Source: Leucoraja erinacea
Lineage: Eukaryota
Direction of reading: 5' to 3'
Length of the DNA: 64,000 bases
Assembly: GCF_028641065.1 (NCBI RefSeq)
Contig: NC_073399.1
Coordinates: 19,096,001 to 19,160,000 of the forward strand
Shown here: positions 1-64,000 of the stretch, piece after piece
Position numbering within the stretch: position 1 is the first letter of the stretch
Layout of the letters: every line of letters begins with the position of its first letter
Notes under the pieces: generated by a model
What the model was told of the DNA's origin: nothing
Seen by the model: the letters and a program-made list of their open reading frames with translations, nothing else
Databases searched by the model: none
Translations under genes and position numbers: made by a program

Positions 1-264
1 CCACTGGATTACCCAGTTAATATTTTGGGATCTCCCTTCTTCCTACTGGGTTGTGGCTAATCCAGAAGACAACAATCCAGATTGGAAAGGTTGCCAAGTT
101 TGCTGGGTAGCTGTGCTGAGTGAGGTGAGCTTATGCCTGGATATAAGTCTCAGTAGCCCAAGCTGCAAAGATAGAAGGCTAAAAACAAACTGTTCTGGCC
201 CTCATCAACCATCTGTATCTCCACTGGAAGTTATTCCCATTGACTTAAAACCCATCTGTCCCAC

Positions 265-2157
265 CAGCATCTTTCCCACCAGCAATTCAGTGCAGGCAAG
301 GGCAGGTAGGGTACTGGAAGGGAGCAGCTAGGGGGAATGGAAGGAAGCTTGTTTGCCATATAGTCCTATATATCTTGTCTGACACTTCCTCTATACACAC
401 TGTAAACTGTGTTTGTATTTCTCCAATAGCAAATCGTACCATGGGGAATGGGTGCATGTGTTCATCTCATCAAACTTAATGGTGAAAGGCAAATGGCCAA
501 TCCACAAGGCAGACCATGGGATTGCCACATCTACCACACTGTCCACCAGGTAGACCACTGGCCAGACCACTGCATGGACCACCACACAGCCCATTGCACA
601 GACCCCTAACACTGCCCACTGGGCGGACCACCACATAGGACCACTGGTCGGTCCACCGCACAGTCCACCACATATCCCAGGCACCTGTTATAACTGAGTA
701 ACCCTCTGACACATCTCCTCATCTCTTTATTCCGAGTTTCAATTATACTGTGTGTTGAAATGAGCTGAGGAACAGCATTAGGAAGTGTTGTAACCTCGCC
801 ATCCGGAGACATCAGCATGATTAAAGAGCTCCTGATTCTGAAGCAGCAGCAGACTGGTCAACTCAAGTCACCGTCACAGCCGGTGCAGGTCACTGATTTC
901 TCACTTGGTTAGTCTCCCAGGCAGAGAGTGCAGAAACCCCGTGGTCTCACCCTCGAACTACTACCGATAGAACTAAGCAATGGAAGAATACTTTTGTTTC
1001 ACGCCTTAACTCTGGTCACAATGTTGACACCTGCCCAGCCCTTAATGGAGTAAAGTTATACTGATAGCGGCATGGTGGCACAGCTGGTAGAACTACTTCC
1101 TCATAGCGGCAAGAGACCAGGGTTCGATCCTCACCTCTAGTGCAGTCCGTATGGAGTTTGCACGTTCTCCATGTGATTTCCTCTGGGTGCACTGGTTTCC
1201 ACCCACATCCCAAAGATATGTGGGTTTGTAGGTTAACTGGCCTCTGTAAATTGCCCCGAATATGTAGGGTGGATAAGAAAATGGGATCATATAAAACTAG
1301 TGTGAATGGATCATCGATGGTCGGCATGGACTCAGTGGGCCAAAGGGCCTATACCCATGCTGCATCTCCAAATTAAATTAGACATCAGCATCCAGCTGTT
1401 GCTCCAGCCCAGTTGAGTAAACTGCAGAGATGCTCCACGCTCAGACTGCAGCTGATGTATTCCTGCCACTGGAGGCAGTTTTGTGGGCTGACCTCTGGGT
1501 CATCTGTAACATCACCAGCCTTGACATATTGTAAAAAATTGTAGCTCAAAATAGAATAGCTATCTGATACGAAACCATTTAGAGATTTGGATGATAAAAT
1601 GTAGAAGTGTGGGTAAATGTACTTGGTCTAAGTATTTTAAGTAAACAGTTCACAGTTGCAACTTTTCATATGAGAAAAGTGTATCTGTAGAATATCAAAA
1701 TACAAGAAACCGCAGATGCTGGAATCTTGAACAAAACACAAAGTGCTGGAGTAACTCAGCAGGTCAGGCAGTTTGATGGTGTCTGACCCATTGAGTTCCT
1801 TCAGCACTTTGTGTTTTATATGTAGACTATTTCCCAGAAATATTGCAGTGTGGATTGGCCAGTGGTCTGCCTGGTGGGCAGTGTGGTCGATGTGTGGTAA
1901 TCCTGTGGTCTGCCTTATGGATTGGCCATTTGCCTTTCACCATCAAGTTTGATGGGATGAACACATGCACCCATTCCCCATGGTATGATTTGCTATTGGA
2001 AAAATGCATACACAGTTTACAGTGTGTATAGAGGAAGTGTCAGGCAAGATATATGGGACTATATGGCAAACAAGCTTCCTTCCATCCCCCTACCTGCTGC
2101 CTTCCAGTCCCCTACCTGCCCTTGCCTGCACTGAATTGCTGGTGGGAAATATGCTGG
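265..2157. repeat. Long inverted repeat: arms ~265-575 and ~1843-2157
   Basis: The same peptide (PWSALWIGHLPFTIKFD.MNTCTHSPWYDLLLEK..HSLQCV) appears on opposite strands. The arms are ~310 bp and roughly 90% similar by eye. Confidence 0.85.
1070..1380 (+). mobile_element. tRNA-derived V-SINE (HE1-like)
   Basis: A-box-like TGGCACAGCTGG, B-box GGTTCGATCC, and V-domain GGAGTTTGCACGTTCTCC...CCACATCCCAAAGA. Similar degenerate copies near 13860, 19560, 25480, 34040 and 39930. Confidence 0.8.
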
Positions 2158-3561
2158 AGTCAATTATTAAAGAGGTAATAATGGGGCATTTGGATAGCAG
2201 TAAAAGGATTAGTTCAAGTCAACCTGGATTTATGAAAGGGATATCATGCTTGACTAATCTTCTGGAATTTTTTGAGGATGTGACAAGTAAAATGGATGAA
2301 GGGGAGCCAGTGGATGTAGTGTATCTAGACTTTCATAAAGCCTTTGATAAGGTCCCGCACGGGAGACTGGTGACTAAAATTAGAGCACATGGAAGGGTGT
2401 TGACATGGATAGAATATTGGTTGGCAGACAGGAAGCAAAGAGTAGGAGTAAACGGGTCCTTTTCAGAATGGCAGGCAGTGGCGAGTGGAGTGCCGCAAGG
2501 ATCGGTGTTGGGGCCTCAACTGTTTACCATATATACTAATGATTTGGAAGAGGGAATTAGGAGCAACACTAGTAAGTTTGCGAATGACACAAAGCTGGGT
2601 GGCAGTGTGAACTGTGAAGAGGATGTTAGGAGGTTGCAGGGTGACCTAGACAGGTTGAGTGAGTGGGCAGATGCGTGGCAGATGTAGTATAATATAGATA
2701 AATGTGAGGTTATCCACTTTGGCGGCAAAATCACGGGGGCAGATTATTATCTCAATTTAGTTAGGTAAGGGGGAGGTGCAGTGAGACCTGGGTGTCCTTG
2801 TACACCAGTCACTGAAAGTTGGCGTGCAGGTACAGCAGGCAGTGAAGAAAGCTAATGGAATGTTGGCCTTCATAACAAGAGGATTTCAGATTCAGATTCA
2901 ATTTTAATTGTCATTGTCAGTGTACAGTACAGAGACAACGAAATGCATTCAGTATAGGAGTAAAGAGGTTCTTCTGCAGTTGTATAGGGCTCTGGTAAGA
3001 CCACATATGGAGTACTGTGTACAGTTTTGATCTCCTAATTTGAGGAAGGACATCCTTGTGATTGAGGCAGTGCAGCGTAGGTTCACGAGTTTGATCCCTG
3101 GGATGGCGTGACTGTCATATGAGGAAAGATTGAAAAGACTAGGCTTGTATTCACTAGAGTTTAGAAGGATGAGGGGGAATCTTATAGAAACATATAAAAT
3201 TATAAAAGGACTGGACAAGCTAGATGCAGGAAAAATGTTCCCAATGTTGGGCGTGTCCAGAACCAGGGGCCACAGTCTTAGAATAAAGGGGAGGCTATTT
3301 AAGACTGAGGTGAGAATTTTTTTTTCACCCAGACAGTTGTGAATTTTTGGAATTCCCTGCCACAGAGGGCAGTGGTGGCCAAATCACTGGATGGATTTAA
3401 GAGAGTTAGATAGAGCTCTAGGGGCTAGTGGAATTAAGGGTTATGGGGAGAAGGCAAGCACGGGTTATTGATTGGGGATGATCAGCCATGATCACAATGA
3501 ATGGCAGTGCTGGCTCGAAGGGCCGAATGGACTCCTCCTGCACCTATTTTCTATGTTTCTA
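2151..3561 (+). mobile_element. 5'-truncated CR1 LINE (RT and 3' end) with a small nested insertion at ~2885-2951
   Basis: YLDFHKAFDKVPH, GVPQGSVLGP, FANDTKL and the CR1 3' tail. The nested Rex1-type tail fragment is flanked by TTCAG duplication. Confidence 0.92.
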
Positions 3562-4679
3562 AATGCATTAAAACATTACAAGACATCATTTTGATTATGC
3601 AGGAAATCCGTAGGAGTTCATGGATGTCCATGATGAATTGGTTAAATGACTGGGTGCAGGTTACAGAACACACTCCACAGTTGGACCAATTTCCAACCCA
3701 GATGCCCTCTGGATCTTCAGATAGAATGTGGGAATAGCAGCAGGAGGAGTCCATTCTGCCCTTCATTCCTGGTCCACAATTCAATTGATCTTCTACCTCA
3801 CCCTCAAGTTCCAGCACCAAGAGGTTTTATATGAGTGGGCAGATGGAAAGCAGACCTTGCCAAGACCACTCTATGGATGGAGCGGGATGTCGCCAGTTGG
3901 AGCTTGTTGATGACCAAACACCGCTGGGTCAGTAGTCCCCCCTGCTGTATCCAGATCCTGCAAGGCCCAGGGCAGCCGAAGATGGTGCCACTCCACCCAT
4001 CACCCCACCCCATCCAGTGGTGCAGCTTCGTCACACTGGGATACCCCGATATCGAGCTGGAGAATATTTCTCACCCACCCTGTGCTCCTGAAAGGGACCC
4101 TTGGACCTCTACATTAGTAGAAGGAGCAAAATTCAATTGTTCTTTTTTTTTTTTTGTTATAATTTTATAAATTATTGCTTGGAATTTTAATGTGTGTTTT
4201 TCATTTTAGTTTGGAATAGTTTTTATCCCTTTCATCATTCAATGGCAGTTAAGTCATTATTTTAAATGACCCTCCATACTGAGGCCTTGTCAGCACTAAA
4301 GCCTCACTGGAGCCTCTCAAGCAGTGGAATGAATGGGTTGCTCGGTGCTCTGGGCTTGTTGCATAACGCGGGTCCAACAGTTTGCATTTTACACAAAACA
4401 AACGTACACACATATACAAAATCTGTAGGAAGGAACTGCAGATGCTGGTTTATACCGAATATAGATATAAAATGCTGGAGTAACTCAGCAGGTCAGGCAG
4501 CATCTCTGGAGTAAAGAAATAGGTGACGTTTCGGGTGACCATTCTTCAGACTCTGAAGAATCTTCTGTCTTTTGTTTAATGTCTACCTTCGGTACACACA
4601 TATACACTTTACTGAATAAGATACAGATGGTCGCACTTGCACACACCGCACACGTACACATACGCACACACAGATTTAC

Positions 4680-4736
4680 CTCTGCACTGCTCAAATGAGT
4701 ATGTTCTATCTTCCCACATGGTGCTTGAAGCTCCAT
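4680..4736 (-). CDS. Candidate isolated 57-nt coding exon, possibly an N-terminal exon of UNC13D (rest of gene beyond the window start)
   Basis: ttattctacag|MELQAPCGKIEHTHLSSAE|gtaaat, phase 0-0. Weak resemblance to recalled UNC13D exon 2 (IQPPSHHFSPEQ). UNC13D lies directly downstream of WBP2 on the same strand in human. Confidence 0.3.
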
Positions 4737-5124
4737 CTGTAGAATAAAATTACACCAATCGGTAAGATTGATCTTTGAACCATATTAATTGACGTAAAGG
4801 ATCTGCATCGGGCTCTGTACAAGGGCTTCCTCCAGCCCAGCATCAACCCAACATAAACTTAAAGTTTTTAAGAAGGAACTGCAGATGCTGGAAAATCGAA
4901 GGTACACAAAAAAGCTGGAGAAACTCAGCGGGTGCAGCAGCATCAATGGAGCGAAGGAAATAGGCAACGTTTTGGGCCGAAACCCTTCTTCAGACTTAAA
5001 GTTAAAGTTAAAGTTAAACTTAAAGTTGTTTTCCTGAGCCCAGCACTCATCAGCACCTAAGCTGAACAAAATATTTGTGTTTGGACCCAAACATTTCCCT
5101 GGGTCTTTTTAGTACGTCCAATGG

Positions 5125-5418
5125 TGAAAGGCCTGGAAGAGTGGATGCAGAGAGGATGTTTCCACTAATGGAAGAGTCCAAGACCAGAGGCCATAGCCTC
5201 AGAATAAAAGGACAAAGCTTTAGAAAGGAGAAGAGGAAGAATTTATTTAGTCAGAGGGTGATGAAACTATGGAATTCATTGCCACAGACAGCTGTGGAGG
5301 CCAAGACATATATTGACAGATTCTTGATTAGTAAAGGGTGGCTATGGGGAGAAGGCACAAGAATGGAGTTGAGAGGGAAAGATAGATCAGCCACAATTGA
5401 ATGGCGGAGTAGACTTAA
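5125..5418 (+). mobile_element. CR1 3' fragment, tail-to-tail with the large minus-strand CR1
   Basis: Peptide RGHSLRIKG...FSQRVMKLWNSLPQ and CR1 3' UTR. Confidence 0.85.
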
Positions 5419-5522
5419 TTAGAGGCAAAAAGGAGCTGAATGTTGCTTCCAGGTTGGTATCACTGAGAGGAAGGAGGCCACAGTGGTACGAGAAGCACAG
5501 GTCGAATATGAACAAAGAGTTA

Positions 5523-8500
5523 TAGAAACATAGAAAATAGGTGCAGGAGTAGGCCATTCGGCCCTTCGGCCCTGCACCGCCATTCAATATGATCATGGCT
5601 GATCATCCAACTCAGTATCCCATCCCTGCCTTACCTCCATGCCCCCTGATCCCTTTAGCCACAAGGGCCACATCTAACTCCCTCTTAAATATAGCCAATG
5701 GACCGGCCTCAACTACCTTCTGTGGCAGAGAATTCCACAGATTCATCACTCTCTGTGTAAAAAATGATTTTCTCATCTCGGTCCTAAAAGACTTCCCTCT
5801 TATCCTTAAACTGTGACCCCTAGTTCTGGACTTCCCCAACATCGGGAATTATCTTCCTGCATCTAGCCTGTCCAACCCCCTTAAGAATTTTGTAAGTCTA
5901 TAAGATCCCCCTCAATCTTCTAAATTCTAGCGTGTACATGCCGAGTCCATCCAGTCTTTCTTCATATGAAAGTCATGCCATCCCAGGAATCAGTCTGGTG
6001 AACCTTCTCTGTACTCCCTCTATGGCAAGAATGTCTTTCCTCAGATTAGGAGACCAAAACTGTACGCAATACTCCAGGTGTGGTCTCACCAAGACCCTGT
6101 ACAACTGCAGTAGAACCTCCCTGCTCTTATACTAAAATCCTTTTGCTATGAATGATAACATTCCATTTGCTTTCTTCACTGCCTGCTGCACCTGCATGCC
6201 TACTTTCAATGACTGGTGTACCATGACACCCAGGTCTCGTTGCATCTCCCCTTTTCCTAATCGGCCACCATTCAGATAATAGTCTACTTTCCTGTTTTTG
6301 CCACCAAAGTGGATAACCTCACATTTATCCATATTATACTGCATCTGCCATGCATTTGCCCACTCACCCAACCTATCCAAGTCATATTGCAGCCTCCTAG
6401 CATCCTCCTCACAGCTAACACTGCCCCCCAGTTTCGTGTCATCCGCTAACTTGGAGATGTTACATTCAATTCCCTCATCCAGATCATTAATATATATTGT
6501 AAATAGCTGGGGTCCCAGCACTGAGCCTTGCGGTACCCCACTAGTCACTGCCTGCCATTCTGAAAAGGACCCGTTTACTCCTACTCTTTGCTTTCTGTCT
6601 GCCAGCCAGTTCTCTATCCACATCAATACTGAACCCCCAATACCGTGTGTTTTAAGTTTGCATACTAATCTCTTATGTGGGACCTTGTCGAAAGCCTTCT
6701 GAAAGTCCAGATACAACATATCCACTGGTTCTCCCTTATTCACTCTACTAGTTACATCCTCGAAAAATTCTATAAGATAAGTCAGACATAATTTACCTTT
6801 CATAAATCCATGCTGACTTTGTCCAATGAATTCACCCATTTTCCAAATGTGCTGCTATCCCATCTTTAATAACTGACTCCTGAATTTTCCCCAACACCGA
6901 TGTTAGACTAATTGGTCTGTAATTCCCCGTTTTCTCTCTCCCTCCCTTTTTAAAAAGTGGGGTTACATTAGTTACCCTCCAGTCCTCAGGAACTACTCCA
7001 GAATCTAAAGAGTTTTGAAAAATTATCACTAATGCATCCACTATTTCTGCGGCTACTTCCTTAAGTACTCTGGGATGCAACTTATCTGGCCCTGGGGATT
7101 TATCGCCTTTAATCCATTCAATTTACCTAACACCACTTCCCGGCTAACCTGGATTTCACTCAGTTCCTTCATCTCATTTAACCCCCGGTCCCTTGCTATT
7201 TCCGGCAGATTATTTATGTCTTCCTTAGTGAAGACAGAACCAAAGTAGTTATTCAATTGGTCTTCCATGTCCTTGTTCCCCATAATCAATTTGCCTGTTT
7301 CTGACTGCAAGGGAGCTACATTTGTTTTAACTAATCTTTTTCTCTTCACATATCTATAAAAACTTTTGCAGTCAGTTTTTATGTTCCCTGCCAGTTTTCT
7401 TTCATAATCTATTTTCCCTTTCCTAATTAAGCCTTTTGTCCTCCTCTGCTGGACTCTGAATTTCTCCCAGTCCTCTGGTAGGCTGCTTTTTCTGTCTAAT
7501 TTGTATGCTTCATCTTTTGTTTTGATACTATCCCTGATTTCCCTTGTTACCCACGGATGCACTACCTTTCCTGATTTATTATTTTGCCAAACTGGGATGA
7601 ACAATTGTTGTAGTTCATCCATGCAGTTTTTAAATGCCTTCCAATGCATATCCACTGTCAACCCTTTAAGAATCAATTGCCAGTCTATCTTGGCCAATTC
7701 ACGTCTCATTCCCTCAAAGTCACCTTTCTTTAAGTTCAGGACCCTCGTTTCTGAATTAACAATGTCACTCTCCATCCTAATGAAGAACTCAACCATATTA
7801 TGGTTACTCTTGCCCAAGGGACCACGCACAACAAGACTGCTAACTAACCCTTCCTCGTTACTCAATACCCAGTCTAGAATAGCCTGCTCTCTCGTTGGTT
7901 CCTCTACATGTTGGTTTAGAAAACTTTCCCACATACTTTCCAAGAAATCCTCTTCCTCAGCACCCTTGCCAATTTGATTCACCCAATCTCTATGTAGATT
8001 GAAGTCACCCATTATAACTGTTTAACCTTTGTTGCACGCATTTCTAATTTCCTGTTTGATGCCATCCCCAACTCCACTACTACTGTTAGGTGGCCTGTAC
8101 ACAACTTCCACTAGCGTTTTCTGCCCTTTAGTGTTTCGCAGCTCTACCCATATCGATTCCACATCCTCCAAGCTAATGTCCTTCCTTTTTATTGCGTTAA
8201 TCTCCTCTCTAACCAGCAACGCTACCCCGCCTCCTTTTCCTTTCTGTCTATCCCTTCATATTGAATATCCCTGGATGTTCAGCTCCCAGCCTTGGTCACC
8301 CTGGAGCCATGTCTCCGTGATCCCAACTATATCATATTCATTGATAACTATCTGCACATTCTACTCTACACCTTATTCAGAATGCTCCTTGCATTGAGAC
8401 ACAAAGCCTTCAGGCTTGTTTTTACAACACTCTTACCCCTTATACAATTATGTTGAAAAGTGGCCCTTTTTGATTTTTGCCTTGGATTTGTCTGCCTGCC

Positions 8501-9720
8501 ACTTTTACTTTTCACCTTGCTACCTAACCCTCATTTTACACCCCTCTGTCTCTCTGCTCTTGCACCCACCCCCTACCACATTAGTTTAAATTATCCCCGA
8601 CAGCACTAGCAAACACTCCCACAAGGACATTGGTTCCATTCCAGCCCAGGTGTAGACCGTCCTGTTTGTACTGGTCCCACCTCCCCCAGAACTGGTTCCA
8701 ATGCCCTAGAAATTTGAATCCCTCCCCCTTGCACCATTTTTAAAGCCACGTATTCATCTGCAATATCCTTCTATTTTTACTCTGAGTAGCCCGTGGCACT
8801 GGTAGTAATCCAGAGATTATTACCTTTGAGGTCCTACTTTTAAGTTTATCTCCTAACTCCCTAAATTCACCTTGTAGGACCTCATCCCTTTTTTTACCTA
8901 TATCGTTGGTGCCAATGTGCACCACGACAACTGGCTCTTCACCCTCCCCCTCCAGAATGTTCTGCAGCCGTTCAGTGACATCCCTGACCCTTGCACCAGG
9001 GAGGCAACATACCATCCTGGAGTCTTGTTTGCGGCCACAGAAACGCCTATCTATTCCCCTTACAATTGAATCCCCTATTACTATTGCCCTTCCACTCTTT
9101 TTTCTCCCCTCCTGTGCCGCAGAGACACCCATGGTGCCATGAACTTGGCTGCTGCTGCCTTCCCCTGATGAGCCATCTCCCCCAACAGTATCCAAAATGG
9201 TATACCTGTTTAGGAGGGAGATGACCGCAGGGGACTCCTGCACTACCTGCCTACTGCTACGCTGGCTAATGGCCACACATTCCCTTTCTATCCTCTTACC
9301 TTTTACCTGCGGTGTGACCAACTCGCTGTACGTGCTATTCACGACTTTCTCAGCATCGTGGATGCTCCAGTATGAATCCAACCGCAGCTCCAATCGTTCA
9401 ATGCGGTCTGCCAGGAGCTGCAGCTGTACACACTTCCTGCAAACGTAGTCACCAGGGACACCGACCATATCCCTGATCTCCCACATGTTGCAGGCTGAGC
9501 AAACCACGGGGCCAATCTCCACTGACATAGGTTACTCCCAAACTAAATCAACTCCCTCACACTATAAAAATCTTTATCCTTTAAACTGTACCTTTACTAA
9601 TAAACACTGTACCCTTAACCTGAAAGCAGAAATGCAAACCTGGGGTTGCACACAATCAGCTGCTTCCTCTGGTCCGCTTCCACCAGACCCCTTCTCTGGA
9701 AGTGTGATGGAACGTTGCAG
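5523..9720 (-). mobile_element. Near full-length CR1 LINE (ORF1 zinc finger/leucine zipper plus SGNH esterase; ORF2 APE plus RT), disrupted
   Basis: ORF1 8740-9528 (CxxC..CxxC, IGDSIVRG, HIGTND). ORF2 pieces 8219-5612 (MGDFN, YLDFQKAFDKVPH, GVPQGSVLGP, ADDTKL). (TTCTATGT)n tail. Contains frameshifts and stops. Confidence 0.95.
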
Positions 9721-9899
9721 ATTGGGTAACTCCTCCTCTCACTCCAATGGCTCCCCGGGCCTTATTCAAGCTGAACAATGGTAACCAGCATTGGTCATAG
9801 TTTGTTACTAATCATTCCTAATTCTGCCAGATAATAGTAACTGACCTTGCCCATTTCTAATTATTTACCATCTCTATTCACCTGTAATTATCCTTGACT

Positions 9900-10517
9900 C
9901 ATCCATGCCTTCATCTCCTCCCGACTGGACTACTGTAACTCTCTTCTCTTTGGCATCAATTCCAGCAACATCAACTGACTCCAACTGGTCCAGAACGCAG
10001 CCGCCCGACTCATTACCCACACCAAATCCTGGCACCACATCACCCCAGTCCTCAAAGAACTTCACTGGCTTCCCATTTCCCACCGGATCATCTACAAAAT
10101 CCTGGTCCTCATCTACAAAGCCCTCAACCACTTGGCCCCCCCCTTATCTCACTGACCTCCTCTCCCCCTACCACCCCTCACGGTCCCTCAGATCCATTTC
10201 AGCCGGTCTCCTCTCCATTCTGAAATCCAACCTCTGCACTTTTGGAGACAGAGCCTTCTCCAGGGCCGCTCCCAGGCTCTGGAACTCCCTCCCACAATTG
10301 ATCCGAACTTCTGAGTCCCTCACCATCTTCCAGTCCTGCCTCAAGACCCATCTCTTCACCTCTGCATACCCTTAGTCCCATGTCCCCCTCCCCTTTGCAT
10401 CTCTGTCTTACTGCTCTATTTTGTTTTGTTCTTGACTCACCATGTAAAGCGACTTTGAGTCCTTGAAAAGCGCTATACAAATAAAATGTATTATTATTAT
10501 TATTATTATTATTATTG
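9900..10517 (+). mobile_element. L2 LINE 3' fragment
   Basis: Frameshifted RLDYCNSLL...HITPVLKELHWLP...GDRAFSRAAPRLWNSLP, followed by AAGCGCTATACAAATAAAATG(TAT)n tail. Confidence 0.88.
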
Positions 10518-11645
10518 GTTATCTGTAGTTATGGTTATCCCTGGCTGCTCAATACGGTAGTATTTAGTGTGTAGAAAGGAACTGCAGAGGCTGGTTTATA
10601 CGGGCCAGTCAGCATCTCTGGAGAAAAAGGATGCAGAAGATGTGGTTGGAGGTTCGGATGGGGGGGGAATGGAGTAGTTGATGAGATTATGGAGAGAATA
10701 AATAATGGATTAATGCAGGATGAGTGGAAATGGGTGGTTGATTGTGAAAGTGAAATTGATTCAGCGAAGGGCCTATTCCTTCGCTCCTATTCCCGTACTA
10801 TATCTCACTATGACTCTCTGACTTAGTGCATGTGCGAGTCGTGAGAGGGAAAGACCTGGCGGGAGCTTGGGAGTGAGGGTTCATCCTACACCCCACCCCG
10901 CCAAACTCTATCACAAACCTTGCTGTTCATGTGCATCTTGATCAAAGGTGAAGCAGAAGCTGCAGCAACGTTGCACCGACTCCAGCAGCGGTTGCAGACT
11001 TCAAGCGGGGGATCGTGTTGCAGTGCCTCAACTTTGTAGCTAATGGCCGCACACAGTTTAACTGTACATTCCCACCACAGATCTCCCAGTGACACAAGGA
11101 TGCAACATACATTACAATGAGGAAATAATTTTAATAATAAAGTAATACTATTATGCAAACTATAATATATTGGTGTACATTGTAACAATAACATCATTGA
11201 CTTCAAGCACGAGTTCAGTTGTATTCTTCACTGCCATTTATCACCTGCTGAACATTTTCAGAACATTCTGCTTTCATTACACCTGGTGTTACTATTTCAA
11301 TAATAACAGGACTGACACAATAATACTCTAGCCGGTGATACTCATCAGAAATGTCCCAATAATGCAACCAATATTCATACGTGCAATATTTAGTAATAGT
11401 AACAACCCACAACAATACTCCAGATCAGAGGAAGAAGGTAAGATCAGACAGGTAGGTCGACCCATCACTCCAAGCTCTGGACGAGTCCCAAGCTACTGGA
11501 GGCCGTGTTATAATTCAGCAAGTTATCTGAATCCAAGCTCTAGTACATCGGCCCAAACATGCACATTTCACTCAACCACAAGGTTGTCTAGTACTGCCCT
11601 GTAACAACCTTGCTGAGTAATATAAGAAACAGAACCTCCCGGATG

Positions 11646-11780
11646 AGTATTCACCAAGCAGATTTTACCAGAAACATGGGGGACGTAGGTGGGGACACAC
11701 ATTGTCTCGGGGATGATGAGGATACGTGTGTCCTCACCTATTTCCCCCATGTTTCTGATAAAATCTGCTTGGTGAATGCT
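11646..11780. repeat. 135-bp hairpin (55-bp arms, 25-nt loop), MITE-like or structured RNA
   Basis: Arms 11646-11700 and 11726-11780 are reverse complements with 5 mismatches. Confidence 0.85.
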
Positions 11781-12237
11781 GGGCCCAATCATTTTTACCT
11801 TTTAACATCAGGGCTGTTACTCGGTACAAGAGTAACGGATTATCAACCAGTAGTAATGAAGCCTGTTACAGACCTGGACATGAGAATGCTGGAGACTGAA
11901 CCACACAGACCTGATCACCAGTAAATCTGCATTGAGCAGCCACGCTGATGGTCGGGGCGGATGATGGGGTTTGGGGTTGAAGGACAGGATGGCTATAAAT
12001 GAATCTTCTCCTTCTTAACCACCAATTCTGTCGAAGTTCCTCCTCTTAACTACCACCTAGCAATCTTGTCTGACTCATTAATTCTTTATCTATATGCATC
12101 TGTTCAATGACACCATTCTGAAGCGTGGTCAGTTTCCCCACGTCATTGAGTTGTACAGTAAGGAACAGGCACTTCAGCCCGACTCACCCAGGCCACCCAA
12201 GATTGTCCCACTTACCCGCGCCTGATCCATCTACCTA

Positions 12238-12896
12238 TCTATATATTACTAAACATAGAAACATAGAAAATAGGTGCAGGAGTAGGTCATTCAGCCCTTC
12301 GAGCCTGCACCGCCATTCAATATGATCATGGCTGATCATCAAACTCAGTATCCTGTACCTGCCTTCTCTCCATACCCCCTGATCCCTTTAGCCACAAGGG
12401 CCACATCTAACTCCCTCTTAAATATAGCCAATGAACTGGCCTCAACTACCTTCTGTGGCAGAGAATTCCAGAGATTCACCACTCTCTGTGTGAAATCTCA
12501 GAATAAAATTCTCATCTTGTTTGTCTGTCTGTCCATCATGACTGAAATTACGTCAAAATGGTACACGATAGCACTACAATTTTTTGGACCATCTTATGAC
12601 CTCCTGTCATTATAACTTTGTAACGGGCAGGGGCAGGGGCAGTGGAATTGGATTTTTTTTTTCAAGTTTAAAAAGAGGGAGGGTGAAGAGAATGGGGAGG
12701 GAGTGCTGGAGGATGAGGGGAATTGAGCCACACCTGCACGGTTGGGGGCTATGGGTGAGTGGTGGAATATTGCATTGGTGGAATAGGTTGCGTTGAGGGA
12801 ACGGGTGAGTGGTGGAATATTGCGTTGGGGAATGGGTTGTGTTGGGGAACCATGCCTCCCGTGGGACAGGGACCCAATGGGACCCACTTGGTCTAG
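12238..12896 (+). mobile_element. Non-autonomous Helitron-like element containing a nested CR1 3' fragment (~12253-12435, minus)
   Basis: 5' TCTATATATTACTAAA. Degenerate 3' hairpin GGGACCCAATGGGACCC then CACTTGGTCTAG. No TSD. Internal ~50-bp tandem duplication. Confidence 0.65.
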
Positions 12897-13074
12897 AATC
12901 CCTTTAAACCTTTCCTATCCATGTACCTGTCGAATGTGTTTCAAATGTTATTTTGTATCTGCCTCAGCCACTTTCATCTGGCAGCTTGTCCCATAATATC
13001 ACCCACTATATTAAAAAGTTGCCCCTCTCATTTCTAGTAAAATCTTTCCCCATTTCACCTTGAACCTACCTATA

Positions 13075-13590
13075 TGTAGGAAGGAACTGCAGATGCTGTT
13101 TAAACCGAAGATAGACACAAAAAGCTGGAGTAACTCAGTGGGACAGGCAGCATCCCTGGAGGGAAGGAATGGGTGACGTTCCGGGTCAAGACCCTTTTTC
13201 AGACTAGTTAGGGAAAAGGGAAACAAGAGATATAGACGATGATGTAGAGAGATAAAGAAAAAATGAATGAAAGTTATGGAAAAATGTGCAGTTCTCGACA
13301 CCTTCTCCTATCTATCTTTGGACCATGATCCCACAGATGAGCACCAGGCCATAATCTCACAGACCATTTCTGATTTTATCACTTCTGGCTGTCTGCCTTC
13401 CACAGCCTCCAACCTTTCCCAGTTTCCCAGCCCCGTACAGCCTGGTTTTACCTTCTCCCCAAAATCCAGAAACACAACTGCCCTGGCAGATCCATTGTTT
13501 CTGCCTGCTCCTGTCCCACGGAAATGATTTCCATGGACCTCGGCTGCATCCTATCCCCCATGGTCCACCTATCTCTCCGACCGACCTGCA
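13075..13590 (+). mobile_element. Penelope-like element fragment (pseudo-LTR plus RT remnant)
   Basis: Repeat head AAGGAACTGCAGATGCTG...CTGGAGTAACTCAG, followed by a frameshifted PLE RT segment LDHDPTDEHQAIISQTISDFITSG...FYLLPKI...PGR(P)IVSACSCPTE. Confidence 0.75.
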
Positions 13591-16500
13591 GAAATTTCCC
13601 ATGCGTTCCCCATTGAAATCATCTCCTCATATCTTGAAGAATTTCTTCAGCATGTCTTAATCGGTTCATGAATCTTAAAAGTTGAATTTGGACTGAGGGT
13701 AACGAGAGTCGACCATTCAGCCTGCCATTTGGTTGCATAAGAATGAGCCAACGCAGATCCACTCTGAAACAAGTTCTATAATTGTCTGTAATTTTCTGCT
13801 CTGCATAAGGTATTTCTCTATAGTTGTTCCTTCCAATGGGCGACTGTAAATGCTTTAATTGCCCCCCGTGTGTAGGATAGTGCATGGACTTGGTGGGCCA
13901 AAGGGCCTGTTTCCACTCAGTATCTCTAAAGTCTAAAGTCCAAATTCTATCGTTTTATTTACCTATTGGCATCAAGAGATCAGCAGTTAATATAGTTTAG
14001 TTTATTGTCATGTGAGTCGAGGTACGGTGAAAAGCATTTTGTTGTGTGCTGTCCAGTCAACCAAAAGACTACACATGATTACAATCGAGCCGTCACCAGT
14101 GTACAGATCCAGTATAAAGGGAATAACGTTTAGTGCAAGACAAAGTCCAGTAAAGCCCGATTAAAGATAGTCCGAGGATCTGCAATGAGGTAGATGGTAG
14201 CTCAGGACCACACTCTAGTTGTCATCAGGCAACTGAACCATTCTATCAATATTATACTTAATTCTCACACACCTGGTTAGTGCTCAATCAATACATCAAG
14301 AGATGTAAATTCCAGAGTAGCTACCCAACCGAGGCGTAGGCCTATCTGTTTTCCTCTCACCCAAGGCATTAGACTGCATAGTAGCAGAGAGATCTTGTTG
14401 CCTGGGTTCTGAATCTAGAGCCAAAGTCCAACAAGCACATCCCCAAGGATGGCCAGACTTTCCCCGACCACCCAATATCTCTTCCCCAAACAAAAGCCAG
14501 CGACTCAATACTCAGCCAGAACAGCACGACGCAGGATTGCCGGTGTACAGTAACTTACTCTGATGAGGCTCTGTCGGATAGATGCAAGAAAAGAAACGGC
14601 TCTTCTCAGAATCAACGGCAGTGAATAAGGCAGTCAACCTATGCCGACCACAGCTTCTTCAATGTGGGGTCACATCTGCTGATGAGAAAAGTATAATTCA
14701 TTTTAGTAAGCGGCCAACAGACCCACTGCCGATTAGAAGTGAAGGCAGCTCGTCGAATTCTCTGGCTTGTGACATACTTTCCAGTATCAGCGGAAACCAC
14801 AAACCTATCTTTGTTGAAACATTCAGCTACATAGGAAATGTCGACTGCACACTTGTTGCTAAGCACATGTCACACATGGGGAGGGGGGGAGGAAGGGTTG
14901 CAAACTGTACCTTCCTGCTATTAATCAATCGACTGGAGAAACTTCTATTGCCTAATTTCCTTACTTGTTGAAACTGCCCTGCCAATCATCCCCAATCCTG
15001 ACTCTTTATCTTCAAGATCAAAGGCAAGATTATCATTCTGGCAGAGCAGGTATTGTTGATAGAAAGCTATTTGACCATTGTAGGCATTAATATGTCTTAA
15101 CTTAGTGTCTCCCAGACAGCCCTCAATAATTATTAGCAGAAGGAAGTGAGCTCATTTTATCTCTCCAGCTTTACCAAGCACCATTGAGACGGGATAATTC
15201 CTTGCGTTCATCCAGCTAAAGCTAAATATCTGTGAGCATGTCAACAAGCTGTCTATATAAACCAAAACCATTCAACTAAGTGGTGTTGTGTGCAAGAAAC
15301 AGCTTGAGAAAACAATGGCTGCCTTTGGATCCGCTGAAAGATTAAGTGGAGAATTATCCCAGGACATTGACGAAGGGATGTGGAGAATTTCTGTCAGTTG
15401 CGGTTCAAGTAAGATTTGGAAGACCAATCAATGGTCTTGAGAGACAGGTATCAGCTTATTCACCAAATACAGCATAAAAACTAGGCAAGTACTTTGCATG
15501 GGCAATAACTCTATTAGGATTGAAGGAGTTAAATTGGATGGAGCTGGGAATGAGACTGTGATGTGTGATTTATCTGCATCTATTTGACCCAAGGCAGGAT
15601 ATGCAGTAAGTCTGTGCTCCTAATTTGTTATTGTAATTGCAACTTCCAGCCTGTGACAGCATCACTTCTACTGTCTTATCACATATGAACAGAATCCAAA
15701 GATTGGCATCATTTGAAATTAGTTTATGTTGACTGAAACCAAGATCCAAAGATGAGTGGTCTGGAACAGTCATCCAGGGTTTGGGGCCGTGGTGGAGTTC
15801 ACGAGGAAACATGAGTCAGACCGATCGTTTGATTTTGACTTAGGGTGCTTTGGTTGACTTTAGTTATGAGAGGAAAAAACTGAAAAGGCTGTTTGTTTTC
15901 TCTGAAGGGAAGGAGGCAGAGAGGGTGATCTGATACATAAAAATGCAAGAGGCTTAGGAAGAGTAGATAGCATGTTTTACCCATGGCAAGGCTATCAAAG
16001 ACAAATGGCCCTACAATTAAGGTGGAGGAACGTTTAAAGGGAAACTGTTGGGCGTTTCTTTTCACACATTATGGTTAATAACTGAAACTCACTGCCACAG
16101 GAGGTGGTAGTTTCAGATTCAATCACTATAGTTAGGAGACATTGAGACGGATGCCTACTTAGAGAACAGATGAAGAATATGGACCTCATGGCCGGCAAAT
16201 TAGATTACTGCAGACGGGCAAAAAGGTCAGCACTAGAGCCATTTCTCTGCTGTATAAACCCTTGACTCCATGTCTCTGAGAAGATTGCCATAGTTCTACC
16301 AGCCAAGGCAATCAATATTATCCACTCCTGTTGGGAACAGTGTTGACTTCTTCATGCCCCTTGAATAACTCAACCCTGCATTGTTCAAGATTTTTTTGGT
16401 GCTTTTGGGATTTTTAAATCTCATTAATGTCTTCCTATTTGGATAATTATGTGAATGCATTCCAGATATTTTTTATGAGGATGCAGTCATGGCATGGATA

Positions 16501-17439
16501 CATTACCAGGTTAGTGTAATATTCAGGGGGAATTTCAATTCAGCTAATGAAATAATCTCTGAATGTAAGAAATGGCAGAATGTTTAAAACTCAGAAGTTA
16601 GGCGATGATGCTTATGTCGTAAGAATGATCAGGTCTATCCCGCTGAATTTATTCAAAGCATTCTCAACTTGCTGTTTTCCGCATTTCCTGTACTCTCTCA
16701 GTCCGTTCTTCCTTCTCTGCTCTCAGGTCTTGCTAATAGTTTTCTCACAATTGTGGCATCAGGGATGACGCCGGGTTCACACCGACACTCGCAGTAGGCG
16801 ACACATATAATTGTATTTACAGTGGCAAGTGCAGAACCACACGAGGGCGCTGTCCCTTGTCATCAGTGCACAAGTGTAATGGTGCTGGCGATCTCAGAGT
16901 TGTTCCGGCGGCTCATAGCCTCATAGACACGGGCTTCTTCATTGAGGCTCGCTCTTGTCTACACGGTGGTCTTGGGTTTGTCCCAGTGGCTTAATCTTCC
17001 ACGAACCTGCGACAGGGGAACACAGCTGGAGTAGAGGCGCCCCACTTTGTTCACCTTCCATCCACTCCCTTCTCTCTTCCAGCTAGAATGCCTGGGCTTT
17101 AGACTAACAAGGTTCAGTTGGCCAAACTATATCACCTACTAATTGGACCTTGCTATTACCAATGAGCTCTATTGGCCTGTCAGCAGTGATAGGGATCAGA
17201 GCAGCATGCAAGGGAGGGAGCACTGTCACACCATCTACTCTGTCACACAGCACAGAAACAGGACATTTTACCCAAATCCAGGTTGACCATCACATATCTG
17301 TTTACATAATCCCATTTTATTCTCCCTTCCTTTCCATCTACTCTCCCCAGAGTTTACCATTCACCTTCACAGTTATAGTTATGCAGCAGAGATACAGGCC
17401 CTTCAAGCCACCATGTCCACGCCAACCATCAAATATCTT

Positions 17440-18810
17440 AAGAGTCAAGAAAGTTTTATTGTCATGTGTCCCAGATAGGACAATGAAATTCGTACTTGCT
17501 GCAGCACAATACATGTAAACATAATACAGAACGGGAGATAAAAGTTTAGTGTGTCTATAGACCATATATATACACAATAAATAACAGATAAAATGCAATA
17601 GTAATAATAGACTGTTATTGTTCAGAGTTTATTTGATGTTGTGTTTAGTAGCCTGATGGCCGTGGGGAAGCTGTTCCTGAACCTGGATGTTACAGATTTC
17701 AGGCTCCTGTACCTTCTTCCCAGTGACAATGGAGAGATGAATGTGTGACCAGGATGGTGTGGGTCTTTGATGATGTCGGCAGCCTGTTTGAGGCAGCGAC
17801 TGCGATAGATCCCATCGATGGTGGGAAGGTCAGAGCCGGTGATGGACTGGGCAGTGGTCACAACTTTCTGCATTCTTTTCCGCTTCTGGACGTTCAAGTT
17901 GCCGAACCAGGCCACGATGCAAACAGTCAGTATGCTCTCTACTGTGCACCTGTAGAAGTTCAAGAGAGTCCTCCTTGACATACTGACTCTCCGTAATCTT
18001 CCCAGGAAGTAGAGGCACTGATGTGCCTTCTTGATAATTGCATCATCATGCTGGGACCAGGAAAAACCTTTGGAAATATGCACGCCCAGGAATTTGAAGT
18101 TTTTGACCCTTTCCACCATATAAACGGTATAAACACATTATTGATATAAACGGGATTGTGGGTCCCTATCCTACCCCTTCCAAAGTCCACAATCAGTTCC
18201 TTGGTTTTCCTGGTGTTGAGAGCCAGGTTATTGTGCTGGCACCGTTTGGTCAATCGGTCAATCTCACTTCTATACTCTGACTCATCACCATCTGTGATTC
18301 ATCCCACAACAGTGGTGTCGTCGGTGAGATTGATGATGGAGTTTGCACCTTGTCCAGCTACACAGTCATGAGTATAGAGTGAGTACAGCAGGGGGCTGAG
18401 CACGCAGCCTTGAGTTGCTCCCGTGCTGATTGTTATCGAGGATGACATATTTCCACCAATACGGACAGACTGTGGTCTGTGGATGAGGAAGTTGAGGACC
18501 CAATTGCAGAGGGATGCACAAAGACCCAGATCCGTGAGCTTGGTAACCAGCTTGGAGGGGATGATTGTATTAAACACCGAGCTGTAGTCTATGAACAACA
18601 GCCTGACATACGAGTTTTTGTTGTCCAAGTGGTCCAGAGCGGAGTGGAGAGCCAGTGAGATCGCATCCACAGCTGACCTGTTATGGCGGTAAGCGAACTG
18701 CAGTGGGTCGAGGTTGGAGTTGATATGCTCCATAATGAACCTCTCAAAGCACTTCATCACCACAGACGTTAGTGTCATTGGTCGATAGTCATTGAGGCAC
18801 GTCACCTTAC
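17440..18810 (-). mobile_element. Rex1/Babar-type LINE, 5' truncated
   Basis: [73 protein letters not shown] and HPGH. The 3' tail is AATAAAAC...CTTGACTCTT. Confidence 0.92.
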
Positions 18811-21800
18811 TATCTATATAATATCTATATTGGTCCCATTTCACAGATTTGGTTCATAGGTTTCTATGCCTTTGCAATTTAAGTATTAATCTACTCAAAT
18901 AAAGGTATTATGAGAGTATTGTCCTTTACCTCGTCCAAGTTACATTTATTGTCACATGGAGATTTGAGATACCATACAGCCATATAAATAAAAATAACTC
19001 AATACACGATAGAATTTAACATGAACATCCACCACAGTGGAATCACCATTTCCCACTGTGAGGGAAGGCAATAAAGTTCAGTCATCTTCCTCTTTGTTCA
19101 TTTGTGGTCGGGACCTTTGAACCCTCCAGTCGCTGCTGTGCACGGCCCGATGTACAGGCCCTCTCGCCGGGATGATTGAAACTCCGACGTCGAAATGGAT
19201 CAGAACACACTGTGACATTGTGTTCCAAATTCCAGCCACCCCCTGTGAAAATATTCTTCCTCATATCTCCTCTAAACCACTTCCACATTATCCTAAACCT
19301 ATGCCTTCTAGCTTTAGATGCTAGTCTATGCTACATGGGGAAATATTCCACTATCAACCCTTTCTATCTATCCCCTTATCATTTTGTACACATCTATCAA
19401 ATCCCCCCCCCCCCCCAACCCCCCAAGGTCTCACTGCTCCAAAGAAAACAAACTCAGCCTATCCAGTATCATAACTGAAGTGTTCCAGCCCACTCAATAT
19501 CCTGGTGAATCTCCTCTGCAGATTCTCCAATTAAATCACTTGGGATGAGGGAGTACACTGGATCACTCAGGGCAAATGCATAGGGTTAAAGGGAGAACGT
19601 GCAGACTCCATGCAGTCCCAGAGGTCAGAATTGAACCAGCTCACTGTAAGGAAGCAGCTCTACTGGTTGCTTCACTGTGCTGCTATTGCTGCTTTGTTCT
19701 CTCCCTGCCTTATCTCTGGCCTGCTCTGGCTCCGTTTTTTGCCTCTAAACCAACTCCCAAATCAGACATTCTCCAAGCTCTGTCATGGAAGGAGTTTAAC
19801 GGGTCGGGTGAGTGGAGAGGAAGCGTGAAAGAAAAGATTCAGAGATGTAATCAAAGAGATGCAGCATTGCCACCAGCTCCAGAGAATGTCTGATCCATTA
19901 TAGATTCAAGTAGAGAACCTCAAGGCCATATATCAATAACAGATCAAAGTCGTGTGTAATCAGCAAAATAAGCACACCACCACAGAAATGAGCTGCCCCC
20001 AAGGTTAGGGAGTTATTTCCCCGTGGAAAAATCTGCGTGTGATTCGCATATTCACCTCAATTGCCAGCTCGGAACCCACTTAATTCACTTGGGATTCACT
20101 AGATAGGAGCCAAGTCTTCTTCCATCCTGAGAGGATTTCTGAAAATAATGACTGCTCTTCTCTCTCAGCCTTTATGTTCTCCCTTCTCTCCAGTTTATCA
20201 GGGCTGCTATGCTTCCCACTACTGTGATTCTTTAATCATCCAAGCTGATTTCTTGCCTGGTTAGGTTTGAATAAGTCCAGAGGAAGATTATATCTTGCAT
20301 GCAACCTGTCCTGCCATCCAGTAATCCGAGACAGATGAGTCAAGTAAGAAGCAAATAAGAATGTCATTGTTCCATTGACGGTACATATGACAAATAAACA
20401 TTCTTAACCCTTTTCAATCTTAATGTAATCAAATCAGCAAATGACCATCAACAAATCAACAAAACCTCTTCCTAGTCTTGGGGGAAATAAGCAAATTAAT
20501 GTTACTCCTGAAATATATGGTTAGAAATGAGTAATGTTACATTTGACAAAGTCCTAGTAAACATCTATTTCCACTACTTCATCAGAAGGGATGACGTAAG
20601 TGATAGGAGCAGAATTAGGCCATTTCACCCATCAAGTGTACTCCGCCATTCAATCATGGCTGATCTATCTCTCCCTCCTAATCCCATTCTCCTACCATCA
20701 CCTCATAACCTCTGACACCCGTACTAATCAAGAATCTATCTATCTCTACCTTAAAAATATCAATTTGACTTGGCCTCCAGTCTTATGTGTCAAAGAATTT
20801 CACAGATTCACAACTGACTAAAGAAATTCCTCATCTCCTTTCTAAAGGAACATCCTCCTTTAATTCTGAGGCTATGATGTCTAGTCCTCGACTCTCCCAC
20901 TAGTGGAAACATACTCTCCATATCCACTCTATCCAAGCCTTTCTTTCCGTGGTCACGCAGTAACAATACTTACAAGGGTATAACCAGGATGAATTATCTT
21001 TCATTCATGCTAGAGCTTCAATTAGGACTCAGCTGTGCATCCATTTGTCACGCTGATGGTGATGCAGTACCATATGCCTTGGGGAACCTCTCCCCTGGGA
21101 GTGGTGACAGAAGATAGATTCAACAAGGCCCATTTACAGTCAGTAGGTAGCTCATCAACTCAAATACCCACTTTATTAGTTTATTGTAACCTGCAATTTC
21201 ACATTTTCAGCAGTTACATCAGTACAATACTCTCCCATCTCCTGCCAGGCCAGTGAGATGGTCTCACCAAGGCTGGGGTAAGTTGTGTGTGGGCCATGGA
21301 ATTACACATCGCCCACTCGACCATTGTTGAATTATTTTTGTCCCTTATCCTGCTGTTTAAATTAGCTGAGCAAATAAATAAAATAAATGAGCAAACAAAT
21401 AAATAAATACATTGTGAGGGGCAATGGGGAGGTAGTGAACATAAACTCAACGAGCAAGGTGGAATGGAGTAATTGACAATGAGCCTAACTGACAGACACA
21501 GGGTCAACCAAAAATTGGGCCCAAGCTCCAGTACTATTGGCAATGCAGGCTTGTCAAGAGAGAAATTGCACGGATGCTTGTCTTTCTGGTGGCTACAATA
21601 ACCCATCAACAACTGTGGAAACTTTAACATCCCTCTCCCAGCTTCAATGGCTGCTTTTTAAAAACGTGCAAAAATGATTCTACTTTTCATCAACAGCCCT
21701 TGAATAATATTGCCATCCCTGCTCATGTTGGCCCGATTTCTGTCCAGGCAGCTAGTGTAGGCAACAGGTTCTAATGACGTGGGACAACCACATTAATGAA

Positions 21801-23693
21801 AGGTCATTGTCCAGAACTTGTTTCTCCTTCCACAGATGTTGCCCAACTTAGTAACTGCATTCTCTGCAGAGCAGATGGGTGTAGCCCCGTGATTCATTGC
21901 TTTGAATGCACCCCGATGTGGAGTCTGCTCAGCCCATTGAAAGCACTCTCCATTTTGTTCCAGTTTTCTTGCCTTTTCCAATGCTTCCTTCACATTTATA
22001 TCTAATTCTCTTTTAAAAATGTATTTAGTCTTCTTCTCCATTTGTTCAGGTTGCTTGTTCCCTCCTCCTCTTGGTTCTTTGGCTAAAGCGTATGGTGACG
22101 AACCATTCTGGCACAGCAGTGTCGTCCCACTGACCTTATCTAAACACCTCCACTAAATCTCCACCTCTTGATCCTGAAGAGTATTCCCAAATTCTCCAGT
22201 CTCTCCATCTAACTGGTGCTTATCCAAGGTCCCATTCTGGAAAATCTCCTCTTCCAGCCCACATAATTATTGGAAAAATGGCCCAAAGACTACATACAGA
22301 AGAACATCCTTTTGTTTTTCATTCAAAGGTCTGATACACAGCTCTTTTGCCTGCCAGCCCAGTTATAGTAGGTCTATACATCTGTAACACTAATCAATGA
22401 AAATGTGTGTGTGAAGATTCTTGCAGAGCCCAGAGATATAGTCTCAGCAAACCTTGCAGATCTGGCACTGTTGCTCCACAATGGGACTGCCCATCCCACA
22501 CCACTGAGATGCGACAATGCTTGGAACATGCCCTCAAATGGTGCTCTGCCCTCACGTTCAAAGATGCATAAAACTAAGCTATCATCTGCACTAACAGCAT
22601 GATGTCACACATCCCCTTGGTTAGAGCATCGGGTCATACAGCATGGAAACAGGCCCTTTGGCCCAACATGCCCATGCTGACCAACATGCCCCATCTACAC
22701 TAGTCCCACCTGGCTGCCTGGCATATATCCCTCCAGACCTAACCTATGCATGCACCTATCTAAATGTTTCTTACCACCTCCAGCAGGTCGTTCCAGGCAT
22801 CCACCACTCTTTGTGTAAATAAATTTCCCCTCAGGTTCCTATTAAAAATTTCCATCCTCACCTTAAACCCATGTCCTCTGGTTCTCAATTCTTCTACTCT
22901 GGGCTAAAGTCTGCATGTTTACCCGATCTATTGCTCTCATGATTTTGTACTCCTCCAAGATCACCCCTCAACCTCCTGCACTCCAAGGTACAGTGTCCTA
23001 GTCTGCTTAACCACTCCCTATTGTCAGGCCCTCATGTCCTGGCAACATCCTCAAGGGATGTTATAGTGATTTGACAACATTGATCTACAATCATTAAAAC
23101 AATTTGTGTCTTGTTTTTTTGGGGGTACTTGCCTTGCATAAACTGGTTGTGGCTTTTCCTCGATTATTACAACGCTGAATTGGCCATTTATCACTTTGGG
23201 ATATTCTGTGCATGGTCAAACAGAAATACAAGCTCTTCCTGCATTGTGGCCAATTACTCAAGGGTAGGATGGCAGCAGGTAGAATGGAGGCATTCGTAAG
23301 AACGGAGCAACTGCTTTTTGAAGGCTCTAAGCAACTCTGAAATTTGGCTCTCTAAATAATTGGCCTATGGTCATGTGTTAGCTGATTTGCAAAATTTTTG
23401 CTTTAACATAGTTCCTGGTGCAGAGATTTGCATAGCCTGGGGAAAATGCGGGCATTACAAACCTTGCTACCAAAAGTGAAATTCAGTGATGGGAACTGTA
23501 AACTCAGTTTATCTTTTGGTTATTTTTCACACTTCTTTACCTACGATCCCAGCAGTAGCTATGTGCGGCTTCAGTGGTTTCACTCTGGCTGCCCAAGGTA
23601 CACATGGGATGGACGGGATGGGACAGTGGAGAGCGAGGCCATGTATACTAGTTTGCAGAGTCCATCAGAGGTATTGCAATGAAGTGACAATGT

Positions 23694-26600
23694 TCAGATA
23701 AACTGTGCTGGTTTCCCCAAATATTTCAGATGAGGAGGTGGAGAGGGAATCTGAAAGCTGCAATCAAAATCATGCAGAGTGCATAAATAAGTTTTTTTAA
23801 TTTGCTCTATCGGGGGAGCTATCAGAATGAATGATTCACAAAATAATTAAAATTAACACAAGTAAACCCTTACTTATATAGCGAGTATTTTGGGCGTTGG
23901 AATGCACTAACATAGGGAGACAGGTCCTTCTGTTGTGTTCAGAAGGGAGCTGGCATGAAATATAAAGTATTCACGGAGTTGTAGTGACAAACAATTGCTA
24001 GATTGCTCTTAGATAGAGTCCGCACAGATGTGATAGGTTGAATCGCCGCCTTCCTGTGATCTCCAGTTGAATGGTTATTGTTATGGGTTGAGAGCAGTGT
24101 GGAAGGGGCATGTTGTGGGTCGATGCATTGCAGTTACCAGTTCATCACCCTGCTGTCACTGGCTCTTGGCATATGCCGAGTATGGAGGGGGCTGCTCCTG
24201 TGTGAGAGGAAAGAGAAGGAAAGTGAGCATCATCACGACATAGGTAGAAGCAGCTCGAGAACAAGGGCTCGAGATGAATTGCAGCAGACACAAACAAAAC
24301 TTTTAACTCTGTCACTTCTCTCCACCCTACCTGGTGGAAATTGACCAGTGTTAAAGTACAGTTAACATGAGACCAATTACCTGCCCCACCGGGTCTGCAC
24401 AAGGGAGTGCTCGTGAACCTTCAAAATCTTCACATAATGAAAGGCTGCTTCCTCTCAGGAATAAGGAGTAATTGTCAAGATAATGGGTTGAACACTCGGT
24501 CCAAGAACCTCCCCCCCTTCTTTTCCCCGCACACCCCAACCCAACCCGTGTTCATCCATCTCTCCCACCAACCCAGTCACCCTGCTCCTGTAATCACCCC
24601 CATACACTCCTCTCCACTAGTCCCATATTTCTTTCTATCCCATCTTTTTCTTGCCCTTTACCCTTCCACCATATTCCTCCTCCAAGGACTGTTTCTGGCT
24701 GCACAATAAACTTCAATAGTGATCCAAACCCTTACTTTTGTTTGCACTGGTATTATGATTATTAATTTATTGATTTTTTTCCATCATTATATGTCATTGT
24801 GATTGATTTTGCATTTACAGGCCTGTTAAGCTACTGCAAGTCAGACTTTCATAGTTCTATTTTGACAATTAAACACACTTGACTCTTGACTTAACTTAAA
24901 TTCATCCCACTGCTTCAAGACTGATTGACCTTCAAGTAATTATTTCCCATGCATTTTTTGCCAAACTATTTCCCAGTCTAATTAAATTAGCCTTATCCCA
25001 CACCCCCTCCCTCACATTTAGAAAATTAGCACCCAAAATTCTGGAGGTTGAAGAAAAAAAAATAACAATTACCAAACAAAACATTTGGCAGATCACTCCA
25101 GCATGTGCAGTTAGTTCACCACAATTAACAGAAATATATTAATCCAAATAGTTCTAGGAAACATGGATTCATGCAATTTCCTACATTTATATTTACTATT
25201 AACATTTGAGTAGATTTTGCTAGTTGCCCATCTCCTCTATAAACTTTGAACACTATTATGACTGCGTCATAGATAATCTAAAACAGTGGCTCCCAAGTTG
25301 TGGTCTGCAGACCCCTGGTGGTCAGGGAAAATAATTATGAATAAAATAAATAGGAGACTTGTTTGGCCCATCAAGTCTATACTTGTTTGTTCCTAGAACA
25401 GTGTCATAAATCTACATTCCTGCTCTGTAACATGTTCTCTCTCACCTCAATCAACTCCCCCCCGATTCTCCTGTCACCCACCTGCACAAGGGGTAATTTA
25501 CTATGGCCAGCTAACATACCGACTAACAAGGATCTGGGATGTGGGAGGAAACCGGAGGAACTGGAGAACGCACCAACTCTTACAGACAGCAGCAGTCAGA
25601 TTGAACCTGCGTCAGAGCTACGAGGCAACAGCACTAACTGCTGTGTTAATGCCATCTGATTACTTCGGACTCATGGGGGTTCCATCAGGAAAACACAGCA
25701 TGCTTCTGACTGGGACTCTGGTGGCTGCCGAGGAGATCTCTAGCAAATGTATTAAATGCAGCATGCAACAGAAGAAGTCACACAAAGGCTGCAAGAGGCA
25801 GATAGAGTGAGAGGCTGAGGGAGGGGTAGCCCAGGCTGGGGGTGAAGCATGAGGACCCCTTTTTGGACAAATCTAGGCAGGAGAATCCACCACCTAGGAA
25901 TTACGAATTATGTCTATATTGGGTCTGCACCCAATGTTTAGGCCTCTGTTACCCAGGTAACAACTGCCATCTTGACTAAACGTATACGATTCTAAGGGGG
26001 ATTTTGATAGGTTGGATACTGAGAGGATGTTTTCCCTAATAGCATCATTTCGAACCAAGGGGTGCATTGCTTGATGTTAAAACCGAGTGCCTGAAATGGG
26101 AAGTGTTGACATTCCAGCAAGGTTACTGGAAAGTGATAAGCCTTAAATTAAAAATGTTTGCCATCAGAAAGAGCCACACTGCCCACTTCCCTGTCCCTTC
26201 TTACCATGGGCACATGCGTAATGGGAGGGTTTGGCAGCCTCCTGTTTACACCTCTATCCCCTTCTGCAAAATTCACTGGTGCTAAAAAAACAAAACAAGG
26301 AGTTACATACTGTTGAACAGAAATTTGCAGTAACAGCCAGTATTATTGCCTTCCTTCACAGTGGGAAACCTTGATTCCGCTGTGTGGGGATGTTCATGTT
26401 AAATTCTATCGTGTATTGTGTTCTTTTTATTCGTTTGGTAACTCAAATCTCACTGCACCAATTGGTGCATGTGACAAAATGTAACTTGAACTTGACTTGA
26501 ACTAATGGCTTCCTCACCCCCCCATCCCAAAATTCTTCTACATAGAGACTGATGGTGGTGTTATTGCTAGCTCAGTACAGAACGAGAATCAAATCTCATG

Positions 26601-29600
26601 GCATTGATGCAGGGCTCAAGTGAGACCGCACCTGAATTATTGTGGATAGGTCTGTTCTCACTGACGAAAGATGAATACACATGCAATAGAGCGAGCACAG
26701 CAAAGATTGAATCCTGGGAATGGGTTTGTCATCTGAAGAGAGGTTATGCAAACTTGGAGAATAGGGTGTCATCTTATTGAAATATGCAGTATATTGTTTT
26801 ACAAAGCATTATAGAGTTCATGCAGGAATGATGTTTCCCCTGCTTTGAAATTCAAGAACCAGAGGTCACAATCTCAAAATATGCAATTGGCTACTCAGTA
26901 CTGAGAGATGAAGGGGGCTCATCAGCAGAGTAGGCATGAAAATGGGATATTCTTGCTTGTGTTCCTTCTGCAAGAGTAGTCTGTAGATGATGCACACTGC
27001 ATCTGTCTTGCACTTCCAGTGGAGGGAATGGATGTTTAGGGTGATGAGAGGGGCAATGCCAGTCAGGGATTTGCTTTGTTCTGAATGGTGTTGGTTGTCT
27101 TGAGTTGCTGGCACTGTACTCATCCAGGCCAATGGAGGATATTTCATCATGCTTCTGGTAAAACCACGTTGTTGTTTCTTGACATCACAAAGGGCATATC
27201 GATTTGTCTGATGACTCATTGCTTTCTGTGGCGGTGGGGGTCTCGGGATTTTTGGGAGGAACTGAGGGGGAAAACCACTCAGCACTTGTGGCTGCGCACG
27301 TTTGCCAATGCTTCAGCACACCTTTAGCAACCTGCCACCGTTGAAGCAATCATTGCCAATTCCTCCCATCCGTCTACTTAATTGTCTACCACCATTCATG
27401 ACTGTACTTAGCAGAACTATAGATGTTTGACCTGATCCATTGGTGTAGGATTGCTTAGCCCTGTTAACTAGATGGCGTGTTTGCTGTTTTGCACACGTCC
27501 TTTGCTGCATCTTCACCAGGTTGACTTATTATTACTAGGTACACCTGATGCCATGCCCTCAGCACCCCTCACTGAACTAGGATTAGTGCCCTAGTTTGAT
27601 CTTTTATCTGTAACTTCATGGACCTACTCCACTATATTTTATTACCGCACTATATTAAATTGCGATGTTTAAATGTGATATTCATCTTCTCTGGGGAAAG
27701 AGAGAGAATAGGTTTGACAACAATAGCAAGCATAGATACGCTATCTAGCTATAGACCTCAATCGCATTCCCTAGGTGCACTGGAGCACTGATATGCCTAT
27801 CACTGGCGTGCATTCGCCCATTTTGCTGTCACATCCTAAAGTCAAAACAGCACAGAAAAGTGTAAAAGATTTCAAAAGCACCAATTTACCTGTAGGCATC
27901 TGTTGCCCTCCATCTCCCGCAGGAAGGGTCATTGGTCCAGGATAAGGGGGCGGTGGCATATAGTTCATTGTACGCTCTGTGGGAGGTGGTCCTGGGTAAA
28001 ATCCCACTGCAGCAATGAAGGAGGTAGGTAAGTAACATATAAACAAGTACATCAGACTCACAGATCCCAGTTCTCCACGTCCCAAAATAAGGAAACCTCC
28101 GCTTCACCGCCATCCACAATCCCAACCCTTCTTAGTCCTGAAATGGAGTTTATGGATTAGGATTGATTCTTGTTCTAAACTGCAGTGATCATTTTAAAAA
28201 GTTGCCTCGGATTTCTTTGCACGAAGAGTTATTGTAAATAGCTGACTAATAGCCCCAGCTTCTGTTAGGTTTAGTGTATTTACTAAATTAGGACCAGTTC
28301 AAACTTGGCCAGGATTCAACCCCCTGCTTTTTGGCAATTAAGAAGAATAAGAAGCGGCACTCAAGAAAACTGGTCCAAGAAATAAGAGATTAAGAGGGAG
28401 AAAAACACAGTGGAACCTGTGAACTTTCATTGCCCCTGATACTTTGCTCAACAGCCATCCTCTGGGTGGGTTTTGGAAGGGTAGGAGCTAACACCTTGTC
28501 ACAGCCAGGTACAATTTTGTCCTGACTCAGTGCAGAACAAGTTATCTAATAAACCCACCAGCAAGAATTTGAGCTGAATTCCACTCTCAGGAGGCACGTG
28601 TTAAATCTATCAGGAGTGAGAAAATGGGACTGAACACAAGCAGAGAAACTGTCTTCCACAACAGTAATTATCAAAGAAAAAGTTGTCCCCATAAACACCA
28701 GTTCTGGGATTGCAATGGTGGGGTGCTCCTTTTCTCGTTTGTTCATTTGCTGCTGGATATTTTGGAGAGATGTGGATAAATAATCAAACTACCTTACATC
28801 CTGGAGCAACATGTTCCACAGTGGAGCAAATCAAGAGAACTTCCGCTCCAAATGTCTAAGCGTTGAACACAGGAAATGCTTATGCAAAAATAGGTGACTG
28901 TACAAGATGGAGAATATAATTAAATTGTTTTTAGCTTTTAGTTTAAACATTAAGGAATTTGCCCATTATAGTCCAGACAGATGTTGAGCAGTTAATAGCA
29001 TTGCAACATCTATTAAAAAAAATCATGAGAATTAATGGACACCAAAGAGAGAACTGGTTACAGGAAAATGGGTGATTCGTGGCATTGCTCTCATAGTTGG
29101 CATATTCTGTGAGCTGAATGCTCCCTTTCTCTGTAAAATGCAAGAAATAATACAATTATCCCTCAAAGGATTCTGGATGTCTTAGTTGAGCAAGGTATCT
29201 CTGAAATAATGATTTGTTCCTTAAACAGATAATATTCAACAGATCAGAAGATGGACACATAGTTAGGACTGATCTGTGACCTTTATTTTCAATGCAGATA
29301 AATGATAGTGTACGAGAGCACAGTTGGAGAACTGAAGAAACAATAATCCTAAAAGTCATTCTGTTTATATTTTGATTCTCCACAGTTCAGTTAGTTACAT
29401 TTAGTTTATAGTCACGGGTACCGAGGTACAGTGAAAAGCTTTTGTTGCGTGCTAACCAGCCATTGCCGTCTATTTGGTCTGTGAATAATCTGATCCATAT
29501 ATTCCCCATCAAGTATCTTGTGTTTACTCAAAGCATATGGTTGATTCATCAAGGCAGTAGGGGGACTGACACAGACCAAATTGTAGCGCTAAAGAACAGT

Positions 29601-32600
29601 TTACCTTTGGAAATATATCAACTCACCTGGAGGTGGGGGCGGGTAAACAAACATGGCAGATGGTGCTGGAGGGTACATTGGCACCTCCATGGGTGGTGCC
29701 ATTACACCTACACTGTTTGGCATGAAGTTGTAGCAGCATACATCTGATTGGACTGTGCCCCTGGAAGCTGTAAGATAATATTGATTCAGGGTTTAATAAA
29801 CAACTGCATGTTTCATAATTGGATTGAAGAATTCTGGATAGAATGCAGTAAGAGATGAGCAAATTGTATTCTCCAGGAAATCTTCTCAAAGAAATATCCA
29901 GTCTATTCTAGTCCCATGTAGCATTTTTAATTTAATAACAAGACAGTGCACTTTTCTTCATGCGACACTTTGAAAGTCTCCACAAATTCCACAGGAATTC
30001 TGCTTTTAATTTAATGAATAAACTCCAAAGTTGCTTCTCCTATAGAAGGCTGCAAACGGATTTGAAAAACAAGTTGTCCAGGCACTAGTCACACTACAAA
30101 TCTCCATGGGCACAAGGTCTATGTGAGCTTTCAAAACACTAAGGCTATTTGCACAGAGGTACTTCAGAATAGCAAGGATTGGTAGTGAATCGGTGGAATT
30201 CGTTGCCACAGAAGGGTGTGGAGGCCAAGCCAATGGATATTTTTAAAGCAGGAGATTGATAGATTCTTGATTAGTATGAGTGTCAGGGGTTATGGAGAGA
30301 AGGCAGGAAAATGGGGTGGAGGGGGAAAGATAGATCAGCGACAATTGAATGACAGAGTAGCCTTGATTGGCCGAATGGTCTAATTCTGCTCCAATAATTT
30401 ATGAACATGAATTTCAACTTATTTTTTATAATATTTCAGGAACTATTATAATCATTCACATCTGCTTCTTTTTTTTAGTGCTCTGTTAAGTTTTGAAATC
30501 AAAGTTGTTCTTTTCCATCCTAGTTTGCTGTATGTGAGTGATTCAACCATCTGCATAGCCAGCCTGTTGACCACACAGTTGCAGGAATGAATGCATTGGA
30601 GCAGAGGTTAGTGACAAGCTGCAGCCTCACCAATGACCATACTAACTGGCCCACTGTCTGCTGAAACCTATTGACTCATGATCTTCTGATTCAGGGGTGT
30701 AAGCCACAGCTGACAGGCAAATTACAAGGAGTGGATCCTCCAGATTGTTGCCCAGCTGTTGGAAACATGGCATAGCAAGGGGCAACAGTTTTGAAGCATA
30801 CCAAGAGACAAGACATAGAGAAGGAAAGCACAAACCACCAAGTGGGAGAAGGGCTTAAAGACAATGAGTGAGGAGGCTCAAATCTGCAAAATGAGAAGAG
30901 AAGCTGTACCCTGTTGAGCTGTCTGTAACATCAGCTGGCCAAATTCGATGGCTCCTCCGTTGATGAAGGTAAGTTTAAAGGTCGCACAACCTTGCCATCC
31001 TCCTGTGGAGAGAAAAGGGGTTAGAATTCAATTTTATTCTTAAAAAGGCATGAAGAGCTGGAGTAACTCAGCAGGTCAATAAGCATCTCTGGAGAGCATA
31101 GATAGGCAAGTCCAATCTGAAATATCACCTATTCATGTTATCCAGAGATGCTGCCTGATCCGCTGAGTTACTCCAGCACTCTATGTCTTTTTTTGTAAAT
31201 GAACAGCTGCAGTTCCATGTTTCTCCATTTTATTCTTCACATATCTCTATCAACTCCCAACAGATTCCACAACCATATATGCACTTAACTTACTACCAAT
31301 TAACTTACTAACCCGCACTTCTTTAGGAAATGGGAAGAAATCCCCATTAGCCGCTTGACATTTGCATGCTGCCGCATAATAACATTACTCAAAGTCACTG
31401 GCCAGGTGCAATCTGTACATTACTAACACAGAACTCTATTGCTCCTCCACTGCTTCCATGTTATCAACCTGCTGATCCATATTCTTCCCAATAAACACTG
31501 ATATCTGTTGTTTGTCCCTCACTTGCTTCTATTAGTTGTAAGTAAACAAGGTAAATGACAATAAGCAAGGTTTCTCCCCAAATGCTTGCACAACTGATTC
31601 TTGTTACCCTTGCTCACCATTTGGCTCGGCATTGATGGTGCCTTTGATGTAGTTTGCCCCAAGGACTGGTTGTTTAATCTCGCATCCATTCATCAAGTAA
31701 AACGGCATTGTGAATGATTTCAGTGCTTCTCTGCTATCTTTTGCCACAAAGATTAGCTGCCAAAAAACAGAGACACAAGATGCCTTGGCTTAGGATACGA
31801 GGAGCATGACAATAAATGCAGAAAATGAGAGTCCTAGCCTGTCACAGCTTGGTGGATCACCTTACAAATAGAACTGAGCTTCCTGCAGACATACACATGG
31901 GTCTCTAGCCAGGGGTCAGAGTTACACAGTACGGTATCAGCACAGAGCAGTCTGTGCTGGGGTCCCGGTATCAGCACACACTCTGTTGGTGGGGTTACAG
32001 TGTCAGCAAAGACCAGGTCTTTGCCTGGAGTTAGGGTTCTGGTATCAGCACTTGCCACTGAGCTTTGGGCCTCTGCTTGGGGGAGGGGGTTGCCGGTGTG
32101 AGTACAGACCCAGTCTCTGCTGGGAGCTGGGGTCCTGGTGACAGCACAAACCATTCTGCTCAGTGGGGGGGGGTCCTAGTATCAGCACAGACCCAATCTC
32201 TGCTGGGCGCTGGGTCTCTGATGGAGTTGGGCATTAGTACAGGTCAGTTGCTGTCAGGGATGAGGTTCTAGTAAAGGCAGACCCGTGTCTGCTGGGGTGT
32301 GCGTCCGGGATTCAGCACAGTCACTGCTGATGGGGTCCTGATAACAGCAGCGACCTAGTCTCTGCCAGGAGATGGATTGCATGTGTCAGCACAAACTAGT
32401 TATTGTTCAAAGTGGTGTCCTGATATCAGAACAGACCCGTCTTTTTTGGCCGCCCGTGGGTCCCTGATGGAGGTGTGGTCCCAGTGTTAAGGCTAGTCTC
32501 TGACAGGGGTTGGAGTGCAAGCATAGACCAGTTATTGTTCAGTTGGGGTTCTGGCATCAGCACAGACCTACTCTGCAGGGCACTGGGGTGGTGTCCCAGC

Positions 32601-35600
32601 ATTATTGATAGTCTGACAGGGATGGGGTTCCTGAATCAGCTAATCAATGACAGTTCTAATAACCTGCAGACTTTTTCATGACTTCACAAACTGGAATCAT
32701 TAACTTTGTTTCTCTGCTGATGCTGCCTGACCAAATGAATATTTCCTGTTGAATTTCATCTTTCCACCGTTTAGCTTTGCCACATCACGTACTTGGTAGG
32801 ACATCAGGTAAATAGTTCCCTTCCTTGAGCCTCTGAAAGCTTCCACATTGTTGCCGACGTCAGTGAACGACAGCTCCACATGATCCTGTGACATCAACAC
32901 ACTGCAGGCACAGGAAACAGGCAACATCAGACTCGGACAGGGACACCAGCTTCTTCAAATGCCTGCCACCACTTTGTTTTCCTGCCATAAGCTCGTTGCT
33001 TTTCGAAGACAACATAAGAAATACTCTTTACATGTGTAAAATTGGCATAGATAATGCCCACTGGTCCAAAGAAAATAATTTTACATGTGTGAATTGTTAT
33101 CCCTCACATAAATACTTCAAAACATAATAGATATTATACTCAAAAAATAGATTAATGTGTATTTTAAAAATCTACCTAAATTAGATAAATATTTTGTACT
33201 GAATGCACGCTTTTTCCTTCCTTTTTGGTCTCCTAATGTACAATTTTGGTCTCCTAATGTACAGTTTAGGTCTTCTAATCTGAGGAAAGACATTCTTGCC
33301 ATAGAGGGAGTACAGAGAAGGTTCACCAGACTGATTCCTGGGATGTCAGGACTTTCATATGAAGAAAGACTGGATATACTCGGCTTGTACTCGTTAGAAT
33401 TTAGAAGATTGAGGGGGGATCTTATAGAAACGTACAAAATTCTTAAGGGGTTGGACAAGCTAGATGCAGGAAGATTGTTCCCAATGTTGGGGAAGTCCAG
33501 AACAAGGGGTCACAGTTTAAGGGTAAGGGGGAAATCTTTTAGGACCAAGATGAGAAAAACATTTTTCACACAGTGAGTGGTGAATCTCTGGAATTCTCTG
33601 CCACAGAAGGTAGTTGAGGCCAGTTCATTAGCTATATTTAAGAGGGAGTTAGATGTGGCCCTTGTGGCTAAAGGGATCAGGGGGTATGGAGAGAAGGCAG
33701 GTACGGGATACTGAGTTGGATGATCAGCCATGATCATATTGAATGGCGGTGCAGGCTCGAAGGGCTGAATGGCCTACTCCTGCACCTAATTTCTATGTTT
33801 CTATGTTTATCACAACAGGCCCTTCAGCCTTCCTGGTGACATGATTGTTGTTGGACATGGTGACTTCACACCCCTACCCTTGGGCTGCTGCCTGACAGAA
33901 ATTTACACTGGGAAATGGGAAAAGATCCTCGAGAGCTAACAAGGGTAGCAACAGATCATTGCTGCCTGCAAGTTCCAGGCTGTTTGCCGAGAGTGTGGGG
34001 CAGCAGCAGCACAGTTAGAAGACCCACAATCTAACAGCTAACAAGACCCAGGTTCAACTTCGATCTTTGGTGCTGTCTGCATGTTCTCCCTGCGATTGTG
34101 TGAGTTTCCTTTGGGTGCTCCAGTCTCCTCACACATCCTGAAGACATGTGGGTCGGTGGATTGATTGGCCACAATGTGCAGTTGAATGGTAGAATCTGTA
34201 GGAGTTGATGAGAATGTGTAGGGAAATGGAAACAAAATGCTGGAGTAATTCGGTGGGTCCGGTAGCATCTCTGAAAAACGTGGATGGTGAAATTTCAGAT
34301 TGGGCCCCTTCTTTAGTCCCTATCCAAAACGTCACGTATCCATGTTCTCCAGAGATGCTGCCTGACCTGCTGAGTTACGTATGTCTATCTTTGATATAAA
34401 CCAGCATCAGCAGTTCCTTTTTATTATTAAAAAATGGCATTGGTGTAGGATGGGTTGTTACTGGTGAGCATGGATTCAGTTTTTTTGACTGGCCGGTTTC
34501 CATGTCGTGTGACTTTTTGCTTACTGTTACCATCATTGGTGACAGCTGGGTGTAAAGTTAGTACAAGGAATTACATAAACAGTTATTACTGGAATTCCTC
34601 ACAGCAGATTGTAGCTACACACCATATATAAGGTTTATATGAACTTATAGACCATATAATTCTATACGTATAGCAGACATATGGTCACCCTGCTATAAGA
34701 TCAGTAAACAAACTGGAAAGGGTGCAAAAAAGGTTTACAAATAGGTTACTGGGTCTGGAGGGTTTCACTTCTGGAGAGGCTGGTTCTTTTTTTCCCTTGA
34801 GGCTAGGATGCTGGGTTAGCAACCTAATAGAGGTATATAAAACCATAAAGGGCATTCTCAAGGTGAATAGCCACAGTCTTTTTCCCTGGGTAGAGGAGTC
34901 TAAAGTAGAGGGCACAGGTTTAAGGAAAGAGGAGAAAGGTTTAAAAGGGACCTGAAGGCAATCTTTTCACACTGCAGGGAATGCAGACGTGGAACGAGTT
35001 CCCAAAGTGGTAAAGGCAGGTACGTTTAAAAGACACTCTGACAAGTATCTGGATAGGAAAGATTTGGAAGGATATGGACCAGGAGGTGACAAGTGTAACC
35101 AGCTGGACTATGCGACTTGGTGGGCAAAGGTGAAAGAGTTAAGCTGAAGGGTCTGATTCTATGCTATATAGATATGACTCTACATGGGAAGAGACTGGTT
35201 TCTCTTAGCATAACGAATAAAAACAGGGATTTAAAACGTGGGATAAAAGGATTCGAGGAGTGATGAGTGAACATTTTTCACCCAAAGGGTGGTAGAGGTC
35301 TGGACTTTGCTGCCTCTGCGGGTAGGAGAGGCAGAGACCCCACCCCCATCACATTTAGACAGCACCTGCACATGTCCTTGAATTGTGTGCGGCAGGGCCG
35401 AAAAATCGGGAAAGGTGGACAGCATGAGCACGATGGGCAGAACTGCCTCCTCCCGTGCGGGGGTTGTCCATACTGCCGAAGGAGGGTGGAGCGGGGCGGG
35501 GGAGGAGGCGGTCGAGGTAGGGCTCGGGGAGGTGGGTGCAGCGGCGGACCAGGTGTCAGGTAGATACTAGAGCACAGATACTCCGCTGTATGATCATTGG

Positions 35601-35859
35601 TGTCAGGGGCCTGGAGGAGGGATGGGCAGGGGGGAGGGGAGCCGGTGGATGGATGGTCGGGGGAGGGCCCAGGAGGGGACGAGGCGGAGCTGTCGGCCTC
35701 ACCCGTCACCGTTATCCATTATCATTGACCTCAGCATCACTAAAATGAAGAACCTAAGCACAGAATCAGTTACAAGCGCGGCCCGGCCGACGCTCCCCGG
35801 CTCCGCTGCTGAGATACGTACCTACCGCGGCCTACATCGGCCGCTCCGTTCAGCGCCAT
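23694..35859 (-). CDS. WBP2: WW domain-binding protein 2 (GRAM-like N-terminal domain plus Pro/Tyr-rich tail), ~256 aa (273 aa with the optional 51-nt exon)
   Basis: GT-AG exons in consistent phase: 35859-35822 ([12 protein letters not shown]), optional 35753-35703, 32901-32793 ([12 protein letters not shown]...[10 protein letters not shown]), 31756-31618 ([28 protein letters not shown]), 31002-30910 ([23 protein letters not shown]), 29767-29627, 28006-27890 (GFYPGPP...MPPPPYPGP), 26281-26205, and probable last exon 23750-23694 ([18 protein letters not shown]). Matches recalled WBP2 sequence. ATP5PD/KCTD2 neighbours favour WBP2 over WBP2NL. The last exon is the least certain. Confidence 0.88.
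26960..27600 (-). mobile_element. Degenerate second CR1-type LINE family fragment (related copy at ~46960-47400, plus)
   Basis: Remnant peptides [11 protein letters not shown]...LNIHSLH...AVCIIYR shared between the two loci. Confidence 0.55.
31890..32640. repeat. Degenerate ~35-40-bp minisatellite array in a WBP2 intron
   Basis: Roughly 15 diverged units resembling GGGGTCCTGGTATCAGCACAGACCCAGTCTCTGCTG. Confidence 0.75.
33222..33808 (+). mobile_element. CR1 3' fragment
   Basis: [28 protein letters not shown] with a 21-bp tandem repeat at the 5' junction, and the CR1 tail. Confidence 0.9.
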
Positions 35860-36873
35860 CGCTCGCTCGCTCGCTTCGCCCGCCGTGGGAGCACCGCTGG
35901 GAACGCGGCGTCACCCTCTTAAAGGGGCAGTCCCGCTCCGCCCGTCCTCCGACTGCAACCCCGCCTCTTAAAGGAACGCCACTCTTCTTTCCATCTCCAT
36001 CCACACTCAGTCTTCCCATGATTGCCCGTGCGACAGATTCCGAAAGGGCTAGAGAAAGAGTGGATTTAATTTGTTTATTATATGTTATCGGTGTGCATTG
36101 TGTTTACAGGCCTAGTAATGCTGCATGTAAGAATTGCATTGTTCCGTTGTCGATTAAATACTATTACTCTTCAAATTCTTCAACTCTTCAAATATGTCAA
36201 TTAAATACTTTTAACTCTTCAAATTCTTACTTGCTGCACCATAACAGCCCGTAAACACAAACACGTAAATAAAACACAATAAACAAAAAAGCAATAACCC
36301 TAATACAGTTTAAAAAAAAACCCGAAGTGCATAGTGCATACAAAGACAGTCCACAGTTCACAGTTAAGATTAGTGTTGTGCAGTGTTGAAGAACCTGATG
36401 GGTGTTGGGAAGAAGCCATTCTTGTACCTTGTGGTCACTTTTTTCAGACCTACACCTTCTTCGCAATTGTAGGAATGAAATAAGAGCATAGCTGGGGCGG
36501 TGTGGGTCTTTGATGACACTGGGTGCCTTTTTGTGGCAGGGACAACATTTCAAGTTGAGGCCCTTCTTGGGGTAGGGGGGAAGGCATAAAAACATAAAAA
36601 AAAAAACTAAATGCTCCTTCAGACCTGCTGTTATTAATCAAGGTCATGATATTCCACCTCAATGCCAGTTTTCTCCACTTTCCCCAAATCTACTATTTGT
36701 GACTTTGAATAACTCCAAATGACTGAATCTCCAAAACTCTAAAATATTCCAAAGATTGACAATCCTCAGCATGAGGAAGTTTCTCCTCCTCTGTTTTGAA
36801 CAGACTACCTTTGATTCTGAGACCCTGAGCCTAGTTCTCAACACAATATACTGTAATAACTCAGTGGAATATG

Positions 36874-37014
36874 CACAAAAAGCTGGAGTAACACAGCGGG
36901 ACAGGCAGCATCTCTGGAGAGAAGGAATGGGTGATGTTTCGGGTTGAGACCCTTCACCCATTCCTTCTCTCCAGAGATGCTGCCTGTCCTGCTGAGTTAC
37001 TCCAGCTTTTTGTG
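36874..37014. repeat. Penelope pseudo-LTR palindrome (61-bp arms, 19-nt spacer)
   Basis: 36874-36934 and 36954-37014 are reverse complements with about 2 mismatches. Confidence 0.85.
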
Positions 37015-37221
37015 TCTATCTTCGGTTTAAACCAGCATCTGCAATTCTTTCCTGTACATAATAACTTAGTGGGTCAGGCAGCATCTGTGGAGGGAATGGA
37101 TATGCAATGTTTCAGGTTGGAACCCTTATCAGATTGGAGGAGAATTTCTTCAAAGTAGTCAGATATTAAGATTTTGCAGTGGAACATTAAAATGGGGACG
37201 CAATGAAATGCAGGTACTGCA

Positions 37222-38357
37222 GTCAGCATGGATTTACGAAGGGGAAATCATGCTCGACTAATCTTCTGGAATTTTTTGAGGATGTAACTAGGAAAATGGT
37301 TGGCAGACAGGAAACAAAGAGTCGGGATTAACGGGTCCCTTTCAGAATAGCAGGCAGTGACTAGTGAGGTACCGCAAGGCTCGGTGCTGGGACCACAGCT
37401 ATTTGCAATATACATCAATGATTTAGATGATGGGATTCAAAGTAACATTAGCAAATTTGGAGATGACACAAAGCTGGGTGGCAGTGTGAACTGTGAGAAG
37501 GATGCTATGAGAATGCAGGGTGACTTGGACAGGTTGGGTGAGTTGGCAGATGCATGGCAGATGCAGTTTAATGTGGATAAATGTGAGGTTATCCACTTTG
37601 GTAGCAAAAACAGAAAGGCAGATTATTATCTAAATAGTGTCAAGTTGGGAAAAGGGGAAATACAACGGGATCTGGGGTCCTTGTTCACCAGTCAATGAAA
37701 GTAAGCATGCAGGCACAGCAGGCAGTGAAGAAAGCGAATGGCATGTTGGCCTTCATAACAAGAGTAGTTGAGTATAGGAGCAAAGAGGTCCTTCTGCAGT
37801 TGTATAGGGCCCTAATGAGACCACACCTGGAGTAGCGTGTGCAGTTTTGGTCATCTAATTTGAGGAAGGACATTATTGCTATTGAGGGAGTGCAGCTTAG
37901 GTTTACAAGGTTAATTCCCAGGATGGCGGGACTGTCATATGCTGAGAGAATGGAGCTGCTGGGCTTGTATACTCTGGAGTTTAGTAGGATGAGGGGGGAT
38001 CTTATTGAAACATACAAGATTATTAAGGGTTTGGACACGCTAGAGGCAGGAAACATGTTCCCGATGTTGGGGGAGCCCAGAACCAGGGGCCTAAGAATAA
38101 GGGGCAAGACATTTAGAACAGAGACAAGAAAACACTTTTTCACACAGTTGTGAGTCTGTGGAATTCTCTGCCTCAGAGGGCGGTTCTCTGGATACTTTCA
38201 AGAGAGAGCTAGATAGGGCTCTTAAAGATAGTGGAGTCAGGGGATATGGGGAGAAGGCAGGAACGGGGTACTGATTGGGGATGATCAGCCATGATCACAT
38301 TGAATGGCGGTGCTGGCTCGAAGGGCCGAATGGCCGACTCCTGCACCTATTGTCTAT
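37222..38357 (+). mobile_element. CR1 RT/3' fragment with internal deletions
   Basis: VPQGSVLGPQLF, FGDDTKL, and the CR1 3' UTR. Confidence 0.9.
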
Positions 38358-40506
38358 TGAATCTTGAACAAAACACAAAGTTCTAGAGTAACTCAGTTGG
38401 TCAGGCAGTATCTGTGGAGGGAATGGATAGGCAACGTTTCTGATCAGAACCTGAAGGGTCCCAGCCCGAAACATTGCCAATCCATTCCCGCCACAGATAC
38501 TACCTGACCTGCTGATTTGCTCAAGATTCTAGCATCTGTGGTTGCTTTTATCTTCAATCTAAATTCGTCAGCCTGGAGAAACAGCCTTCCTACAAGAAGG
38601 TTACTAGTTTCAATAAGATCACCTTTCATTCTTCTAAGCTTCAGAAAACATAGATCTAGCCTCTTGTTATATAACAAACCATCCAGTCCTAGCATCAACG
38701 CCATGAATCTTCAAAGCAAAGCAACCCTGACCTTTTTAGATAAGTGCGTGGACAATGTTCTTGGCATTATCTCATCAAGACTATACACTACAAAAATTGC
38801 TATCTCCAAATCCACTCCAGCAGACAATGGGAATTAGAGCAGGAGGTGCAAACATTGGTGCTGCTGCAGTCAGCCACAGTGGAACTACATACAGAGGGAA
38901 ACGACCTATGGCAGAAAAGTTGCGCCATTCCAGAAGGTTCCTGCAACTCAGACTGACACTATGATAAACAATTATACATAACTGTCAGCCAAGGCAAAAA
39001 ATCAATGTGGAAAAGTTCAAGTGATGTTTAAGTGTGGCAAAAACATTTGGATACGCTGGAATGAAGTTATTAAAAGCCAAGTTGCTGATGTTGAAAATGT
39101 GAAATAAAAAGTGTGCTGTAAATATTCAGCATCCATAGAGAAAGAACCCATAAAAAGAAGCAGCGAAGCTGACTAAAGTTACATGGTTAAGTGATCCCAG
39201 TCATGTTGTACATCACTAATTGAACGTATATGAGATAGTCAGAATTTATTTATAGGTTGATTTCCAATCCAACATGTAATTGATTGCATCTGATTACCAC
39301 AACTCTGTCAATCATCATCCTGCCAGGTATGGTGCTGGCCTGTTCTAGATGAATGTCCAGGGCCATGCAGATGTCTCTCGGTCGACTGTGATCTTAAACA
39401 GAATCATGTAATCCACGTTAAATCGGAAGGCAAATTTTCAGTTACTTATCTCTTCCTTCTGCTTGTGGATGAGAGTGCCCTTTCTCAAGAATTCTGACAT
39501 TTCATTGGACTCTCCCAGTGGACTGGGCCCATCATAGCCATGTGCAACTTGGCCAGGAACCCATTGCTTTCAAGAGCATTTTTCTTCCAAAATGAATAGA
39601 CTGCATCAACTCATCTAATGGTTGCCTTAGACTCTCTCATTTGCTGCATCCAAGATTGAGGCGAGGAGGTTCTGCAAGGCTATTGCTTCAAATAACATCA
39701 GTCTTTAGGTTTCATGTTATCTTGAAGCACTCATTTTGATTTTTTTTTTTTTTTTTTAAAAAGGTATTTCAATGAATGTTAAAGTATGCATCCTCCAAAC
39801 CTTACTGGAGTTGTCACGGCCTCTTGGAGTATGCACTGTGCGATCAATATTTTAGTATATAATCTCATGGCCTTTTTATGCAGACTTCAAAGTGCTGCTA
39901 CCAGACAGCTCCAGTAACTCATACTTGAGCCTCTGGTCATATTAGTAGGAGTTTGCATGTTCTCCCGATGACCATGTGTGTTTCCTCCCACTTTCTATAA
40001 ATATGCTGGCAGTTTAATTTGCTACTTTATTCATTATCTCCCGGTTGATGGTAGGAGAACTGTTGCTTTGTGAGACAACAGTTTACAGAAAAATATGTGG
40101 GGGAGTAGGGTTGATGTAAATATTCTGAGGGTCAGCATGGATGCGATGAGCTAAATGGTTAATATTGCTACAAAATATGATAAGAGGAAACCCTTTCAAT
40201 CAATGCTCAGGACTTTCCAAAGTGTTTCACAGCCAATCAAGTATGCTTGAAGTGTGATCATTCCCACAATTTAGAAATGCATACAAGATCCCATTCATTT
40301 AAGATATCAGAATATTCCCACCATGAAAAAAGATCTCAGATTTTGACAAATCAGAAAAGTGTGAGCGAACTCAAGGATGAAGCAATTTGCCCTCATAACA
40401 TTTTCCAGTTGGTAAAAAGCCAGTAGAAGGAAGAGAGGCACTCACTCAACATTGAACATTGCTTTATTTTATAATAGAATTACATCTGCAGATATCACAG
40501 GGACAA

Positions 40507-43500
40507 TTACAGGTCACTGATGGGCTTGTGGGGCCAATAGGGATACTTCACCATGTCCAGCTTGGTTTCAGGGAAAGTATCGTTCAGATCGTCGATAGTC
40601 ATCTGTTCAAAAGGAACCATGCTTTTGAATTTCGCTAACTGAAACACAGAAAGTGGAATAAGTGAGAAAATGGGCAATACCCAGGTGTCACAGGTTTATC
40701 TCATGGGAATTCCAATCCATAGTGAGATTGTACATCCTGCTAGTTCCATCCACACATCCCAAGCTATACAAGCCATGAGTCATGTTCTGGCCTCAGCTAA
40801 ATTGTACTCTTCTTGAAGTATACTCATTAATTGTGCACATACGTCATGGAGCCCCACAAACCCATCAAGCAGATCTATAGCATAGTGAGCATCAGTAATG
40901 AAACCCATGCAGATGTGTAGCCAGTGGAATGGAATGGAATACTTTGTCACATAAGATTCTTTGCTTGCACACCCAATGTATACAAATAGCGGCCATCTAC
41001 AGCACTGACAAAGTTACAAAGCATGCCAGCTCCTCCTCTTGCTCTCCCCCCTCCAGCATCGGTTGCCCCACGTCCGGTGGGGAGTTAATCCAGATTCAGG
41101 TTGATGACTGGGGCTCTGATAGGAAGTGAATGACTTATTGACTCACTCCAGACACCGCCTGCTCTGCTGAATATTTCCAAATTTTTCTATTCTTGTATCA
41201 TATTTCCAACACCTACATTTGATTTGTATTTTTTAAATTGCTGGTGAATTGTACCCTGTGGCCTCAGCAGCCACAGACAGAGACAATTGCATTACCTCTT
41301 TCTCATATTTGGAAATCCTCTCCTTTGAAGCCTGGCAATAACTTTGAGCACTCTTATTCTGTAGAATAGAAAGCAGCTGTTAATCAAATGTTAATCCAGT
41401 ACATTAAAATAATCCATTTGACTCTTCAGTACATTTGATCAATACCAAATAAAAGCTACTCACAGCCTCTTGCTCCTGAGCATTAATTTTCTCCCCTTGT
41501 GTGTCAATGGGTTCTGGAACCTTTACAGCATTGTACTGTAAATACAAAACATAGGAAAGCAGGATTTAGTTACTATGCAACAAATAGCTGGAATAAACTT
41601 CCTGAAGATTTAAGACTTGCCTCAAGTTTGACCACTTTTAAAACAAGACTGAAAACTTTTATGGCTTTCAGCTAAATCTTAACTACATTGCACTTTTAAC
41701 TTTTGCACTTTTTATAATGCATTTTTAATTTTGCTTTTCTTTTCTTTTAGTTCGATTATATTTCATTTTATTATTTCATTTTATTGTATGACATGTTTTT
41801 ATGTGAAGCACTTTGAGTCTGCCTCGTGTATGAAATGTGCTATTTAAATAAAGTTGCCTTGCCTTGCCTTGTTGTAAATGGGAAGGAGGGAGTAAGAGAA
41901 GGGAGGGTGTGAGAGGATAGAGAGAAAAACTGTAAATCAATCACTCAATCACAGATGTTCCTATAACTCTTATAGCTATTATACAGCTGGGAATTATGAT
42001 TACTAATTGCTTCACTAAGGAATCTAACACAAACCCATTCACTAAATTGCATATTCAGAACTATGTAGGAATAAGATAGCTATATTACTAGGAACAGTGG
42101 GAGTTTGAAAACAAATCCACAAGAACATGAATATTACCAATAACTACTTTGAAGGCATCACAAAAGCAGGCCAGTCAACTCAAGCCATTAGGTCCCCACA
42201 TTCCTCCTCCATCCCATCTTCATCTCTTACTTGCTATTCAAGATTCCTTTTAAATGCACCTAGGTGGAGCAGTAAACCACTGCTGGCCAATGTGGTCAGT
42301 GTTGACTCTACAAACGCTTACGGCCCGTTCCTGTCTGGGTGAGGCCACATTAAATGTGAATTCACAAGAGCCATTTAACATATGCATGTGCAACACAATC
42401 TTCTGATCTGGTTTTGATTGCCATAGTGGGTGACAGAGTGGAAGTGACTAGATTTTTTCCTCTTCCTTTGGGGCTGACTTTCTTTTCCTTTACCTCTCCC
42501 AGGATATTCATGTTGTTGCAATGGAAGCAAGGTGTAGGAAGTGTCTAGTCAGGGTCTTCCACATATTACAACTGGAGGACCTGTTGGTCCTTATCTGCCC
42601 TTCATTCCCCTTTGTTTAGAATGCAGAATAGGTTGTTAGGTACAGATAGCTCACTTTAACTAGCCCAGTTAGTCAACTCAATCAGCAAAGAGACGATCTG
42701 GGCCAAAGGGTCTGTTTCCATGCTGTCCAGCTCTATGACAACTCAATGAACTAGTTTTGATTGGTGGGGCTGAACTGGATGATACATTGTGATTAGCCTT
42801 GACACTCAGCTGGGACCCTTAGTCCCTGCCACAAGCCAAAGATTCATCTTTGATCCAAGAAGCGGCTTCGTTGAAATAGCCTGCCTTCATGGTAAACACT
42901 CAGGTGTGATGACTGCTTCTTAATTTAAATGCACTGTAATTTCAATTAAAGGAAGCAAGTTGTACTTTACAGTGACTTAGAGGTTGATGTCCCACCTGTA
43001 GATGGTATTCATCACTCTACATTTGCTGATTTGAGGAATTACTCCCAAGCGATGGAAATGCAGGATTTACCTCAACAACTAAGAATGCATTCAATTTTCA
43101 TACAGGCCTTTGGGGTTGATGTCACTAAATCACATGCCGTTTCCTACTTTTTGTTATACTTTTGAGTATATATCAAATTCCCCTTTTAAATGTGTGCTGA
43201 AGATGTGCAAGTTTAAACAAAACACACAGGAAGCTGTCCTTTGATTTTCCCTGCTCTTTCAAATACTCAGTTTTCAAAACTCAAGCAAAGCTGTCTTCTT
43301 ACCTTCTTTTCAAACTCATCCACCATTCCAGGTTTTGCAATAATGTTCCTATAATAGCTCCAGTCAAGGGCTAGAGGTTTCTCTGGAAGTGTTGTCAACC
43401 TATAGCAAAATATAAAATCCAGGGGTTACAATTAGAAAACTGCTCAAAAAAGCATATTCGTCTTTATGTGAATTTTGAGTAATAGCTCTTTCTCCCCACA

Positions 43501-44663
43501 TTACCGGCAGTATTTGTTCTCTTGCATTGGGAATATTAATGCACTTGTCTTTCTTGGAACACAATGGTCAACTTTAAGCCCTTTAAAAAAAGCTCTCTCT
43601 ACATTATCATCTGTTGTATCTAAACCAGGTTCTGAACTGGTAACTTTAGCAGTTTTTTTTTATTGAAGAAATAAAATAATATAATCAAACAGGGAATCCA
43701 AAAGTAAATGTATCAAGAGTAGATGAAAGTCGATGAAAGACTAGAACTCTTTACTACAAAACCAAGGTTTCGGGTCGGGACCATTCTTCAGACTGATTGT
43801 AGTGGCGGAGGGATGGGGAGCAGTGGAAGCAAGAAAAATAACAGGACAAATCAGGCCTGGTCTTTTGGTGTGGTGGGGGGGGGGGGGGGGGGGGTGGTCC
43901 TCTCCCTCACCCATTCCTCCACTAAAAGTAGGTTAATTAGTTCCACTGTTCACAACGATGTATCCTTCTCGGGCTTGCACCGTCTCTATCCATCAATGGG
44001 CTTATCAGAAAAATTCCTTGCCTGATATCATCCGTTGCCGGCCCTGATTTGTCCTGTTTATTTACCCCTTGCATCCAGTTTCCTCTCCTTCCCCCCCCCC
44101 CCCCCCCCCCCCCCCCCCTACAATCAGTCTGAAGGATCCCAGCCCAAAATGTCACCCTATTATCTCCAGAGATGCTGCCTGACCTGCCGAGTTACTCCAG
44201 TATTTTGTGTCTATCTAATCAATACCATGAACCCATTTAGCGATCAAGGTTTAAGGATTCATCTGTTAAGATTAGGATGGTGGATGCCCAAAGCGATACA
44301 TAAACCTTATCACAGATTAGTTCGCCTAAAGATCTGCTTTGGTGCTGCATATCATATAGTTCAATGAATTCATTGCCATTCATTGAACTACCTGTCCTGG
44401 GAAGGTATACAATGGAGGCTTTATCCTGTATCCAACTCCTGAACCGCTCCTGAACCATTTAATGCACGTGCAGGGTGCCATGCTCTCTCCCTCTCCAATG
44501 AAAGTATCTACCGGATGTGTAGTTGGTTACAGGGTACTCACCTGCTAGACAGGGCGTCACTTCGAGTTTTCAGTGCATTGAACATGGCTCTCTGGTTTGG
44601 TGGGACCCGCTCACCAAACGCCATCCAGTCGACAGCTTTCATGGCAACTCTGCGGCTCGACAT
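40507..44663 (-). CDS. ATP5PD: Mitochondrial ATP synthase peripheral stalk subunit d, 161 aa
   Basis: Coding exons 44663-44542 (MSSRRVAMKAVDWMAFGERVPPNQRAMFNALK), 43399-43303 (LPEKPLALDWSYYRNIIAKPGMVDEFEKK), 41535-41464, 41358-41296 and 40638-40507 (PFEQMTIDDLNDTFPETKLDMVKYPYWPHKPISDL*), total 486 nt, all GT-AG. AATAAA on the minus strand at 40463-40468. Confidence 0.97.
41545..41872 (+). mobile_element. L2-type 3' fragment in an ATP5PD intron
   Basis: SWNKLPEDLR...FKTRLKTF remnant, followed by AAGCACTTTGAG...AAATAAAG(TTGCC)n tail. Confidence 0.7.
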
Positions 44664-44779
44664 CCTTGCCGTCTAGAGAAAATCAGACAATGTGACACCG
44701 GGGAAATAAAAAAAAAACACTGTCACTACACTGGTGATGCTGTGCTTCTGCAACAACCCCAGGGTTTTGTATATGTAGC

Positions 44780-46935
44780 AGTTGTATAAGATGTTGGCTA
44801 GACCGCATTTAGAATATTGTGTTCATTTCTGGGCCCCATGTTATATGAAAGATATTGTTAAGCTTGAAAGGGTTCAGAAAAGATTTACAAGGATGTTGGC
44901 AGGTCAAGACGATGTGAGCTAAATGGGAGAGGTTGAGTAGGTTGGGACACTATTCCATGGAGCGCAAGAGGATACAGAGGTATACAAAATTATGAGAGGA
45001 ATAGATTGGGTAGATGCACAGTCTTTTGCCCAGAGGAGGGGAATCGAGGACCAGAGGACACAGGTTCAAGGTGACGGGGAAAAGATTTAATAGGAATCCG
45101 AGGGGTAACTTTTTCACACAAAGGGTTGTGGGTAAATGGAACAAGCTGCCAGTGGAGGTAGTTGAGGCTGGGACTATCCTGGGGGAGAAATTGGATGTTC
45201 TTTAAGGAATATAGAGGAAGCAAGAAAGAACTTAAACAAAGAATTGGGAAAGCTAAAAGGGACCATGGAATACCCAGGGCAAAAAGAAGCAAGGCATTTC
45301 ATGTATAAATTAAAAGGGTACGTAGGGAAAGGGTAGGATCACTCACAAACAAAAGAATTGACCTATGCATGGAGTTATAGGAAATGGGTGAGGTAGCAAA
45401 TGAATACTTTACATCCGTGTTTGCCAAGGAGAAGGATATGGGGAGATTTTGTTGATATTTGAGAGCAGGTTGATATTAAGGAGCAGGAGATGTTTGATTT
45501 CTTCAAATCATTAAGATATGCAAGATCCCAGAGGCTGATGGAATGATGGAGGTAAGGGAGAGGACTACAGGGGCCTTGACTGAGATCTTCGATTTTCTTT
45601 AGCTTACTCCCAGAAAACGGCAGAATTGCCAAAGTTGTTCCTTCATTTAAGGTGGGCAACAATGAAAATCCAGGAACCTACAGGCCTTAAATCAAGGTTG
45701 GAAAATTCTTGAAGATTCTTAGGAATAGGATTTACCCGCATTTGGAAAATTGGCATGGCTTTGAGCTGACAGCAAAGTTTTGTCCAAAAAATGTGATTGA
45801 GTTTTGTTTAGGAAGATGCTCAATGACAGTTGGGGAGTGAATGTTATCTTCATGAACTTCAATAAAGCATTTAACAAAGTCCCCAGGGTAAACAATCTAA
45901 AGGATTTAAGTCCATAATGAGCTGGATAAAAATTGGCTTGATCATAGAGGATAGAGGATGGTGCAGGTGTGTTTTTCTTACTACAGGTCTGCGACCATAA
46001 GGGTCTGGGCTGAGACCTCATATTTGTGACACACACAAAGCAGGAAAATGTAGGTCATCTGTTGAATAAGTTTGCAAACAACAAAAATTGGTGTGTTGTG
46101 GATAGTGAGGATGAAGATCAAAGAATACAGATCATTTGGAAACATGGGTAAGGAAATAACAGATGGAGTCTAATGCGGACAAGTAGGCTGATGAGCTTCG
46201 GGAGATTAAATATAAGAGGAAAGTATACAGTAAATGGCAGGATTCTTGGGAGTGCTGATGTACAGAGGGATCTTGAAGTACAAGGCTGTAGCTCTCTGAA
46301 AGTGTCAACACAAGTTGCCAGAGTGGCAAGGAAGACATACACAATGCTTGTCCTCATCGGGCAGGGTGTGGAGTATAATAGTTGGTAATTCATGCTGCAG
46401 TTAAATAAAACGGTAGGTAGGCCACATTTGGAGTATTGTGTGTAGTTCTGGTAACTACAATTACAGGATGTCAAGGCTTTGGCAAGGATGTAGTAGAGGT
46501 TCATTTGGATGATGCCTGGATTGGAGAGTATTAGATGCAAGATTGAGGTTGGACACGCCTTGATTCTTTCCTCTGGTGGGCTTGTGGCTAAGGGATGACC
46601 TGATAGATGTATATAAAATTATGAGAGGCATAGATAGTGTAGATAATAAAGTCTTTTTTCCTTAGGGTGCAAATGTCAAATACTTGAGGGCTTCCCTTTA
46701 AGGTGAGAGCGGGAAACTTTAAAGGAGATGTACAAAGACAGTTGCTTTTTCGTTGGGAACACACTGCCAGAGAAGTGGTAGGAACAGGCATGATAGCAAC
46801 ATTTAAGGGATTTAGTCAAACATAAACATAATGGGAATGGACTGATACAGGCAGATGCAATTAATTAGATAGGCATCATGGTGAGTGTAGACATTGTGTG
46901 CCAAAGGGTCTTTTTCTCTGCTACACTGTTCTATG
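44780..46935 (+). mobile_element. Old, heavily degenerate CR1 fragments in ATP5PD intron 1
   Basis: Recognisable [17 protein letters not shown] and AFNKVP remnants with many indels. Confidence 0.75.
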
Positions 46936-47723
46936 TTTTAAGTGACAATGACACTACCTGAGATATTGATGGTAAGGAACTCTGTAACATCAATGTCAGT
47001 GAATATAAAAAGCTACATGGTGAAAATGTATAGGGATGGTCATTGTCCAGCACGTGGGCATTTATTAACCACCTACCTTTGACTTTAGCATTTACCATGA
47101 CGTTAACTTTGCCAAATCCCTCTCCATCAATATCCGGGAGGGGGAGGGGGTCACCAATGGACTGCAATTTAACTGGACCAGCCAGAGGTTAGATATCCCG
47201 TGTAAGTGACTCCAGGGTCTTTACAATACGGTATAAGTGATGAGTCTCAAACTGCCTGGACGAGTGCAGCACCAGCATCTCCCAAGATGCTCAATGCTGC
47301 CAGGGACCTGGAACTCCCAAGCTTAATGCTTTCACAGCCCCCTCAGTTAGCACCCCATTCATCACACTAAACAATGATTACCTCCACCACCCACACAACG
47401 TCGATAAAATATACCATTATTAGCACTGAAGCAGGATGATAGGAACACCGTCAGCAGCAGACGCCACACTACCCCGACTTGGAGTGAAATCATCAGTCCT
47501 TCAGCACGCTCGGATGATAAATGCTGGAACGCCTGGTGTTCCGGGGTTTAGTCCTTCAGCAGAGGATTTAGGCGCCGGCTCACCAGCGTCAGGAGATAGG
47601 AGAACTGGGCAATACATGCTTATCTTACCAGTAATGTATAGATAATGAAACCGCTATAATTAAGACATCTGGGTAAATCCCCAAACCCCGTCGCCCACAT
47701 ACGTCCAGCCCCCCAGCCCCTAC

Positions 47724-47790
47724 CTCTCACGTCCCTCTCTGCAGCTGCTGACAGGGGACGGTCCGGGGTCCACCAAGGGCGCAAAGATGG
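47724..47790 (-). other. ATP5PD: Probable non-coding first exon of ATP5PD
   Basis: Minus-strand donor GAGAG|GTAGGG near 47723 inside the CpG island shared with KCTD2. The first coding exon has an acceptor 9 nt upstream of its ATG, so an upstream UTR exon is required. The 5' boundary is approximate. Confidence 0.6.
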
Positions 47791-47860
47791 CGGAGCGGAA
47801 GCGGAAATGCCCCAGTTTGCCCGGCCCGGGCGCCGCGCCATTTCCGGAAATGGCGGCGTG
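47780..47860. promoter_or_regulatory. Bidirectional CpG-island promoter of ATP5PD and KCTD2 with YY1 and ETS/GABP motifs
   Basis: AAGATGGCGG (YY1), tandem GCGGAAGCGGAAATG (ETS), and a 20-bp palindrome CGCCATTTCCGGAAATGGCG at 47836-47855, between head-to-head genes. Confidence 0.75.
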
Positions 47861-50800
47861 ATGGCGGAGTTGCAGAGTTCGGGGCCTCTGGCCGGGAATG
47901 ACGCCAACTCTCCCGGACTCGGCGAGAAATCCGGCAAAAAATGGGTGCGGCTGAACGTAGGCGGAACGTACTTCATTAGCACCAAGCAGACGCTGTGTCG
48001 CGACCCCAAATCCTTCCTGTGCCGCCTGTGCCAGGAGGACCCGGACCTGGACTCGGACAAGGTAAGGCGGCAGCTGCTCCCACAAGTCGCCATGGACATT
48101 CGCCAGCCCGCCCGTCGCCGCCTTGGCCAATAATTCTGCCTGCCTCCATGGAAACGAATCATCTCACTTCTCCCCCGCCCCATGGCGACCGGCCCGTTAT
48201 CTCCATGGTCACCAAGCGGGTCCCACTCGTCTCCATAACAGTTACCTGTCAGTTTGCACGATGACCGATAATCCCACCCACCTGCACAGTGATTAATAAT
48301 CGACCACTTCTCGCTAATAAATAATCCCATCCATCTCCATGCTGAGCAGTGGTCCTGCTGGACTAGTTGTCATTGTGATTTGCCTTGTGATTAATTTATT
48401 TTGTTCACCTAAATCGAATTTCACTCTACCTAAATTGGTGCATGTGGCAATAAACTCACCTTTGAACCACCTTTGAACCTACAGGAGGCAGCCATCACTA
48501 ACAAGATCTCGTTATACCATTTTCCATTGTAAATGATTTTGTGCTCTGCTTTGTCTCTCTATTTTGTAGGATGAAACTGGTGCCTATCTCATAGACAGAG
48601 ACCCAAGTTACTTTGGGCCGATCCTCAACTATCTTCGACATGGAAAACTGATCATTAATAAGGACTTGGCAGAGGAGGGTGAGCACTGAATACCTGCTGA
48701 AATATAATCTGAATGTTGTTAGGGAGGTTGCCTTGAGAGTAACTCAGACACTGGACTCCTCGATAGACCTGGACACAGATTTGTTAGCTCTGTGCGGGCT
48801 AGATCAATAAGCTTACAGAAACTGAATTTTAAAAATAAGAATCCCAGTCAGGTGGAATGCGTGGGTCATTATTTTTTTTAATGATTATGAAGTTGCCTCT
48901 ACATTGGAACCTTAACAGCTCATGAAACCTCAACATACTCCGCAACCTCTAAAATACTTTTGACATGTAGTCAGTTGTATCACAGAACTGTGGAACTATG
49001 CCAAACATACATAGAACAAAATCTCACCGTCAATACTGGAAATACTCAGCAGAACAGGTAGCATCTCTTGAGGAAAAACTGTTAACATGTCAAGTTAATA
49101 TCCTTTCATCAGAAGAAGGAAAGTTATAAATCAAACAAGTTTTAAATTGCAGGATTATTTCTACCCGTCCCTGTTCTAAGTAATTTAAAACTTGTTTGAT
49201 TTCTAATCTAAAGGGTAGAGATAAAAGTAGTATCTATAGTGGTGTGCAGGCAGGGAGAGACTGAATGACACGTCACCATTGTCTGATCTGTTTGGAGATA
49301 GTGTGTATATATAGAAGGAAGTTCATCTTGACAGGGAGAGAAAAATATAGTACTGGACTTGTGAGATGTGAAGCACTGCAATTACTGGAAATCTAAACAA
49401 ATGCTAGAAATAATCACAAGGCAGCATCTGTGGAGGAAGAAAAATTAAGTTAACATGGAGGTTGATGATCTTTAACCAGAATGCTCATCAAGGATTAGAA
49501 CTGGGACTAACTGCCAAATTGATAGAAATCTTCTATTGAGGTAATGCTGAGTGGTCATTGGCATGATGTTCTAATGGATTTGGACTCTGGCCAAATGCTT
49601 CCTAACCCGTATTGTGTTTATCCAGGGGTGTTGGAGGAGGCAGAGTTCTATAATATTGCCTTACTTGTCCGATTAGTCAAAGAACGTATTCGGGACTTGG
49701 AGAACAGGACCTCACAGGTGAGCTGAACTTGACTGTTTGCTTTACTGGAAACTACTTAATAACAGTTGGTCTGCTTGTTTGAAGGGCCAGATGGGGTGGG
49801 AGATTGCAACCTGGGAGAGTCCACCCTGTTTTGACGAATGCAGTCAACCTGGCGTGCACAATCAGAAGATCAAACAGAACAAGTTGTCTTACAACTTTAG
49901 GCTGTACACGCTATACGCAAGAAGAAGAAGAAGAAGGGCCAGATTTGTCAACTCAAAATAATCTATAATCTGACAAAGCACCACCCAATACCCCATCCTC
50001 ACCATCCCTAGAAAGGAATTCTGTGTATTGATCAGCAGCATATTGCACATGTAAGACTACCCAAAATCAGAAGGAACCACCTGAACACCATGCAGGACAA
50101 AACAAACTGCACGTGTACTGCTTCACATATTCCGTCCTTCAGCACCAGCACACTGTGATGCAATGTATACTATCTGTAACCTGCATCACAGCAGCTTATC
50201 AAAACTTCCTGGACATCAGCTCCAATTTCTCTTATCTCTACCATCCTTGAGAAACATGGCAACCAATGAATGAGGATACCAACTCCAAATTCTTGTCCAA
50301 TGCACCCATCTTTTGAGTTACATGTATAACACTCTTCCTTCACAATCGGATAGTTAAAATGCTGGAACCTTATAACTAACAACATTGTAGAAAAACCATG
50401 ACAATTTGAGCTCCAGTGGTTCAAGGTGACTCAACAGCTTCTGGAAAGAATCTACAAAGGTGCAATATGAGTTGATGTTTCAGGACTGAGATCCTTCTTC
50501 AGAATCCTAAAATTATTTTTTGTAAGATCCAATGTTGAGATTGGCTGTTGGCCCAGACCAGATACCTTAGCTGCCACTTAGTGCATGGGTGGTCATCACA
50601 TCCTGTCTCATTGTAAAGATGAATTGTGTAACTTTGGCTGCTACAACAATGAAGATTAGACTAAGCATTTGTAGCTGGCTGTTTTATATCTGAATAGAAA
50701 TCACAATAGGTTTATGATGTCATTTCCACACTACAGGGTCCAGTGAAACACGTTTACCGTGTTCTACAGTGTCAGGAGGAGGAACTCACGCAAATGGTCT

Positions 50801-53734
50801 CAACAATGTCGGACGGATGGAAATTTGAGCAGGTAGCACCTCAGTTTTCAATCATAAGGATGTTCAAAGGTCAGTTTATTGTCACATGTACCAACTAAGG
50901 TACAGTGAAACTCGAATTACCATGCAGCCATACTAAAAAAAAAGCAACAAGGCACACAACTACATAAAGGTCAACATAAACATCCACCACAGCAGATTCA
51001 TCACTGTGATGGAAGGCAATAAAGTCCAATCCTCTTCCTCTTTATTCTCCTGCGGTCGGGGCAGTTGAACCATCCGCATTCGGGGCAATCGAAGCCCCCG
51101 CATCGGGGCAGGCGAAGCTCCTGCGGCTTGGAGCTCCCGAAGTTGTTCTCTAACCAGAGATTACGAGCTCCACGATGTTAGGCCGCAGTGCGGACGGAGA
51201 TACGATACGGAAAACAAATTGCATCCCCGTCAAGGTAAGAGATTAAAAAGTTTCCCCCACATCCCCCCCCCCACTAAAGAACACTAAAACATAGATTTAA
51301 CACATACTAAAAATAAAAAAAGAAGGAACATAGAAAATAGGTGCAGGAGGAGGCCATTCGGCCCTTCGAGCCAGCACCACCATTCATTGGGAGGGACAGG
51401 CAGACTGTTGGCGAGGCAGAAATTGCTGGCGCCATCCATTGTACATCAGGAGTTGAGAGAGTATGGTGAAGGTAACTAAATTAATACTAGCCATGCTTAA
51501 ACGAAGGGGATTTGAAGGATCATAGTCTTAAACAATAATAAACAGAGATAAATGCAAACCTTAACAAAGGGATAGTAATTTTGGTGTTGGAGAGGGTGAT
51601 CAGCATAAAGGCAAAATTAGCTCTTCAACAAAGAGATTGCACAATGTGTCCATTTGATTGCCATGGAGATGCTGGAAGGCAGACATTCGGCAGATTCAAG
51701 AGGTTACGAGCGTCGGAATATATTCTTGGTTTGATTTGTAAAAGAAAGATGTGGCCCTCTACACACTAGTGTAGAATGGGTCTTGATCTGCAGGTAATGT
51801 GGGGGTGGGAATAGACTGCTGGTCCACAATGTTGCTGCATGCCAGCCCATAGGCCCCCACTATCAGTATTCTCATTTACCTTTAACTAATGCTCTGAACC
51901 CAATTTGGTCCCAAGGTGGGAAAGTGCCTACAAATATAAGATTGTTACCAAGAAATCAAACAAGAAATTCAAAAGAAACTTGACAGAAAGCAATGAGAAT
52001 TGGCTCCTCACTGGATATGGCAGCAGTACAGATAATTTTAAGAAGCTAGATCAGTGGTTCCCAACGTGGGGCGTAACAGGGGGGCAATTTCAAAAGAAAC
52101 TTGCTCAGAATTTTTCTTTTTCATGGATGCATGTTCTTTTGAAGCTTGTTTAAACCAAGGTATTGGCGTTTTAAGCTTCTTCAGCTGAAATGGAGTTCAC
52201 TATTTAAATGATAAGAATTATATATCACCACATGGGGGGGGCATCAGGATTTTAGAGGTGATTAGGTGGGGCATGGCCAAAAAAAGGTTGGGAACCACTG
52301 AGCTAGATAGTGTATGTGAGACAAATAGGTAAGTGAGAGAAAGAAGGGGTCTAGATTGGAGCATAATCACCAGCCTGGATTAATCGGGTTGATGGTTTTT
52401 TTCTGTGCTAAATATATACTATGTAGGGTTATATGAAATACTTTCATTAGGGTGCATTTGTCCAAAGTACTATTGACGTGCGGGAATTGCTTGTGGAAAA
52501 ACTCCCAGCAACTGCTCCAGTGAAGGATAGCTTTATGATAAATTACCCTAGAGTATTAATTTGATCATATGCGCATGCTTGCGCATATATCGACCAGATT
52601 ATATGTGATGTTAAGTGAACATGAAAGTTGATGTCATTGCTGATATATAGTATGATTTGACATATGTTCACATGCTTGCAGATTTCACATTGTATGGATA
52701 GACATCCATTGTAACATATTGTAGAATGTGTGGCTTATGTTACACTGGAAACAGCCAGCAAAATAAACATCACATCCACTGTGAACACAACTATTTCAAT
52801 ATCTTCCTCCAGTAATGCTACATTTACAATCTCTGCCCTGCACATGCGGAATCTCAGTTGTCAATGTGAAGAGTAGATACAGTATTCATAAAAGAAAAAA
52901 ATCAAATTTCATAACAAAGTTTACCGTTTGGTGCCTTTCTAGCAATCCTGCAGCAAAAAAAAATCATAGTTTCCCAATCTGATTTGATGAAATGTTAGAT
53001 GTTTGGGGCTTTCCAACACCAGCAACCTTGGTGGACGACTTCAGACTGGTATCACAAGTGTGATTTAATGTCTCTTCTGAAAGGCACCAAGGCTTTAACC
53101 TTTTGTTCAGATAACTGGATTTTGGGATATCAAATAGAAATTCCACCTGCTGTGTATAATGATTTATACTGTTTGTAGTGAGGTGGAATTTGATTAAATT
53201 CAGGAAAACATGTAAGAAAGATTTGCGTGATTTATCTGGTGCTCTGTGCGTGTATTATTACTAATTACGTTTTGGTCCTTTACCCAGCTCATTAACATTG
53301 GATCCTCCTACAATTATGGCAGCGAAGATCAGGCTGAATTTCTCTGCGTTGTCTCCAGGGAGCTGAATAACTCAACTAATGGAATTGTCATAGAGCCCAG
53401 TGAGAAAGCCAAGGTACCACACTGTCCTTACCTTTGACTCTTGTTCTGTCTTAGCTATTTTTCATATTTACCACGAGGTGGGCTAATTTCTGATAGTCAA
53501 GTTGAGGCAGTTAGAGATATTCTTTGAATTGTCATGAGTTAGATGGGGATACAAATGTGAAGTCAGAACGACTCCAAGACAAAAGGAATATTTTGACTCT
53601 ATGTATTTAGATTCAGCAAAATAGTCCAGTCTGTTTCACCAGATGACATTTTCCTACTCAAAATCTCCTAACGATCTTGTATTCTGGCTATTTATTGGAA
53701 ACAGATTCTGCAAGAGCGAGGCTCAAGGATGTGA
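47861..53734 (+). CDS. KCTD2: BTB/POZ domain-containing protein KCTD2 (CUL3 adaptor, KCTD2/5/17 clade), 217 aa
   Basis: Exons 47861-48061 (MAELQ...[18 protein letters not shown]...DSDK), 48570-48678 ([27 protein letters not shown]), 49626-49717, 50737-50832 ([32 protein letters not shown]), 53288-53413 and 53705-53734 (ILQERGSRM*), total 654 nt, GT-AG. The MAELQ start and head-to-head link with ATP5PD identify KCTD2. Confidence 0.96.
49793..49932 (+). mobile_element. Second copy of the ribozyme-headed retroposon, in KCTD2 intron 3 (P3/L3 degenerate)
   Basis: Perfect 12-bp TSD GAAGGGCCAGAT (49781-49792 and 49933-49944), the same 5' start GGGGTGG, and an (AAG)n tail. Confidence 0.8.
50870..51435 (-). 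mobile_element. Rex1-associated non-autonomous repeat (also at ~18935-19210 and ~26340-26500)
   Basis: Shared TTTATTGTCACATG...CATCCACCACAG...CACTGTGA.GGAAGGCAATAAAG blocks across the three loci. Confidence 0.6.
52052..52300. mobile_element. hAT/Charlie-type MITE in KCTD2 intron 4
   Basis: 14-bp TIRs CAGTGGTTCCCAAC / GTTGGGAACCACTG and a perfect 8-bp TSD AGCTAGAT (52044-52051, 52301-52308). Confidence 0.92.
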
Positions 53735-53995
53735 CCTTGTCGATCGGAATTGCTGTTTACATTCCGTATGTTGAAGAAGAATCCTCCGCTTACTGGGAGC
53801 ACTGAACCGTTGCCATCTTCTGACTGGTCTCAAAACTTTCAGTTCACATGGGCCTGCAAGATTCGAAGGCTCGTTTTACTGAGAAATCAACCTCTCTGCC
53901 TTTCACCTGAAGCCTACGAGAGGCTCACGGCATTTCTCTCAAAAGTTAATTGTTAAGGCTGCCAAATCTCCCCGTGTCATTGTTTGTTGTTGTGT

Positions 53996-54032
53996 TATAT
54001 ATATATATATATATATCCATATATATATATAT
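53996..54032. repeat. Interrupted (TA)n microsatellite in the KCTD2 3' UTR
   Basis: tatatatatatatatatatatccatatatatatata. Confidence 0.9.
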
Positions 54033-54854
54033 CCAACCAATGCATTGAATTGCCTTTAATGGACCTGTGATGTTGCTTGTTCCTCTGTGAATAGGAAACT
54101 GAGCCACATTAATTTTGATATGTGTGCGCAGTGAAAGTTATTTTATGTTCTACCTGTGGAGCATTATGTGCATGGATTCCACTCAATAAATTCAGGGCAG
54201 GTTTCACGGGAGGGGCAGGATACAGTATTGTAATTGTGTAAATTGAATGGTGAAATTCAGTATTCATGTTAATGTTATATTTTTCCTCTTGCATTGGATC
54301 ACTACTGTTATGACACTAATGTGATGATTAAACTACTCAGTATTGTCATTAAGATTTCACTGAAGTGTTGTGTTGTTCCCTTTAGAGCATTTACATTCAT
54401 TTGCTGAAGATACAGTTGTAGAGTAACATTACTTTTGCTGTAACAGCATAAAGGGATTACACTAAATTACTGTATAACTTGTAGTATTGCAATGGGAAGT
54501 ATATACTGTGACAATGGGTACAGCACTGGGGAGAGTAAATCTTTTTTGCAGTAACATGGGTTATAGCACTGATGCTCATGTACACTAATTAACTCACTAC
54601 TCTCTCTTGGCCACCATGCAACTGCATCCTTACTTTTTCCACTGCAGGCCTGCTTGCCTGACAGAAATCTCCTCACAGTAAATATTGGATAGATCAGGGT
54701 TGTATTCCCATATTTTTAATATATTCTTCTATGATCTGGCTCCTTCCAGAGAGGCCCAAGGAGCTGTTGGTGCAAGGGGAGTACCTGCGCTGTAAGTATA
54801 AAATACATCGCGGGGCTTGCTTTCACAGGCCCAGGGACCCGACACCAAAATCGG

Positions 54855-57800
54855 CAACGTTCCAGAGAAGGGGTATGGTGGAAGCCTCTGATTGGTGGAA
54901 GAGGACCGGGTTTACATTTTTACATTTCTGCCTTCAGGTTAAGGATTCTGGGAGTTAAGGATTCTGGGAGTTAAGTGTACAGTATTTATTAGTAAAGTTT
55001 AAAGGATAAAGTTTTGTGTTTTTTAATATTTAATATAGAGTTAATTTGGGAGTAAGATATGTCAGTGGAGATTGGCCCCGTGGTTTGCTCAGCCTGCAAC
55101 ATGTGGGAGATCAGGGATATGGTCGGTGTCCCTGGTGACTACGTTTGCAGGAAGTGTGTACAGCTGCAGCTCCTGGCAGACCGCATTGAACGATTGGAAC
55201 TGCGGCTGGATTCATACTGGAGCATCCACGATGCTGAGAAAGTCGTGGATAGCACGTACAGCGAGTTGGTCACACCGCAGGTAAAAGGTAAGAGGACAGA
55301 AAGGGAACGGGTGGCCAATAGCCAGCAAAGCAGTAGGCAGGTAGTGCAGGAGTCCCCTGCGGTCATCTCCCTCCTAAACAGGTATACCATTTTGGATACT
55401 GTTGAGGGAGATGGCTCATTAGGGGAATGCAGCAGCAGCCAAGTTCATGGCACCATGGGTGGCTCTGCGGCACATGAGGGGGGGGAAAAGAGTGGAAGGG
55501 CAATAGTAATAGGGGAATCAATTGTCAGGGGAATAGATAGGCGTTTCTGCGGCCGCAAACAAGACTCCAGGATGGTATGTTGCCTCCCTGGTGCAAGGGT
55601 CAGGGATGTCATTGAACGGCTGCAGAACATTCTGGAGGGGGAGGGTGAACAGCCAGTTGTCGTGGTGCATATTGGCACCAACGATATAGGTAAAAAAAGG
55701 GATGAGGTCCTACAAGATGAATTTAGGGAGCTAGGAGATGAACTTAAAAGTAGGACCTCAAAGGTAATAATCTCTGGATTACTACCAGTACCACGGGCCA
55801 GTCAGAGTAGAAATAGGAGGTGATTGCAGATGAATACGTGGCTTGAAAAATGGTGCAAAGGGGAGGGATTCAAATTTTTAGGGCATTGAAACCAGTTCTG
55901 GGGGAGGTGGGACCAGTACCAACAGGACGGTCTGCACCTGGGCTGGAATGGAACCAATGTCCTTCGGGGAGTGTTTGCTAGTGCTGTCGTGGAGGATTTA
56001 AACTAATGTGGCAGGGGGATGGGTACAAGAGCAGAGAGGCAGGGGGGTGTAAAATGAGGGTAGAAGCAATAGGTAGCAAGGTGAAAAGTAAAAGTGGCAG
56101 GCAGACAAATCCAGGGCAAAAATCGAAAAGGGCCACTTTTCAACATAATTGTATAAGGGGTAAAAGCGTTGTAAAAACAAGCCTGAAGGCTTTGTGTCTC
56201 AATGCAAGGACTATTCGTAATAAGGTGGATGAGTTGAACGTGCAGATAGCCAATAATGATTATGATATAGTTGGGATCACGGAGACATGGCTCCAGGGTG
56301 ACCAAGGCTGGGAGCTGAACATCCAGGGATATTCAATATTCAGGAGGGATAGAGAGAAAGGAAAAGGAGGTGGGCTAGCGTTGCTGGTTAGAGAGGAGAT
56401 TAACGCAATGGAAAGGAACGACATTAGTTTGGAGGATGTGGAATCGGTATGGGTAGAGCTGCGAAACACTAAGGGGCAGAAAACGCTGATGGGTGTTGTG
56501 TACAGGCCACCTAACAGTAGTAGTGAAGTTGGAGATGGTATCAAAAAGGAAATTAGAAATGCGTGCGACAAAGGCAAAACAGTTATAATGGGTGACTTCA
56601 ATCTACATATAGATTGGGTGAATCAAATTGGCAGGGGTGCTGAGGAAGAGGATTTCTTGGAATGTATGCGGGATAGTTATCTAAATCAACATGTAGAGGA
56701 ACCAACGAGAGAGCAGGCTATTTTAGACTGGGTATTGAGTAATGAGGAAGGGTTAGTTAGCAGTCTTGTTGTACGTGCCCCCTTGGGCAAGAGGGACCAT
56801 AATATGGTTGAGTTCTTCATTAGGATGGAGAGTGACATTGTTAATTCAGAAACAATGGTTCTGAACTTAAAGAAAGGTAATTTTGAGGGTATGAGACGTG
56901 AATTGGCCAAGATTGATTGGCAATTAATTCTAAAAGGGTTGACGGTGGATATACAATGGAAGACATTTAAAGACCGCATGGATGAACTACAAAAATTGTT
57001 CATCCCAGTGGCAAAAGAATAAATCAGGAAAGGTAGTGCATCCGTGGGTAACAAGGGAAAAGGGCTAGTTCAAAGCGAAAAATAGATTATGAAAAAAAAC
57101 TGGCAAGGAACATACCAGAGGACTGCAAAGGTTTTTATAGATATGTGAGGACAAAAAGAGATTAGTTAAAAAAAAATGTAGGTCCCTGGCAGTCAGAAAA
57201 CAGACTGCAAAGGTTGATATCATGGGAAACAAGGATATGGCGGACCAATTTAATAACTACTTTGGTTCCGTCTTCACTAAGGAAGACATAAATAATTTGC
57301 CGGTAATAGCAGGGGACCGCGGGTCAAAGGAGTTGGAGGAATTGAGTGAAATCCAGGTTAGCTGGGAAGTGGCGTCGGGTAAATTGAATGGATTAAAAGA
57401 TGATAAATCCTGAGTGCCAGATAGTCTGCATCCCAGAGTACTTAAGGAAGTATCTCCAGAAATAGTGGATGCATTAGTAATAATCTTTCAAAACTCTTTA
57501 GATTCTGGAGTAGTTCCTGAGGATTGGCAGGTAGGAAACATAACCCCACTTTTTAAGAAGGGAGGGAGAGAGAGAAAACAGGGAATTACAGACCAGTTAG
57601 TCTAACATCGGTAGTGGGGAAACTGCTAGAGTCAGTTATTAAAGATGGGATAGCAGCACATTTGGAAAGTGGTGAAATCATTGGACAAAGTCAGCATGGA
57701 TTTACGAAAGGTAAATCATGTCTGACAAATCTTATAGAATTTTTCGAGGATGTAACTAGTAGCGTGGCTAGGGGAGAACCAGTGGATGTGGTGTATCTAG

Positions 57801-58971
57801 ACTTCCAGAAGGCTTTCGACAAGGTCCCACATAAAAGATTAGTATACAAACTTAAAGCACATGGCATTGGGGGTTCAGTATTGATGTGGATAGAGAACTG
57901 GCTGGCAAACAGGAAGCAAAGAGTAGTAGTAAACGGGTCCTTTTCACAATGGCGGGCAGTGACTCAGTGGGGTACCGAAAGACTTAATATACAATATATA
58001 TTAATGATCTGGATGAGGGAATTGAAGGCAATATCTCCAAGTTTGCGGAGGACACTAAGCTGGGGGGCAGTGTTAGCTGTGAGGAGGATGCTAGGAGACT
58101 GCAAGGTGACTTGGATAGGCTGGGTGAGTGGGCAAATGTTTGGCAGATGCAGTATAATGTGGATAAATGTGAGGTTATCCATTTTGGTGGCAAAAACAGG
58201 AAAGCAGACTTATCTAAATGGTGGCCGATTAGGAAAAGGGGAGATGCAGCGAGACCTGGGTGTCATGATACACCAGTCATTGAAAGTAGGCATGCAGGTG
58301 CAGAAGGCAGTGAAGAAAGCGAATGGTATGTTAGCTTTCATAGCAAAAGGATTTGAGTATAGGAACAGTGAGGTTCTACTGCAGTTGTACAAGGTCTTGG
58401 TGAGACCACACCTGGAGTATTGCGTACAGTTTTGGTCTCCAAATCTGAGGAAGACATTATTGCCATAGAGGGAGTGCAGAGAAGGTTCACCAGACTGATT
58501 CCTGGGATGTCAGGACTGTCTTATGAAGAAAGACTGGATAGACTTGGTTTATACTCTCTAGAATTTAGGAGATTGAGAGGGGATCTTATAGAAACTTACA
58601 AAATTCTTAAGGGGTTGGACAGGCTAGATACAGGAAGATTGTTCCCGATGTTGGGGAAGTCCAGGACAAGGGGTCACAGCTTAAGGATAAGGGGGAAATC
58701 CTTTAAAACCGAGATGAGAAAAACTTTTTTCACACAGAGAGTGGTGAATCTCTGCAACTCTCTGCCACAAAGGGTAGTTGAGGCCAGTTCATTGGCTATA
58801 TTTAAGAGGGAGTTAGATGTGGCCCTTGTGGCTAAGGGGATCAGAGGGTATGGAGAAATGGCAGGTACGGGATACTGAGTTGGATGATCAGCCATGATCA
58901 TATTGAATGGCGGTGCAGGCTCGAAGGGCCGAATGGCCTACTCCTGCACCTAATTTCTGTTTCTGTTTCTA
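54855..58971 (+). mobile_element. Near full-length CR1 LINE, same family as 5523-9720, disrupted
   Basis: ORF1 55059-55823 is nearly identical to 8740-9528. ORF2 pieces span 56006-58878. The 5' UTR is homologous to copy 1. The 3' tail is present. Confidence 0.95.
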
Positions 58972-59144
58972 TCTGCGCGAGTTATTTGCCCCCCCAACCC
59001 CTGCACTTTATTGTAATTGCTTCCTCTCAGTTGATAGTGCCTTCAGCTGCCAAATATATTTTAATGACCTCCTTAAATCTGGGAACTCATGTCAAAATTG
59101 GGAGAGCTGTGCATCTAGCAAGTCAAGTGACAGCCTGATTAATT

Positions 59145-59545
59145 TAGAAACATAGAAAATAGGTGCAGGGGTAGGCCATTCGTCCCTTCGAGCCAGCACC
59201 GCCATTCAATACGATCATGACTGATCATCCTAAATCAGTACCCCGTTCTGGCATTTTCCCCATGCCCCTTGATTCCCTTAGCCCTGAGAGCTAAAACGAA
59301 CTCCCTTTTGAACACATCAAGTGAATTGCCTCCACTGCCTTCTATGGCAGAGAATTCCACAGATTCACAACTCAGGGTGAAAATGTTTTTCCTCCTCTCA
59401 ATCCTAAATGGCCTACCTCTTAAACTGTGACCCCTGGTTCTGGACTTCCCCCAACATCGGGAAAAAAAACTCCTGCATCTACCCTGTCCAATCCGCTAAG
59501 AATTTTATGTCTCTATAATGTGCCCTCTCATCCTTCTAAATTGCA
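59145..59545 (-). mobile_element. CR1 3' fragment, inverted relative to the adjacent full-length copy
   Basis: AGAAACATAGAAAATAGGTGCAGG...GGAC(T)TCCCCCAACATCGGGA. Confidence 0.85.
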
Positions 59546-59915
59546 GTGATTTCTTTCAGTCAATCTCCAGCTTGTCAAAATAGCTGTCAAGTAAACTTGT
59601 TCCATTGAAATGGCTCCCTACCAAAGTTTGCGACACAATGGTGTTCAGTCAGGGAGTATTTCCAAGCTTCTCCAACATTGGCTCTGGATATAGTGCTGCC
59701 TCTTTACAGCAGGTCAAACATAGAAATCAGAGGATTGCCCACCCACTGGCTTCCTTCAGATGATGAATCAATGCATCCCATGTTGAATATTCTTTGTAGC
59801 GGTAGTGGGTGCAGAAAATTCAATGTTCATCACAAAGAATAGCTTGATAAGATTATTACCAAAATGGTTGAGTTTTGAAACATGGTCAACAGCATATGCA
59901 TCTGTTGTGCAAAAA

Positions 59916-60036
59916 TCTTCTTCTTGCGTATAGCATGCACAGCCAAAAAGTTGTAGGACAACTTGTTCTATTTGATTTGGTTGATTGCATTCGCCGAAAC
60001 AGGGTGGACCATGTGACGGTTGCAATCTTCCACCCC
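59916..60036 (-). mobile_element. Short non-autonomous retroposon: HDV-like ribozyme head, stem-loop and (AAG)n tail (intact copy)
   Basis: Starts GGGGTGG and ends TACGCAAGAAGAAGA. Flanked by an imperfect TSD (ttgtgcaa core). Homologous to 49793-49932. Confidence 0.75.
59983..60036 (-). ncRNA. Predicted minimal HDV/CPEB3-like self-cleaving ribozyme
   Basis: P1 GGGGUGG/CCACCCU (G1-U wobble), P2 GAUUGCA/UGCAAUC, P3 ACC/GGU, 7-nt L3 GUCACAU, J1/4 GU, vestigial P4 UUCGG, and J4/2 CGAA with the catalytic-position C. Confidence 0.7.
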
Positions 60037-61472
60037 TTGTGCAACGATGAGTGAAAGTAATACCACCCATTCTTTGTGGAGACAACCAAGGGCACCTCCA
60101 TTGTGTTGTGTGGCACCTTCCAAATATCAAAAGGGATATACAAAATGAACTTGCAGTTCAAAATAGGATACCTAGGACGTTCCTTCACTCATCAACAGAA
60201 ATGCAAGCCACTTCAAAGTATAATTTAGTAATTATTATCAAGAAAGAAAGCCTGGTTCAATGAGTTGTGCGGAAAGCTCTATTGAGAATAGGTTCATTAA
60301 ACATGGGGAAGTTACAACATAGATCTACATTTTTTCACACATCGGGTGATGGGTGAATGGAATGAGCTGCCAGAGGAGGTAGTTGATGCAAGGAATAGGT
60401 TCCAAAAGCAGATAAACATGGGACCTGTTTCCAATGACTCTATTTGGGTACAGAAGTTACAACATAGATCAATTAAACTATGGGAGGAGGAAGCAGCACC
60501 AAGAACATCACATTTTTTATCCACACATCGGGTGATGGGTGAATGGAATGAGCTGCCAGAGGAGGTAGTTGATGCAAGGACTATGCAATGTTTAAGAAAA
60601 AGTTAGACAGGTGCATGGATAGACAGGTTTGGAGGGATATGGGCCAAAAGCAGATAGGTGGGAATAGTGTAGCTGGGACATGTTGGCCGGTGGGGGCAAG
60701 TTGGGCCAAATGACCTGTTTCCACATTGTATGACTCTATTTGGGTACAGAAATGAAAATGACAGGTGATACAGCTAAATTTTCCTCAAAGGATCAGGAAT
60801 CTGAAAGCCTGCTACTTCCACTTATGAAAGATGGTGGGCAATTAAACTATGGGAGGAGGAAGCAGCACCAAGAACATCACCATCTGCAACAATGGGACAG
60901 GTCAGTATTATTGATAAAGACAAACCTGGTGTTTCAACCATCTTCTGCCAGAAAAATGCACAAAGCAACTAAGATCAATTTTATCAAATTGCGTTTGTCT
61001 TTGCATTGATCAATTACACATTACATTGCTGAACTTGGCTCAATTATCTGTCCTTTCTCTTTCCTTAAGATTGCCTGTGATTAAGCAAAGAACAAGGGAC
61101 TAGATCTGGGATCTCCTGGTTTAATATTTTCAGTGCAATTCAAAGTAGTCTTATAACCAGGTGATGATGAAGCCTCTGTATTGTGTGAGCATACGTGGAG
61201 ATGGTTTGTGTGTTGAATGAAACAAACCTAGCTCCTATGTTAACATAATACTCATAATTGATTTATTCAGTGTACAATGTAGAAACACATAGTTAATTTA
61301 GTGTAATCTTTTAAGGCGCACTTCACTATCTGCATTTTGGACCATTGCTCCTGTTTTTAGTCTAATTGGCCAGTCCAGATGCCAGACCGCACATCGTGCC
61401 TGGTTGCAGTTAGTTCCCTGGAGCAGGATTTATAGCCACTATATACTGGCAAAGTTCAGCTCATTGCCACGC

Positions 61473-62522
61473 TCACCGGGATGATTTCTTCTGGTCTATT
61501 TCCAGCAGCTGCCTCTCCCTTCGTTCCAGAACCATCTGCAACTTCTCATTGTATTTCTGGTGCTCTCTCGCTCGGATCTCTTCAATATCTGCGAAAAAAC
61601 TGCGCCTGTTCAAAACAGAAAATACTGCTAAAGCCTGGGCCAGTGATCACCCAGGGCTGCTGGTGACCTGGGTCAACCCTTAATAAACTTCAAACCATGA
61701 TTCCAGCTGCCAATGCATTAGCTCCACCAAGACTTTCAGGAAGGTTAGGCAAAATGGATAAAGAGGTGGGACAGCACTGTTAAGGGTTGAGATCAATATA
61801 TGTCAGACACGATCTTAGATTGGTAGGTTATAGTGTAGAATGTGGTTGGAAAAACTGGGGTCATAACAATAGTGAGAGTTGATAATTGGCCTCCAAACGC
61901 TAGATTTTTCTAAACGACATAGTATAAATAAAGAAATCCGATATGATTGCAAGGGTTTATGCAGTAATCATGGGGACTTTCGATCTACAAATCAAAGCCA
62001 ACTTAAATAGTGTGATGAGATAGAAATATTTAATAATATTAAACAAACGGCGAGGGGTTGGTAATCGCCACCATTCTAAAGCACCTGGTTATCGCGGTGC
62101 ACAAGCAGCATGAAAGCAATACTCAGGTGAAACAAATAACACTTTATTGCAAGAGAGAAGCTTTGGCTCCCTCGCCAACTTTTCTTGCAGGACACTTCAG
62201 GCTGGCTGCAGGCAGGGAGTTTCTGGTGCCGTGGGATCCGGAATCAGGGTGAGAGGGACCCCGGGAGAGGACAGGTGTTCCACGGGGTGGGGATAGCAGG
62301 GGATGGAAAGACGGACATCGACCCCCTATCACCGAGGGCATCCTAAGGAGGCCGAACGGCCTCCTCCTCTCGTCATTTCCCAGTTCTAACCTCGGGGCGC
62401 CGCTCACCGGAGGGAACGGACCGACCGACACCTCCTCACCTGTAGACGAAAGCGCTCGCCAGCCCCACCGCCATCGCCCCGAACAGCAGCGGCTTCGCCC
62501 AGCGCCTGGAGAACGGCTTCAT
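61473..62522 (-). CDS. Uncharacterized 71-aa single-pass membrane microprotein (two coding exons)
   Basis: Kozak GCCGCCGCCATG at 62522 in a CpG island. Exon 1 62522-62440 ends AG|GTGAGG. Exon 2 61605-61473 follows ttttctgttttgaacag and is in phase. Protein: MKPFSRRWAKPLLFGAMAVGLASAFVYRRSFFADIEEIRAREHQKYNEKLQMVLERRERQLLEIDQKKSSR*. AATAAA on the minus strand near 61262-61267. Confidence 0.78.
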
Positions 62523-62640
62523 GGCGGCGGCGCTCTTCCGTCTCTGTGCAGCACGGAGCCGCATCGAAGACCCGGGGTGGATCATGAGTTGATCGGGAGC
62601 GGAATCTTCAAAACCCGGAGTTGGCTCCTAATACATGACG
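62200..62640. promoter_or_regulatory. CpG island/promoter of the 71-aa microprotein gene
   Basis: High CpG density around the exon-1 ATG, with ETS-like GCGGAA/CCGGAG motifs upstream. Confidence 0.6.
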
Positions 62641-63889
62641 GCAAGGCAGTTAAAAAATACTCCTGTGAGTACTTAAAAAACAAATGGGGGTGAGGGGTCG
62701 CTCCCTCCAACAAGCAATCAAGTCATTATCAAATTCTGCAGAAAAAAGCAGTAATTGGATTTGGATCAAAAGAAGAGAAAACAATTGGGCTGCAAGATGA
62801 AGACAGGAGGGTATGAAATTGGGGAGGGGGGTGTAACTGGGACGCCAAGGTATCATCGTTGAGCCCTCTGGAGATGTTGTGGGCTTGTCAATGAAAGGTC
62901 AAAGAAGAAGGGTGCCCACCTGTGACCCCGATGATGTACCCACCCTACCTTTCACTATTCCAATCCCACTGCAAATAGCAAGAGTGCCGACTGATTACAG
63001 AAAACATCAAGTCCTATTAGCTCGATTTAGGGTTAAAATTAGGGTTAACTTTTCAACTGGAAGACAATGTCACTGATGGGCAGTGAATGACATTGAGAAA
63101 ATAGAATAATGCACAATATCCAACCAGATTGTTGTGTATAAGATTATAACTACCTTTAAGAACTTGATGTACCATAGGTTGAACTTTGAGTCATGTGTGT
63201 GTTGGTATCTCATCATTCTTACGCTTATCTATATGTTAGCATATGCCGTGTACTTTAGTTCGATAAAGAAAACCCACTGGCAATTGCTTAACTAAAACCT
63301 GTGTCTGTTTCCATCAACATGCTCCCACCGTAACTTCTTACAAATGGCGATGAGGATCGGATAGAGTTTGTGAACTCAACATTTAAGTTCAGCGTAGGAC
63401 TGTTTTGCAACATGCCGTATTGTTTTAACATTTTAAACGGCAAATGCAGAGCTGTGTCACTGGTGCTTGTAAACAGGACATGACTGATTGGCGATCCTTC
63501 TATGCATGGGGCTGTAGTGTAAAGCAGCAGCTACACAAATCCTCAAGACCATGTTTGTGTCTACGTGGCAGGAATTGGCAAAATAAAGTGTACAACTGAT
63601 GCGCATAAGAGGGCCTGTGATTGGACGACAGGTGACTCACTCGTGTGTGGCGACAACAGCACATGCAACAAGCACACTGGCTGTTATTGGTTCTTGGTCC
63701 TCCAAAATATTCCAAATCGAATTTAAACTGGAGGTGGCGGAGGGTAGATTTAAGCAAAAAAGGATTCTTGGAGAAGAAGAGCTACCTTAAATTTAGTTGC
63801 ATCTGGTTGAGTAACTATGGTAGGGTGAAGATTATGTTGTATCAGATCTAGGATCTGTCTGTAAGCTTGCCCTCTGTTGGTTACAGAGT

Positions 63890-64000
63890 ACAGAGGCTTC
63901 TCAACTTACGATATTTTGACTTTATGATGGTGCAAAAGTGATACACATTAGCTCAAAACCGTACTTCAAATTTTGAATATTGATCTTTTCAATGAACCAG
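63890..64000 (+). mobile_element. TcMar-Tigger-like DNA transposon end
   Basis: TA followed by CAGAGGCTTCTCAACTTACGAT...TTTATGATGGTGCAAAAG...AAACCGTACTTC, resembling recalled Tigger-family termini. Confidence 0.55.

Follow-up and report, generated by a model that had tools for sequence, protein, structure and literature searches.

The 121-nt element at positions 59,916–60,036 (minus strand) of the window, by which we mean the whole 64,000-nt stretch of skate DNA analysed here, is in our reading a decayed non-autonomous retroposon, put together from the first 80–97 and the last ~40 bases of a LINE of Vingi type in the same genome. Its source copies likely used a predicted HDV-like ribozyme to release their own 5′ end and likely relied on the protein of the LINE for copying into new sites, and we give this reading as a whole a probability of roughly 85%. 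With less confidence, we also lean towards a broader proposal, in which CPEB3-like, predicted self-cleaving heads are standard in Vingi elements and spawned three families of mini-retroposons (two P4-less, looped by a 5′–3′ helix), the mammalian CPEB3 ribozyme being a domesticated ancient Vingi 5′ end. The weight of the finding lies in this link between Vingi and CPEB3 and in the presence of three parallel families within one vertebrate genome.

The window element and its family

Read from 60036, the minus strand agrees with the original prediction in its letters, coordinates, helices, L3 and joiners. The first 54 nt (59983–60036, minus strand), which correspond to the 5′ end of a LINE that we call LINE-B, are predicted to adopt a minimal, P4-less HDV-like ribozyme fold with all seven base pairs of P1 (G1–U36 among them), a 2-nt J1/2, all seven pairs of P2, all three pairs of P3, a 7-nt L3, GU as J1/4, a 5-nt linker replacing P4 and CGAA as J4/2. 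When both strands of the window were scanned with a loose HDV descriptor, this element gave the single match with a P1 of 7 and a P2 of at least 7 bp, and no such match was found in 10 dinucleotide shuffles. Rfam scans of the window and of both copies of the element within it returned no ribozyme match.

The head is followed by a middle part (59958–59982, minus strand), made of a remnant of the LINE-B 5′UTR and a short duplication, from which a 10-nt arm that in most copies pairs with the 3′UTR has been lost in this copy. The element then ends in the 3′ end of LINE-B (59916–59957, minus strand), comprising the last codons and stop, a ~17-nt 3′UTR and an (AAG)n tail. A 7-bp hairpin (59948–59964, minus strand) lies across the junction; it is found in subfamilies A and B and is missing from LINE-B and from subfamily D. 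The copy is flanked by its own 8-bp target-site duplication (TSD), the 5′ side of which (60037–60044) adjoins G1, with the 3′ side at 59905–59912.

The window copy differs from the reference copy of its family by the changes U20G, G25A, G8A and A43G and by the loss of ~17 nt from the middle. The first two of these changes remove the U20–G25 pair of L3, which is described as crucial in HDV-like ribozymes in the accessible text of 10.1101/2022.09.22.508989, and the copy fails our core test; C44, the catalytic-type residue, is retained. In the window copy the predicted ribozyme has probably lost its catalytic activity, and the copy, which had been proposed as a cleavage substrate, is a poor choice because the U20–G25 pair is lost.

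At the level of the family the pair is present. Among 58 heads picked by their tail alone, U20 was found in 57, G25 in 50 and C44 in 54, and L3 was mostly UUCACGU. Variants were frequent at CpG sites as well as at nt 8, 32 and 45, and those at the three numbered positions, the common non-CpG ones, fall in joiners or at a U–A/U–G pair. The core test was passed by 27 and failed by 26 of 53 tail-selected heads. C44T was found in none of 53 targeted copies, against 13 of 53 for G45A, which is unlike the behaviour of most other CpG sites, and C44T was present in two copies met incidentally; this pattern suggests that there may have been several source copies under selection.

The family to which the window element belongs (family 1, with a unit of 130–140 nt) yielded at least 1,612 candidates in a search of the genome, 40 of which were scored. 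A further 20 pieces, representing ~8–10 independent copies, were met incidentally in ~673 kb of flanks, which suggests that there are ~10^4 copies, an estimate that comes from repeat flanks and thus from a non-random sample. Family 1 was also found in contigs of four other organisms, with the same 5′ boundary and junction. TSDs of 8–18 bp flank 92 of the 122 copies that are full-length, and a control with swapped flanks yielded 2 of 122; the 5′ ends, whose uniformity had been put forward as a check of the original prediction, lie at most 1 nt from G1 in 79 of the 92 copies with a TSD. The base at position −1 was T in 68 of the 122 copies, which may reflect either a preferred target or the addition of a base. 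The foot of the hairpin looked like a hot spot of 5′ truncation, a reading that was dropped because the search pattern itself selects for that end.

Origin from a Vingi-type LINE

When a LINE with the middle of the element was sought in four pattern searches, they returned just subfamily variants and 5′-truncated or interrupted copies of it, and no long P4 common to different loci. Patterns that left out the element's own sequence led to a second (AAG)n family, from there to a LINE that we call LINE-A, and then to two loci ending in the 3′ sequence of another LINE, LINE-B. LINE-A has a 3′ end unlike that of family 1 and was discarded as its partner for this reason; the second family descends from it. 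On several contigs (L200, L204, L205, L207, L208, L210), 5′ halves of LINE-A also stand in tandem as segmentally duplicated units.

LINE-B is a decayed LINE of ~3 kb in the same genome, with APE and RT and no RNase H. The family-1 tail, from last codons and stop through the ~17-nt 3′UTR to (AAG)n, terminates 27 of 30 LINE-B loci. A search with the start of the LINE-B endonuclease gave 29 candidates, for 19 of which upstream DNA was taken, and in 11 of these stretches a family-1 head, partial or whole, was colinear with the LINE-B ORF, standing ~180 nt upstream of the first motif. One copy of ~2.8 kb carries the head, remains of the ORF, the tail and an 11-bp TSD. In subfamily D the LINE-B 5′UTR runs straight into the LINE-B 3′ end, a layout to which subfamilies A and B add a short duplication and the hairpin.

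Because head and tail both come from LINE-B, we regard the element as an internally deleted, bipartite LINE. The original prediction had postulated an (AAG)n-tailed partner of Vingi/RTE-like type, and a Vingi-type LINE sharing both the head and the 3′ end now fills that place; the accompanying idea that a ribozyme had been fused to a foreign LINE-type tail has to give way to an internal deletion within a single LINE. The predicted hairpin and (AAG)n tail are both present, but the hairpin is not a structure of the LINE tail, as only the 3′ arm of the AAGUUGU stem is LINE sequence (last codons) and the 5′ arm has no counterpart in LINE-B or subfamily D.

LINE-B is classed as Vingi-type by an indirect route, and the label should be taken as provisional. 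It aligns along APE+RT proteins of ~1000 aa without an insertion the size of RNase H, and the accessible text of PMC13708176 describes Vingi elements as having a compact single ORF with APE and RT and no RNase H. In a tree of RT sequences, the rows of which include no named Vingi protein and no RTE reference, LINE-A, LINE-B and L328, a LINE from a metagenome, group together in a starred clade (99/99) that excludes CR1, L2 and the rows bearing RNase H. The label would then follow from the anatomy of LINE-B and from the head of a member of its clade, which matches that of Vingi-2_Gav (see below).

The LINE-B copies have a mean pairwise identity of 86%, and no open ORF was found among those seen. 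With the window copy probably dead and every LINE-B ORF that was seen disrupted, family 1 is probably no longer mobile. In four of 10 long LINE-B copies the head is inverted at the 5′ boundary, inside the TSD, and 5′ inversions account for seven of the 19 upstream stretches, an arrangement that would fit twin priming on an RNA that starts at the head and is kept near the target. LINE-B 5′ inversions were noted at L274, L276, L280, L281, L287, L292, L293, L297, L299, L301 and L302; the inverted piece often ends in or near the ribozyme head, and the same layout is seen in the metagenome locus L342.

Conservation of the fold and route of mobilisation

Two further families with (AAG)n tails were found. 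Family 2 (L143–L213; ~310 nt, 784 candidates) occurs in many internal-deletion lengths, and its head, common to LINE-A, in which Pfam recognises APE and RT, is HDV-like with different P1 and P2 sequences and a full P4; both C44T and G45A changes occur in this family. Family 3 (L157:852-1016 on the minus strand, L385–L404; ~160 nt, 1,332 candidates, 20 of which were fetched) has TSDs and a head with a 6-bp P1 and the P3 and L3 of CPEB3, without P4.

Covariation was read between lineages, because copies decay after insertion, using an alignment of seven heads from five related lineages in which three of the seven rows are family 1 and two metagenome heads are included. Base pairs were formed in 99.2% of 118 cells, and 12 of the 17 pairs were altered on both sides; none of 500 shuffles attained this score, and slid structures paired at 38–50%. 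The helices are thus compensated across families, which upholds the HDV-family fold that had been claimed and the covariation by which it was to be checked. The G1–U wobble is GU in all six rows with letters, and C44, A46 and A47 (C first in J4/2, followed by N-A-A) are invariant in all seven heads.

A covariance model built from this alignment and run on 80 metagenome loci (393 kb) found eight heads at E ≤ 0.01, of which two were training sequences, one was a near-duplicate of a training sequence and five were new. Seven of the eight, the five new ones among them, stand in sense directly upstream of a Vingi-type ORF and one is inverted at a LINE boundary, and the model found no head elsewhere in the 393 kb. 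Counting the metagenome loci that reach the N-terminal region with upstream DNA, a head was found in 7 of 16. A strict descriptor gave heads in 3 of the 80 loci, together with two doubtful antisense matches.

In all three families a segment whose first base lies 4–11 nt after P2 is complementary to the 3′UTR, and its sequence is different in each. Out of 1000 shuffles, none matched the 10-bp helix of one family, eight matched the 8-bp helix of another and none matched that of the third, which is up to 12 bp long; the 10-nt arm is present in 39 of 41 heads examined. Two metagenome LINEs have weaker 5′–3′ complementarity (24 and 9 of 1000 shuffles), and in the sole full-length LINE-B copy, the arm of which has decayed, the helix is not significant (632 of 1000 shuffles).

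The route that we propose would begin with the internal deletion of LINE-B, the step that the sequences themselves establish. Source copies would then be transcribed within longer host pol II transcripts and, as predicted from the fold, the covariation and the insertion boundaries, would cleave themselves just 5′ of G1. The observed 10-bp complementarity between the 5′UTR remnant and the 3′UTR could form a helix holding both ends near the protein, and the joined ends would be bound by the LINE-B protein, a mobilisation in trans to which the shared ends point. With the (AAG)n tail as its starting point, target-primed reverse transcription, presumably by the enzyme of the LINE, would leave the TSDs of 8–18 bp that are observed.

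The transcription step of this route has a rival reading. The head could be an internal pol II promoter as well as a ribozyme, like Pr77 of L1Tc/NARTc, in which case the element would make its own transcripts and need no read-through. We hold this to be a possible, if rather less likely, account. Pr77, the 77-nt head of L1Tc/NARTc in the sister clade, is reported in the accessible text of PMC4035085 to be both promoter and HDV-like ribozyme, whereas in the accessible text of PMC6765202 the RTE and Baggins elements that carry such ribozymes are said to have no promoter of their own. Kojima 2018 expects pol II transcription of bipartite LINEs from their 5′ extreme regions, and the high copy number attained by family 1 would also suit a promoter in the head. 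The element had been called promoter-less, and no pol III box was indeed found, but this need not mean that it lacks a promoter, the comparable Pr77 head being ribozyme and promoter at once.

It is considerably less probable that the fold, though real and inherited, no longer cleaves in its P4-less form and serves instead as a protective or protein-binding 5′ module while the 5′ ends are set otherwise. P4-less ribozymes are active in vitro, according to the accessible text of PMC10879173, and P4-less heads occur in two separate families of the skate genome; against these points, family-1 heads gave no match to the Rfam HDV-family models and did not attain E ≤ 1 on RF00622. The stretch G37-U38-UUCG-A43-C44 could, judging by its letters, fold as a competing hairpin that hides C44, and R2 heads are credited with roles besides cleavage in the accessible portions of the literature. 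Nevertheless, C44 and the following AA do not vary in the aligned heads, and C44T is absent from the targeted copies in which G45A is common, although two incidental copies carry it.

The alternatives of an ordinary pol III SINE and of a fold arisen by chance, which the short length, TSDs and simple-repeat tail might have suggested, can be dismissed as extremely improbable because the head is LINE-B's own 5′ end and the helices covary across heads, and in addition Rfam finds no tRNA, 5S or 7SL match in the element, the family-1 copy L012 has no A box and there is no credible A/B pair.

Known relatives, the CPEB3 ribozyme and genomic surroundings

The element, taken as an internally deleted Vingi-type LINE whose source copies freed their own 5′ end, is a bipartite non-autonomous LINE, a kind already known from NARTc, RIME and the R2 SIDEs, and not a pol III SINE. 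The comparisons that follow hold for these relatives as the accessible parts of the cited papers describe them. NARTc and RIME (PMC4035085) are internally deleted L1Tc/ingi derivatives headed by the HDV-like ribozyme Pr77; like family 1 they are short, non-coding and dispersed, and are built from both ends of an APE-type LINE belonging to the Ingi/Vingi group, with an HDV-like fold at nt 1. In contrast to them, family 1 has an animal host, a Vingi-type parent without RNase H, a 54-nt P4-less head and an (AAG)n tail. With the R2 SIDEs (PMC3414825, PMC6765202) it shares an internal deletion that retains ribozyme and 3′UTR and, as we infer, the use of parent protein in trans, whereas it is not rDNA-specific, has TSDs of 8–18 bp, relies on APE rather than on a restriction-like endonuclease and has far more copies. 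Bipartite non-autonomous Vingi elements (Vingi-1_EE derivatives, PMC5786205) have the same architecture and most likely belong to the same clade. The P4-less nested double pseudoknot, with the catalytic C first in J4/2, is that of the minimal HDV-like or theta ribozymes (PMC10879173), which come from metagenomes and gut phages, whereas here it stands at the head of an animal retroposon.

The searched literature contains no report of family 1 or of a Vingi ribozyme, and no paper that brings Vingi and CPEB3 together turned up in it; Repbase, Dfam, patents, Webb 2009, Ruminski 2011 and Kojima 2011 are outside its scope. The original prediction had supposed the family to be undescribed in cartilaginous fish, and searches of this literature (shark/elasmobranch; Vingi with ribozyme) likewise gave no report. 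Within the same literature, the predicted Vingi ribozymes, the putative P4-less ribozyme on an animal retroelement, the candidate helix between 5′UTR and 3′UTR and the CPEB3-like Vingi heads would be new. A massively amplified unit of 130–140 nt would represent a natural minimal set of cis-signals, made of ribozyme, 5′–3′ helix and short 3′UTR, in a clade that is employed in gene-insertion platforms, according to the accessible parts of the sources.

Family 1 is like the mammalian CPEB3 ribozyme (RF00622) in its L3 (UUCACGU), J1/4 (GU) and J4/2 (CGAA), and the P3 and L3 of family 3 are identical to those of CPEB3. The mammalian ribozyme differs from family 1 in that it has a P4 and exists as one conserved copy in an intron, and the P1, P2 and P3 sequences of family 1 are other than its own. 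On RF00622, for which the cut-off is 35 bits, family 3 scored 21–31 bits and the head of the metagenome Vingi-type LINE L328 (L328:2199-2271; also L329:3586-3658) scored 55.6 bits (E 7e-13). This head shares 35 of its first 37 nt with mammalian CPEB3, as well as 10 of its last 11, and by eye it matches the 5′ end of Vingi-2_Gav at 34 of 36 nt; the Vingi-2_Gav 5′ end itself, given in the supplement of PMC5786205, agrees with the CPEB3 consensus, also by eye, at 38 of 40 nt and at 14 of 14 nt. CPEB3 is not mentioned in the main text of that paper. The identity between L328 and CPEB3 spans helices that vary freely among the other heads, and descent is therefore favoured over convergence. Vingi heads near-identical to the CPEB3 ribozyme likely indicate where that ribozyme came from, as far as sequence comparison can tell.

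A vertebrate genome would harbour thousands of scattered RNAs that are predicted to cleave themselves, the core being intact in about half of them, a point absent from the searched papers, and such scatter makes host selection on intronic ribozymes testable through orientation bias. The second copy in the window (49793–49932, plus strand), which starts at 49793 and has a 12-bp TSD (49781–49792 and 49933–49944), both as previously claimed, lies in sense in intron 3 of a KCTD2-like gene, 76 nt from the splice donor, and its catalytic loop is wrecked, L3 and P3 having been destroyed; this is a single case. The gene has six coding exons (47861–53731, plus strand), the first of which is 87% identical to a ray protein, the closest named match by identity, as would suit a cartilaginous fish, and the window copy of the element lies 6.2 kb beyond its last codon, on the opposite strand. 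The gene is flanked by two inverted, ~4-kb copies of a CR1-like LINE (5524–9619 and 54970–58964), 89–92% identical to each other; both carry a GDSL-esterase ORF1, and the CR1 label was assigned by inspection.
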